A stretch of DNA of 64,000 nt from Rhynchobatus australiae (Eukaryota). Positions 1 through 64,000 of this stretch are shown here, one piece after another (within the stretch, counting starts at the first letter, position 1; each line of letters begins with the position of its first letter). The stretch is from NCBI GenBank assembly GCA_034780895.1, contig JAUZTB010000001.1, positions 87,042,454-87,106,453 on the forward strand, given 5' to 3'. The notes under the pieces were generated by a model. That model saw only the letters and a list, made by a program, of their open reading frames with translations. It did not search any database and had not been told where the DNA came from. The translations under genes were made by a program, and so were the position numbers.

Positions 1-177
1 GCACTTAATTTGTTTACCTGCACTGCACTTTCTCTGTAGCTGCAACACTATATTCTGCATTCTGTTTTCTTTTTACTACCTCAATGTAGTTATGTATGAC
101 ATCTGTCTAGATGGCATAGAAACAAAACTTTTCATTGTACCTTGGTACATGTGACAATACTAAACCAATTCCAATAC
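1..177 (+). mobile_element. Rex1/Babar-like LINE 3' UTR fragment
   Basis: Reverse complement matches 16228-16420 and 50515-50588, and the latter is joined across a gap to a Rex-type RT C-terminus. Confidence 0.7.
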
Positions 178-1584
178 CTGTGCTTTCCCTGTAGTCCTGC
201 AATTTTTTTTTCCTTCAAGTGTACTGTTGCCATTTGATGATTGGCATTAAATCTACCTACTCCACCTTATCAAGCAGCGTATTCTGAATTGTATTAAAAC
301 ACTGTGTAAAAATGTTTCTTCTCCATGCTAGTTACTTTTCAGATTATCTTAAATATGTGTTCTCTGTTGACCTGCTATGCTCAGTTTATTGCCTCCCTTA
401 AAAACTCAAGTTTGAACACCTCTATTAAACCTTTCTTAAAATCAGAGAGGGTTAAATAGAACCATCACAGCTTCACAAGCCTCTCTCTGTGTGATTAGGG
501 TTTTCAGCCCTTGGCAGGCTAATATTAGTTTCTGTTTTGTGGAAACTATTGAAGCCTAAGTGAATAAAGATGAAAAAGCCACATTGATAACCTTGTTTCT
601 GGGTTGCATTATGTTTCCAGGAAATATATGGAGGATGAGTACTGTGTTATAATAATTAAATAGCAGTATGTATTTGGAAATATAAAAAAATCCTGCTCCA
701 AAATATCTGGCTAAAACTGATCAGAGTTGCTATGAATGTGATGTAATCCAGCTGGCTGAGTTAGAACACTCTTCAGTGATTTATTTTTAATATGTAGTAA
801 ATGCCATGTTCATTTGTTATTGGTGGGGAGGTAGCATATCTTTTGATAACTCTATTTGCTTCTAATTTGCAGTTTAGATACTCAAAGCAGATTTACATAA
901 ATCTGCATTGAAGCATTTAAGCAATATTGTAAGGGGGAAAGAAAGTTGATTTTGGAGTTGAGGAAAACTGTACTCAGTCGAGCTCTCAGTGCTGACTGCG
1001 CAAAAATGAATCGCAAGGTCACAGACAAGTACAGCGCTTGTCTGGCTCTGCAGGTTTTTCTCTGCAAAGACAGTGCCAGCATGCAACCTTCTGTATTGTG
1101 AATGTTACTCAGCCCTGTTCAACGTGGACTGAAATGAACCGAAGCCTAGGCTTCTGCTGTCTATGTGGTTATTACAAAGAATTATTCCTCCCTTTAAATT
1201 TTGAATCTGTTGATCATGCGTGAAATGTGTATAAAAGCAAGGACGTGTGCCACCATATATTTTCTCAAATGAAATAACTTGAATGAGAAACTGGGAATGT
1301 TTTACCATCTTCTGCGCTTTGAGATGTATTGATGCAAATAGTATTGAAAAGTAAACATAGTTTTGGAATACTCATCTAGCTTACTGCAACACTACACTGT
1401 TCATCTCTTCTTAGAAATTAACTATGCTGTGTGTGGAGAGGGGGAAAAAGCTTGTAACCTTAAGGTATCTTTATGCATAAGATTTCTTGGCATTAAACTG
1501 AAATTTAAAGTGGCATCAGCATTGTAAACAGCAAATAGAGGGCTTATTTAGTTAAAGGGCCACAAGCAGCTTCCTTTAATAATG

Positions 1585-1872
1585 GATAATCATTTTGTGA
1601 TGTTGGTTGAGGAATAAATATTGGGTTGATGACTGGGGGACTAAACAAAAAACATCCTTTACTCTTCCAATGATTCTGCAGGAGCTTGTATTTCCCCAAG
1701 AGGATGAATGTGGATTTTGTTTGGAGTTCTAGCTGAAAGACCCAGACCATAAAAATGCAGATCTCCCTGTTCTGCACTGGATTGACATCTTAGATTATGT
1801 GCTTGTATCTCCAGCATGGAAGTTGAATCATTACCTCTTACTTCAATCATAAGAAGATTACCACTGGAGTGG
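1585..1872 (-). mobile_element. Decayed Deu-domain SINE (SacSINE1/AmnSINE-like)
   Basis: gatgttggttgaggaataaatattgg...tagattatgtgct...gttgaatc blocks shared with copies at 8.5, 17.4, 37.7 and 61.2 kb. Confidence 0.65.
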
Positions 1873-3341
1873 TCAGTTAGTTTTCAGAGCTTTTGCACAA
1901 GAAATCAAAATTCAAAATTTAAGATGCAATTAATAGCTGCACTTTGTTTGCTCGACCAAATTAGTTTCCTTGTTTGACAAGTTGTAAACAAACTTCTGGC
2001 ACAGTCACAGTAGGTTACTTCCTCAGCTGCAAGATTCCATTTTGGCACATGAATTTAAATTGGTAAACTGAAAAAAAAGTGGAAAAGTTGTATGGGATGG
2101 TTGCTAATGAATAAAATGCCTCACTCTGTAATCGCGCTACTACAAGATAATTATTTGCAGATATCGTTAAGCTGGGGAAACCAAAGAAGTACTAGGATAT
2201 TTTTGCCAAGTGCTCCTATACGGAAAGTGGTAGGTTTTACATCTTGGTTAATTGCCGTCAAAAAGCACTCCATATAGATAAATATAAAGTACTGAAAGTA
2301 TAAATATGAAGTTATACTCAATGGGTGGGTTAGAACATTCCAAAAAATGTAGCTAGGAATTGAGAGGCTTGAATACTTTATAAACTGTACAGGGTGATGT
2401 TAAACAAAGCATGTTCAGATACTGGGTTACATAAAGAGATCAGATGAAGTAGAATTACATGTATTGTGTTTGGCCTGGAGAATGATTATACTGTTCAGTG
2501 CAGCATAGGAGGGGAAGGCATTAGTGGAATTGGAAGAGATTGCACTCAAACTGCTAGAATTGAGACCTGAGCTGATAGTCTAGAATTATTAAGNNNNNNN
2601 NNNNNNNNNNNNNNNNNNNNNNNNNNNNNNNNNNNNNNNNNNNNNNNNNNNNNNNNNNNNNNNNNNNNNNNNNNNNNNNNNNNNNNNNNNNNNNNNNNNN
2701 NNNNNNNNNNNNNNNNNNNNNNNNNNNNNNNNNNNNNNNNNNNNNNNNNNNNNNNNNNNNNNNNNNNNNNNNNNNNNNNNNNNNNNNNNNNNNNNNNNNN
2801 NNNNNNNNNNNNNNNNNNNNNNNNNNNNNNNNNNNNNNNNNNNNNNNNNNNNNNNNNNNNNNNNNNNNNNNNNNNNNNNNNNNNNNNNNNNNNNNNNNNN
2901 NNNNNNNNNNNNNNNNNNNNNNNNNNNNNNNNNNNNNNNNNNNNNNNNNNNNNNNNNNNNNNNNNNNNNNNNNNNNNNNNNNNNNNNNNNNNNNNNNNNN
3001 NNNNNNNNNNNNNNNNNNNNNNNNNNNNNNNNNNNNNNNNNNNNNNNNNNNNNNNNNNNNNNNNNNNNNNNNNNNNNNNNNNNNNNNNNNNNNNNNNNNN
3101 NNNNNNNNNNNNNNNNNNNNNNNNNNNNNNNNNNNNNNNNNNNNNNNNNNNNNNNNNNNNNNNNNNNNNNNNNNNNNNNNNNNNNNNNNNNNNNNNNNNN
3201 NNNNNNNNNNNNNNNNNNNNNNNNNNNNNNNNNNNNNNNNNNNNNNNNNNNNNNNNNNNNNNNNNNNNNNNNNNNNNNNNNNNNNNNNNNNNNNNNNNNN
3301 NNNNNNNNNNNNNNNNNNNNNNNNNNNNNNNNNNNNNNNNN

Positions 3342-3550
3342 ATTTTATTCTCCTACAGTCCCATCAGCTCCCTTGAGATTCTGCCACTCACCTACACATT
3401 AAGAGTTATTTACAGCGTCCAATTAACCTACCAACCCACAAATTTTTGGGATTTGGGAGAACACTGGAAATGTAGAAAGTCCATACAGACAGCACTGGAG
3501 GTCAGGATTGAACTTGGGTCACACTACTAGCTATGCCATTGTGCTGCCCC
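3342..3550 (-). mobile_element. tRNA-derived V-SINE (HE1-like)
   Basis: Minus-strand head gggcagcac with B-box GTTCAATCC (3505-3513); V-domain block cacctacac...aattaacctacc. Confidence 0.75.
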
Positions 3551-3565
3551 ATATGTATTCTATTT

Positions 3566-4710
3566 TAAGAAGCTTGATGAAGGCAGGGCAGAAGATGTTA
3601 TCTATATGGGCTTTAGTAAGGCATTTGATAAGATTTTACATGGTGGACTGGTCCGGAAGGTTATGGCACATGGGATTCAAGGCAAACTGGGTAATTGGAT
3701 CCAAAACTGGCTTGGTGATAGGAGCCAGAGGGTAGTGGTGGAAAGGTGATTTTCTGGTTGGAATTCTGTGACTAGTGGTGTGCCACAAGGATTGCTGCTG
3801 AGACCTTTTATTATTTATGATGTATATTAATGACTTGGATGTGAATGTAGGAGATATGATTAATACATTTGTAGATTACGTGGAAGTTGGTGTTATGGAT
3901 AGTGAGGCAGGTTGTCCAAGCTGCAGCTGGACACTGGTCAGATGGAAAGTTAGGCAGAATGTTGGCAGATGGAATTTAATCTCAGCCAGTGCAAGGTGAT
4001 GCATTTTGGGAAGTTAAATAAAGGTAGGACATATGATAGGGCATTAAGGAATGTTGATGAACCTCTATGACCCTCTGTTCAAGTTCATAGTTCCCTGAAA
4101 GTGGCAACATAGGTCAATAGGGTTGTGAAGAAGTCATATGGTATGCTTGCCTTCAGAGGTCTGGGCATAGATTATAAAAATTGGGAGACTATGTTGCAAC
4201 TTTACAAAATATTGGAGTATTGTGTGCAGTTCTGATCACCACAGCATAGGAAGGATGTGGTTGTGCTGGTGAGAGTGCAGAGTAGATTGACCAGGTTGTT
4301 GTCTGGATTGAAGAACTTCAATTATGGGGAGAAATTGTATAGGCTGGGCTTGTTTTCCCTGGAGCGAAGACAACTGAGGAGTGACCTGATAGATGAACAT
4401 CAAACTTATGAGAGGCATAGATAGGATGGGAAACTTTTTTGCATGGTAGGGACATCAAAAACAAGAGGGCATGGGTTAGTGGTGAGAGGAAGGTATTTTA
4501 AAGGAAATTTGAGGAGAAAGAGAGAGTGGTTGATATCTGGAACTTGCTGCCAGAGGAGGTGGTGGAGGCAGATACATTTGCCATGTTTAAGAGATGTTTG
4601 GGCAAGGCATGGAAGGATATGAACCTAGTATGGGCAAATGGACAAAAAGTTTGACATGGACGTGGGGAGGCTAAAGGGCCCATTTTTGTGCTTACAACTC
4701 TGACTCTTGT
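3566..4710 (+). mobile_element. 5'-truncated decayed CR1 LINE (RT and 3' UTR)
   Basis: Frameshifted FSKAFDK, VTSGVPQG and YINDLD motifs; 3' tail aagggcc...actctgactct. Confidence 0.9.
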
Positions 4711-5691
4711 CAATTACTCCTTGAGCTGTCATTTTTGGCTTCAGAACTTTCAAACTGTTGCATCAGGAAGTGCCTTGATGTGGTGAACTATAATTGCAAG
4801 TTTTGTTTTAGTGTAATATTTCTCACTATATACCAAAGTTCACACTCCAATATTGTTTATTAAGTTTTGTGCTTATACAGTGTTTTTCTTCAATTTAAAT
4901 TCTACTTACCATGAGTAGTAATAAATCAATAATCAGCATTACACTTCAACATGCTGTCGAAGTACAAGCAAAACTTGGGAAGAACACTATCAGTAATTGT
5001 ACTGCTGGATGCATATTTCACACTTCAATTGGATGTATTACAAAAGTCTGAAATGCCCACCATTATGTTTCCCTAAAATCCTAGCAACAGATCTATTGGA
5101 GTTTGCCAGTCTATTCCGTGTGGTCCTCAAGTTGTTAGACTTGTATTATTTTGTTGATTTGAACACCCTTTTCTTCCCATGACCTTCTTGTGTGGTTTGC
5201 TTGTTACTGTTCTTTCTCAGATTTTTAAACATTAGTACAGGGAATTGTAATCATTGTTGTAAATCATTTTTACTTGGAGTAATGCCGCCTCTGTAGCCTG
5301 GCTAGGATAACAACTCAATACTTTCTGTAAGGGGTGGATAATGTTTTTTTGTGTTGTGGCTACAAGGTTGCTTCAACCGCTGAGTCTTTATAATTTTAAC
5401 CTAATAGATTTAATCTTCCAAAATACTAAGGTTTATGCATGGAATTTATTTAAAATAATCGTACTCAGCACAGCATTGGCGCTGTACTGTAACACGTTGT
5501 ATGCCTCTTGCATCTCCATGTTATTCCCAACTGTTTGAACAAGAGATGAATAGCAGGAGATGTTGCAGTCATTTCAAAAGTAGTTGGACAAAAACCCAAG
5601 GAATGGAATCTGGCATAGGACTTGCATCTCTTTGGCTTACTCTGCCATTCAATAAGATCATGGTTGATCTTGTGCCTCAAGTCTACTTTGC

Positions 5692-5817
5692 CATCCTCTA
5701 CCAAAATCTTGAAATTCTTAGTATCCACAGCCCTTGGAGAAATCCAACAATTTACATCCTCTACCAAAATCTTGAATTTCTTAGTATCCACACCCCTTGG
5801 AGAAATCCAACAATTTA
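5692..5817 (+). repeat. 63-bp tandem duplication (2 units, 2 mismatches) inside a minus-strand CR1 3' fragment (~5605-5955)
   Basis: Units 5692-5754 and 5755-5817 compared directly. Confidence 0.95.
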
Positions 5818-5961
5818 CAATCTTCTGTATGAAGAAATGTTTCTATCTCAATCTTAAATCACTGTTTTCTTATCCTGAGACCATGGCCTCTGGTTTTAGA
5901 TGACTCCAGATGGTTGAATCAGCCTTTCACTATTTACCTTGGCAATCCTTGTAGAATTTTG

Positions 5962-6520
5962 AAACAGAGGTAGAAAATGTTGGAAGTAATCAGCAGGTCA
6001 GGCAGCATCTGTGCGAGAGAAACAGTCAATAACCTTTTCGTCAGAACTGGAAGAGTGAGAAAACAAATACTTCAAGTTGGAGAGGGATGGAGAAGGAATT
6101 CCTGATAGCAGGACAACCTTGGTTTCACTCTTTCAATGCTGGCAATCAGAGAAAGAAAAGGAACAAAAACAAACATTAGAATTGTGAGATGCATAACCTA
6201 ACATTTGCTGGAAACCTGAAATGAAAGCAAATGCTTGAAATACCCAGTGAAATATCTGTGGAGAGAAAAAAAATTAAGTTAATATTACTGGTGAAAGGCC
6301 TTGCGTCAGAACCAGTCAGTTATAACACAAATGTGGAATGTTGGTAACCTGAAATTGTTGAATTCAGTTTTGAGTTCCATGCCCAGACACAAAATAAAAT
6401 GAGGTGCTGTTCTTTGGGCACTGTTGGAAGTCTGGTCAGTGGGAAATTGATGGAGAATTAAAGTGACTGGTCACTGGAAGCTTGAGATCTACCTTTATGT
6501 ACAGAATGGAGGAACCTCTG
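5962..6520 (-). mobile_element. Penelope-like element 3' end: GIY-YIG C-terminal remnant plus two tandem terminal repeats with decayed hammerhead motifs
   Basis: Minus strand reads LHSVHK..DLKLPVTSHFNSPS..KEQHLIL..TEFNNF; cagttCTGACGA at 6038-6049 and CTGACGCA at ~6302-6309. Confidence 0.75.
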
Positions 6521-7773
6521 GTTCCTTGTAGATTTTAATGAGTTCATTTGCTAGTCCTGTGTTTAGGCTGTTTTCCCAATATGGGGTTACTCCAGTTAAC
6601 TCAGGAATCAACATTGTGAATCAGTTTGTATGTGGACCTAAGATGCACACCAAATAAGCCCTTGCCACAAAGCCCTAAGCCCTTTTAATTTATCCCTTTT
6701 GTACCTCTGACTCCATGCAGTAAAGGCTAACGTATTATTTGCTGCCTTCCTACCAATGTACAAAATCTAGCACTAGAAAGCAAGCATTATGGGACTTGTA
6801 TGTTTCTCCTTGCATTTATTTCCACATTGTTTCATTCGTCAACATTGGGCTTATTGGATGACCAGTGTGATGTTGTATGAGTTGTGGGTAGCTTATGAAT
6901 GACAGGTGGCAAAATGTTGCATCTTCATTACCTCCAGTTAGGAGCACAGAATATTTCTCCTGACATTTGCCAGTGTAAAGCTCCTCTCAGTTTTTTCTGC
7001 AAAGTAAATCTGTATTCTAATTTCAAATTACAACTGATTGCCTAAAGTGTTGTTGTGGGTTTGTTGGCAACAGTGATTTGATATATGGAGCAAGTCTCCT
7101 GGTGAACATCCTAGAAAGACAGAAATCTTGGAGCCTTTGAGCAAATGCCTTTTAAGTGAGCACAACTCTCATATTGCGGTCGCACTGCAGAGGCAATATG
7201 TGTGTTTCATCAGATAAAGGAAATGTTTTACTTCGTTATGAGTGTATCCTTGTAAAGATCCTTGACTGTTGTTTATATTGTAGACTTGGCTTATTTCTGC
7301 ATGTACAAGGTTAGATATTAGTAACATGTCAACCCACTGTGAAGAATTCTGATCCAGCTCCTTTAGTAGAGTGGGGGAAATACACCACAAATCAGCATGC
7401 ATTACAAGTCCAAGGTTCACTTTTGGATCTGTCCTGAGCCAACTAATGTCATCAGGATAATATCAGTTATGGGTGCTATAGACTGGATTATGGAAAGGGG
7501 AAAACAAAATTATTATCTGGTGACACTGCAGAAAAGTGCATTGTATGAGATTAGTAATTGTAACAGTACATCCAAAATGTGATAAATTTCCTGTAGTGCT
7601 GAGGCACATATGAAGCATGTCTATTAGAGAGATTAGTGGATAGTGTTTAACTTGTATTTTTTAAAACATAGCATAAAATAGGTCAACAGTTGAGTGAGAA
7701 GGTTGACATGACTTTGTTGTGTTGCTGTTATTTTCTGTCACTACTCATCATTGTAAAGAATGTAAACCCAGAA

Positions 7774-8450
7774 AGACTAAAGAGACTGCAGACACTCAGA
7801 TCTGGGACAATAAACAGAATGCTGGAAGAACGCAGCCGTTCAAGCAGCTTCTGTGGAGGCAAAAGGTGTGTAAGTCGACGTTTCGGGTCGAGACCCTGNN
7901 NNNNNNNNNNNNNNNNNNNNNNNNNNNNNNNNNNNNNNNNNNNNNNNNNNNNNNNNNNNNNNNNNNNNNNNNNNNNNNNNNNNNNNNNNNNNNNNNNNNN
8001 NNNNNNNNNNNNNNNNNNNNNNNNNNNNNNNNNNNNNNNNNNNNNNNNNNNNNNNNNNNNNNNNNNNNNNNNNNNNNNNNNNNNNNNNNNNNNNNNNNNN
8101 NNNNNNNNNNNNNNNNNNNNNNNNNNNNNNNNNNNNNNNNNNNNNNNNNNNNNNNNNNNNNNNNNNNNNNNNNNNNNNNNNNNNNNNNNNNNNNNNNNNN
8201 NNNNNNNNNNNNNNNNNNNNNNNNNNNNNNNNNNNNNNNNNNNNNNNNNNNNNNNNNNNNNNNNNNNNNNNNNNNNNNNNNNNNNNNNNNNNNNNNNNNN
8301 NNNNNNNNNNNNNNNNNNNCCTGATGAAGGGTCTCAACCCAAAACGTCGACTGTTTATTTCCCTCCATAGATGCTGCCTGATCTGCTGAGTTCCTCTAGT
8401 ATTATGTGTGTGTTGCTCTAGATTCCAGCATTTGCAGAATCTTTTGTCTC
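7774..8450. mobile_element. Penelope-derived element with inverted hammerhead-bearing termini flanking an N gap
   Basis: 7780-7898 is the reverse complement of 8320-8445; CTGATGAAGGGTCTCAACCCAAAACGTCGAC on + and CAGGGTCTCGACCCGAAACGTCGAC on -. Confidence 0.8.
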
Positions 8451-8454
8451 ATGA

Positions 8455-8775
8455 CCTCAGTGCCTTTCATGACCTCAACAACCCAACCTACTTTGCAGCC
8501 ACTGAAATACTTCAAAATGTAGTCACTGTTGTAACTTGGCCAATAATATGATATTGAGCAGGTAATCTCATTGTTAGTTGAAGGATAAATATTGGCTAAG
8601 ACATTGGGTTGAAATCCCTGCTATTCTTCCAAATATTTTCACTTGTGTGGGAGATCAGGCAGGATCTCTGCTTAACGGAGCTAGTACCCTCAACTACACC
8701 AGGGATCCTGGAACATGGTCAAGTCTTTGAAATGGACTTAAACTGATTCTTAAGTTAAGAATGTTACTACTAAAG
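8455..8775 (-). mobile_element. Decayed Deu-domain SINE
   Basis: gtagtcactgttgtaa...gaaggataaatattggc...ccctgctattcttc blocks. Confidence 0.65.
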
Positions 8776-10678
8776 TAGAAGTACCACTTAAACATCAGTA
8801 AAAGGACTCTAATGATTTCTTCACTTTCTTCACTTTGTGCCTCATTAATTCCTCTGAGCTGTTCCTTGAGGTGACTTATTGAAACCCAGAAATTCTTCTG
8901 ATAACTTTATTTCTAAAGATATCAGATGGAATCTTTATAAATATTACAGGGAAAATAATGCATATTTATTTTTAAATCACCCAGTAACACTATATGAAAA
9001 TGGTTATAGCTGAAGCTTAAGGAGTTACTACAATGATAGCAGGGAGATGAATGGAAAGGTGAGCAAGTAAAAAAAAACAGCTCTTCCAAATGTCACCATC
9101 AATATTTATGTTGTCACTAATACTGCTTTCTTTAGTTTTCATTGAAACAAGCTCTTGAGGTAATTCGTACTTAGTTTTTCATGGATGGTGAATGTCCTAA
9201 GTATTTTGAATGCTTGCACGTTTTAAGATCTTGTTTGCGGTATGGAATGCCTTCCTTTGAATAATGCTGTCATATTGCAGTGATACCTCAGTAGTGCACA
9301 AGTCAGCAGTTTGGGAGTTGTGCGACATTGTCTGCCATTGGTGAGGTCAAGGGTTTCTGTCTACACCCTGCTGCCTCAAGAGTATAGAATTAGAGAGTCT
9401 TGCCTCTGAGCTGTGCACTAAACAACGTGAGACTGCAGTAGGTTCTGATGAGGTGCTGAAGGAAAGGTGGAACGATTTGTACAAATTGAATTAATTCCAT
9501 TATTCACGTATACAATGTAAACTTGTCAATTCAGCTACTCTAGCTCACCAACTTTGATTAGCAAAGTTACTGTTATATCTGGTCATTATTGCAGATTTAG
9601 TGGTGTGTGAAATGTAGACATATCCTGAAATGAGTATCTGCAAATAAAACGAGAGCTAATAAAGTAGATTTTGAATACCAGAGCATTGAGGTGTGGGATA
9701 TGGACTTGCAATGTAATTTCCTTGTCATAACTTCCTTATTTTAGGCCATATCCTTTGGTGGGGGACCATGAAAGTGAGATAAATTTGTTTACAATTTTAT
9801 TGGTTTGAATTATTTTTAAAAAGTCCAGTCAGAAGTTATTCAAGTCCATTGCAAGTCCTGGCTTTTTATGGCCCAGGATATTGACTGCAAAGTCCTCTAC
9901 ATAACTTTATGACTCGATCTATGACTCTGAGCGAGTTCAGGAAAAGTCCCATAAATTTGTAATGCCAGTGTCATATTATCTTGCAATATCAATTTTGGTG
10001 CAATTCTTTTGGAATGTTTGGCTCATGTAATTTTAATATAGGAAGATTTACTCAATTTAATTTAGAAATTAGATGCTTAATGTTGTTAAACATGGTCAAA
10101 GTAAAAATATTAGCTTGTATATTTACCACCTTGTTATTTGGATAAAGGGAGCATGTAAAGAACTTCATAAAGAGCTGTGATATTAAAGAATTGATCGGAG
10201 ACCTTATGTGAAGCACAAGTATCCCAGTGCACAGTTCTCTCAAATCTGTTACTCAGTGGTCCAAAATATTAAACAGAATTAAACCCATAGTTATATCACA
10301 GAGTGCTTTAAAAAACGTGTTACACATTTCAAAGGGCGTTTTGAGAGTTCTGAAATACAAGAGACATTTAGCCAAGTTATAGACAATGCATCTCAATTTT
10401 TTAACTGCATTCCAGATCTTATGAAAATGATGACACCTGGCAAATGACAGCTTTTTGTGTTTTTACCTTGGTCGGAATTGATAAACGTCAATACGTTTTC
10501 CCTCTTGACGTAAAATTGCCATGTAATTTGTAAATTATTTGTATCTAGGAATGAAACAAAACTGGGAGGTTGATACCAGCATGCACACATGTGTCTAATG
10601 TGAGCCCATCAGACACGTGTGCATTGTGTTTATCGTTAACAGCCCATTTTTTTCCTTTAGGAAAGATAAAACTCAATA

Positions 10679-10943
10679 TATAGGTTTAAGGTGCTGGGGA
10701 GTAGGTATAGAGGAGATGTCAGGCGTAAGTTTCTAACTCGGATAGTGGTGAGTGCGTAGAATGGGCTGCTGGCAATGGTGGTGGAGGCAGATACGATAGG
10801 GTTTTTTAAGAGACTGTTTGATAGGTACATGGAGCTGAGTAAAATAGAGGGTTATGGGTAAGCCTATTAATTTCTAGGGTAGGGACATGTTCGGCACAGC
10901 TTTGTGGGCCAAAGGTCCTGAATTGTGTTTCTATATTTCTATG
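10679..10943 (+). mobile_element. CR1 LINE 3' end with possible TCAATA TSD
   Basis: ggtttaaggtg...gtggtggaggcagatacg...gggccaaagg...ttctatgt tail; TCAATA at 10673-10678 and 10944-10949. Confidence 0.8.
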
Positions 10944-12959
10944 TCAATAGTGGTATTTCTAGCAAGTGTGAGCATTATTTCAACATATAAAGAGACAGCC
11001 ATTATGCAGCCATTCTGATCTGTGAGTCTTGGCTATGCACTTGTGATTGAGAGCTTTTATCTACATCAGTTTTCTGCAACACACCTACCTAATCACCACC
11101 GTTCTGCCAATTCAGTTAAATCTGCTGCAGTATAATTGGTCTAAGTCAGCCAGTCCTATCTCTTGCAGATTGTTCATGTCTGAAGTTGGCAGTGTTAAGA
11201 AGCTGCTCAATTGTAGACTGTTGAAGATAAATTTGATACTTGTCTGATTAAACACAATATAACACATGTACATGTGCCTTCACATGCGCATGTTCTCTGA
11301 TCCTTTGAGAAGGAATCAATGATCAGGTGTGAAGGCACCAGATATTTTCCCCCGATTAAACTGTGATCATCTTGTTCTTTGTTTTCATCAAAGATTCTGA
11401 ATGATCTAGGTTATGACAGCTCAGTCCTTAATTCTGAGGAGTTAGATTCATTACGCCAACTGGATGGCATCAACTCTTGAGAGAGGATTAGGAAGGATTA
11501 TAACAATGTCAGCCAATATGTGGTGATTATCTGATGATCTACAAGGGATTGTATATGGTATCTTACTCTGCTGTTTGACTTTCTTTCAGACACTGCAAAT
11601 GCCAGCTGAGCCCTGAGGATTAGTTCTGAAATGGAAATATAGTTCTGTCATTTAATTAAATGTCAACCATAATCCAGTAGGTAGCATTCTCACTACTGAC
11701 TCAGTACAAGTTCAGTTTCTATTCCAGAGTTTTGAGCTTGTAATACATCTTGAAGTGGTTGAAAACATGTGTGCATTTTGTGGTGAAGTGTATTAGGTTA
11801 TAACAAATGGAGTGCTTAAGGTTTCGTGTCAACTTGAAGGATTTTATTTTCAGTGCCTGTTAAACAAATTGTGGAGAAATTACTGAGTGATATTTTGTGC
11901 AAGGAAGCTGAATTAACATTCACCTAACCTGAATAATTTTTTTAGTGGTTCAACTTGTCAATTCAATTTTCTGTGTCTTAATCAAGGCGAGGAATGTTCA
12001 ATACAAAGTTCAACTTTCTAGTCACTCACTGTCAACATCAGGTACTCTAACACCTGGTAATGTAATAGAGAATAAAGCTCTCTCAAGAGCAGAGGTAGAG
12101 TACCCAATTGCAACAAAGTGATATTTTGTGCTTGAGTCCTTATAAGCTAGATACTGAAAATTTCATCTCCTTGGTTTTGTAAGAAACATCATGTTAGTAA
12201 ACTGTCATGGGTCAGATGGTTGCCAGGATGGAAGATGGCCACTCGTAAGCTGTAAGTGGCTCAAAAATGCTACTTGTCTCACATTAACATGGCTCACTTC
12301 TAACGGTTCATTGTACTGATTAAACAAGTCACTTTATTATTAGATCAAACCATCATCACCACATTTTCTGGTCACTCTAGGGTGACTATTGCCAAATGGT
12401 GCCATACGCTGAAAATTATTTTTTTTTAAAAAAGGAACAAAACACTTTCCCTGAAGCAGTAATAGCAGAGATTAATTCACCAGGCATCAATCACCTTCTG
12501 GCCATATTTTTTTCATTAATGCATAGGCACCACTGCATTCACGTAAGTTTCTATAACCCTGAGGGTGAATTAACATTTAAGGAATCATTTGGACGGGAGT
12601 GGGTGGATAGATGAGTAGGCCAACTGTAAGATCAGGTTGCAGAGGGTGGGGGTGCAAATAGCCATTGCAAGTTGCCAGGCTACTTGTTCTTTTAACTGCA
12701 TTGTAAGGAATTACCAGTATATGTAGTAAGCTCTTTGGTTTCAAAAAGAAATGTATGGTAATTAAAGTGTCTTTATTTCTGATTTTCTTTTGTATGCAGT
12801 TTTGAGTCACAGTTTTGCCTTTCACTTCAGTTCTTTTTGGAAGAAATAGCAGTTAGTACGTTAGTTTGTTCCTGTACTTCTGACGCTTTCTCATCTTCCG
12901 AGCATCTCACCTGGTTCCTTTTCTAGAGGGAGTCCAGTTACCTATCCTTGATATTCTAT

Positions 12960-13235
12960 GGCATTACCAATGCCAAGTCCACACTGAAATCACCATGGAC
13001 CAGAAACCCAACTGGACCAGCCATGTAAATGATCTACTACAAGAGCAGTCAGAGGCTGGCTAACGCGTAGTGAGTAACTCACGAATCAACACCCCAAAGC
13101 CTTTCCACAATCTATAATGCATAAGTCAAGAGCCCTGTGATGGACTATCTCCACGCTATCCAGGGGAAAGGAGACTGCTTGATTGGCACTCCATCCTCTA
13201 CCATGAACGTCATTTCTTTTAACATCATTACAACA
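12960..13235 (+). mobile_element. Decayed L2/Crack-like LINE RT C-terminal fragment
   Basis: Remnant peptides DQKPNWTSHVN and PQSLSTIY; similar to 52415-52720. Confidence 0.6.
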
Positions 13236-13359
13236 TCCTGTATATTTAAAAAAAATAAATATCATATATCAACGGCAAGGTAACTTGCCAAATATTTGAA
13301 AGCAATGGAAGGAGGATTTTCTTCCTGTATTAAGTTCAGTGCCTAGCCACTGGATCTGA

Positions 13360-13575
13360 CCATTTATTTCAAATTTCTAGCATCTGCAATTTAAAAAAAA
13401 ATTCAGTTGCTGTTGAAACTTGTCCTATCTCTTTCCCAGTTCTAACAAGGGTCACAGGCCCAAAATGTTGACTATTTCTCTTCCCATGGATACTGCCTAA
13501 CTTGCTGATTTTTTTCCCCCAGCATTTTCTGCTTTAATTTCAGATTACCAGCATCTGCAGCTTTTTTTTTTATTT
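13360..13575 (+). mobile_element. Penelope terminal-repeat copy with decayed hammerhead motif
   Basis: cagttctaacaagggtcacaggcccaaaatgttgact followed by the family tail ...ttcagattaccagcatctgcag. Confidence 0.7.
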
Positions 13576-14229
13576 TCACTAGCCACAGATATGTTGGATT
13601 CAGGTTGGGTATGTATTCTGATGAGCTATTTCGGTTCAGGTCAGGCCTGGCTGTGCTCAGTTATTCATTCAGGTCAGAATGATTTCCATCCTGTTGCCAC
13701 ATCTTCCATTTATGATTACTATTTGATGTGATAGCCTCCAGAAGATAAACAGTTTATTTCTTATGTTTACGGTGAAAGTTCAGTTGAGTATGGAAAAAAA
13801 GTACCTGGGTTAGGGTCAAGTTTGGATTGGCCATTGTCACATGGGTTAAAATATTATAGCTATGCTGGCTTTTCTAAGTTTAGTCTTTCATTGTTTTTTT
13901 TCATTGTACCTGTACCTTGCCATACTTGTGCATATGACAATAAACTCAACTTAATTGAGTTGACAGCAAAAGTGAGGATTCTGTTATATCTGGTCAGACA
14001 GAGGCAGAGTGGTATACAGAATAAATAAGTCAACCAATAAGATGTTGGAAGAGAATCTCAAAGCCTTTTATGATTCCAGCAACACTGCGTTGCAAGTTTT
14101 CAGGAGATAGCAGGTGAATGTAGAGATATTTTATGTTATACGTAGCAGAATGCAAGATGGTGCATGCAAATTGTAACTTTGGAGGTGTCAGGGACTTGTT
14201 GATCTTTGATTTCATGTGGGATTTTAGAT

Positions 14230-15120
14230 TGTTACAGATTAGGTTACTACTAGTGAATGTCCCTTTAAGACATTGTACAGTAGTGTGTATGTGTGTGGTG
14301 TGATTACGACAATAATAGGAGATAATGACATGATGGCGTTGTTTTGGAGCAGTCAGTCAGACAGTCAGAGAGAGAGAGAGGGAGGGAAAGAGACACCTTC
14401 CTGCTGGCCTCTGTATTGATGGATGAAAAACAATAATTGTGTCTGTCACTACAATCCACGTATGGAATTTTGGAATAATCCAATGGAGTCCACTTTGTCA
14501 TTAACCTGTAGAAGGAAACAGGTATTTGTGTGGATGGCCATGTCTCGAATGCCTTCTTGGGGTGGCAGATACTTCGGAACAAAGATCATCAGTGATTGAG
14601 GTGTCGTATGGGTTCCATCGTGGAACAATTGGATTTCGTAATTACTCTCTATTTTCCCTCTACATTTTCTTTTCAGTCAGTGGTGGTTTTGCAGAAACCT
14701 TTACTCACGTCTCACCTTACGGCTTGCTGAACTGAACTTTGAGACTATTCCTGGACTTGGAGTTTGGGAACTTGCCACACACACACTTCAAGTTTAGTTT
14801 TGAGGTTAATTTTTAAGATCTAACATTTTTACTTTTATTTGTCTTATTATCATGTGGTTATTAATAACATAGTTTCTAACACTGTNNNNNNNNNNNNNNN
14901 NNNNNNNNNNNNNNNNNNNNNNNNNNNNNNNNNNNNNNNNNNNNNNNNNNNNNNNNNNNNNNNNNNNNNNNNNNNNNNNNNNNNNTTTGCCACACACACA
15001 CTTTGAGTTTAGTTTTGGGGTTAATGTTTAATATCTAACATTTTTACTTTTCTTATTATCATGTGGTTATTAATAACATAGTTTCTAACACTGTGTTTCT
15101 TTTGTTGCTGGTACGTGACA
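14230..15120 (+). mobile_element. Solo LTR (Gypsy or ERV type)
   Basis: Ends TGTTAC...GTGACA; 4-bp TSD AGAT at 14226-14229 and 15121-15124; second family copy ends at 60369. Confidence 0.85.
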
Positions 15121-15584
15121 AGATGCAGAATTGAGGGAGATTCATATGAGATAAATGGACCAAGACCTATTAAAATGTGTCAAATCCTATAGTGTCTCAG
15201 AGCTGCCTTAAGCCAGAGTTGATGATGCATAGATTTGGAGCAAGTGAATATCCTGAAGATTTCTGTGATGTTGACCCACTTCCTTAATACCATTGCCACT
15301 CAGCTAGTTGGCCTTTCTGACATTGTTAGCAGCTTTCTCCATTACTGTCCCTTTCCATAAACCCTGCCACTATTAACCCATCTTAAAAACAAACTTGATT
15401 TGCACTGTCTCCAGTACCATGAATGTTCTATCACTGATCCACATCTACAAAAAGTGCTGCAGCAATTTGCTTACTTTCCTTCAACAGAGTATTTCACACC
15501 CTTGACCCTCAACTGCCAAGAAGAACAAGAGCAGCAGCTGCGCGGAGCAGCCATCCCTTCTGTTCTAATCCAAACTGCACAGCT

Positions 15585-16222
15585 TTTGGAAACGTGGGCC
15601 AAAAAAATGGTAAAGAAGGCATATGGCATGTTTTTCTTCATAAGTAGGGGCACAGAATATGAGAGTTGTGATGTTATGATGCAACTTTACAAAACACAGG
15701 TTAAAACACCTGGAGTATTATGTGCAGATCTGATCATCACACTGTAGGAAGGATGTGACTGTGCTGGAGAGAGCACAGAGGATATTCACCAGGATGTTGC
15801 TTGGATTGAAGGACTTCAGTTATTAGGAGAGATTACATAATGTTGGGCTTGTTTTCCCTGGAGTGAAGGAGGCTGTGGGTCACCTGATAGAAGATTATGA
15901 GAAGCATATATGGGGTAGATAGTGGGAATCTTTTTCCCGTGGTCAAAATCAAGGGCAGAGGTTTAAGGTAAGATGGGGAGTTTTATAGTGGATGAGAAGG
16001 GTAGGTTTTTTTTACACAGAGGTTGATATTTGGATGGCAGTGTCAGAGGAGGTGCTGGAATCAGATACATTTACTAAGTTTAAGAGGCATTTTGACAAAC
16101 ACTTAAATAGGCAAGGCATCGAAGAATATGGTCCCAATGCATATACATGTGATTAATGTAGATGAGCAAAAAGGTCAGTGTGGCTGAGGTGGGTGGAAGG
16201 GCCTGTTTCTGTCCTGCATGAA
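15585..16222 (+). mobile_element. CR1 LINE 3' fragment
   Basis: KMVKKAYGMFFFISRGTEYESCDVMMQLYKT peptide; gaagggcctgtttctgt tail. Confidence 0.85.
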
Positions 16223-16227
16223 TTTAT

Positions 16228-16425
16228 TCGTATTGGTTTATTATTGTCACGTGTACAGAAGTACAGTGAAAAACTTGTCTTGCGTACCATTTGTACAGAT
16301 TGATTCATTACACAGTGCATTGAGGTAGTACAGGCTAAAAACATTAACAGAATACAGAGTGAAGTGTTGCAGCTATAGGTATAGTCAAGTGCATTGCAGG
16401 TAGACAATAAGGTGCAAGGTCATAA
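16228..16425 (-). mobile_element. Rex1/Babar-like 3' UTR inserted at the CR1 tail
   Basis: tattggtttattattgtcacgtgtac... matches 1-177 (reverse complement) and 50515. Confidence 0.75.
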
Positions 16426-17269
16426 CCTTATTGTTATTAACCTTGGGTCATTAACCTTATGACTCTAACTCCCTGACTTAAAAAGATCACTGTTCCTTCA
16501 TTTCTTTGAATCAGTCTTTGAGCTCTACAGTATCAGGAGTACTTTCACCACAAAGATTGCATTGGTTCGAGAAGACAGCTCATCCTTCCTTACTCTATAC
16601 TCAGTACATGAGAGCAAGCAAGTTAACGTGGGTGTAAGAAGTCTATGCTGAGAATATTAAGGTTAGCAGGAGGTAGATCTTGGAGGAGATATTAATTGAT
16701 AAGTACTGGTGGGGGACTGAATCAGAAGCAACTGTGGGCTTGTCTCTGAAAGAAAATTAGGGAGTTAAAGACTCTTGATTCAACAGAAATCTGAGGGATG
16801 CAGGCACAAGCTTAAAGTAGGACAGAAGATCAAGGAATTTGAATGGAACCGCACAAATTGCATTTGAGTCGACTATTTTTATTGCTAGCTGGTTTGTGTA
16901 TTGTTTCCCTTATTACAGATTTGATTACTTTGCTGTAGGAAATTAGAAAGCAGAAATCCAATTTGACTTGGAGGTTTTTAAATATCAGAACTGAGATGAG
17001 TTTTCATTCTGTGTGTAGTAGATTCATTTTTATCGTAAAGTTATGATATATTTCTATATCTTGAGCGGAGGTGTGAATGGGTGGTAATATAAATGTGCAG
17101 GGCTTAATGTGGTGGTGGAACTATATTGAATGTTATTTGAATAGAACTTAGTAGCTACATTCAGAATAAATTTACAGTAAAGAGCAAGTGATATGTGTGG
17201 TAGGACCTAGAATTCTTGCCATTGCAAAACTTTCTCTTTGCTAGGTAAGGGAACAATCTGAAATTAGTA

Positions 17270-17650
17270 TATCATCTTTTGCATTATTAAGATGTCCCAA
17301 AACACTTTACAGACAATAATATGCTTTTGAAATGTTTTCATTATTAAACTAGAAATTCACTGGCCAATTTACACAAAACAATATTCTGTATTTTTTTTAG
17401 TTCGATTGATGGATAAACGTGCTACCAGGCAGTACTTTGTTCTCCTTAAAGATAATGCCATGAGGTCTTTACATCCAACCTGGAAGGAGGGTCAGCTTTC
17501 ATTCAAAAGCTGGCACCTCTGATTGTGTAGCTGTCTCTTAATAAGGTGTGAACTATGAGCCTGGATTATGACTTTGTTTCTCTGGAGTTGGGTTTAATCC
17601 AACAACCTTCCTGACTGGAGATGAGAATTCTGACACAGAATCTTGACTGA
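17270..17650 (-). mobile_element. Decayed Deu-domain SINE
   Basis: gatgtcccaaaacactttacag...gccatgaggtctttacatcc...ggcacctctga...caaccttcctgact. Confidence 0.7.
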
Positions 17651-20600
17651 TGCAGCAAGCTGATATTTTGTTTTCTACTTGAATAGCATACTGCACATAC
17701 TAACTTTGAGGTCATGATGTAGAAAAATAGTTGACAATTGATCAGGATCTGAACCAGTAAAAGTCAGTTTTATATGAACTAGTACCTAGCTGGCACTGCC
17801 TGTTTCTTGTTCAGTTACTCGTTAAAAGGAGTTGAGCAACTGAAAATGTGAATAATAGTGCTCTCTGCTGATACTTTTAAACTAACTATTAAACAAGTGC
17901 ATGTGTTTCTTTTGAGTGATGTCATTTATAATTATGGGTTTTTAAGTTTTGTTCCTGAAAAAGCAAATAACTGAGGTGGGGCTAGCAATGGAATGTCTTT
18001 CATGAATGCAGTAGGCCCTCAACTGAACAATACTGAATGGTGTAATACTCTTTTCAAAGTTATGCCATTAAAGTAACCTAAGTAGTTGAAGCTACCCTTG
18101 CTATATATACCTGTCACTGCATCTCACGTAAAAAACAAAACCCTATGCAAATTTATAAGTATTTTCTTCTCCCAGTATTTTGATGTGTCACGGGAATGTT
18201 ACACTTATTTTTCAGGAATGTGGTTTCTGTTTTTGAGTCTAGTGTTGGGAATACAAATGAAATAGCTTGTCTGTGACAGTCATCTGAGTTATTGGGCCTC
18301 CTTTGCTGGGATTGTTGACCTAAGAGATGAAGCCAACATTGCTTTACTTAATCCTCCCAGTAGATTTAGACAGTTATCAATTAATTTATAAATTTAATCG
18401 ATCTCCTGGTCATCTTAACCACTACAAAGTTGCATTTGTTGTCCGTGAATTGTCCACTTCAGACGCCCTCTGTTCTGGTAGATCATTCCTGTTGGTTTTA
18501 GGTGTGCTATGTCTCCAGTCCCATGATCTTCATACTAATGGTTGTAATTCCAAACCATGCACATCCTTCATGCCATATTCTTGACCATCTTCTTGGATAT
18601 CTACCATGTGAACTTCCTGACTCCCAGTACTTCCACCATGTCTGCACAGTTCTGATATAATAGTCCTTTATGGCACAGTGATTGGAACAGTTTGGGCTGT
18701 ACTTCACTCAGTTGTGTCTGTAAATGTTCATTCATCAGCATCTCAGCCAGGCAGACCCCAGCCTGTGTAGTGCTACTCCCCATTAGCCATTTATTGTGGC
18801 TATACTTTCCTCCTTTCTGGATCGTGTGACCCAAGGATTTCTTGCCACTTGCTTTTGTAGCCACCTGATTAGGATGCTGTGGATGAAAACAAGGTAGAAT
18901 AGGGTATAAGCAGCATTTAAGTTTCAAAATGGCAAGTTCTGATGAGCTCTGGGATATGTAAACACTTTTACATTAAGGTTTTCCAGCAAACATTTTCATT
19001 GAAATCAGGAATAAATCATTGGTTTTTACAGTTTTAAAATCATACCTTCAAGTACTTTGCATTAAATTCTCATAATAGAGCACCTAGTGCTAATTTAAAC
19101 TTTTTAAAATAGCCATCATTTGTGCTAAAACCATGACTACAATAATTATTTCTTATTTTCACCTTTTAAGTTAAATTGGCATGCAGGACTACATTTGTAT
19201 GTTGGTGTGGTCTCTCATTGACACTCATTTAAACACAAATGTTACTGAGGAGGAAGGATGTTGATACGTGCGGTTATGGTCAGGATCTGCTGCAGTCGGC
19301 GACTGGAAAATGTTCTTTCCATATCTGTCACCTTTTCCTTCGTTGGAGGTGTGACAGAACCCAAAATGGGTGACTTTTACATTTTGAATAGCAGCTCTTT
19401 ACTTGTGAGTCACAACCTCTCTGCTTGTTGGCATAGAAATTGGGCATAGTGTTGTCACTGTTGCTCTGCTCTATGTTGTGTTCACTTTGACCTTGGCTCA
19501 TGCTTATACTGTATATGATACTGTGATCTCAGTTCAGCACCCAGTACTGCATTTTGAGGCTACAGGCAAGAATTTCTGATGTTATTGTTGCCAGTTATTC
19601 ATTCCCATTTGAAATATGCACAGAGCATCTGATATAACATATGGATGTGAGTGTAGCAGAGCAGACAAAATCTGTTAAAGCAGTGCCATCTAAATGTGTA
19701 CTATTCTGTAACGGTGTTGAGAACAGCAGGATGTGATGGTGAGGGGAGGTGATCATTTCTTTTTTGATGATGTAGTAAAATAAGTTGTTCCTCTTTTTTT
19801 ATATAAAAAAAAGCACATGGATTGCTTCACTTTGTAAATAGGGAAATTAGATGCAAAAGCAAGGAAGTCATGCTTAACAATCAGTCACTAGTTAGGGCTC
19901 AGCTGCTGTACGGTATGAAATCCAGGGTGCCACTTTTCAGAACGGATATTATGATGTTGGAGAGTACAGAGGAAGTTTACCAGAAAGATGCCAGGCATTA
20001 ATGAGTTCACTTTTNNNNNNNNCAGAATCTGGGAAAGTTCTTTTGAGCAGAGAAAACTAAGGAAGAATCTATTCAAAATTTGGGGATTTTAATAATGCAA
20101 CTTTCTCAGGTATACCTTTTTCACAAAGCAACAAATTCCAAGGTGCTTCACAGGAAGGATAAATGAAAATTTTACACCAAGCCAGAGAAGGGACAGAGGA
20201 CTAAAAGTTCAGTCATAAAGGAGGAGGAGATGGGTGAAAAAGGTGGATTTACTTTGACTTTGATTAACCCCAAATTTAGAGGAATGCAGTTATCTTGGAT
20301 GCTTTTAGGGTTAGAGAATAGAGTATGAGGAGTGCAAGATTACATAGGGATTTCAAAAAAAGGGTAAGATTTTAACATCCAGGCATTGTGCAGTCAAGAA
20401 CAACCCTGGTTTATTGGTGCAAATTAGGACATGAAAGCTGAGTCTTGGATAATCTCAAATTTACTAAGAGATGAACTAGGGATATGTGCAGGAGTTCTTC
20501 GAAACACAAATTTAAATGACCCTTTCAGCAACAAATGGGCTGAGGCAGGCTTGGAGTTGGGCAATACTACAGAGGTCTTAGTGATGTCATGGATATAAAA

Positions 20601-21679
20601 TCTTTAGCTCATCTTGAGTTCAAATAGAACCTTGGTGGAATGTCCTTTCTAGTAATGACTGTTGTTTTTCTCACCTCTCCTACTGCCTCATCCCTTCCCA
20701 TTTTTGTTTGCATATACATCTTCAGGTGAAAATCTGGACAGTGAAGTTGGTGGTTAATGACCTGCTGAAATGGGGAGTTCTTCACACCTGGCAACAATGT
20801 AGGCTGATTTGCGCTATGGGCAATGGCATTAAGCATTTGAAATAGCACCTTCATTAGTCACATTGCCTTTGTTGATGTATGTTTGCTGAAGAAGAATTCC
20901 TGTATGAGACAATGGATAATGAATAGATTGCTTTAAAAATAGATTTTAAAATACAATTGCAGGTACTTCGTAGAATGGCCAACAAAAATAAAATGCTGGT
21001 ATGAGCAGTTGTCTGATTTAAAGAAAGCATTTGTACCAAGAACATCTATTTTATTCTCCCTTTCTTTTGCTAAGTGCGACACTGGGTCTCTGGGGTAGAT
21101 TTTCAAAGCCAGCCTATTATTTCTGTTTGATTGAATGGCACACTGAGTCACTGTTGCGCTGTGCTCACTGTCACTGTATGAATGCCTTTCTGTTGCACAA
21201 AGTGGAGACGCATTCATTGTGTTGCTGTGACCAGCACGTGGTACCATTCAACACCAGCGATGACAATATCTTTCATGCTTGTTTGGAGAGGAGTGCCATT
21301 GTTTTGTGACAATAGGGTCTTTTTATCAGAAATAAAATTTTATAATGCTATTTAAGTGAAACCTATTGACATTTTTATCCTGTTTTCTATGCAGCTGCTG
21401 TTCTTGTAATCTTGTAAATTTTTTTCTGTGTTTCTCAAATGATTTTGTTTACAACAGGGACATATTTTATGTATGAAGGCAAGTGCACAAACTGAAGCTT
21501 GAAGAATGGATATTTTACATGTGCGTCTCCTCCCTTTCACCACTTGTCTTTACCAACACTTTAAAAAAAATACATAGTGCAAATCTGGAGGAAGGTGATG
21601 AATGCAGAGTTTCTCTGTGACACCGTGAGCAGTATAAATCCTTGAAAGCAAAAGCCAGATGAGCAAAGTACACTGGCAC

Positions 21680-22150
21680 TTTTCACATCTGGCCTCCCTT
21701 CCAACTCCCACCCTCTAAACCTGAGTTTATCCAAAACTGTATTGCCTTTGTTTCACACCAAGCCATTTTCACCCACAACCCCAAAGCTCATTATCTGTGT
21801 TAGCTCCTGATCTAGCAAAGTCTCAGTTGTTTTCAAATAATTCCTTTCCCTTGGACACACCCATCTATCAAACCTCCTCTAGCTCAACAGTCTTCAAAAT
21901 TTTTGAAGGCCTCTTGCTCACTCCTTACTTTTTAATAGCACAGCCATCTGAGCTGTTTCCACCTGCCTTGACCTAAGCTTTCCCTCTACCTCCTTTTTTT
22001 CTCTTTCCTCCTGTAAGATGTTTCTTTAACACCAAGCCCTTTCATTAAGCTGTGCAAATACATCTTGTGTCTCAGTCAAATTTTGTAAAGATGACAATGA
22101 AACATCATAGCATGGTTTTATGTAATAAAATGTGCTTTTTAATTGTGAGT
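21680..22150 (+). mobile_element. Old L2 LINE 3' end
   Basis: Pyrimidine-rich L2-like ORF2 end and tail, recognised by eye. Confidence 0.5.
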
Positions 22151-22539
22151 TGTTAATAATTTAAATGTTCAAACAATACTGCTTCACTGTTCATGCATTT
22201 AAAATATGACTCCTGGGGGAGAAGCTGTGTGCGTGCTCTACACATACACACAGGACTCTTTCCTGAATAGCAGAATTTGTGGTTCATTGAAGTGATGCAG
22301 ACAAGGTTTTGCCTCTTTTGTTAGCTGTGTTGTTGGTGCATTATCAAACACAACAATAATATTAATGTAAGCTTGGGTAAGATGCAGTGGAAAAATTAAA
22401 AGCTTGCTTCCAGTTGATATGCTAAATCATTTCAACAGTAGTTGTATGTGGAAGACAATGGAGAGGAACGGAAGTATCTGGAAGTAACTCTTGGAGAAAT
22501 CTATAGGAGCACAGGGAATTTTCGGCTCCTTGAACTTTG

Positions 22540-23050
22540 TCAAAGTCAAGTTGAGTTTATTGCCATATACACAAGTACGTGTATGCACAGGTGCTATGAA
22601 AAGCTTACTTGCAGCAACATCACAGGCACATAGCATTTGAGACACTATTCACAAGAGAAACAAATAAAATGTAAATTATACAAAAAAGAACAATTGGAAC
22701 AAAACAAATATAGTCCTTTGTAGTGCAAAGTGGTCATATGGTGTTGCTATTACTGAGGTAGTGATTAGGGTTGTGCAGGTTAGTTCAAGAATGATTTGTT
22801 TGAAGGAAAGTAGCTGTTATTGAACCTAGTGGTCTGTACTTTGAGGCTTCTGTACCTTCTGCTTGATAGTAGCTGTGAAAAGATGTCATGCCCTGGATGG
22901 AGGGGATCTTTGATGATAGATGTTGCCTTCTTGAGGCAGCGCCTCATGTAGATACTACTGATGGTGGGGAGGAATGTGCCCATGATGTATTGGGCTGAGT
23001 CTGCTACTCTCTGCAGCTTCTTGCATTCCTGTGCATTCAAATTGCCACCA
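22540..23050 (-). mobile_element. Rex1/Babar LINE RT C-terminus and 3' UTR
   Basis: ORF 22780-23040: KKLQRV...IYMRRCLKKATSIIKDPLHPGH..F..L.S.RRYRSL...TTRFNNSYFP. Confidence 0.88.
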
Positions 23051-23769
23051 GTCAGTTAAACAATAGCTGATTGTTACCTCCTCTACATTTTGCAACCTTA
23101 GCTGCTCAGTCTTAAAAATTCCAATTAACCCATACATCCTCAGAATTTTAGTCAAGTAGGGGAGCAATGTTGAGTTTCTACTGCATTTTGTGTGGCTGTG
23201 TTTCTGTTTCTACTTTTGAGTAGCCCAACTTTGATTTTAAGATCCTTTTCTTTGGTGTTGCTATCCTCATTTGTGGAAGTAGTTTCTGTGTTCTTCCTTC
23301 TAAATCATTTTTAACATTTTAATCTGTTTATGTCACCTTCAGCTTTTTAAGTTCAAAGGTGAGACATATGAACTTCATTCATCCTGCCCTCATCATGTAA
23401 TTCTAAGCTTCGGTATCGTTCTGCACCACCTGAAGGCCACACTGTTTTCCTGAGCTGCAATCCGTAAAACTCACTGCAGTTCTCCAGATGAAGTGTGACT
23501 GATGTTCAAAGCTAAAAGGCTGTGTTTCATAAGCTGAGTACATATCTGTTATATTAGTTTTGGGCTAGGTAAAGTGCATCATAGCACTGGGGAACTGAAA
23601 CCCTAGTTTTGTGTAATAACGTCCTCTTTTCTCCCCTTTGACAATCTAAATATATTATGTCCACTGGTTNNNNNNNNNNNNNNNNNNNNNNNNNNNNNNN
23701 NNNNNNNNNNNNNNNNNNNNNNNNNNNNNNNNNNNNNNNNNNNNNNNNNNNNNNNNNNNNNNNNNNNNN

Positions 23770-25400
23770 TTCCTATCTGTGTGTCTGTCCAAATGCCTTT
23801 TAAACATTGTTATTTTATCTGCCTGTACCACCAACTCTGGCAGCTAGTTCCAGATATTCACCACCCTGTGTGTGTGTGGACTTGCCCTTCATATCCCCCT
23901 CTAACTTTTCTTCTTTCACCTTAAACCTGTGCCCTGCCCTGGGAAAAAGATTCTACCTGTGCCCTTCATGATTTAAAATTAGGCCTCCATCTTGTACGTT
24001 CCAGTGAGAATAAACCACTCTTTCCAATCTCTCCTTATTAATGACAGCCCTCTGTTCCAGGCAACATCCTGGTGAATCTCTTCTGCATTCTCTATTGATA
24101 CCACATCACTTCTGCAGTGTGGTGACCAGAACTGTACACAGTACCTAAATGTGATTCAACCAATGTTCTGTATAGCTGCAAATGATGTCCCATTCCTTAT
24201 GAAGGCAAGCATGCCAAATGCCTTGTTCACTAACCTATCCATCTGTGTTGTCACTTTCAGGGAGCTATGGACTTGCACCCTAAGGTCTCTCTGTACATGA
24301 ACACTCCTAAGGTACTTGCCATTTATTCCAAATGTTCTACCAGATTTGACCTCCCACAGTGCATTACCTCACACTTGTCTGGATTACATTCCATGTGCTG
24401 CTGTTCTGCCTAAATTTCCTTCTGATCTATGTCCCACTGTATCCTTGGACAACCTTCTTCACTATTTACAGCTCCTCCAATTTCAGTCATCTGCAAACTT
24501 GCTAATCAGGCACTCTACATTCTCTAGTCATCTTTGTTTATATTACAAAGCCGGCAGCACCAATCCCTGAGACACACCACTTGTTACAGACTTGTATTTG
24601 GAGAAACACCCATCCACCACTAGCCTCTGCCTCCATCACCAAGCCAATTTTGGATCCAGTTTGCAACACACCTTGGACCCCTTGTGCCTTAACTTTCTGG
24701 ACCAGCTTACCAGACAGGACCTTGTCAAAAGCCTTGTCAAAGTCTATGAAAATCACATCCACCACTCTGCCTTTTTCAATTTTCTAAGCTGCCTCCTCAA
24801 AAAGGTAATCAGATTTGCAAGACACTATCTCCCCTGCACAAACCATGCTGACTCCTAATCAGTTTCTGCCTTTCTAAGTGAATGTAAATCCAGAATCTTC
24901 TCCAACAACTTCCCTACCACTGATGTAAGGCTCACCAGCCTGTAGTTTGCAGCTTATCCTGATGCCCCTTTTGAACAAGGGGATGACATTTGCTAACCTC
25001 CAGTCATCTGGTAACTTGCTCATAGCTAACAAAGATCTCCATCAGAGGCCCAGCAATCATCTCCCTTAGCATCCTAAGATCGATCCCATCCAGCCTTGGG
25101 AATCCAATGTGTGCCAATATTTCTAGCACTTCTTCCTGACACAGACATGCCTCAGAATATCAGTGTACTCCTCCCTTAACTCTCCAGCCTCCTGTCTGTC
25201 TTCCTGGGGATTACTAATGAGAAGTATTCATTTTAAGATCTCGCTCTTATCCTCTGGCTCCACACATAGATTACCTCTCTGGTCCCTGAGGGGACCTGTT
25301 TCTTCCTTTGCTATCCTCCTGCTTCTAATGTACTTGAAAGCTTTCAAGATTCTCCTTAATCTTGCATGCCAAGGTCTTTTTGTGGACCTTTATACTCTCC
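23770..25400 (-). mobile_element. Decayed CR1 LINE (RT region)
   Basis: ORF 24538-24765 VDVIFIDFDKAFDKV...LVQKVKAQG. Confidence 0.9.
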
Positions 25401-25882
25401 TAATTTCTTTGTTTTCTCTTTTTCTCCTTATTTACCCTGCTGCTTACAGATGTGCCCAACGTGATGTAAATTTTGTTTTACTTTACAGATATTATTACAG
25501 CATTACTAGACAATTTGAACATACTTCATGATGGGTCAACATGCTCATAAGAGGCAGGGTCTGGAAAAAGTAAATGTTCATTTCTTTCCCCTCTGTGACA
25601 GAGCTTTAATTGTGTTGCTCGGTAAATGGCAGCCAAACAGTGACCATTTCCTCCCAGTCCCACCTGCATGAGGAACCTAATATCTCCTAGAAGCTGTGTA
25701 CCCTGACGTTGTACAAAAGTTTAATCAAAAGTTGAATAGTTTTATTTTTAATGGGGGTAATAGCTTTTGTACTGCAGTCATCCTTCTCAGTCTTCAATAG
25801 GATGGAACTCAAGACCCTTTGGTAGGGGTAATGAGTGATTTTACATTTTGGTAGATTTACTCTCTGCCACTGCTTTCCTTAG

Positions 25883-26188
<306 letters not shown>

Positions 26189-29100
26189 TAGAAGAAAATC
26201 TATCGATAAACTAATCTCTTGGTGGGACCTTTTACTGAACAAAGTTTGGACAGTGGCAGTCTGCTGTAAATTTCTGGTGCAGGATCCTTGCGGTTCAGAA
26301 GTATGTCAGGTAACCCAGATTTGATGTCTACTTCCTGTTTATATGACACTGTCTGTTCACTCCATAGTGGAAGGGGAAAGGTCAGACAAATTGAGGCTAC
26401 TAATGCACACTCATATCTGTTAAATCTAGATCACAAAAGAGTTTCTGTGTACTGAAAACAGCCTCATTGAATCTGGTTACATTTTATATTTTCTTCAGTC
26501 TTGTACTTGGTTCTAGTTGCCAACCACTTATCTTTACAGTATAGCCTGCCGCAAGTGCAGGACTGAACTAGAAAATTGTTTTACTTTCATAACATGATAT
26601 AAATGCTACTTAGCATTTGGCCATTCAGACACCTGGCATAGTAAATACCAGCAGGAAACGCAGCCACAAAGACATCAGAAATGGGTAAAAGATTCTATTT
26701 TTAACAAGTCATTAAACCTGAAAAGATGATTCTGTCTAACAAACCTTCCACTTTCCAAGTGGTTTTTGACGCCACATATTTCACCCCACACATTTCAATG
26801 ACCAGTGGAAATTTCTGGGCACAAATTTTGCTCGTCACCAATGGTAGTCAAGTTAATTCCATTCTCTTATCTTTAGCTTTCCATTATAAATCCCACATAG
26901 TTAAGCTTGTTCCACTTCTGCTCAATAAATGCTTTTTGTTTAAAAATGCAGTTTATTTCTAAACGGCAAATTATGTTTGTCAAGAATATGTCACCTGTTT
27001 ACTTAAATGAGCAGACTGCATAATTTGATGTGATCATCTGCGATGTATACTATACTGGAGAAAATTTAATTTTCTCTGATTAAGACAGGTTCAGGATTTT
27101 TTTTGCAGGATATGAAAATCACTGGCATTTTAATTGTCCTTGAGAAGTGGCAGTGAACCATCGTCTTAAGCTACTGCAATCCATGCAGTGAAACATCACT
27201 AGGGAAGGGAGAGTGCAAATGAATATGATAGAGGATAGGTTAACAATCAAACTTCTTGGATGGTGAGGGAACTTGTTGAGAGTTGTTGGGCCAGCATTCA
27301 TCCTGGTAACACAGAGTATTCCATCATTCCAGACTTGTACTACTTGCACAGTAGACAGGCCTTGGGGAGTCTAAGATCAGTCAATTGCTGTATCTCGCTG
27401 CAACATTCACTTGGCTGGTCCAGTTAAGTTTCTGCTTACATGATGCAGGTTATTAATGGTGAAAGTTTGACTGGAGTGATCTAATCTTCTTTGAATTGNN
27501 NNNNNNNNNNNNNNNNNNNNNNNNNNNNNNNNNNNNNNNNNNNNNNNNNNNNNNNNNNNNNNNNNNNNNNNNNNNNNNNNNNNNNNNNNNNNNNNNNNGA
27601 GACACTGATTTCCTGTCTTCTTTCTCCTCCAAAATTTCCTCTCTAATAATGGTGTGTGCATTGATAGAAGGTATTTTGAATCTAACCATTGTGATTCCAG
27701 ATAATTTCTCATAACACGAGCTCTCCTTTTCATTCTTGACTTCTCTCCTTTCTGTTTTTTGTTTTTTTGCCAGAGTTGATACTCTTCCAAAGGTGCGATA
27801 AAGGAAAGCCTTCAGTTGACTTCTACATTTGGAAAGCATTGATGTCATTTTGTGCACATGAGGAATCTGCTAACAGCAAAGACAAGGCTAACCAACTGTT
27901 AGGAAAGAGTGCTTTTTCAGATACAGGAAATCACTTTACTTTTCAAACAAGTGCTGTGGGATTTATTATATTTACCTGAATTGACAAATAAGATCTCTGG
28001 TTTCAGAGCCAAAAACAGCATCACTGCCTTTGCAACACTGAAAGTCCATTAAAGAGTTAAAATAATGTTGTGAGCTTTGCTCAAACCCAAGTGCATGATT
28101 TGTACAACCAAATTAAGTTACATGAAACAATAATGAGTGTGCATGTACTTCCCATTGGTATTTGGCATGTTAATGCCACCTCATCATTCTGAATGCCATT
28201 TCCCATGAGTGTTCAAATAATCAAGGCCTGAATTTTATCTTTATTAGCTTTTTCTCTGAAGCTGATACCACAGAATTAGCAGAACATCATCAATAAACTA
28301 GATAATCACAGCTGGATCCTCATAGGTCAGTGACAAGTCTTATGAGCTCCAGAAATTCCTTTTTCAAATTCTCCAGTGCCAATCAGAGCTGCTATCATTG
28401 GTTAAGTTTGTTTCTGGATTCTCATTTGTGCTTTGGTTAAGCCCTCTAGAATTCATCTTAAGCTGCTATACTTATAGATACTGATTGGCAAAGTGACATT
28501 CAGTTTTATTTTTCACAAATGTCCTCATCGTTTTAGTAAACTGCATGTACTGTATGTTTTTCATAAGGGCATAGTCTGTTTCTTATTAACACAAGCTTGA
28601 ATGTTAATGGAGTCTTGCAGCATGCAGGCATGGGATGTTTTATTACCTTATCTCATCTTATAGTCGTAACAATACAGAAGAAGGCCAATCAGCCCATTGG
28701 GTCCATGCCAACTCTCAGAAGAGTAATCCTATGATTTCCTTGGACCCTTGCAACCTGTTCTCTCTCATACATGCCCATTCAACACCCCTTTCATTCTTTT
28801 AGCTAATAGCCTACACTAATGGTTCATTTGCAGTAGCCAATTAACCTACAGAGAAACCCAGACTGAGTAGTGGTGTGCAAGTTATTGTTCTGTAAGTGTC
28901 TTTTGATAGATGATGCCTTCTGTGCTTCATTTTGCTGATTGAGAGTAGATCTGACAGTAATTATCAGGATTTGGATTTATCCTTATTTTGTGGTATGGGG
29001 ATAAGAGACCAATTTTTCATTTTGTTGCATAGATCTAGTTTTGCAAAGTGGTGAACAGCTTAGCTAGGGGTGCTGCTAATTCATGATGGAGGAGACTGTG

Positions 29101-30337
29101 ACATTGCTTGGTAGATATGAGAAAAGGCATGCCAGGCTGTTTCTTGACTAGTGTGTGGGACAGCTCTTCCTATAAACCCCCTGATGTTAGTGGCATAATA
29201 AGATTTTTTTTCCTGTCTTAATCACTCTCCAGCTCACACTCTCATGTTCCATCCTGGCATTTGAGTCACTTCCTCAGCTCGCACCAGCCTCGATAATAAA
29301 CTGTTCAACTCTACTCATCATTGCTTATCCAGATTTAGACCACGTACCCTGGAGAAATGTGCCTTTGAAACCTGCAGATGAGCATAAGTTGAGATACTGA
29401 CATGAATAGAAACCATAGGGAAGCAAGTGTTGGAATTTTCCACTTCTGCTTTGTTGTTGCATATCCAGAAGGACTATTGGGAAACTCTATATTGCCAGTT
29501 TATGATTTCCTACCATTAGAAGGTATTTAAAATATTCTCCAACTGCAGATTTTGGATTGCTATGTTCAGCTGGTTCATTTTATGATTCTGTAGAAAGGGG
29601 GCGTCTTAATTGTGCCCACCAGAATATTGCTAAGCCACAAAATTACCCCAACTTTTGCACTGACGTACATCCTCCTACAACCTTTATTCACTGAAGTATC
29701 ATGTAGCTCTACGGAAATTACGAGACCACCATGGAAACTTTAGTACGGTTTTCCTCGTGTGTTGTGTTTGATGTATTACATGGAACAGTACAGCACAGGG
29801 ATAGGCACTTCGGCCCATGATGTATGTGCCAATCGTGATGCCAATCTGAACTGCATATCTGCCTGCACATGGTCTGTCACAGTGCCTCTTAAATGTTCCT
29901 TCCACCACCTCCCCTGGCAGCACGTTCTAGGCACCTACCACTCTCTATGTGGGGGGAGGGGGGGGAAATTTTGCCCTGTAAATCTACTTTAAACATTTCC
30001 ACTTTCACCTTAAAGCTATGCCCTCCAGTATTTGGAGTATTTTCATTAGTGATTAAATTGGAACACTGGTCCTTTCAAATGTATACTCCATGAGACTCCG
30101 ATGACTGATTTTAGTTGTGTAGGTGGTGGTCAGGAGAAAGTAATAAGGAAAGTTGATCTGTGGAAACAGATCTCTTTGGAAATGCTTTCCTATTTGGAAA
30201 TAGACTGATTCATTCAAATCTGCATTAGATTATTTTCAGCTTTGAAGCATGTTGGGATACAGTATATAAATAAATTGAGATAAAATCATGGGGAAGGGTA
30301 CCAATCTTGAGGTTTCCTTCTTGCCTCATGCCTGGAT

Positions 30338-30411
30338 CTGAGAGCAATGTCCAGTTAGCAACAGCTGAGAGCTGAGTTAGCAACAGCTGAGAGCAATGTC
30401 CAGTTAGCAAC
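30338..30411 (+). repeat. Three-unit minisatellite (27/22/25 bp; ctgagagc[aatgtcc]agttagcaacag)
   Basis: Read directly from the sequence. Confidence 0.9.
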
Positions 30412-32439
30412 TCTATTATTATTGGATTATAGAGCTTTCATGAGAAGGCAATCCAGGTAGACCTCAATCTTTAGATTTGCCCTGCAGCCCTGTTGTTTCT
30501 GAAGGCAGCAAGTTTTGGCAGCCACCACTTGCTTCTCATCAGAGCTCTGATGCTCTGGGTATTATTTTGCGCAATCTCCTCAATCAATCAACATTTTCCT
30601 ATTTGTACCTACACTTGTTTTTGCTGTGAAAGGAGTATTGAAATATAGGAAATTCTTTCTTGCGCACAATTGAGACCACTTGGTTCTTGGTGAATGCCTA
30701 AAAAAAATAGAATTCTGGCTGCATGCCACCAATTTAATTGGGTTCTTTTATTAATAGTGGACAAATTGGTGCTATGCTAGAATTTATACATGTGATTGAG
30801 AGAGTTAAATGACCAGGCAATAGAAAACCATTGTCCTAGCTGTGATCTGTAAGAAGACCTTATAGTCCATGCCTCTTAGTTTCCCTGTAATGATGGAAAG
30901 ATTTGAAATAATCTTAAGCATAATGTCTTTTTTTTTTGCAAGAGATCTCAAAAGATTGAATCACACAAAGAGTGTGATTCAAGTGTCTGTCTTGGTGCCT
31001 CTGTGATTAATGAAACATTCATCATCTAGATGGGTTTTGTTAGAAATTTGATTTGTGGGCTTATCTTTTCAAGTATTAATGTGACAAAATTGGCAGCCTG
31101 AAGTTGCAGCTATTATGTGTGTTCTTCTGCAGTTTGGGATACTTGGAAGTTTGGACAAAAAGCACTTCTTTCTGATTTGGAGGCTAATCTATTTGCTTTG
31201 TTGGCTATAAAGCAGTTTTAGACAAGCTGAGGTACTGAAAGGAACTATATTCAAGGAAGTCTTTTTCTATGGGTTAACTGGATGCAAGGAGGAACTAGTC
31301 CACCAAGCATAATTTCCAATTTGCCTGCTGCACTGGTTAGAATTACACTGTCTTCTTGTTCAAGTTTCTCCTCCTCTTACCCCCCTTCCTCGTGCCCCCC
31401 CCCCCCCAAACCCCTTGGTTCTTCTGGCTGCTAGAGATTCTAGGCTTCATCTNNNNNNNNNNNNNNNNNNNNNNNNNNNNNNNNNNNNNNNNNNNNNNNN
31501 NNNNNNNNNNNNNNNNNNNNNNNNNNNNNNNNNNNNNNNNNNNNNNNNNNNNGCAGAAAATCATAATATGAATACAAGATATCTAAGATCAGGGAACTTT
31601 TGAGAACTAGAAGAGTTAAAAAGGTTGCCAAGGTGTAGAATGATGGGGGAGTGGATGGTATAGCTTGTCTTTGGTTTGCTGATGATTATCGGCAACTATT
31701 AGACTGTAGCCAATGATTGATCATGCTTCCCTTTTAAATCAGCATAAGACTTTGCAGAGTTTTTCCTGACTTTCTATTGTGCTATGTGTGTAAAAACATT
31801 TATGTACAAGTAGGTAATTGTGGTCTGAAGGAGTTATAATTAATGGCTTGCATTGTGTCTATACACATTATAAGCAGTAAGACCTGTTTCAAATTGTACA
31901 GAAGTTTGTTACATCTATTAACATGCAATGTAGAGTATATAAACATAGGGCAGTAACCTACTGTTATTACTAAAAACGGCACTCCTGCACACAATACATT
32001 GTACATTATAATGTACTATGACGTTACATGAGAATATAAGAAAGAGAAGCAAAAGTAGGTTTCCTGTGACTGGTCCTCCTGCAATTAGATCATTGCTGAT
32101 CTTTTACAGTGTCACTTTCCTTACAGACGCTAGACCCTGTATCATACGAACATTAGGAGCAGGAATATGCCCATTGGCTCTCTGAACCTCCTCCACCATT
32201 TAATTACAACATGGTTGTTCAAATCATAACTTCAATTCCACGTTCCTGGCAACCCATAATATCTTTTACCTTGCTTATCAATAATCAATCTACCTCTGCC
32301 TCAAGTATATTTAAAGATTCTGCTTCCACCATCCTTTCGAGGAAGAGAGTTCCAAATGTGACACTCCCATGGTGTAGCAATATACTTGAGACACTTTACA
32401 TGGTATCACGTTTGGATACAGCATGCAGAAAAGTTACTC

Positions 32440-32612
32440 CTGCAGTAAGAAACAGAAAGTGTGTTAATGTTTCAAGTTGGTGTCCTTTCAACAGAATACA
32501 GCTCATCGACATGAAATGACAACTGTTTTTCTGTCTCCCCAGTTGCTGCTTGACCTGCTGAGTATTTCCAGCATTTTTTGTTTTTATTTCAGATTTCTAG
32601 CATCTGCAGTTA
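32440..32612. mobile_element. Decayed Penelope terminal repeat, inverted pair
   Basis: gttaatgtttcaagt (minus copy) next to catgaaatgacaactg...gctgcttgacctgctgagtatttccagcat...catctgcag. Confidence 0.65.
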
Positions 32613-32699
32613 CTTCCTTTTAAGATTGTAAAGGCTTTAATTGACTTGAATTTATTCTTGCGTTTTAATAAATTTAAAATTTCAATGCTACTGTCTAGT

Positions 32700-33060
32700 G
32701 ATTAATGAGGTGATCTCATTGAAACACAAGATTCTTATGGGGCTTACAGAGTAGATGCATGGGTCATGTTTCTCCCAGCAGAGATGTCTAGAACCAGGAG
32801 TTACAGTCCCAAAGCAATGGCTGGCTGTTCATGCTGGATGAGAAGAAATTTCTTCACATAGAGGGTGGTGAATTTTGTGAAGTCTTTACCCAAGAGGGCT
32901 GTGGAGGCTCAGTCACTGAGTATATTTAACTTAGAGCTTTAGAAGTTAAGGGAATCAGTGGATAGCAAGTTGGTGCTGGTAACTGGTATGGAGGTAAGAG
33001 ATGAGCTTTTAACTTGAATGGCTGAGCAAGCATGAAGGGCTGAATGGTGTTACTCCTGTT
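32700..33060 (+). mobile_element. CR1 LINE 3' fragment
   Basis: gatgagaagaaatttcttcac..agagggtggtgaat...gaagggctgaatgg. Confidence 0.8.
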
Positions 33061-33517
33061 TTATTTATTTTCATACTGTTGGTGATTCTTGCTTTAGATC
33101 CCTACTCCACTTGGCTCTTCTTGCTCTAGATGTTTTCAATTAGTTTCCTCTTGCTGTGGATCTCTACCAGCTTTGGCTCACCACGTCCATTCTGAGGGGG
33201 AGGTGGGGTCGGGGAGAAACTGTGCCCATTCTGAGGTCAGCTTTTTCTACTGAAGATCTCAACAATGTCTTTCCGTGCCTACTATTAATCCCACCCTATA
33301 GGACTGGCAGAGGACACACTGAGGATTTGCTGCCCAGTTACAACAGTTTAACAATAGATAGTATGGTTTGGTATGCATTGAAAGGAATTATGTTTTTAAA
33401 AAGTACTAAGGACGGGAATGTGGAAATATAAACGAGTGATCATATTTGGATAAACATATTTATTTCAAGAATTTCCAGTATTGTACATCTTTGAAAAGTG
33501 TTTTATCAAATTGTTAA

Positions 33518-33760
<243 letters not shown>

Positions 33761-33881
33761 TGAAAGCCATAAATTCACCTTGGCTCAATGATCCAGAAAT
33801 ATCTTGCATCTGAATATATGGTTGTTTATCGTATTATGTACATGAAAAGATGGAACTATATGCAGATTACTTATTCAGTAC

Positions 33882-34498
33882 AAAAACTTTGAGGCAAAGA
33901 TTCACACACACCTTTTCCAACCTGGTTTGTGGCATTTGGTGCTCGCGATGTGGCCTCCTCTACAACTGTGAGAACCAGTGTAGCTTAGGCAACTGTTTTA
34001 CAGAACACCTGCACTCTGCCATCTTGAGCTTTCAGTTGCATGTCATTTTAACTCTCCTTCCCATTCCCACACTGACCTGTCTGTCCTCTGCCTTTTCCAC
34101 TTCCATGGTGAGGCCAAACGCAAACTAGAAGAACAGCACCTCATATTCTGTTTGGGTAGTCTACAGCCCAGTGGCGCGAACATTAAATTTTCCAATTTAA
34201 GGTAACCCACTACCTCTGTACCTTTTCCATTCCCACCAGTCCACCCAGTCTCTCCCTTTGTTCACCTTTGCCGTCAACCCCCCTGCCTCCCCCACATTAA
34301 CTAAAGTCATCATCCCTCCCCCAACTTGTTCCATCCATCCATCATCCCACCCTTATCCGGTTCCACCTATCACCAAGTCCCGATGCAGGGTCTCAACCTG
34401 AAAATGCCAACCATCCCTTTACCTCCACGGATGCTGAGTTCTTCCGGCATTTTATCCTTTGCTCCAGATTCAAGCACCTGTAGTTGCTTGTGTCTCCT
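33882..34498 (+). mobile_element. 5'-truncated Penelope-like element: GIY-YIG endonuclease remnant and hammerhead-bearing terminal repeat, 15-bp TSD
   Basis: RQRFT..SNLVCGIWCSRCGLLY..E....LG..F.EHL / VACHFNSPSHSH...KRKLEEQHLIFCLGSLQPSG; TSD ttacttattcagtac (33867-33881) vs ttactcatttagtac (34499-34513). Confidence 0.88.
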
Positions 34499-34889
34499 TT
34501 ACTCATTTAGTACCTTCGCTGTGCCTTCAGAATCCAAGTGCAAGTATCCATTTTGTCCTTGATAGGCCCCACACTTCTACCTTCTAGCTTTTTACTATTT
34601 ATATGCCTTTAAAATGCTCTGGACTCCTATTGGAAAATAATTGTTTCTCATGTGGTCCATTTTCATCTCATTTTAATTTTCACTTTGCCTCTGATTATAT
34701 ACATCTTGCTGGCATTAACAATCTGACACTTGGCATTATGTTTTCTTGAACCATTGAGGGGTTTCAGTTGAGTAGATAAACAGTTCACACTTGCAGGTGG
34801 TTCAGTTAGCAGAGGACACAGATATAAAATTAATGGCAAAAAATGAAAGGTGGAGAGTCGGGAGACAAGAGTAGATTGAAAGAAAGGAG

Positions 34890-34992
34890 ACCAAAATACT
34901 GGAAATCTGAAATTAAACAGAAAATACTGGAAATGTTCCACAGGCCAGGTGGCATCTGTGGAGAGAGGAATAATGTTAGTGTTTCAGGTCTG
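34890..34992 (-). mobile_element. Penelope terminal-repeat fragment
   Basis: ctggaaatctgaaat...ggcatctgtggagagag...gttagtgtttcaggtc; similar copy at 37975-38075. Confidence 0.65.
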
Positions 34993-36978
34993 TTGTCGTG
35001 AGTTGTGACCTGGCACAGACTGCCAGAAATAATTGTGGTAGCAGATTCAAATGGGAATTGGATAAATACTTTTAAAAAAAAGAGTAAAAATGCAAAGCAG
35101 CAGGGAAAGAGGGGAATGGGACTAATTGAAAAGCACTTTCATAGAACCAGTACTGGTACAATGTGACATGTATCACCACCTAGAGCTATCCTTTATGTTG
35201 TTGGTAAAATGCAGATTATACGCTCCAGGTGCATCATATCCGTCTGTTCTGCAGAGAGATTCTGTCACTGCTTTGAGAGGAATTTTAATTTCAAGTTGGC
35301 ATACTCAGCAGCTCTGTATTCACTCTCTGGATATGTTGCAAGATGTTTCAGTACAAATCAGGTATTCTGCTAGTTAGAGATCAGTGATGCTGATTGTATG
35401 TTTTAATCCCACACAATTTCACTTTTTTTAAAATAAGTGGATAAGGTGCAAATGGGAGGGAAATATGTCTCTGGTGCAGGAATGTGCTTTTCAGCATGTG
35501 ATATTTGTCTGGTTTTATGTTGCAGCAAAATTCTACCACTCAGCTGCCTGCCTATAGCTCCATATCTTTCTCTCTTTTGAATATTTATTTACCCTGTATG
35601 ATTCAGTGCCTGCTCCTCAATCTCAATCTTTGTTGGTATTTTAGCAGCTGCATCTGCTTATTTTTTTCTTCATTTTAAATTGATGAAAATGCCACCTCTT
35701 TCCTCCCACACTGAATCACTGATTGTCACAGTTAACAATCCTCAAACTCAGTTAACCCCTTTCATAGATTTAGAAACTTAAATAAAAATTTCCCCTTGAC
35801 TTTCCTTGAATCCTCCTTTTGTAGATTTCCATTTTGAACATCACACTGGTGAATCTATACTGTGTGCCTTGCAGGGCTTTAATGTACTGTCTATTAATGG
35901 AGTGCCCAAAACAGTAACAGTTAAGGAAACACAGATCTAGTCATTTATTTGCTGAGGTGCATTGATGGGGTTAAATGCTTTGGGTGACCAATAAGAAATA
36001 CTATTTTGGTCAATTGCTGGTCACAAGAGATGGCTAATAGTTGGAATGGCATAAAGATTGCATAACATGGCACATGAATGTACATTGAATAAAGAAGGCC
36101 ATTGATGATTGGTGGAATTGTGAAAGGGTGGGAAAGTAGGAGGGAGTGAGAATCTTGCAGAAGATTGAAAAGAGAACACTGAAGGGAGGTGAGTGTGATG
36201 CATCAGGAATAGCATTGGGCAGTTGTACATTCTTTTACCCAAGGCTTGAAAATTATTGTTCATGGGCTGCTGCTTAAATGCTATAATGTAATTCTCATGT
36301 GCATCAAATAATTATCATTGTTACTAGTGTCCTGTTGGTATTGAGCAAGGCCAAAATTGACGATAGCAATAATCGGTCTATGACTTAATAATTGTCTTAT
36401 GAAGGCTATTGTGACTTCATTGTTGTGATTTATTCAAATTTATGAAACCCAAAACGCCATTGCGCTGATTTCTTTTGTTCTTTTGTAACACGCACAGGTA
36501 CTTAACTCCTTGTATTTTAAATAAAATGTCCATTTGAGGTTGTGCAATGATATGCTAGGATTCTGGTGTGAAACCCTTCTCGCCCTTCTGCTAGATGCAT
36601 GTGGGCTAGGAACCTGTGACGAATCCCTATCCTCAATTGGAGACCTCAGCAACGAATCAGTTACTGTGGGGAAGCCACCTACGAGAGCTTTGGTCGTTGA
36701 ACAGGGGTGAGTGATGTGACTGAGAGCTGGAGCTTGGGGCTGCACCCGGGCCGGTACAGTGAGTTGGGCTAATGCTAGGGACAGGCAGGATCCGTTGAAA
36801 GACTCCCTGGATCCTTCATACTGCCTCATCGCTGTTGGAGGGTGCTCTCTTCCCCTCTTTTGTTTGGCTGCACAGCTCTCTGCAGCCTGGGAGTTTCTCT
36901 GTTGTTACAAGCTCAGTGGCTAGCAACCAGCATTTAATCTGCTTTGCTGAATGTACCACTTTTTTCTTCCTGCAACAG

Positions 36979-37104
36979 TACCCGCATTTTCTCAAAAGGG
37001 AGGGCAACAAGCTGCAAATCATGCTTCAGAGACGAAAGCGGTACAAGAACCGGACCATTCTGGGATACAAGACTCTGGCAGTTGGTTCCATTAACATGGC
37101 TGAG
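36979..37104 (+). CDS. PACS2: PACS2 exon 4 (126 bp): [42 protein letters not shown]
   Basis: Polypyrimidine tract plus caacag|, GAG|gtgaga; contains the conserved RRKRY motif; KREGN is PACS2-type. Confidence 0.97.
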
Positions 37105-37224
37105 GTGAGACAAAGATAAAGAATCAAACTGTCTGCCTTTTGTCACTGTCTATCCTGTGATATTGGGAGTAACTTGACTCTATATGATGGTGTCGTTCAT
37201 GGCATCTGTTGCAAAAAATCAGAA

Positions 37225-37485
37225 TTATAGTCATGGAAATGTACAGCACAGAAACAGGCTCGTTGACCCACCAGGTCCTTGCCGATCATCAGCCACCCAT
37301 TTACACAGATCCTACTCCAATACCATTTTATTCTCCCCACATTCCCATCAACAACCTCCCAGATTCTACCACTCACCTACACACTAGGAACAAATAACAC
37401 TGACCATTTAACCTACTGACTCGCATGTCTTTTGGGATGAGGAAACCCATGTGGTCGTGGGGAGAACATGCAAACTCCCCACAAA
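37225..37485 (-). mobile_element. V-SINE with CR1-type 3' tail
   Basis: tacagcacagaaacaggc (reverse complement of CR1 tail) followed by V-domain and ggaaacccatgtggtc..gggagaacatgcaaactcc. Confidence 0.8.
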
Positions 37486-37509
37486 GATTCACAATGGTTT
37501 AGGTCATTA

Positions 37510-37945
37510 AAAGCAAAACTTGCATTTATGTTGCACGTTTTGCATTGCTTTCAGCAGGTTCCAAAGCCATTGAGTTTTTATTAAAATGTAAATGCTGTTG
37601 TAATGTAGGAAACACAGCAACCAACTTACCTATAGCAAGCTCCTGCAAGCAACAGCGTAATGAAGCCTATCTAATCTATTCTAGTAATGTGGTATTGGTC
37701 AATATTTGTGTTTCAAACATGAGGGGAGCTCCGCTGCTCTTCATTGCAATGGAGTCTTGGAATCCCTTATACCCACTTGAAAGAAATTAAAAGGGCTTGG
37801 TTTAACAGATAGTCCACTAGCAATGCAGCACTAATTAAGTACTGCTCTGGATTCTCAGCACACATGTTTATGCTCAAATGCTTAAGGTGGGACTGCCACC
37901 CACAATCTTCGATGAAGTTGAAAATACAACCAACTGATCCACAAT
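37510..37945 (-). mobile_element. Decayed Deu-domain SINE
   Basis: gcaaaacttgcatttat...gttgtaatgtaggaaacacagcaacc...gcagcact...tatgctcaa. Confidence 0.7.
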
Positions 37946-38224
37946 GTATCGTGACTAAGATAGTTAGTGAAAATAAAAAAAAACACAGGCATTGAAAATA
38001 TGAAATAAAAACAAAAAATGCTGGGAAAACTCAGCAGGACAGGCCACATCCGTGCAAAGAGAAGCATTAATAGTTAAACATGGATGCTGAATATTACATT
38101 GCACATGAAGAGCAGGGAGAGCTCTCTGGAATTCTGGTCAAGTGACAAAAAGAGAACTTGTAGAAACAACATTTGCAGGTACTAAATATGTTTATTTTTG
38201 TGTTTTTTTTGTTTTGTAACACAG

Positions 38225-38368
38225 GTAATGCAGCATCCAACAGAAGGTGGCCAGGTCCTCACTCTGCTGAGTAACCTAAAGCAAGCTGCAATAAAAGTGG
38301 CTGAAATTTGGATCTTTGCATTGTCTAGCCAGCCAATTGACCATGAGGACAGTGCAATGCAACCTGGT
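38225..38368 (+). CDS. PACS2: PACS2 exon 5 (partial, 3' end in N gap): [48 protein letters not shown]
   Basis: ttttgtaacacag| acceptor; in frame with exon 4; LSSQPIDHE motif; runs into N at 38369. Confidence 0.94.
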
Positions 38369-39621
38369 NNNNNNNNNNNNNNNNNNNNNNNNNNNNNNNN
38401 NNNNNNNNNNNNNNNNNNNNNNNNNNNNNNNNNNNNNNNNNNNNNNNNNNNNNNNNNNNNNNNNNNNNNNNNNNNNNNNNNNNNNNNNNNNNNNNNNNNN
38501 NNNNNNNNNNNNNNNNNNNNNNNNNNNNNNNNNNNNNNNNNNNNNNNNNNNNNNNNNNNNNNNNNNNNNNNNNNNNNNNNNNNNNNNNNNNNNNNNNNNN
38601 NNNNNNNNNNNNNNNNNNNNNNNNNNNNNNNNNNNNNNNNNNNNNNNNNNNNNNNNNNNNNNNNNNNNNNNNNNNNNNNNNNNNNNNNNNNNNNNNNNNN
38701 NNNNNNNNNNNNNNNNNNNNNNNNNNNNNNNNNNNNNNNNNNNNNNNNNNNNNNNNNNNNNNNNNNNNNNNNNNNNNNNNNNNNNNNNNNNNNNNNNNNN
38801 NNNNNNNNNNNNNNNNNNNNNNNNNNNNNNNNNNNNNNNNNNNNNNNNNNNNNNNNNNNNNNNNNNNNNNNNNNNNNNNNNNNNNNNNNNNNNNNNNNNN
38901 NNNNNNNNNNNNNNNNNNNNNNNNNNNNNNNNNNNNNNNNNNNNNNNNNNNNNNNNNNNNNNNNNNNNNNNGTTACATATGTAGCTGCTTTCCAGAACCT
39001 TGGTCTTGCTCTTCAATTTGTGAGAATCAACTGTAGATATTAACAGGTTAATTGATGACAGTGGAGTGGGGTTCTGCACTTGCTAGTAACAATCACAGGC
39101 TTGGTTTGCAGCTCTCAACTCACTGACATTCTTCCTTCTGTTGTCCCAGCTTCCACCAAACTTGAGGCATTACCTCTGCCACACTGGCTAAAATAAGCTC
39201 AATCTGAAATCATGGGAATTGCTGAATGGAAAAGACCCACTGTTCATCCTTCTGCCATCTGAAGGATGTTGCAGTTGTCGACTAATTATGGCCATTGGTT
39301 TTTTTTCAACTAATCTAGAACAGATCTAGAGGTAAAATAATGTAATCCTTAGTAGACGTGAGCTTTGGAGCCATGTCCAAAATCACCTGTTGCACCCAGG
39401 TATGCCACACTCACCATATATCCTGTCTTGAGTCATCAGGGACCACTTTATAATTGAAGAGTTTGGTACATTTACTGATCCAATCACCAGCAAGCAATTT
39501 AATAAAATTAGTTATGTTATTTTTAAGCATGAATGTGGGTGTTAGGGCCTTAAAACAATTTCCCTACATCACGCTTAGAATTTAATAAAATCCAAGTAAA
39601 TCCCTGATTACCTGTGCTGTT

Positions 39622-39946
<325 letters not shown>

Positions 39947-39949
39947 TAA

Positions 39950-41760
39950 AGACTAAAAATATGTTTATCAGCCATGAATATGTGATGATAGAGAATTCCA
40001 AAGCTACATGACTCTCCGGGAAGAAATTCCTTCTTATCTCCACCTTAAGTGAGCAGCTCCTTATTCTAAAACTGTAGCTGTTTGTTCCCCCATATGAGGA
40101 AACACATCCTCAACATCTTCCCTGGTAGCCACTTCAAAATCTTTTGTTTATTCTCTCATTTTAAGCTGGAATGAATATAAACCCACCTTACTCAACTGAA
40201 TTTAGTGCCTCATTCCAAGAAACAACTTAGTTCAACTTCTGAACTATGTCCAATGGAAGTATAGCCATCCTTAAGTAAGGAGACCAAAACCGTGTAGCAT
40301 ACTCCAGGCATGGTCTCGCCAATGCTCAGTACAGTTCCTGCTTGTACACTCCATCTTGTAATTAGCCCTCCTAATTTCGAGCTGTGTGTGCTTTCTAACT
40401 TTGTGCTTCATATACAAGGATACCCAGTCTTTTGCAGTCTCTCTTCACTAAAGGCGATCTGCTTTTCTTCCTACTAATGTCATTTCCCATATTATAAACC
40501 ATCTGCCAAACATTTGCCCACTTGTTTGTTGTATTTAGATCTCTTTGCAGACTCTGTGTCCTCCTCAGAAGTTGTTTTCCCTGCTGTTATTGAATTCTCA
40601 GCAAGTATTGCTACAATGCACTTGGTCCTGCCATTAAAATAGATTTTTTAATAGTTGAGGCTCCAGTGCTGATCCCTGCAGTAACAATTTGGCAACTTGA
40701 AAATGATCCATTTATCCTGACTGTTTTCTCTTATTAGCATGGTTGTAGGACTGCCTCAATTTCCTTTTATAGGTTCCAGCATTTCCCAGGTGACACATGT
40801 CAGACTAACTAGCCCATAGTTTCTTGTTTTCTTTCTCCCCTCCACCCCCACCCCTATACCACCTCCATTCNNNNNNNNNNNNNNNNNNNNNNNNNNNNNN
40901 NNNNNNNNNNNNNNNNNNNNNNNNNNNNNNNNNNNNNNNNNNNNNNNNNNNNNNNNNNNNNNNNNNNNNNNNNNNNNNNNNNNNNNNNNNNNNNNNNNNN
41001 NNNNNNNNNNNNNNNNNNNNNNNNNNNNNNNNNNNNNNNNNNNNNNNNNNNNNNNNNNNNNNNNNNNNNNNNNNNNNNNNNNNNNNNNNNNNNNNNNNNN
41101 NNNNNNNNNNNNNNNNNNNNNNNNNNNNNNNNNNNNNNNNNNNNNNNNNNNNNNNNNNNNNNNNNNNNNNNNNNNNNNNNNNATCTGCCTTTTATTTGTT
41201 TCTTATTATTAATTCACCAATTTCATTCTCTGTGACCAAAGTTTACCTGGGCTACTCTTTTACTTTTTTGTAGAAACTCCTAGTGTCATTATTGTTTATT
41301 GTTATGTTGTCTCTTTTTTATTATTTGTAACCCTTACTGATTTCTAGGATCTTCCCAATCTTCTGGTCTATTAATCTTTGTAGTATTTTGTTGTTTTTAA
41401 TTTGAACCTTCCTTAGATTCAATGGATCTTCTCATCGAGTCTTTTACTTCTGAGTGAAATATAAATTTGTTGAGAATATGTAAAATCTTCAGGCATGTCT
41501 CCCACTGTTTGTCTATTGTTTAACCTCTTAATCTATTTTCATTGTCCATTTTTGCTAACACTGCCTTCACACCTCTAATTGCCTTCGTTTAAGTTTAAGA
41601 TACTAATTTCAGACCTATATTTCTCACTATCAAACTGAACGTGAAATTTCATTGTTATGATCATTCTTCTCCAGAATGCCTTGCTATGGGAGTGCTTTAT
41701 CCTATCCCATTACACATGACCTGATCTGTTACTTGATTTATTCCACAATACATTCTAATT
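39950..41760 (-). mobile_element. Old decayed CR1 LINE
   Basis: aaggagaccaaaaccgtgtagcatactccagg... and ggctccagtgctgatccctgc (GSVLG remnant). Confidence 0.7.
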
Positions 41761-42445
41761 TTCTAAGTAGATGATTAACACAACCATTAGCCAAGTAAAC
41801 AGTTTTAAATAGGACTGAAAAGTTTTTCTTATTAAAAAAANNNNNNNNNNNNNNNNNNNNNNNNNNNNNNNNNNNNNNNNNNNNNNNNNNNNNNNNNNNN
41901 NNNNNNNNNNNNNNNNNNNNNNNNNNNNNNNNNNNNNNNNAGATAGGTTACTGATTTTTGCAGTGGTGGAATATTCCAATGCACTCTTTACACATTCACA
42001 AAATATTTGATGCCAGCCCTGTGTGAATGTGGGAAATTTGTTCCCAGTGCTGATATTCCTCACCTTGATCATAGAAGCTCATAATGCCTATAGAACCATT
42101 CAACACATACCCTGGACTAGCTCTTTGATGGATCTATCCAACTAGTCCTCTGTCCCACTCTTTCTCCATAGTCCTGAAGTAATTCCAGAGTTTATCAGAG
42201 GATATGCGATTTTAATTAAACCCAACAGTATATAAGGAAAAGTATGGATGGGTTTCACTGCATTTCACCTTATTACATATGTTTGTGTATTTTGAGCTGA
42301 ATTTGTTCTTCTACATCCCAGCTAGAACATTGATGGGTTAACGGTGATGCTTTTGAAAGAGGAAAGCAAAATGGTGCTTCCTATGGAATAATTCCTAATG
42401 TAACATGTCTAACACCATTGATTTGTTTTCACCATTTCTTTCCAG

Positions 42446-42526
42446 GATATGGATGATGATGAATATGATATGGGTAAGCCAAAAAAGCAAAGGAGGACAA
42501 TCGTAAGAACAACCTCAATTACAAGG
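42446..42526 (+). CDS. PACS2: PACS2 exon 7 (81 bp): [27 protein letters not shown], includes PKKQRR NLS
   Basis: tttctttccag| and AGG|gttagt; not in the ORF track because it is under 60 aa. Confidence 0.95.
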
Positions 42527-43173
42527 GTTAGTTTGGTTTAATTCTTCCTAATATACTAAAACATTGATATGACTGCATGTACATATGTCCATGCATCTTG
42601 CCCCATGTGTCTATTTATGTGCAAGGGTGTTACAATGCTGATGACTGACAAAATCAATCCATGCTTCCTCTTTATCAATTACAAATAAACTAAATATAAT
42701 TCCTAAAAGAAAATGCGTACAAGATCAGTTACATGTGAGAAAGATCTTCCTCCTCATTGCTCTGCAAAGCACTTGAAGTAAGCATTGTGCATTCTATAAA
42801 GAATGAAACTCTCTACAATTACTCCAGAATAACTTCTCACTCCGAAACAACCTTTTCTTGTGGGAGTGGAATGAAATTACTAATATTTAAAGCCACTGCC
42901 ATATTTTAAACCAATCAAGACCATCTTGAGTTTGTCTGAAATGCCTTTTATCCAATATTGACTGGAGAATTTTAGACTAACCTGCCAATTAATAAGGACA
43001 AACATGGCAGTGAAAGAGTACTGTGCTTATCAAATTCACCGTAATTAGTGGAATATCAGCTTTTTCAATTTGCATTGCTCAAGAATGTATCTTTTTTGGG
43101 GAGGTGGTAGGGAGTTGTGGAGAAGTGGGGTGAAGTTGATTGTGGTTCTAACAGCTTAATTTTTTTTCCCCAG

Positions 43174-43233
43174 CAACAGAACTTCAAGCAGAAGGTTGTT
43201 GCTTTACTAAGGAGGTTCAAAGTTTCAGATGAG
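43174..43233 (+). CDS. PACS2: PACS2 exon 8 (60 bp): QQNFKQKVVALLRRFKVSDE
   Basis: ttttttccccag| and GAG|gtatga; highly conserved PACS peptide. Confidence 0.96.
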
Positions 43234-44161
43234 GTATGAAATTGGCACTAGTTTGTATTTTTAGTGGATGCGGGGTATCGATACAGTACGAAGTAATCCT
43301 GTTATAATGTCTCAATCAAGCAGGTATTCCAACAGTAATGACGGTTATTAAACTATTTGCAGGGGCAAGAAGGAGAGGTCCAATCTTTGTCACTTTTGAT
43401 GCCCATATACAAAATAGCAGAAGTCACTCATAATTGAGTGGGAGTTAAGAATCCTGATTCTTTCCCTCCATTTTCAGTAACTTTAGTTTTAAGTTTGCNN
43501 NNNNNCTGGCCTTTTCAGAACCTTGGTTTAGATTGGCAGATTCAAAATTATCTAATTTTCTGCTATTTCTATGTCCCTGAAGTTGTTAACTGCTTGTCAG
43601 GATACCATTCAACAAATATTGGTTATCTTTTTGTTACCCTCCCAATTCATAGTTGTGATTTTCAGCAAGTTATCCCATCACAGCTGAGCCTAGCCCTCTC
43701 CTTGCCCCTGAAATCCAGCTGTCTCCTATGTGATTAGGAATCAGAAAGTTAAATGCAAGCAATTCAGGACAATCTCTGCATAATTCCAGTTGGTTTTTGC
43801 CTTTCCTTACTCATAAGGACAAAATTCAATTCTGCCTCCTTTGTATCCATGTAAGCTGAAAGCTGGTTAGAAAAATTTCACGATCAATTTATTATTATTA
43901 CTTTGTAAACTAAACTCATTGGATCTTTGCCAGAGGACCTCTAACATTTGTATTGACAAACTTAGGTTATGTATTGAATAATTACCTGTATTACACATGA
44001 TTGTTTTAATAAAAAGCAGTTAATGTGTTGAATTATCCAGTCAGTTAGACTGTGAGTTGGACAGTCAAATATTTCCCTTAAATCTTTCTTTCATAAGGAA
44101 GGGATAGATAAATTGTGTATTGAAGCAAGGCTGAAATAAAAATTGTACAAATTGGTTGTAG

Positions 44162-44319
44162 GTCCTTGACTCGGAGCAGGATCCCACAGACAACGTGCAA
44201 GAAGTAGAAGAGGACTTGGATCTACTGTATGATAGCTTGGATGTGGAGAATCCTAGTGACAGTGGCCCTGATATGGATGATGATGACAGTGTTCTCAGCA
44301 CTCCGAAACCAAAGCTCAA
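44162..44319 (+). CDS. PACS2: PACS2 exon 9 (158 bp): [52 protein letters not shown](K)
   Basis: ttgtag| and CAA|gtatgg; phase 2 out matches exon 10. Confidence 0.95.
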
Positions 44320-44439
44320 GTATGGAGGGCACTTACCTCATACTGTTGTGTTTAAGCCACTTACAGATTATATAGTTAACATTGCTTCATTTGAGTTGAC
44401 TCAGAGCTTTATTGCAAAATCTATTAAATGTGCTTCTTA

Positions 44440-44830
44440 GAATATATGTATAGAACAGGAACAGGCCCTTTGGCCCACGATGTTGTGTCGAACTAATAAC
44501 TAAATGCCTAACTAAACTAATCACTTCTGCCAACTCATTCTCCATATCCTTCATTCTCTGCCCATTCATGTGCCTATCTAAGAGCCTCTTAAAGGCCTCT
44601 ATCATATTTGCCTCCACTATCACCCCTGGCAGTGCATTCCAGGCACCCAACACTCTACGTTTATATAAAAAAGAACTTGCCTTGCACATCTCCTTCGTAC
44701 TTACCCCCCGCACCATAAATGTATGCCTTGTAGACATTTTGACCCTGGGGAAAAGATACTGGTTGTGTATCTATGCTGCTCATAATCTTCTGTCAGGTCT
44801 CACCTCAGCCTCAGCCACTCCAGAGAAAAC
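44440..44830 (-). mobile_element. CR1 LINE 3' end
   Basis: RVLGAWNALPGVIVEANMIEAFKRLLDRHM; caggaacaggcccttt tail. Confidence 0.88.
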
Positions 44831-44959
44831 ATCAGTGAGTGCATGTTATCATACCTGACTCGCACCAAAAATCTGTCTGGCTTGCAAATGATGCATGCAC
44901 CCACTTTATCAGCAGTGAGGGCCCAAGGCTCTGCTTAATGATTGAATGTTCTACTCAAG

Positions 44960-45385
44960 GATCAGGCTGGGACTGTTGTCCCTGCTGTGAAGGAGGCTGA
45001 AGGGGTGACCTGGTGGAGGTTTATAAAACTATGAGGGGCATAGAAAAGCTGGATTGTCACAGTCTATTTCCATGGGAGGGGAGTCAAAACTAGAGGCCAT
45101 AGGTTTAAGGTGAGAGGGAAACAATTCAAAGGGGATGTGCAGGGCAAGTTTTTTCCATAGCGAGGATAGTGGGTTTATGGAACGAGCTGCCAGAGGAGAT
45201 GGTAGAGGTGGGTACAGTAACAATATGTAAAAGATATTTGGACAGGTATGTGGAGAGGAAAGATTTAGAGGGGTTTGGGCCAAATGCAGGCAAATGGGAC
45301 TGCCTCAGGAAGACACCTTGGTCAGTCTGGATGAACTGGGCTGAAGGGCCTGTTTCCGTACTATATAACTCTATGACCATGACTG
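44960..45385 (+). mobile_element. CR1 LINE 3' end
   Basis: GLWNELPEEMVEVGTVTICKRYLDRYV; gggctgaagggcctgtttcc...ctctatgac tail. Confidence 0.88.
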
Positions 45386-45710
45386 GTACTTTATGGAGTG
45401 CATCCATGGGTGTTATTAGTCTCAAACTTGTAAACTATGTGACAAACCTATCAGCACATTTGAAGAGGATCCAACCCAAAACTGACTCTCTACAAAATTT
45501 TTTTGAAACCAACTTGACCCCAACTCACATGGCTGGACCCTGTTGGGGTTAGTTGGCTAGCCAGGCTCTAATAGTGGACTCGTGCAGAGAGCAGAGCAAG
45601 AAACTTCTATCCATTAATCAAAACTGGACTTGAACCAGAATCCCAGAAGTGAAAGGTCAATGCACCAATAATTCTTCAGCATTGCTCTATAAATCGAGCA
45701 GAATCAGAAG

Positions 45711-45946
45711 TTTGGAGTAACAAACAATCTGCTGGAGGAACTCAGTGGGTTGAGCATCATCTGTGGAGAAAAATAAATTGTCGACAATTTGAGACGAAAT
45801 CTTGCTTCAGGACTGATGCAGGATTTTAACCCGAAACGTCGACAATTTCTTTCCTCCCACAGATGCTGCTTGACCAGCTGAGTTCCTTGAGCAGATTTTT
45901 TTTTGTTGCTCCAGATTCCAGCATCTGCAGGCTCCTGTGTCTTCAT
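45711..45946. mobile_element. Short palindromic Penelope-derived unit (two head-to-head hammerhead-bearing termini), probable 9-bp TSD
   Basis: Left arm 45711-45811 is the reverse complement of 45813-45915; aatcagaag (45702-45710) vs aattagaag (45947-45955). Confidence 0.8.
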
Positions 45947-46541
45947 AATTAGAAGGTTGTAGGGTCAGAGCCTGAGTCAGTGCCGAATGACATGCCTGTA
46001 TCATCACAGGTATCCAGTACTGTCAGAGTCCTTGGGTGCCGAGAGGTTGTTTTCTTGGATTGGATTGTTCACATAGGTGAACCATTTAGAACTAGGATCG
46101 GGAAAAATGTCTTTACTTTGATAGATGAATTCTCTACTGGAGGGCCGCGAATGTGCCATTGTTGAGTGTATCCAAGACTGATAGCAATAGTTTTTTTGTA
46201 CACAGGGAATTAAGGGATGTGGTGATTGAGCAAGGAAGGGCAGAATAGATGACCCATGATCGTATTGAATGGCAGAGAAGCCTAAAGGGGTTGAATGACC
46301 TACTGTTTTCTCCTTTTACATCTGTCTGTTCAAGCAGATGTTTTAAAAAAAAGTGCTGCATCATACCCTGAAGAACGCAAGGAAATTCTTCCCACTTAGC
46401 AAGTATTTATCCCTCAAACAGTATCACTTTGAGGGTGCACTGAATGATTTTGAATTTGCTTTGTCTTAAGTTATTGGTGTTATCTTGTAAATGTCTCATC
46501 AGCTCTGTCTGACCTTTTTGATTGTGAATGTTGTTTTGCAG

Positions 46542-46635
46542 ACCCTACTTCGAAGGCTTGTCGCATTCCAGCTCTCAAACCGAAATTGGCAGCATCCACA
46601 GTTTGAGGAGCCAGACACGGGAGCCACCCAGCCCT
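46542..46635 (+). CDS. PACS2: PACS2 exon 10 (94 bp): [31 protein letters not shown]
   Basis: ttttgcag| and CCT|gtaaga; conserved [14 protein letters not shown] motif. Confidence 0.95.
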
Positions 46636-46789
46636 GTAAGAAACTAGCACTGATTACATCACCATTAACATAAAATATGCTCCTGACTGAATCAAGAAGC
46701 TTTCCCAGTTGAAGTAAAGTTTTAAAAAAGAGTTAATAGTGCTTTTACTTCTTCAAAGAGCCGGCAATTCTACGACACTCCTTCCATAC

Positions 46790-48170
46790 AAAACATAAAA
46801 AGGAACAGTTGTAAGATACTCAGTCCCTCAAGCCTGCCCTGACATTCATTGTGATCATGGCTGATCTGCCCCAGGCCTTATCTCCTCTTCTGAGCCAGTT
46901 CCCCATAGCCCCCATTTCCCTTACCTATCAAAAATCTACTTCCTCTACAATAAACCCTTGTTCGAGATTCTCCCACAAGTGGAAACATATCAGTATCTAC
47001 CCTGTTGATATATGTTTCAGTGAAATCACCCCTTCATTCTTATAAACTCCAAAGAACATGAATTTAATTTCTTTAGCTGCTCCCCTTGGAACGACTCTCT
47101 CATTCCCAGGAATAAGCCGAGTGAATCTCTTTTGAGCCACCTCTGATGCCAGTTTATCTTGTTGTTAAATAATGGGACCAATACTGTATCCTCCAGTCAA
47201 CCTATCTATATCCCATTGTAGAATCCAAATATCCTTATTGCCATATGCCCTCTCACCTATTTTAGTGTCATCGGCAAACTTGGATACTTTGCACTTTACC
47301 CCCTCCTCCAGGTCATTAATATGAATCATAAATAATTGAAGGCCAAGTACTGATCCTTGGGGCACTCCACCAGTTGCATCCTGATAGCCTGAAAAGGACC
47401 TGTCTATTTCTGGCTCTCTTCTACATGATAACCAGTCTTCAATCCATACTAACAGACCTCCCCCAATACCAGGGACTTGCGCACTGACTGTTTATGTGGC
47501 ACTTTGTCAAATGCCTTATGAAAATCCAAATACACAACATCCACGTGTTTCCTTCTATCAATTCTGATTATTATTCTTGAATTCTTGCAAATTTGTCAAA
47601 CATGATTTACCTTTCATGAAACCATGTCAACTTGGTTTGATTACACTAAGCTTCTCTAAATGACTCACTATTTCGTCCTTGGTTATAGACTCTAGCATTT
47701 TGCCAACAGCAGATGTTAAGCTGACAAGCATGTAGTTATCTGTTTCTTTTTATTCCTTCCTTTTCGAGCAATGGAGTTAACTTTGTGATCTTCCAATCCA
47801 CTAGTACCTTTCTGGATCTTGGTGAGTTTTGAAAAAAGTTTAACCAATGGCTCCACTTTCTCTTCAGCTGCTTCCTTTAAAACCCTTGGGTGTAGGCCAT
47901 TCAGACCTAGCTTTACTCCCATTAGTTTTTCCAATACCTCACCCTCGTGATAGTGGTTAGAAATTCTTCCATATTGTTTGAAAGCAGCCCACATCTATGG
48001 ACTATTTGTAGTGTCCTCCAATGTGAAGACTGAAGTAAAGAATTGATGTAATTTATCTGCCTTGTTTCCTGTTATTAATTCCCCAGTCTCACTCCTTAGG
48101 GCATCTTACACTTTATAGCTAACCTCTTCCTTTTATATATCCATAACAGTCATTGATATTTGTTTTGATA
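46790..48170 (-). mobile_element. Decayed CR1 LINE (RT region and 3' end)
   Basis: PQGSVLGLQLFMIHINDLEEGVKCKVSKFADDTKIG (47165-47365); LHPRVLKE. Confidence 0.9.
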
Positions 48171-50514
48171 TTGCTTGTCAGTTCTCTCAATCGTCTGGAA
48201 GGACAGCATTTACAGTTTGGAAGAATTGAATACCATTAAAAGGGCAGGACGCTGCAAAATTAGAAGCTTGAAGTGGATAGTAAAGAGGGGAAGGTTTAAC
48301 GATTTTGGAATAAGTTTCCAAAGGTTGGGAAACCTTGGGCAACATTACTTGCTATTAGTGGAATAGAGTGGTAGAGAAATTATGTTGAAAGAGTTTACAA
48401 TGTGTGTAATATCCTTTGTGGTTATGAGCAATTTAAATGCAATTTTCCAAAGGTACTTCAATATACGTATACCCAAATTAGTAAGACTTTTGAGAAATAG
48501 CAGTAGCAATAAATTGGTTAGTTCTTTTTAAAATGCTGGCATAATGTAATGGATATCACCCTTATCATAGAGTTCTGCGTTGATGTATAGTTGGAGCAGA
48601 CCATGGAAGAATTTAATAATGAGTATAAGGATTTTGCTGGTAACTTGAACTATAGCTTGTCTTCACTTAATTCAAACTCTGAAATGCAGAAAAGAGCATC
48701 AAGTGGGTGGTATGAAGTTTTTCCTTATGGTAACTCAGTTGAAGCCCAAATAATAAATTCCTCTGTATTGTATGAGTGCAGAGACTGGGCTTTTATCTTC
48801 ATTAAATTAAGCTATTTGTGAGTAGAAATTTCCAGTAGTTCCACTTAAAACAATGGAATTTCCAATGATCCAATACCACATTAGTTGGAGTAGATTGAAA
48901 GGACTCATGACACGAAAGCTGAGCAGATGCACATTAAAAAAGACTGAACAGGTTTACCAAAATAAAGAGCTGAAGGTTGATCTATAAGAGGAGGACTATA
49001 AGATAGAAAGAAGTATATAAGCTGAAACTAAAGATCGTAAATATAAGCTAGTCATGAACAAATCCATTAAGGAATTCCAGAGGAAGTTATTTACTATAGG
49101 AATGTGGAGTGTTTTACCGCAAAGAACAGTTGAGGACAATGGCAGTGATGCATCTGAGGAAGCTAGAAGAACAGATGCAAGAGAATCTCTGATAAGGTTA
49201 CAGAAAGAGGAATCAGCATTGATCATTAGGGCTGGATAGCTTGTTTCTGTGTTGTCGTGTCAGTGTGGTGAGATTCTTGAAAAGAGCATGCCACATTTTA
49301 AATGTGGACAATGCTCCTGCACTACTTCAGATCAGCCACCAGATGTTGCTATTAACTAGTTTTAATGATCTGTTCAGCAGCTTCCCATGAGAAGTGGCAC
49401 CGCAGACTTTTGAGTTTGTTTATTATTTCTCCTGGATAAATTGAAAGATAAGCTACTGAAATTTGAGATTCTACAACAAAGACCATAGAGGTAACATTAG
49501 GGTTAGATAAATTATCAGGGGAATCAGAAAGTGTTTTTAATATTTCCTCTGGCGTGGGACTGCAAATTAGGCATGCACTTCGAGAACACTTGTTCACACA
49601 AAGGATAATAGAAATCTAGAACACTCAACCTTAAAAGAATATTGACAAAGGATATTGGAAAAAATCAAATCTAAGTCAGAATTTGTTATGAAATATTGAA
49701 GAATACATTAGCAGTATGGGTTGATAAAACTAAGAAACAGATTGGCTATGGTCAATTTGAATTGAGAGGCTGGATGGCCTACTCCATTCCCACATACAAA
49801 TTCTATACTCTATTTCTGACAGTTCTCTGGCATAAATGTGCAATATAAGCAAGCGTGATGGGAATCATCAGTTGCTGATCAGAAATTCCTGACCATCCCT
49901 TGATCCAGAGTGTGGAAACGGGAGGCAGAGCAGGATTTCATTGAGAGTATTGGATTGGTAAGCAGGTTTTTTAGTTCTGAATATCTGTGATAATGATGAA
50001 AATTGCACAAAGACAGCAGAAGCAGAATCACAGTTCTGGAGGTCAAACTGATCAACAAAGATGGGGAAATGAATTATGCAAATCTGCATTAATAGGCGAT
50101 TCCTAATCAGTGGAGCGTGAGGCACTTTGTCCTTTCGGTTAGAGCCAAGGATCTCAAAGGGTATGTTGCCTCTCAGGTGCTGGTGTGAAGGATATCATGT
50201 AGTGCGAACAAGGAGGATTAATATTGTCACCATTGCTCTTAACAGAACTCTGAAATGGCTTTGCAACTCAGTTGCTTGCACCAAACCATTCCACAGACAC
50301 AACAAGAATAAAACAAGTGACACTTGGTGTTGACCTGCATATCTGATTTGCTCACAGCAAAAGTAGTTCCAGTTTAATCAAATTTTCAAAGTCCTACTTA
50401 TGAACATTTTGGGGACAAGTATCTAAAATGGAGGAGATAATATAATCGTAGTCACAAAATCATATTTTTCAGCCAACATTTCGGCCCCTGCCATCACTCT
50501 CCCTGGGAATATCT

Positions 50515-50905
50515 TGGTATTGGTTTATTATTGTCACTTGTACCAAGGTACAGTGAAAAGCTTATCTTACGAACCGATCGTACAGGTCNNNNNNNNNNNN
50601 NNNNNNNNNNNNNNNNNNNNNNNNNNNNNNNNNNNNNNNNNNNNNNNNNNNNNNNNNNNNNNNNNNNNNNNNNNNNNNNNNNNNNNNNTCTACATGATGT
50701 GACCAGGACAGACTGTTGGTGATGTTTACTCCCAGGAACTTGAAGCTCTTAACCCTCTCGACCTTAGCACCATTGATGCAGATAGGTGCATGTACACTGC
50801 CCCCTTTCCTGAAGTCAATGAACAGCTCTTTTGTTGACATTGAGGGAAAGGTTGTTAGTATGACACCATTCCACTAAACTCTCTATCTCCTTTCTGTACT
50901 CTGAC
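50515..50905 (-). mobile_element. Rex1/Babar LINE 3' fragment spanning an N gap
   Basis: TKELFIDFRK...PICINGAKVERVKSFKFLGVNITNSLSW. Confidence 0.88.
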
Positions 50906-50929
50906 ATTGTTTATCTTGTTATATTGATA

Positions 50930-53900
50930 AGACAGACCAACGAGTGGTAGTAGTAAAGTGGCATAGAGGTAGTGACTTGGGAAAGTCTCATGCCATCTGG
51001 AACCAGGAAACCACTTGATTACCGTATATGATCCTCGCTCATCTGCAAAAACTGTGGTCCCTATTTAACACAGTTTGGGGGAGGCATGGGGACAGAATGC
51101 ACTCTGGGCAAAGGATTATAAATTCCATCTCCAAGACAAGCTCAGTAGCACCCAACTGGTTGACCATGCCAAGTCATAACAGATATCACTACTGGACAGG
51201 CTCTGCAGCACATGATAAAAGAACCAGTATAAGCAGCATATGGGATAAAGCTGACTGACTTCATGGTGAAGTTGCAGCATGATGATAGCAGCATGTAGAC
51301 TCAGCTAGATGACGCTGTAATTGATATATCAGATCTAAGCACTGAAGTCCTGTCCCACCTTGTGTGAACTGTGGTTGAGAGTTAAGCATCTAACAAAAAG
51401 AGGAGACTCAAAGAACATCCCTACTCTCATTGAGGCTGAAGCATTTACAGCCATGATCAGCTGGAAATGCTGAATGAAAGATCCTACCGTTTCCTCCTGA
51501 GCTGCTTACTATCAAAGAAGCCGGTCTTTAGCCAATTTGATTCAATTCACTGTAAACAAATGGCAGAGAACAATAGATACAGCTAGGGTTATGGACATAC
51601 AGATCCTGACTGTACTGTAAAAGGACTTGTACTCCAGAAAAGGTCTTTCCTCTATCAAAGCTCTTTTGGATTAACTACTCAACAGTGTGGGGAAAAATTG
51701 CAGAGCTTATCTGCAAACCTTATTTTAGTCTTGGTTCAAACGTGGGCAGGTTGAGAGTGACTGTCCTTCATATCAAGGAGCCATACTAAAAGTGCGATTT
51801 GAGGGCAAAGCTCTCCTTGTCAGCAGTCGCTGCTGGGGTGAAGAAAGATGAACATGCGTTTTCTTTCTTTTTCAATCTTTTTTATTAGTTTTCAAATCAA
51901 TACAAAATGGTGTATAGCATCAAAGTTTGTACCTATCTTACAAAGAGATCTGGATATCACTCAAATCTTAGATAACCATACAATAAAATATTAAAAAAAA
52001 CAAGGTCCAACGATCTCTTAGTTAATGAAAAGAGTATAAAAGAAAGGGAAGAAATCAGATTTATTATATACATTAAAAAAAAGAAAAAGAAACCCCAAAT
52101 CAATATATAAAAAAATAATAAACAATATAAACNNNNNNNNNNNNNNNNNNNNNNNNNNNNNNNNNNNNNNNNNNNNNNNNNNNNNNNNNNNNNNNNNNNN
52201 NNNNNNNNNNNNNNNNNNNNNNNNNNNNNNNNTCTTCACTAGTTAATGGCCTCCCTCCATTATAAGATCAAAAGGGGGATATTTGCTGTTGATTGAACAA
52301 TACCATGTTTAATTCCTTAAAGTAAAACAATCCAATTTGAGTTGACAAATTGCAAGTTATATTCATATCACACAAGTGATGGCTAATGAACATGACCAAC
52401 AAGTAAGAGTCTGATCAACTCTCTTTGACATTCAGAGATGTTACTGTCGGTGAGTCCCTGGGCATCACCATTAACCAGGAACTTAACTGAACCAGTCTCT
52501 CAAATATTGTGGCCTCAAAGTCATGTCTCATGCTTCCTGATACCTTTTCACCATTACAAGATGCATATGGGCAGTGTGATAGGGTACTCTTCACTTGTAT
52601 TTTAACAACTCAAGATGTTCAGCACTTTCCAAGCCAAAGCAGGTTACTTAATTAGCACCTCATGCATCATCCTAAACTTTCATTCTCTTTACCAATGGCA
52701 CTGTATCGGTAACAACATTTGCATAGAGAAGGCTGGCCAGTGTCTTGACAAGTGAAAGGAAACGTGGTAAAATCAACCATTCATTGGTGCTTGGTAGCAG
52801 TGCTGGATAAGACTATGACACACTAGTAAGGAGTTGACACATAGTGGCTGTCAATTCACCTGTCAAATGGTGTTGGAGAATACCTAGTTCCTTAGCTTGG
52901 ACTGAATATTAGTTCTCTGTGGCAATTGAGCTAGCCTTCACCTGCCTGCTTCAAACAGTGGTTCTGGGCAGTTGTCAAGGGCTATTCTGAACCTTGAGAA
53001 CTCGCTTTGCCTTGTCTCAGTACGAGATTTTTTTTCCCTTTCTTTTGCACTGCTGAAGGTTTTGGTATTGTGCACAAAGCACAGCCTTCAGCTTGCAGTC
53101 TTGGGGCACATGCTCCACCTTTACCATCAGTGTAGTATGTGGGCCAGTTTCCTCAGTATCTTAATGTTGGTGATTCATAGACCCAAATGATTTCAAGGAT
53201 GTTACTTAGACTTTCAGGTGGAAACTTCAATTTCTGCTACCACTTGGAATATGTGACCCCAATTTCACAAGCCTAATGGATGTCTTTGCATTCTCAGTTA
53301 GCTGCTTGTAATTTAGAATAGTGAGGTAAGATTGTCAAACCTGAAAGAGGATTTCTAATTATTCACATGAAGTTGCCTATTAGGGTTAAGTGAACTGATA
53401 GGGGTTGAACCAAGATGACAGGAGTGCTCCATGTTGTCCAAGGCTTCAATAGTGATGTAGATTTTGGAAGGATATTGGTGCCTATGACATGGCGACTCTG
53501 TTTTTAATGCTCACTGCCATGATAAACTTGGCATATGCTTCAGATTATTGTATTTATCATCTGCAGTTTTTCAGATGTGTTCGTGATGCATCTGCAAAAA
53601 GCAACTCGTGATCTAGATTTAATTCCTGCAATCATCTGATGTTGAACAACCTGTAATATCATTCAAAAATGCACTCGCCAAAGCTTTTCTGACAGTGCTT
53701 TACAAACTTGAAATCTGAACTACCCAGAAGAACAAGAGTAGGTGGTGCATGGGAGTGTTCCTGCAGGTTCCCATTTAAACCACAGGTTAAACTGTTGAAA
53801 CTCTTCATCCAGCAACACTGTGAGTGCCTTCATTGAATGGGTGACAGCAGCTCAGCAAGGCTGTTTATTGCCACTTTCTTGATGGAAGTTGGTAACCCAT

Positions 53901-53945
53901 GTTACTCTTCTCAGTATTGCCCAGGTCCAGTTAATGAATAAAATA
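50930..53945. mobile_element. Cluster of old L2/Crack-like LINE fragments in both orientations, with an AT-rich L1/Tx1-like 3' end at ~51858-52132
   Basis: 52415-52720 resembles 12960-13235; tail at 53840-53945 resembles the reverse complement of 27120-27200; T-rich head with tttatt at ~51880. Confidence 0.5.
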
Positions 53946-54377
53946 AATGGCATCTTTTGGTGTCATATTTCGTAGAATAACAGAATAGCACAGAATGTAA
54001 CTATTCATTCCAGCAAATCTGTAGCAGCTGTTCCAAAGGGTAATCCAGATCGTATCATGACCTTCTATGCTTGACACTCCTGTGGAAGACTTTGGATGAT
54101 TACACTACATTATAGCTTCTCTCTTTTCAAGTATTTATTATTGTACCTCTTAACTTCATGCAATTTCCCAAGGCACTTCCACACAGTCAAACATGTGCTT
54201 CCTTTTGAAGGGGATTGTTAGCAAATCATGAGGTGAGTTTTGTGGGTTGAATAGCTGTTGGTTAGGTGACATTTAAGATGAAGAGATGCAGGATGTTACA
54301 TCCTGGAGGAAAAATAAGGGTTAAGTTGTAAAGGTAGCATAAAGAGTTGTGGTATTAAAATTTTTAAAAGTAGGATT

Positions 54378-54472
54378 GGATGAAGGGTCTTGACCTGAAG
54401 CGTTGACTGTCTATTTCCATCCACAGATGCCTGCCTGATCTGCTGATTTCCTCCAGCAGTTTATTTTCTGCT
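54378..54472 (+). mobile_element. Penelope terminal-repeat copy (5'-clipped hammerhead motif)
   Basis: gatgaagggtcttgacctgaagcgttgactg...cacagatgcctgcctgatctgctga. Confidence 0.75.
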
Positions 54473-56733
54473 AATAAAACTAATGTCTGAGATTCTAGTT
54501 TTTGTAGATGGGTAGAGATTTAAAACTAAATATAACAATTATTGGTTCATTAAGATTTCATGAGCAGTTTTGGGCGCTCTGTTGTGTGAAATATCTCAAG
54601 GTTATGAAGAACTCATCAAAGAGATTAGCTAAGGTGAAGCTGGGAAAGCTGGGTTTTCATTTGGAGAAACGAATAGAACAGGCTTGCTTCACTGGAACCC
54701 GGGGGAAATCATTGTTTTAATTGTTTTTCTTTGGTCACTTTATATTAACAACTCTGCATCAGCTAATGAGTTGGAAGTATGACTCACAGCAAACAGTCTC
54801 TTATTCTGGAAAGAGTCATTTTCTCAGAAGGCAGTCTGAAAATTGCTGAGGAAATGAATCTCCCACTAAACGTAGAACATTTTGTCCAGAAAAATGCAAT
54901 GAGTGGAGAATGATTGCATATAATTTATATGCATAAAATCGATCTGCCATTTATAGCAGTGTGATTGCCAAGCTTGATGCTGGGAATTACCCTATCATCT
55001 CCAGTCTGTGTTGCTGCTATATGCAGGCTTTTTCTTGAGAAGGGAAATGGGCTAAAACTATTTTTGTTGGTTGCAAGGTCAGTAACTAGATAACTAGATT
55101 GTATTTAAAATTGTCAACAAAATTACAATGCAAAAGGTTAGTTTTTTTTTCATGCCAAGGAAATGCCATTCAAGAAACAGAGAGGTGGAATTGACAGCAG
55201 CTTTTATGAGGGTCATGAATAAATATTGAATAGGGAAAAGCTTAACAGTACGGGAGAAGGTAAGAGACTTTCAGATTTGGCAGTAATGTATTGGCTTAAT
55301 GGCTGCCTTCTGTACCAAAGCATTCCGACTTCAATATTTCCAATGCACTACTTCTCTTTTGTAGACACCATGCTGGGGTGTGGTATGTTAGGTTCACAAT
55401 TGCACCCAGTTTCTTTCTTTCTGTTTTCAACTATGAACCCAGTCACTGAACATGAGCTCAGCTGTGCTTTCATACACACTTGCTGCATTAGTCACCAAGT
55501 AATTGCTGAGCACCCCTTAAATTTAAACTGAAATCTATCAAACTTTCTGTAGGTTTTGGCTGGGGTCTCTTATCCCCTCTATCCTGAAGATTTTAAAAAT
55601 ATTTTAATTGAATATGTGCCAACTCTTTCTGTTGAATTTTGATTCTAACTCAATTGACCAGCCTGCTAAATGGTTACACTCAGTTACACAACATAAACAT
55701 GTGCCGATCTGATGAATGGTTGCCAAGCAAGGCAGGCAGAAGGGTTGGCAAGTATTTTCACTTTGTCTCCTCTGTTACTAATCAGTCCCTGTCAGCACAC
55801 AAGGTTAATGTGGATTTCTTGGCTGAGCATCTTTTAGTAAATTTGGAATGGAATGCAATAAATGTGATTTTATATGTTGATCTTTCCTACTGGTCTCATG
55901 GACCCAGAATAAAATGAAAGGTTTAGTATCCTAGCACATCTCTGTTAGTTCTAACCAGGCGACCTTACCCAGTTGACTTTGGACAAGTTTACCTTGTGGC
56001 TGGCCATGACTCCATTGACTGGTACTTTCTTGTTATTAACACGCATCTTCTCTAGTTAATTGGATTGAGGCCTAAGTCTTGCTGCTTTCCGAAGCTTGCA
56101 TGTCTTATTAAAATTTTGGCTCTTACAATTAGCCAGGCCCGGTTGTTAGTACCATCATCTGTTGCTACACTAGTTTAAGTCAGTATTGAGCTTGGAATTC
56201 CTGTGATTTATTTTCTTGGGATTAGCAGATAAAATTTCAATGTTTAAAAAGCATTTGGACAGGAACTTGGATGGGAAAGGTGTAGCGGGATCTGGGCCTA
56301 ATGCAGGCAAATGGAATTGCCATAGATAGGCATCATGATTGGCATGGATGAGATTGGCTGAAAGGGCTCATTTCTGTGCAGTACGTTTATATGATTGCAC
56401 CCCAAAGGTCCATTGAAATTTCACAAGCAAGATCTATATCAAACCGAACAAGTAAAATACTGCTTTATATCAGAGTTGTTTTAAGTGGTATATCATCTAA
56501 ATACTTAAAGTTTAAAATGTGGCATAAAAACTGTTAATCAACTTGAAGCCTAATTTCTTGGCATATTACATGGCTTGCTTTTTAGAATGTAAAGTGCTGG
56601 CATTTCAGGAGGGTTAGTGATATCTTAGAATCCTATTGGATTTCCCACCACCTTTCCCACATTGCTTTCTTTCCCACCGTCCCATTATAGCTTTCTGTGA
56701 GATTAACCGACTGTATTCTTCTGCTTCACACAG

Positions 56734-56808
56734 ATAGATATACCCGAAAAGCTCAAAAACTCTCCAAGCAAATTTCACATCGACAACATTTCTGATATTC
56801 CATCAGCT
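56734..56808 (+). CDS. PACS2: PACS2 exon 11 (75 bp): IDIPEKLKNSPSKFHIDNISDIPSA
   Basis: ttcttctgcttcacacag| and GCT|gtgagt; phase 0-0; aligns by eye with the 25-aa human segment ADVPEK...SDSVSDTVAL (from memory). Confidence 0.82.
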
Positions 56809-58024
56809 GTGAGTATTAAGCATGTGTATTTCAAGACCCACACTGAATCGTGTCAGCATGTGTAGCCTGGAGTTGAAATGCAGGGGGAGTGCTAAGAATG
56901 AGCATAGAACTTTACAGCACAGAAGGCAGTCATTGAGCCAGTTTTGATCCAACTTGCCATTTTCCCTACGATTTCATTGTTTTTCTTTCCTTATCAACAT
57001 CATACAGGTCTTCAATGCCTCTCTGAAATTGTGTTACCCTCTTTATACTTTCTCAAAAAAATCCAGTCATCAGTTAGACACACACTTTCCTTTAAAAATC
57101 CATGATTAAGATCTGCCTTGTTAAATGCTGGTTTCTGCTGTCCCTCAGAAATTTTTTCAGTAATTTGATCACCACCGGTCAATGGCTACTTGGTTTATCC
57201 CTTTTTCCCTTGTTTACTAACATTAGCAGTCTTCCAGTTCTCTGGCACCATGCCCGTGGCTGAAAGCAATGAGGAAAATAATGGTTAGAACCTGCATTAT
57301 TTCCTCCTAGCTTTTTTTTAAGAGACCTAGGGCAGATTTTATTTATTCCTGGTAGTTTATCTTCAAAATGCTGGACCACTAAGTTTGTCATTTGTAGTGA
57401 GTTTGTATTTTTATCATTTAATTGCAATGTTTGTATCAGCTCTCTCTTCCATGAAGTTAAATGCAAACCAGTCATTCAGAACTATACAAATCTTGTGTCT
57501 CCACATTCATTCTATTGTTTTGGTCTCTAATAGGACCTACTCTTTCCTTTGTTGACTTCTTTCTTTTCACAAAATATCTAAGACTCTCCTTTATCTACCA
57601 TTATTTTTTCTTTTCGCCTTTATGACTTCCTTTTTTAGTTTCACCATTGCACTTGCTATGCTTCTGGCTTTCTGCAGTGTTGAGCACTCAGTATTTGGAA
57701 TACGCTTGGTGTCCTTTTCTTGTGCAACTCTGTCATTTGACATGTGTGGAATCCAGATATGGAAGTTTGCCCGTCTTGGGAATTTACTTGTTCTGAATTC
57801 TCACCATCTCCTCGAACGTCAATTACTGCTCTGCTACTGACTTGCCTTCAAATAGATCTTTCTAGTCCACTTATGCTAAACCATCTCAACCCAGTAAAAT
57901 TGCACTTCTGCAATTAAAAACTTTTATCCCTGGTTTGGCATTTACAACTCTGTTAAATCTAATGAAATTGTGATTGTTGCCTCAAATGCTCTCCAATTCC
58001 ACCCTTTCCCTTTGACCAGTTTAC

Positions 58025-58390
58025 TAGTGGTGCTGTAGTACAGTGGGTAAATTACTAGACTAGTACTCCAGAGAACTGGAGTATTGACCTGGAGACAAGA
58101 ATTTGAATCTCGTCTTGGTATCTGGGGGATTAGATTCAAGTAATCAAATAAATGTGCAATAAAAAAAACATCAAGTAACCATGCAACTACTGGATTGTCA
58201 TTAAAACTCCCATCTGGTTCTCAAACGTCCCTTAGCAAAGGATATTTCTCATCCTTACCTAGTTTGGCTTGTATGTGACTTGCACAGCAATGTGATTGGC
58301 TCTTAATTGAAATGATTGAAGGGAAAATTAGGGATGAACAGTAAATGCCAGTCATGCCAGCAACTTTCACATTCTGCAAACAATTTTTTA
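58025..58390 (+). mobile_element. tRNA-derived SINE with L2-like tail
   Basis: tRNA-like head, cccatctggttc...ccttacctagtttggc body (also at 61395-61560), gggaaaattagggatg..taaatgcc tail. Confidence 0.6.
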
Positions 58391-58984
58391 AGAAAGCGTT
58401 TAAAACCAAATTCAGTGCCATAACCTTTCCACTTGCGCCGATTTTAAAAATAAAAGTTCTTTTGAACTCATTACAAGAATTCTGCACCTTCTGTGCCCTT
58501 GACTCTGTAAATGTCCCAACTAACATTAAGGCAGTTGAAATTACCACCAAGATGCCTTGTTAATTTTGTAATGTTTTATCTACATATTTGATCCTCTAAG
58601 TTTATTCTGAAAGTTTTAAGACTTGGCAGTTGCCCATCTTTTTCCATCCCTCAGTTTGATCATTTATTAATCTGTCATCCATTCCCATAACTGTAATTGT
58701 CTCCTTGACCAATATTTTCTCATTTATTTCTTGCCTCTGTTCACTAGAATAAGAACTACAAATCAATTATCAGAAAGCTGTGATACTGGCTGAAAATTCA
58801 GCTTCCTCCTGACCATTGATGTCACTTAGATTTTTTTTCCCTCAAATCCCCAGAACTATCATCTATTTTTCCTGGTTGACCTTGAAGCACCAATCAGCAT
58901 CACCTCCTCCCTCTGCACCAAACTCCCATACTCACTCGCATCAAGAGTTAGACGCTCTGTTGATCCCGTACGCTGTGCATCCAC

Positions 58985-59487
58985 ACTCTCATAAAGCACA
59001 GAAAAAGGCCTTTCTGTCTATTGGGTCTGCACCATTCATCCAAGTACGCACTTACACAATCCTACACTAATCCCATTTTATTCTTTCCATGATCCTATCA
59101 ACTCCTCCATCTCCTCCACAAGTAACTACCAGTCACCTACACATTAAGGGCAATTTACAGTGGCCATTTGGCCCAACCTGCACATCTTTTGGGAGAAAAC
59201 CGGAGTACCCAAGGGATGATGTGCAAAGGGAGTACCACAGATCAGGATTTAATCTGGGTCATTGGTAAGATATTTATTTATTAGTCACATGTACATTGAA
59301 ACACAGTGAAATGCATCTTTTTGTGTCACTGAAAATGTGCTGGGGGCAGCCTGCAAGTGCCGCCACTCTTCCGGCACCAACATAGTATGCCCACAGCTTC
59401 CTAACCTGTATGTCTTTGGAATGTGGGAGGAAACCGGAGCACCCGGAGAAAAGGCATTGGCTTTACCAGCTGCATCACTGTGCTGCT
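58985..59487 (-). mobile_element. CR1-tailed V-SINE interrupted by a Rex-tailed SINE (59266-59454)
   Basis: CATTGG duplicated at 59260-59265 and 59455-59460; host tRNA head resumes at 59461. Confidence 0.7.
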
Positions 59488-59499
59488 CCAGGCTCTCAA

Positions 59500-60635
59500 T
59501 GTTGACATCAACAATGAAGGGTCCAGGAATAAAAGATGAATCCTGGATAAGCAAATAAAACTTTAGCTAGAAGTGAGCTGGGAAATATCTGATGGATCTT
59601 GTTAATGAGTGGATAGGGAAGAGGTTGCAAGCAAAGAGCATGGGCGGTCGTAGGAAGATTCGACAGGCTGAACCAGCAATAATGTTGGGAAAATATGCAG
59701 GAAGGAAGAATGAAAAACAAAATTATATTTAAATAGACGACAAAATGTTGTGGTACAGCCAATTCTGGGCGTCTTTGTATGTGAAACACAGATGGTTGCC
59801 ATGCAGCTATGTACAATCAGGAGAGCTAATGGAATGTAGGCCTTTATTGCAAGCGTATGAGGTGTAATGGTGAGTATGTTTAGATTCAACCTTACAGGAT
59901 GCTAGTGAGAACGTACCTGGAGCGCTGTATTCAGTTTTTCATATTTAAAAGAAAGATGTACTTTGGAGGGAGTGCAGAGAAGATTCATGAGGTTGATTCC
60001 TTGGATGGATGAAAGGGTTGGTGAATGAAGTGAGATTGAGCAGATTGTACTTGTTTAAGTCCAGAAGAATGAGAGATGATTCTCTTGAAGCATAAAAGGA
60101 TTCTGAGGGGGTTTGACAGGGTGGATGCTGAGAGGATGTTTCTCCTGTTGGGGGCATCCAGAATTACCAGATGTGGTTTCAGAAAAAAGGGTTACNNNNN
60201 NNNNNNNNNNNNNNNNNNNNNNNNNNNNNNNNNNNNNNNNNNNNNNNNNNNNNNNNNNNNNNNNNNNNNNNNNNNNNNNNNNNNNNNNNNNNNNNAGTAG
60301 TTATTAATAAAGTAGTTTTTAACACTTATACATGTCTCGGTGTGTTTCTGTTGTTGCTGGTTCGTAACACCAAGAGTCATGAATCTTCAGGATTCTCTAT
60401 CACTAAGAGCTGTGGAGGTGGAGCAGTCGAATATATTCAAGGTAGTCAGTGTCTCCATCTCCACAACCCTCTGGGATACAGATGTTTGATTCACAAGGGG
60501 GATCAAGGGATGTGCACGGGAGAGTGGTATTGAGGCCAAGACTGGATCAGCCTTGATTTTATTGAATTTCAGATCAGGCTCAAGGAGCCCATTTGCCTGC
60601 TCTTTCATTCTCCCTCTCTTATATTCTTATGAATA
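59500..60635 (+). mobile_element. Decayed CR1 LINE with nested LTR 3' end (60296-60369)
   Basis: RILRGFDRVDAERMF peptide; ttattaataaagtagtttttaacac...gttgctggttcgtaaCA matches the end of the 14230-15120 LTR. Confidence 0.8.
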
Positions 60636-60983
60636 TTGAAAATGCCTGAGCCTCTGTTTGCTTTAAAAATTGACATACATCATACACTTTGGAAGATGTT
60701 ATCACCCAAGAGTTAAGTGAAATATGGGATATGTAATTCACCTGCTTGGGTCTGAAGTACAATCGTGTGCTGATGCACAGTCCTCTGAATGAACATTTAG
60801 GATCTTGGATTAAAAGTAAAAAATTTTTGTGAAGTCAGGAGCCCAGTAATAATTATTCTGTAAAATCTGTTTCCCATTTGGGTAATATAAAGACCGTAGA
60901 TGTCACACAAAACAGATGGATTGTGCATTGCTCAAAGGCTATTTTTATATCATATGTTTCTTTTGTTTTTTGTTCCACAAAAG

Positions 60984-61108
60984 GATCAAATACAACAGGA
61001 GGAGGCAGCAGTGGGATCTGAAAGCATCAATGCAGACACTTTCCTAGAAAAGCTGCCTCCCAGTGGAAAAATCACAAAGACAGAATCATTGATTATTCCT
61101 TCTAGTAG
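60984..61108 (+). CDS. PACS2: PACS2 exon 12 (125 bp): DQIQQEEAAVGSESINADTFLEKLPPSGKITKTESLIIPSS(R)
   Basis: Long T tract then aaag| (in-frame CAG at 60998 is an alternative acceptor); TAG|gtaagc; LPPSG.ITKTESL conserved. Confidence 0.9.
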
Positions 61109-61164
61109 GTAAGCCTCATTCTGTGGAGGAAATTAGTGCGGAAATGTAAATTGCATGCTAGCCA

Positions 61165-61390
61165 GTATCTCAGCAGATTGCAGTCTCAACTCAAGTTAGT
61201 AGACTGTAAGTTCAAGTCCTGCTTCATAGACTCCATGTAGTAATCTAGGTTCATACCCCATACACTACGGAAGGAATACCATAGCGTTTGAGGTAATGTT
61301 TTTTGGGTGAGGTATTAAACCGAGACCCTGCCTACTCACTAATTCAGTAAATGTAGGGGAGCATTCCTCTGTGTTCTGGTCAACAATTAA
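61165..61390 (+). mobile_element. Decayed Deu-domain SINE
   Basis: agttcaagtcc B-box-like, taatctagg, gaggtattaaaccgagaccctg. Confidence 0.65.
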
Positions 61391-62959
61391 AACTTGTGAC
61401 CACATAGCCACCAGATTGTTGTGAAAACCTATCTGGCTCATTAATTTCCTTTAGGGAAGGAAATCTGCAGTGGTTTCCTTTTGGCCGTGTATGTGATTCT
61501 TCCCAGACCTTCAGCAATGTGGTACCTTTCAAAATAGCCCACGTGAACTAATTGGCACTTCAAGTGGGCTCTCTCCCTCCCCTCCCCCAGCCTCTGTTCT
61601 CTTGAACAAAGGCTTTTTATTGGTGTTCCTAAGAACTTGCCTTTCCCTGATTTTGTTGTTTATTTTAGTCATGCGGGGGTTAAATGTGCTTTTTTTTTGT
61701 CTTTGACAATGCTTGCAGCATCTTTTCACTTTTTGAGAGAGGTAGACCCATTAATTGTACTTGTTGTTGAGTACCTTGTCATCAGTTGCCATGTGTATAG
61801 CTCCCATTTACAAATGAGCATGATTTTATGAAATATATTGATTTTAATTTTAAAGTACCATTTGAATTATTTAAACATCTCATGAGGAAGGCCTTCATGT
61901 TATTTTCCTAGAGCACTCAAACTGCACCAGCTGCACTTCAACTATTTAATGTCCATTCAGATTGCCTGAACAGAACTCTCCCTTTTTTTGGCCCTCTCCT
62001 GGAATTGTGCCCCATGTAACGATAACAATATGTAGGTTAATGGTCACTGCCTCAAACAGCAGGGACCCAACTGAAGACCCGTTTACTTGACTTAGTAATC
62101 CTTCAACCTTTTATTTCCTTAACCACCCACCAACACCCGAAACCTTCATTTCTTTCCCTGCCCTTGTATACTTCAGCAGATTTTCCCTGAAGCTTTCTGC
62201 CTTCAAGTTTTCTGTCCTCCAGCAGCCTAATCAAAGCCATATTTCATCGCTCTCTTCTGAGATTAATTATATTAGTTTTTGTGAAACAGGTGGCATGGAC
62301 CAAGTTGTATTCTTTTGACAATTGAAGATCAATGGGTGATGCAATGAATGATTTAAGATGGTTGAAAGGTTTGATCTGAAAGAGAAATTATTTTTCTTGG
62401 AGGAGTCCAGAACAAGGGAATTAGAGGGGTCTTTAGGAGTGATGTCAGGAAGCACTTAATTACCCAAAGGGGAATATAAATTGATCCTTCCCAGCAAAAG
62501 GAGAGGCTAGAAATTCCAAAAGTGAGATGCCTACCAGCCTTTTCATTGGGACTATGATTTAATTAAATGTCAGACTGGGCTTGAGGGGCTGAATGACCTA
62601 CTCTGTTCCCACATTTGTCTCCCATTGCTTGCGTGCACACTTGNNNNNNNNNNNNNNNNNNNNNNNNNNNNNNNNNNNNNNNNNNNNNNNNNNNNNNNNC
62701 CACACCCTACCTTTCCCACTTCTGAATCCCTTAGAAATTTCAGTTACATTCTGTAGATAGTTATTTTTTTCTTTTAATATACCACATGTGTTCACTGGTC
62801 TTTTTTAAATGCCCAATGATCAATAGGGTAAATTTGTGTTATGTGCCTATTCTTGACATGATTGCTTTGGGATGAATAACCGTCCTGTAAAACTTCTGGT
62901 ATTCCTTCTCATCACAAACTGCTGGGATGACATTGAATCTCATGATTTTTTTCATTCAT

Positions 62960-63985
62960 TCAAGGTTCCTATCCACCTCTAAACTTGCAGAGCTCCATAT
63001 ATTAAGGACCAATTCCAAAATTGTCATCCAACCTGCTGGCAAGGGCACTGTTGTTTTTTAGTGTACTAACCAATCTCCTTCTGGACAATTCATGACCTCA
63101 TTTCCTCTGGAGATTCTTCCAATTCCTACAACCTCCTCTGATTTACCTCAACTAAAGGCCTGGGTAGAGTGCACATGGAGAGGATGTTTCCATTAGTAGG
63201 AGAATCTAGGATCCAGGGGCACAGCCTCAGAATAAAGGGATGTCCCTTTAGAACTTGGATGAGGAGGAATTTCTTCAGCATGTGGTGAATCTGTGGAATT
63301 TGTTGTTAAAGAGGGCGATGGAAGCCAAGTCATTGGGTATATTTAAGGCAGAGATTGATAGGTTCTTGACTGGTTAAGGTTTACAGGGAGAAGGCAGGAG
63401 GATGGGGTTGAAAAAAAAATCAGCCATGNNNNNNNNNNNNNNNNNNNNNNNNNNNNNNNNNNNNNNNNNNNNNNNNNNNNNNNNNNNNNNNNNNNNNNNN
63501 NNNNNNNNNNNNNNNNNNNNNNNNNNNNGATTGAATGGTGGAGCAGACTCGATGAGCCAAATGGCCTAATCCTGCTCCTATATGTTACGGCCTTATGGTA
63601 ACTATGCACAGCCCGCATCTATCTCCTCCCCAAGATGCATAACCAAGACTGCTTCAGCAGACGTGACTTTTTAACCTGTTGTTGCAAGGCAGAATATTCC
63701 TTCTCCCTCTGTCCTTTTTGTCCTTTCTCTTCCTATCTGTAAATGCAACACTTCTGACACCCGTCATTTTAAGTTTCTTGATTCCATCCAGTAAATTTTT
63801 ACCATGAACCTCCAATCTCACTACACTCTATCCCATGTTAAAAAATCATGAACGCCCTTCGCTTCTTCCTTGATCAGAGGCCAGATCAGTCATCGTCCTC
63901 TACTACCATCATCACCAGCACCCTCCTTTGCCTGGCTGAACTTCTTGCATTGAATAGCTCCTTTAGATCCACTCAGTTTCTTAAT
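62960..63985 (+). mobile_element. Decayed Penelope-like reverse transcriptase, interrupted by a CR1
   Basis: IVIQPAGKGTVV (~63020), ARIYLLPKMH (~63611), FTMNLQSHYT (~63798), ALRFFLDQRPDQS, TLLCLAELL; these match PLE RT motifs KPADKG, YLLPKIHK and D..SLYT. Confidence 0.8.
63155..63599 (+). mobile_element. Younger CR1 3' end nested in the Penelope RT, AACTA TSD
   Basis: AACTA at 63150-63154 and 63600-63604; gatgaggaggaatttcttcag...aatggcctaatcctgctcctata tail. Confidence 0.85.
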
Positions 63986-64000
63986 TAAATTTATCGCTGT

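Follow-up and report, generated by a model that had tools for sequence, protein, structure and literature searches.

Hammerhead ribozymes reside in the pseudo-LTRs of metazoan Penelope-like elements, where they have been proposed to process precursors (Cervera and De la Pena, 2014; PMC4209133). Their role is debated, as later work found cleavage to be dispensable in vitro and the motif to be absent from one successful clade. For the Poseidon element PAc of the anole, unprocessed RNA is the main substrate and catalytic mutants of the hammerhead leave insertion unchanged in vitro; the same study reports no RNA ends mapping to the cut site, and the ribozyme cuts only with its protein (Frangieh et al., 2024; PMC11167929). 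Naiad elements multiply although they lack the hammerhead motif (Craig et al., 2021; PMC8557442). Non-LTR retrozymes, likewise derived from pseudo-LTRs, have been described together with Penelope-like elements in one chondrichthyan genome; they form tandem arrays, whereas the copies discussed here are dispersed (Li et al., 2026; bioRxiv 10.64898/2026.07.22.740005). In Rhynchobatus australiae the element type and its motif are of a kind known already (PMC4209133), and the fresh feature is a lineage-wide change at a normally fixed core position in elements that went on spreading.

The element that drew attention to this family lies at positions 33882-34498 (plus strand) of a 64,000-nucleotide stretch of R. 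australiae DNA, hereafter the window, within an intron of PACS2. It is a 5′-truncated Penelope-like element consisting of the end of a GIY-YIG endonuclease, a 3′ UTR and a terminal repeat, and belongs to subfamily D (subfamily letters are our own labels). Target-site duplications of 15 bp flank it on the left (33867-33881, plus) and right (34499-34513, plus); they are identical at 13/15 positions, with both mismatches C/T, in agreement with the 15-bp duplication described in the earlier note. Only 1 of ~3000 random 40-mer pairs equals this match, and duplications of 12-18 bp are a trait of the family (15/183 copies vs 2/549 controls). The endonuclease remnant (33886-34205, plus) is putatively of Neptune type, frameshifted and 5′-truncated, and stops at its own TAA. 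Its reported GIY-YIG identity holds, in that 33886-34202 matches shark and ray RT plus GIY-YIG proteins in two frames (tblastn E 2e-22), with profile-search values of E 4e-25 and 5e-10 against a best value of E 1.2 in the reversed control. The nearest proteins are the RT plus GIY-YIG proteins of whale shark, zebra shark, devil ray and skate, with echinoderms next. In Pfam, window fragments alone matched no family (0/3), and relatives gave a best E of only 0.006.

The hammerhead motif had been placed directly after the endonuclease, but a pyrimidine-rich 3′ UTR of 170 bp (34206-34374, plus) intervenes, from which, in a comparison by eye with relatives, ~65 bp just 5′ of the motif have been deleted. 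The motif letters quoted earlier were recovered at 34375-34408, and the decayed minimal hammerhead as a whole occupies 34375-34413 (plus); at 34407, other copies have T. The remaining pseudo-LTR (34414-34497, plus) carries a 12-bp internal deletion, and the element end near 34497 is marked by loose ends past 34497 in 57 and 53 contigs. The insertion probably arose by target-primed reverse transcription. Contigs of a second organism, ~2% diverged in the flank, span both of its junctions, which shows that the insertion predates that split. The locus is an old, broken and ordinary dead repeat of a known Penelope-like type.

Membership among Penelope-like elements, also proposed previously, is supported. 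The family has the C-terminal GIY-YIG endonuclease with a CCHH motif expected of EN+ Penelope-like elements, and shares with the Neptune and Nematis groups the C-terminal GIY-YIG, the CxxC and two conserved histidines, as well as inverted, 5′-truncated pseudo-LTRs (Craig et al., 2021; PMC8557442). The CX2-5CxxC linker between RT and endonuclease is present in three relatives (L121, L108, L017) and in the D consensus, with the form CX4CxxC in relatives; the focal copy has lost it by truncation. The linker is common to the Neptune and Nematis groups (PMC8557442), and the Neptune-type label given here is based on motifs. An RT may have stood upstream of the endonuclease: related loci have RT remnants there, and homologous proteins contain RVT_1 plus GIY-YIG, the focal copy being truncated.

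The repeat lies downstream of the endonuclease in 51 copies, as expected of a pseudo-LTR. Close neighbors are mostly head-to-head (22 of 36 pairs, among 151 matches), like the arrangement drawn for Penelope-like elements in PMC8557442, and recognizable duplications flank 7/52 head-to-head pairs vs 0/52 controls. No element with two direct pseudo-LTRs was found among the examined loci. No intact ORF occurred in the 15 loci chosen for long frames (0 intact), and frames of 842 and 702 aa, considered as candidates, were rejected, as both proved to be N gaps. A full-length intact element was not recovered either, so the link of any one RT to one motif is putative. The endonuclease also appears inside gene models of sharks and rays that bear the names mucin-2, receptor-transporting protein 3-like or divergent kinase domain 1C (P0004, P0006, P0007, P0008), which may be either an annotation artefact or exonization.

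The minimal type-I hammerhead architecture proposed for the motif is supported. In common with the published minimal hammerhead (min-HHR), the motif has a type-I layout without helix III, a palindromic ACGU, an extra base between positions 9 and 10.1, a G10.1-C11.1 pair, a helix I of 3-5 bp and a location past the endonuclease stop; other shared features are the predominance of single truncated copies, opposite-strand pairs and many consensus families per genome (PMC4209133). The palindromic 15.1-16.1 segment that stands in place of helix III reads ACGU in 8/8 subfamily consensuses after CpG correction, and is broken in the focal copy. N7, position 17 and loop II are variable, as the consensus CUGANGAH...GAAA N palindrome NUH permits. 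Loop II consists of four bases in B-F (CUCG, with UUCG in E and CCUG in F). Every subfamily is also predicted to form another long hairpin 3′ of the motif. The core itself, CUGANGAH...GAAA, is intact in subfamilies A, B and F, and fails in the focal copy (A9C, U4C, U16.1C) and in its subfamily, A9C being present in D and E.

Reading the copies as ribozymes able to cut lacks support: the core and helices of the focal copy show four defects, and its subfamily departs from the consensus at position 9. Whereas A9C is the state of the subfamily, U4C, U16.1C, G1.1A (which breaks the first helix-I pair) and an extra A after GAAA are private to this copy; folding into the two helices is lost, its hammerhead is predicted to be inactive and the copy is likely dead. 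The earlier note had also suggested several checks. Compensatory changes in helices I and II do exist, but amount to only about two events, both between subfamilies: pair 2.1-1.1 is C-G vs U-A (P 4e-4) and pair 10.1-11.1 is G-C vs A-U or G-U (P 0.015), where A has U-A at the former and A-U or G-U at the latter, the rest have C-G and G-C, and the other pairs are invariant. Rfam hammerhead covariance models hit nothing in the window, and likewise gave 0 matches in 7 loci with intact motifs. A strict descriptor passed 0 window copies and 2 copies in sampled stretches, both of subfamily F, with 0 in the reversed control; exact intact motifs of the B/F type number 1101 genome-wide. Two intact F-type motifs, preceded by a partial third, lie 76 bases apart on the same strand at L234 (~1440-1690; G000:C1:2828170-2828420). 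The short spacer between the two is of non-pseudo-LTR sequence, and among the sites seen only this one could give rise to a dimeric hammerhead in cis.

All ten further positions at which the repeat had been reported in the window are matched by a terminal-repeat profile, which yields 12 matches in total, one position (45.8 kb) being a head-to-head pair; five shuffles and the reversed window gave 0. Copies of the oldest subfamily (A) are a profile match with a partly deleted motif (5972-6054, minus), a pseudo-LTR (6195-6314) with its endonuclease remnant (6328-6514; together 6195-6514, minus), a copy with a decayed core (13434-13566, plus), one in which the first half of the motif is unaligned (32506-32613, plus) and a separate insertion beyond the focal duplication (34895-34990, minus). 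The A9C type is represented by a copy whose 5′ part is lost in an N gap (7775-7898, minus) and by a head-to-head pair of subfamily E (45697-45941; 45697-45818 minus, 45806-45941 plus), around which a target duplication was sought and not found. The window also holds a pseudo-LTR of the canonical-core subfamily B with G12 gone through CpG decay (8319-8448, plus), a copy of subfamily C2 missing the start of the core (54379-54490, plus) and a fragment without the motif (38009-38064, minus).

It had been noted that RT (63 kb), endonuclease (6.4 and 34 kb) and ribozyme are all visible in this one window; the sequences are indeed present, but they were inserted separately and belong to different subfamilies. 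At the protein level the 6.4-kb endonuclease is weak (E 0.008-0.15); it is matched at the DNA level, is linked to the repeat at 6195-6314 and groups with the oldest subfamily in the tree described below. The Penelope-type RT (62969-63937, plus) consists of three or four short colinear scraps with other DNA between them, of which 62969-63055, 63620-63694 and 63824-63937 are profile matches (best E 2e-4). Fragments resembling the 3′ end and RT of a LINE, putatively of CR1 type, occur at 63150-63400, ~3430-4620 and 45110-45320, and one of these interrupts the Penelope RT remnant at 63 kb.

The repeat is, as had been claimed, of high copy number, at ~200/Mb. A genome sample of 80 evenly spaced 10-kb stretches (645,475 readable bases) contains 139 matches, or 215/Mb, vs 197/Mb in the window, which extrapolates roughly to a few hundred thousand copies in total; for the endonuclease tip, a first look across the genome gave 35,039 candidates. 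N gaps frequently adjoin repeats (window 7899-8319, L260, L261 and many other loci), so the assembly probably under-represents copies that are young or palindromic. Apparent tandem dimers at L260 and L261 were rejected as likely assembly artefacts, being identical stretches that flank a 100-N gap.

PACS2, through whose introns the repeats were said to be dispersed, is real: ten exons map to the plus strand (26045-61109), one of them 100% identical to chondrichthyan PACS2. Five copies, however, lie before 26 kb, upstream of the first exon found, and are intronic only by inference; exon 1 is absent from the window and the preceding 10 kb. Further PACS-family exon sets occur elsewhere in the genome (contigs C63, C2, C9451, C24169, C38931). 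The focal element lies in sense orientation 232 bp downstream of the exon at 33542-33634. That proximity to a donor site, and its presence in the ~2%-diverged relative, could suggest that intronic copies act on PACS2 pre-mRNA, by cutting or by pairing in trans, yet this is highly improbable given that 0 window copies pass the strict descriptor, that the focal motif no longer folds as a hammerhead and that density and strand ratio are ordinary. An enrichment or strand bias of the repeats at PACS2 was in fact considered and rejected, as the density is the genome average and the 12 copies divide into 6 sense and 6 antisense. Most probably the repeats would have no effect on PACS2.

The single consensus drawn by eye in the earlier note captured the architecture correctly, but merged at least six subfamilies, and the A/C it showed at position 9 marks subfamilies and is not a wobble. 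Clustering on the sequence downstream of the motif only, which classified 383 of 423 matches, places C at position 9 in 63/70 copies of D and E vs 9/110 others (P 2e-30), in copies unselected for core pattern. The fixed core states are canonical in A, B and F and A9C in D, E and G, the lineage of the focal copy, with U4A in part of C. U4A was found in 19/23 copies of C vs 10/140 others, and a core-blind sample gave 6/12 readable C-type copies vs 1/13 of B type. Exact counts across the genome, made with patterns that suit B-E and miss A and F, are 1893 canonical, 759 A9C, 2066 U4A and 475 for the other 13 combinations (total 5193; reversed controls 0), by which the U4A variant, too, was amplified, in similar numbers.

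These lineages differ from the published min-HHRs, for which the named core variant is U3-A8, in that position 9 is C in the focal lineage and position 4 is A in part of another (PMC4209133). Among the alignment rows of that study that were available, none has C at position 9, and the parts of its supplement searched contain no shark, skate or chimaera term. Within the literature searched, which did not extend to subscription journals, Repbase or Dfam, a lineage-wide A9C or U4A is not mentioned; the relevant portions of PMC6155905 and PMC11014351 have nothing on either change. Divergence from consensus is greatest in A (0.18-0.20, the oldest), followed by D (0.14), E and C2 (0.12), C (0.105), F (0.098) and B (0.088). 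By median divergence the canonical B and F are the youngest (0.07-0.10), whereas the A9C subfamilies are older (0.12-0.15) and have ended. Only 6/574 sampled copies lie <2% from any consensus, and all subfamilies look extinct or nearly so in this sample.

The history of the A9C lineage was addressed with a tree of 50 endonuclease-linked copies (51 in all, with L020 unassigned to a group), from which CpG columns and the ribozyme core were left out and which was rooted on A. F branches first, and 29/30 rows of D, E and G form one clade (support 96/89), within which E (100/94) and G (97/95) are distinct; a single clade of all 30 D/E/G rows is unrejected (AU p 0.44). The AU test rejected a grouping of C, D, E and G as one clade (p 0.027). 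Subfamily B, young and canonical, is nested within U4A rows (99/92), which could be due to reversion to the canonical core or to exchange of terminal repeats between lineages.

With CpG masked, the endonuclease consensuses differ at synonymous and replacement sites in ratios of 10:3 (D-E), 9:1 (D-G) and 14:3 (E-G), compared with 215:413 for copies decaying neutrally from their own consensus (P 0.002, 0.0005 and 8e-5, respectively), where the E and G consensuses are built from 4 copies each, G is partly defined by the tree and 29 loci were chosen by likeness to the focal copy. This synonymous excess suggests that protein function was selected after the core change, and that the endonucleases of the A9C subfamilies diverged under purifying selection. 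In the D consensus the endonuclease frame is open and includes both the linker and the catalytic motifs. The motif, for its part, differs at only 1/34 positions between D and E and at 1/34 between D and B (position 9 only), while 0.8 of synonymous sites differ between the D and B endonucleases. The motif is no more conserved between D and E than the rest of the repeat (1/34 vs 8/95 downstream, P 0.44), so that constraint appears to cover the whole repeat and not the motif alone. A lower mismatch in the core (0.087) than downstream (0.128) was considered as a sign of selection on copies and rejected, as it is confounded by alignment and mixed subfamilies. It is a serious prospect, though one to which we give slightly less than even weight, that a vertebrate Penelope lineage lost catalysis through a fixed A9C and yet gave rise to three protein-competent subfamilies with the rest of the motif almost unchanged.

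Whether A9C abolishes cutting bears directly on this. In the active hammerhead fold, A9 pairs with G12. A C inserted after G8 would leave the next A free to pair with G12 as A9, in which case A9C would be a working variant and only single copies would be dead. In keeping with this, the A next to G10.1 is retained in 65/70 copies of D and E, D differs from B at a single motif position, and helix II, GAAA, the ACGU palindrome and 3-4 bp of helix I are retained. Weakly active core variants with insertions occur in nature (PMC3088659), and cutting by the anole ribozyme depends on its own protein (PMC11167929). We nevertheless regard a working A9C as unlikely, though worth serious attention: the published consensus is CUGANGAH (PMC4209133), the variants that the examined section of PMC3088659 names do not include an insertion between G8 and A9, a second core change, U4A, was amplified to similar numbers, and there is no excess of 5′ ends at the cut site. 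The literature searched holds no passage that measures A9C in a motif with the extra A. When a different hammerhead was scanned, every single mutant of the CUGA turn showed low activity (PMC9901934).

The 5′ ends of copies offer a view of whether their templates were cut. Of 98 unselected copies, 0 start in the 5-base bin containing the cut site and 75 start from -15 to +24; the majority begin inside the first half of the motif or immediately upstream of it. The histogram is biased toward -15 to 0 for A and F, whose upstream sequence is unlike the model. Candidate starts at the cut site genome-wide number 13/1651 for B and 37/4019 for the C type (P 0.75). The upstream motif is still present in 5/13 B candidates and in 9 of the 30 C candidates inspected by eye out of 37, and 4 B and 3 C candidates are head-to-head joints through a 5-base helix-I match. 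After dropping copies with the upstream motif and allowing for a 3/8 chance of detection, cut-site starts make up <2% in both B and C. The canonical subfamily has no excess of cut-site starts in this comparison, which covers B and C only, is without an offset control and is weakened by the fact that U4A is only partly fixed in C. Short 5′ ends occur in all three core types (13/40, 15/35 and 17/55). Head-to-head joints exactly on the 5-base helix-I match were seen at L270, L271, L272, L280, L286, L291 and L311, as if two cDNAs had annealed through complementary helix-I strands.

The scarcity of cut-site starts agrees with the anole element, which likewise has a hammerhead in its pseudo-LTR and inserts from uncut RNA; the anole evidence comes from engineered mutants in vitro, whereas here natural core changes are borne by whole lineages (PMC11167929). 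On balance, and by a narrow preference, we favor the explanation that the copies derive from uncut RNA, that cutting was poor or absent in the A9C lineage, which spread nonetheless, and that cleavage was dispensable while the sequence remained constrained. Target-primed reverse transcription of uncut RNA would start at the end of the pseudo-LTR and mostly truncate early, leaving single or head-to-head repeats between the duplications of a staggered cut, with copies decaying afterwards. In spite of this, master elements that encoded a functional protein would have succeeded one another several times in the A9C lineage, and the spread of the lineage would mean that self-cleavage was unneeded for it. 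The motif was likely kept for a second job in the pseudo-LTR, such as the start of RNA, protein binding or pairing during reverse transcription.

Some observations run counter to this explanation. The extra A adjoining G10.1 could stand in for A9, and the motif is strikingly stable. Furthermore, canonical cores are found in the oldest subfamily (A) and in the two youngest (B and F), whereas the A9C subfamilies are older and ended, a pattern that fits long-term selection for cutting. Cleavage might then matter in the long term, with A9C and U4A marking bursts of handicapped masters that were partly served by the proteins of canonical elements and died out. The nesting of the young canonical B in U4A rows, as a possible reversion, and the 1101 exact intact motifs of B/F type that are left would accord with such a history. 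It seems improbable all the same, since the A9C clade's own endonucleases appear to have been under purifying selection in three subfamilies, and all subfamilies in the sample, canonical ones included, look extinct or close to it.

If uncut RNA was indeed the template and the A9C lineage spread without cleavage, the motif would serve the pseudo-LTR primarily as a structural signal and secondarily as a ribozyme, and the genome would hold a natural allelic series (canonical, A9C and U4A) for testing the role of the motif. Sibling subfamilies one core base apart offer a small and direct test of the need for cleavage. Should A9C prove to cut, it would be a new natural core variant; should it prove dead, cleavage would have been dispensable in a genome over a long time.
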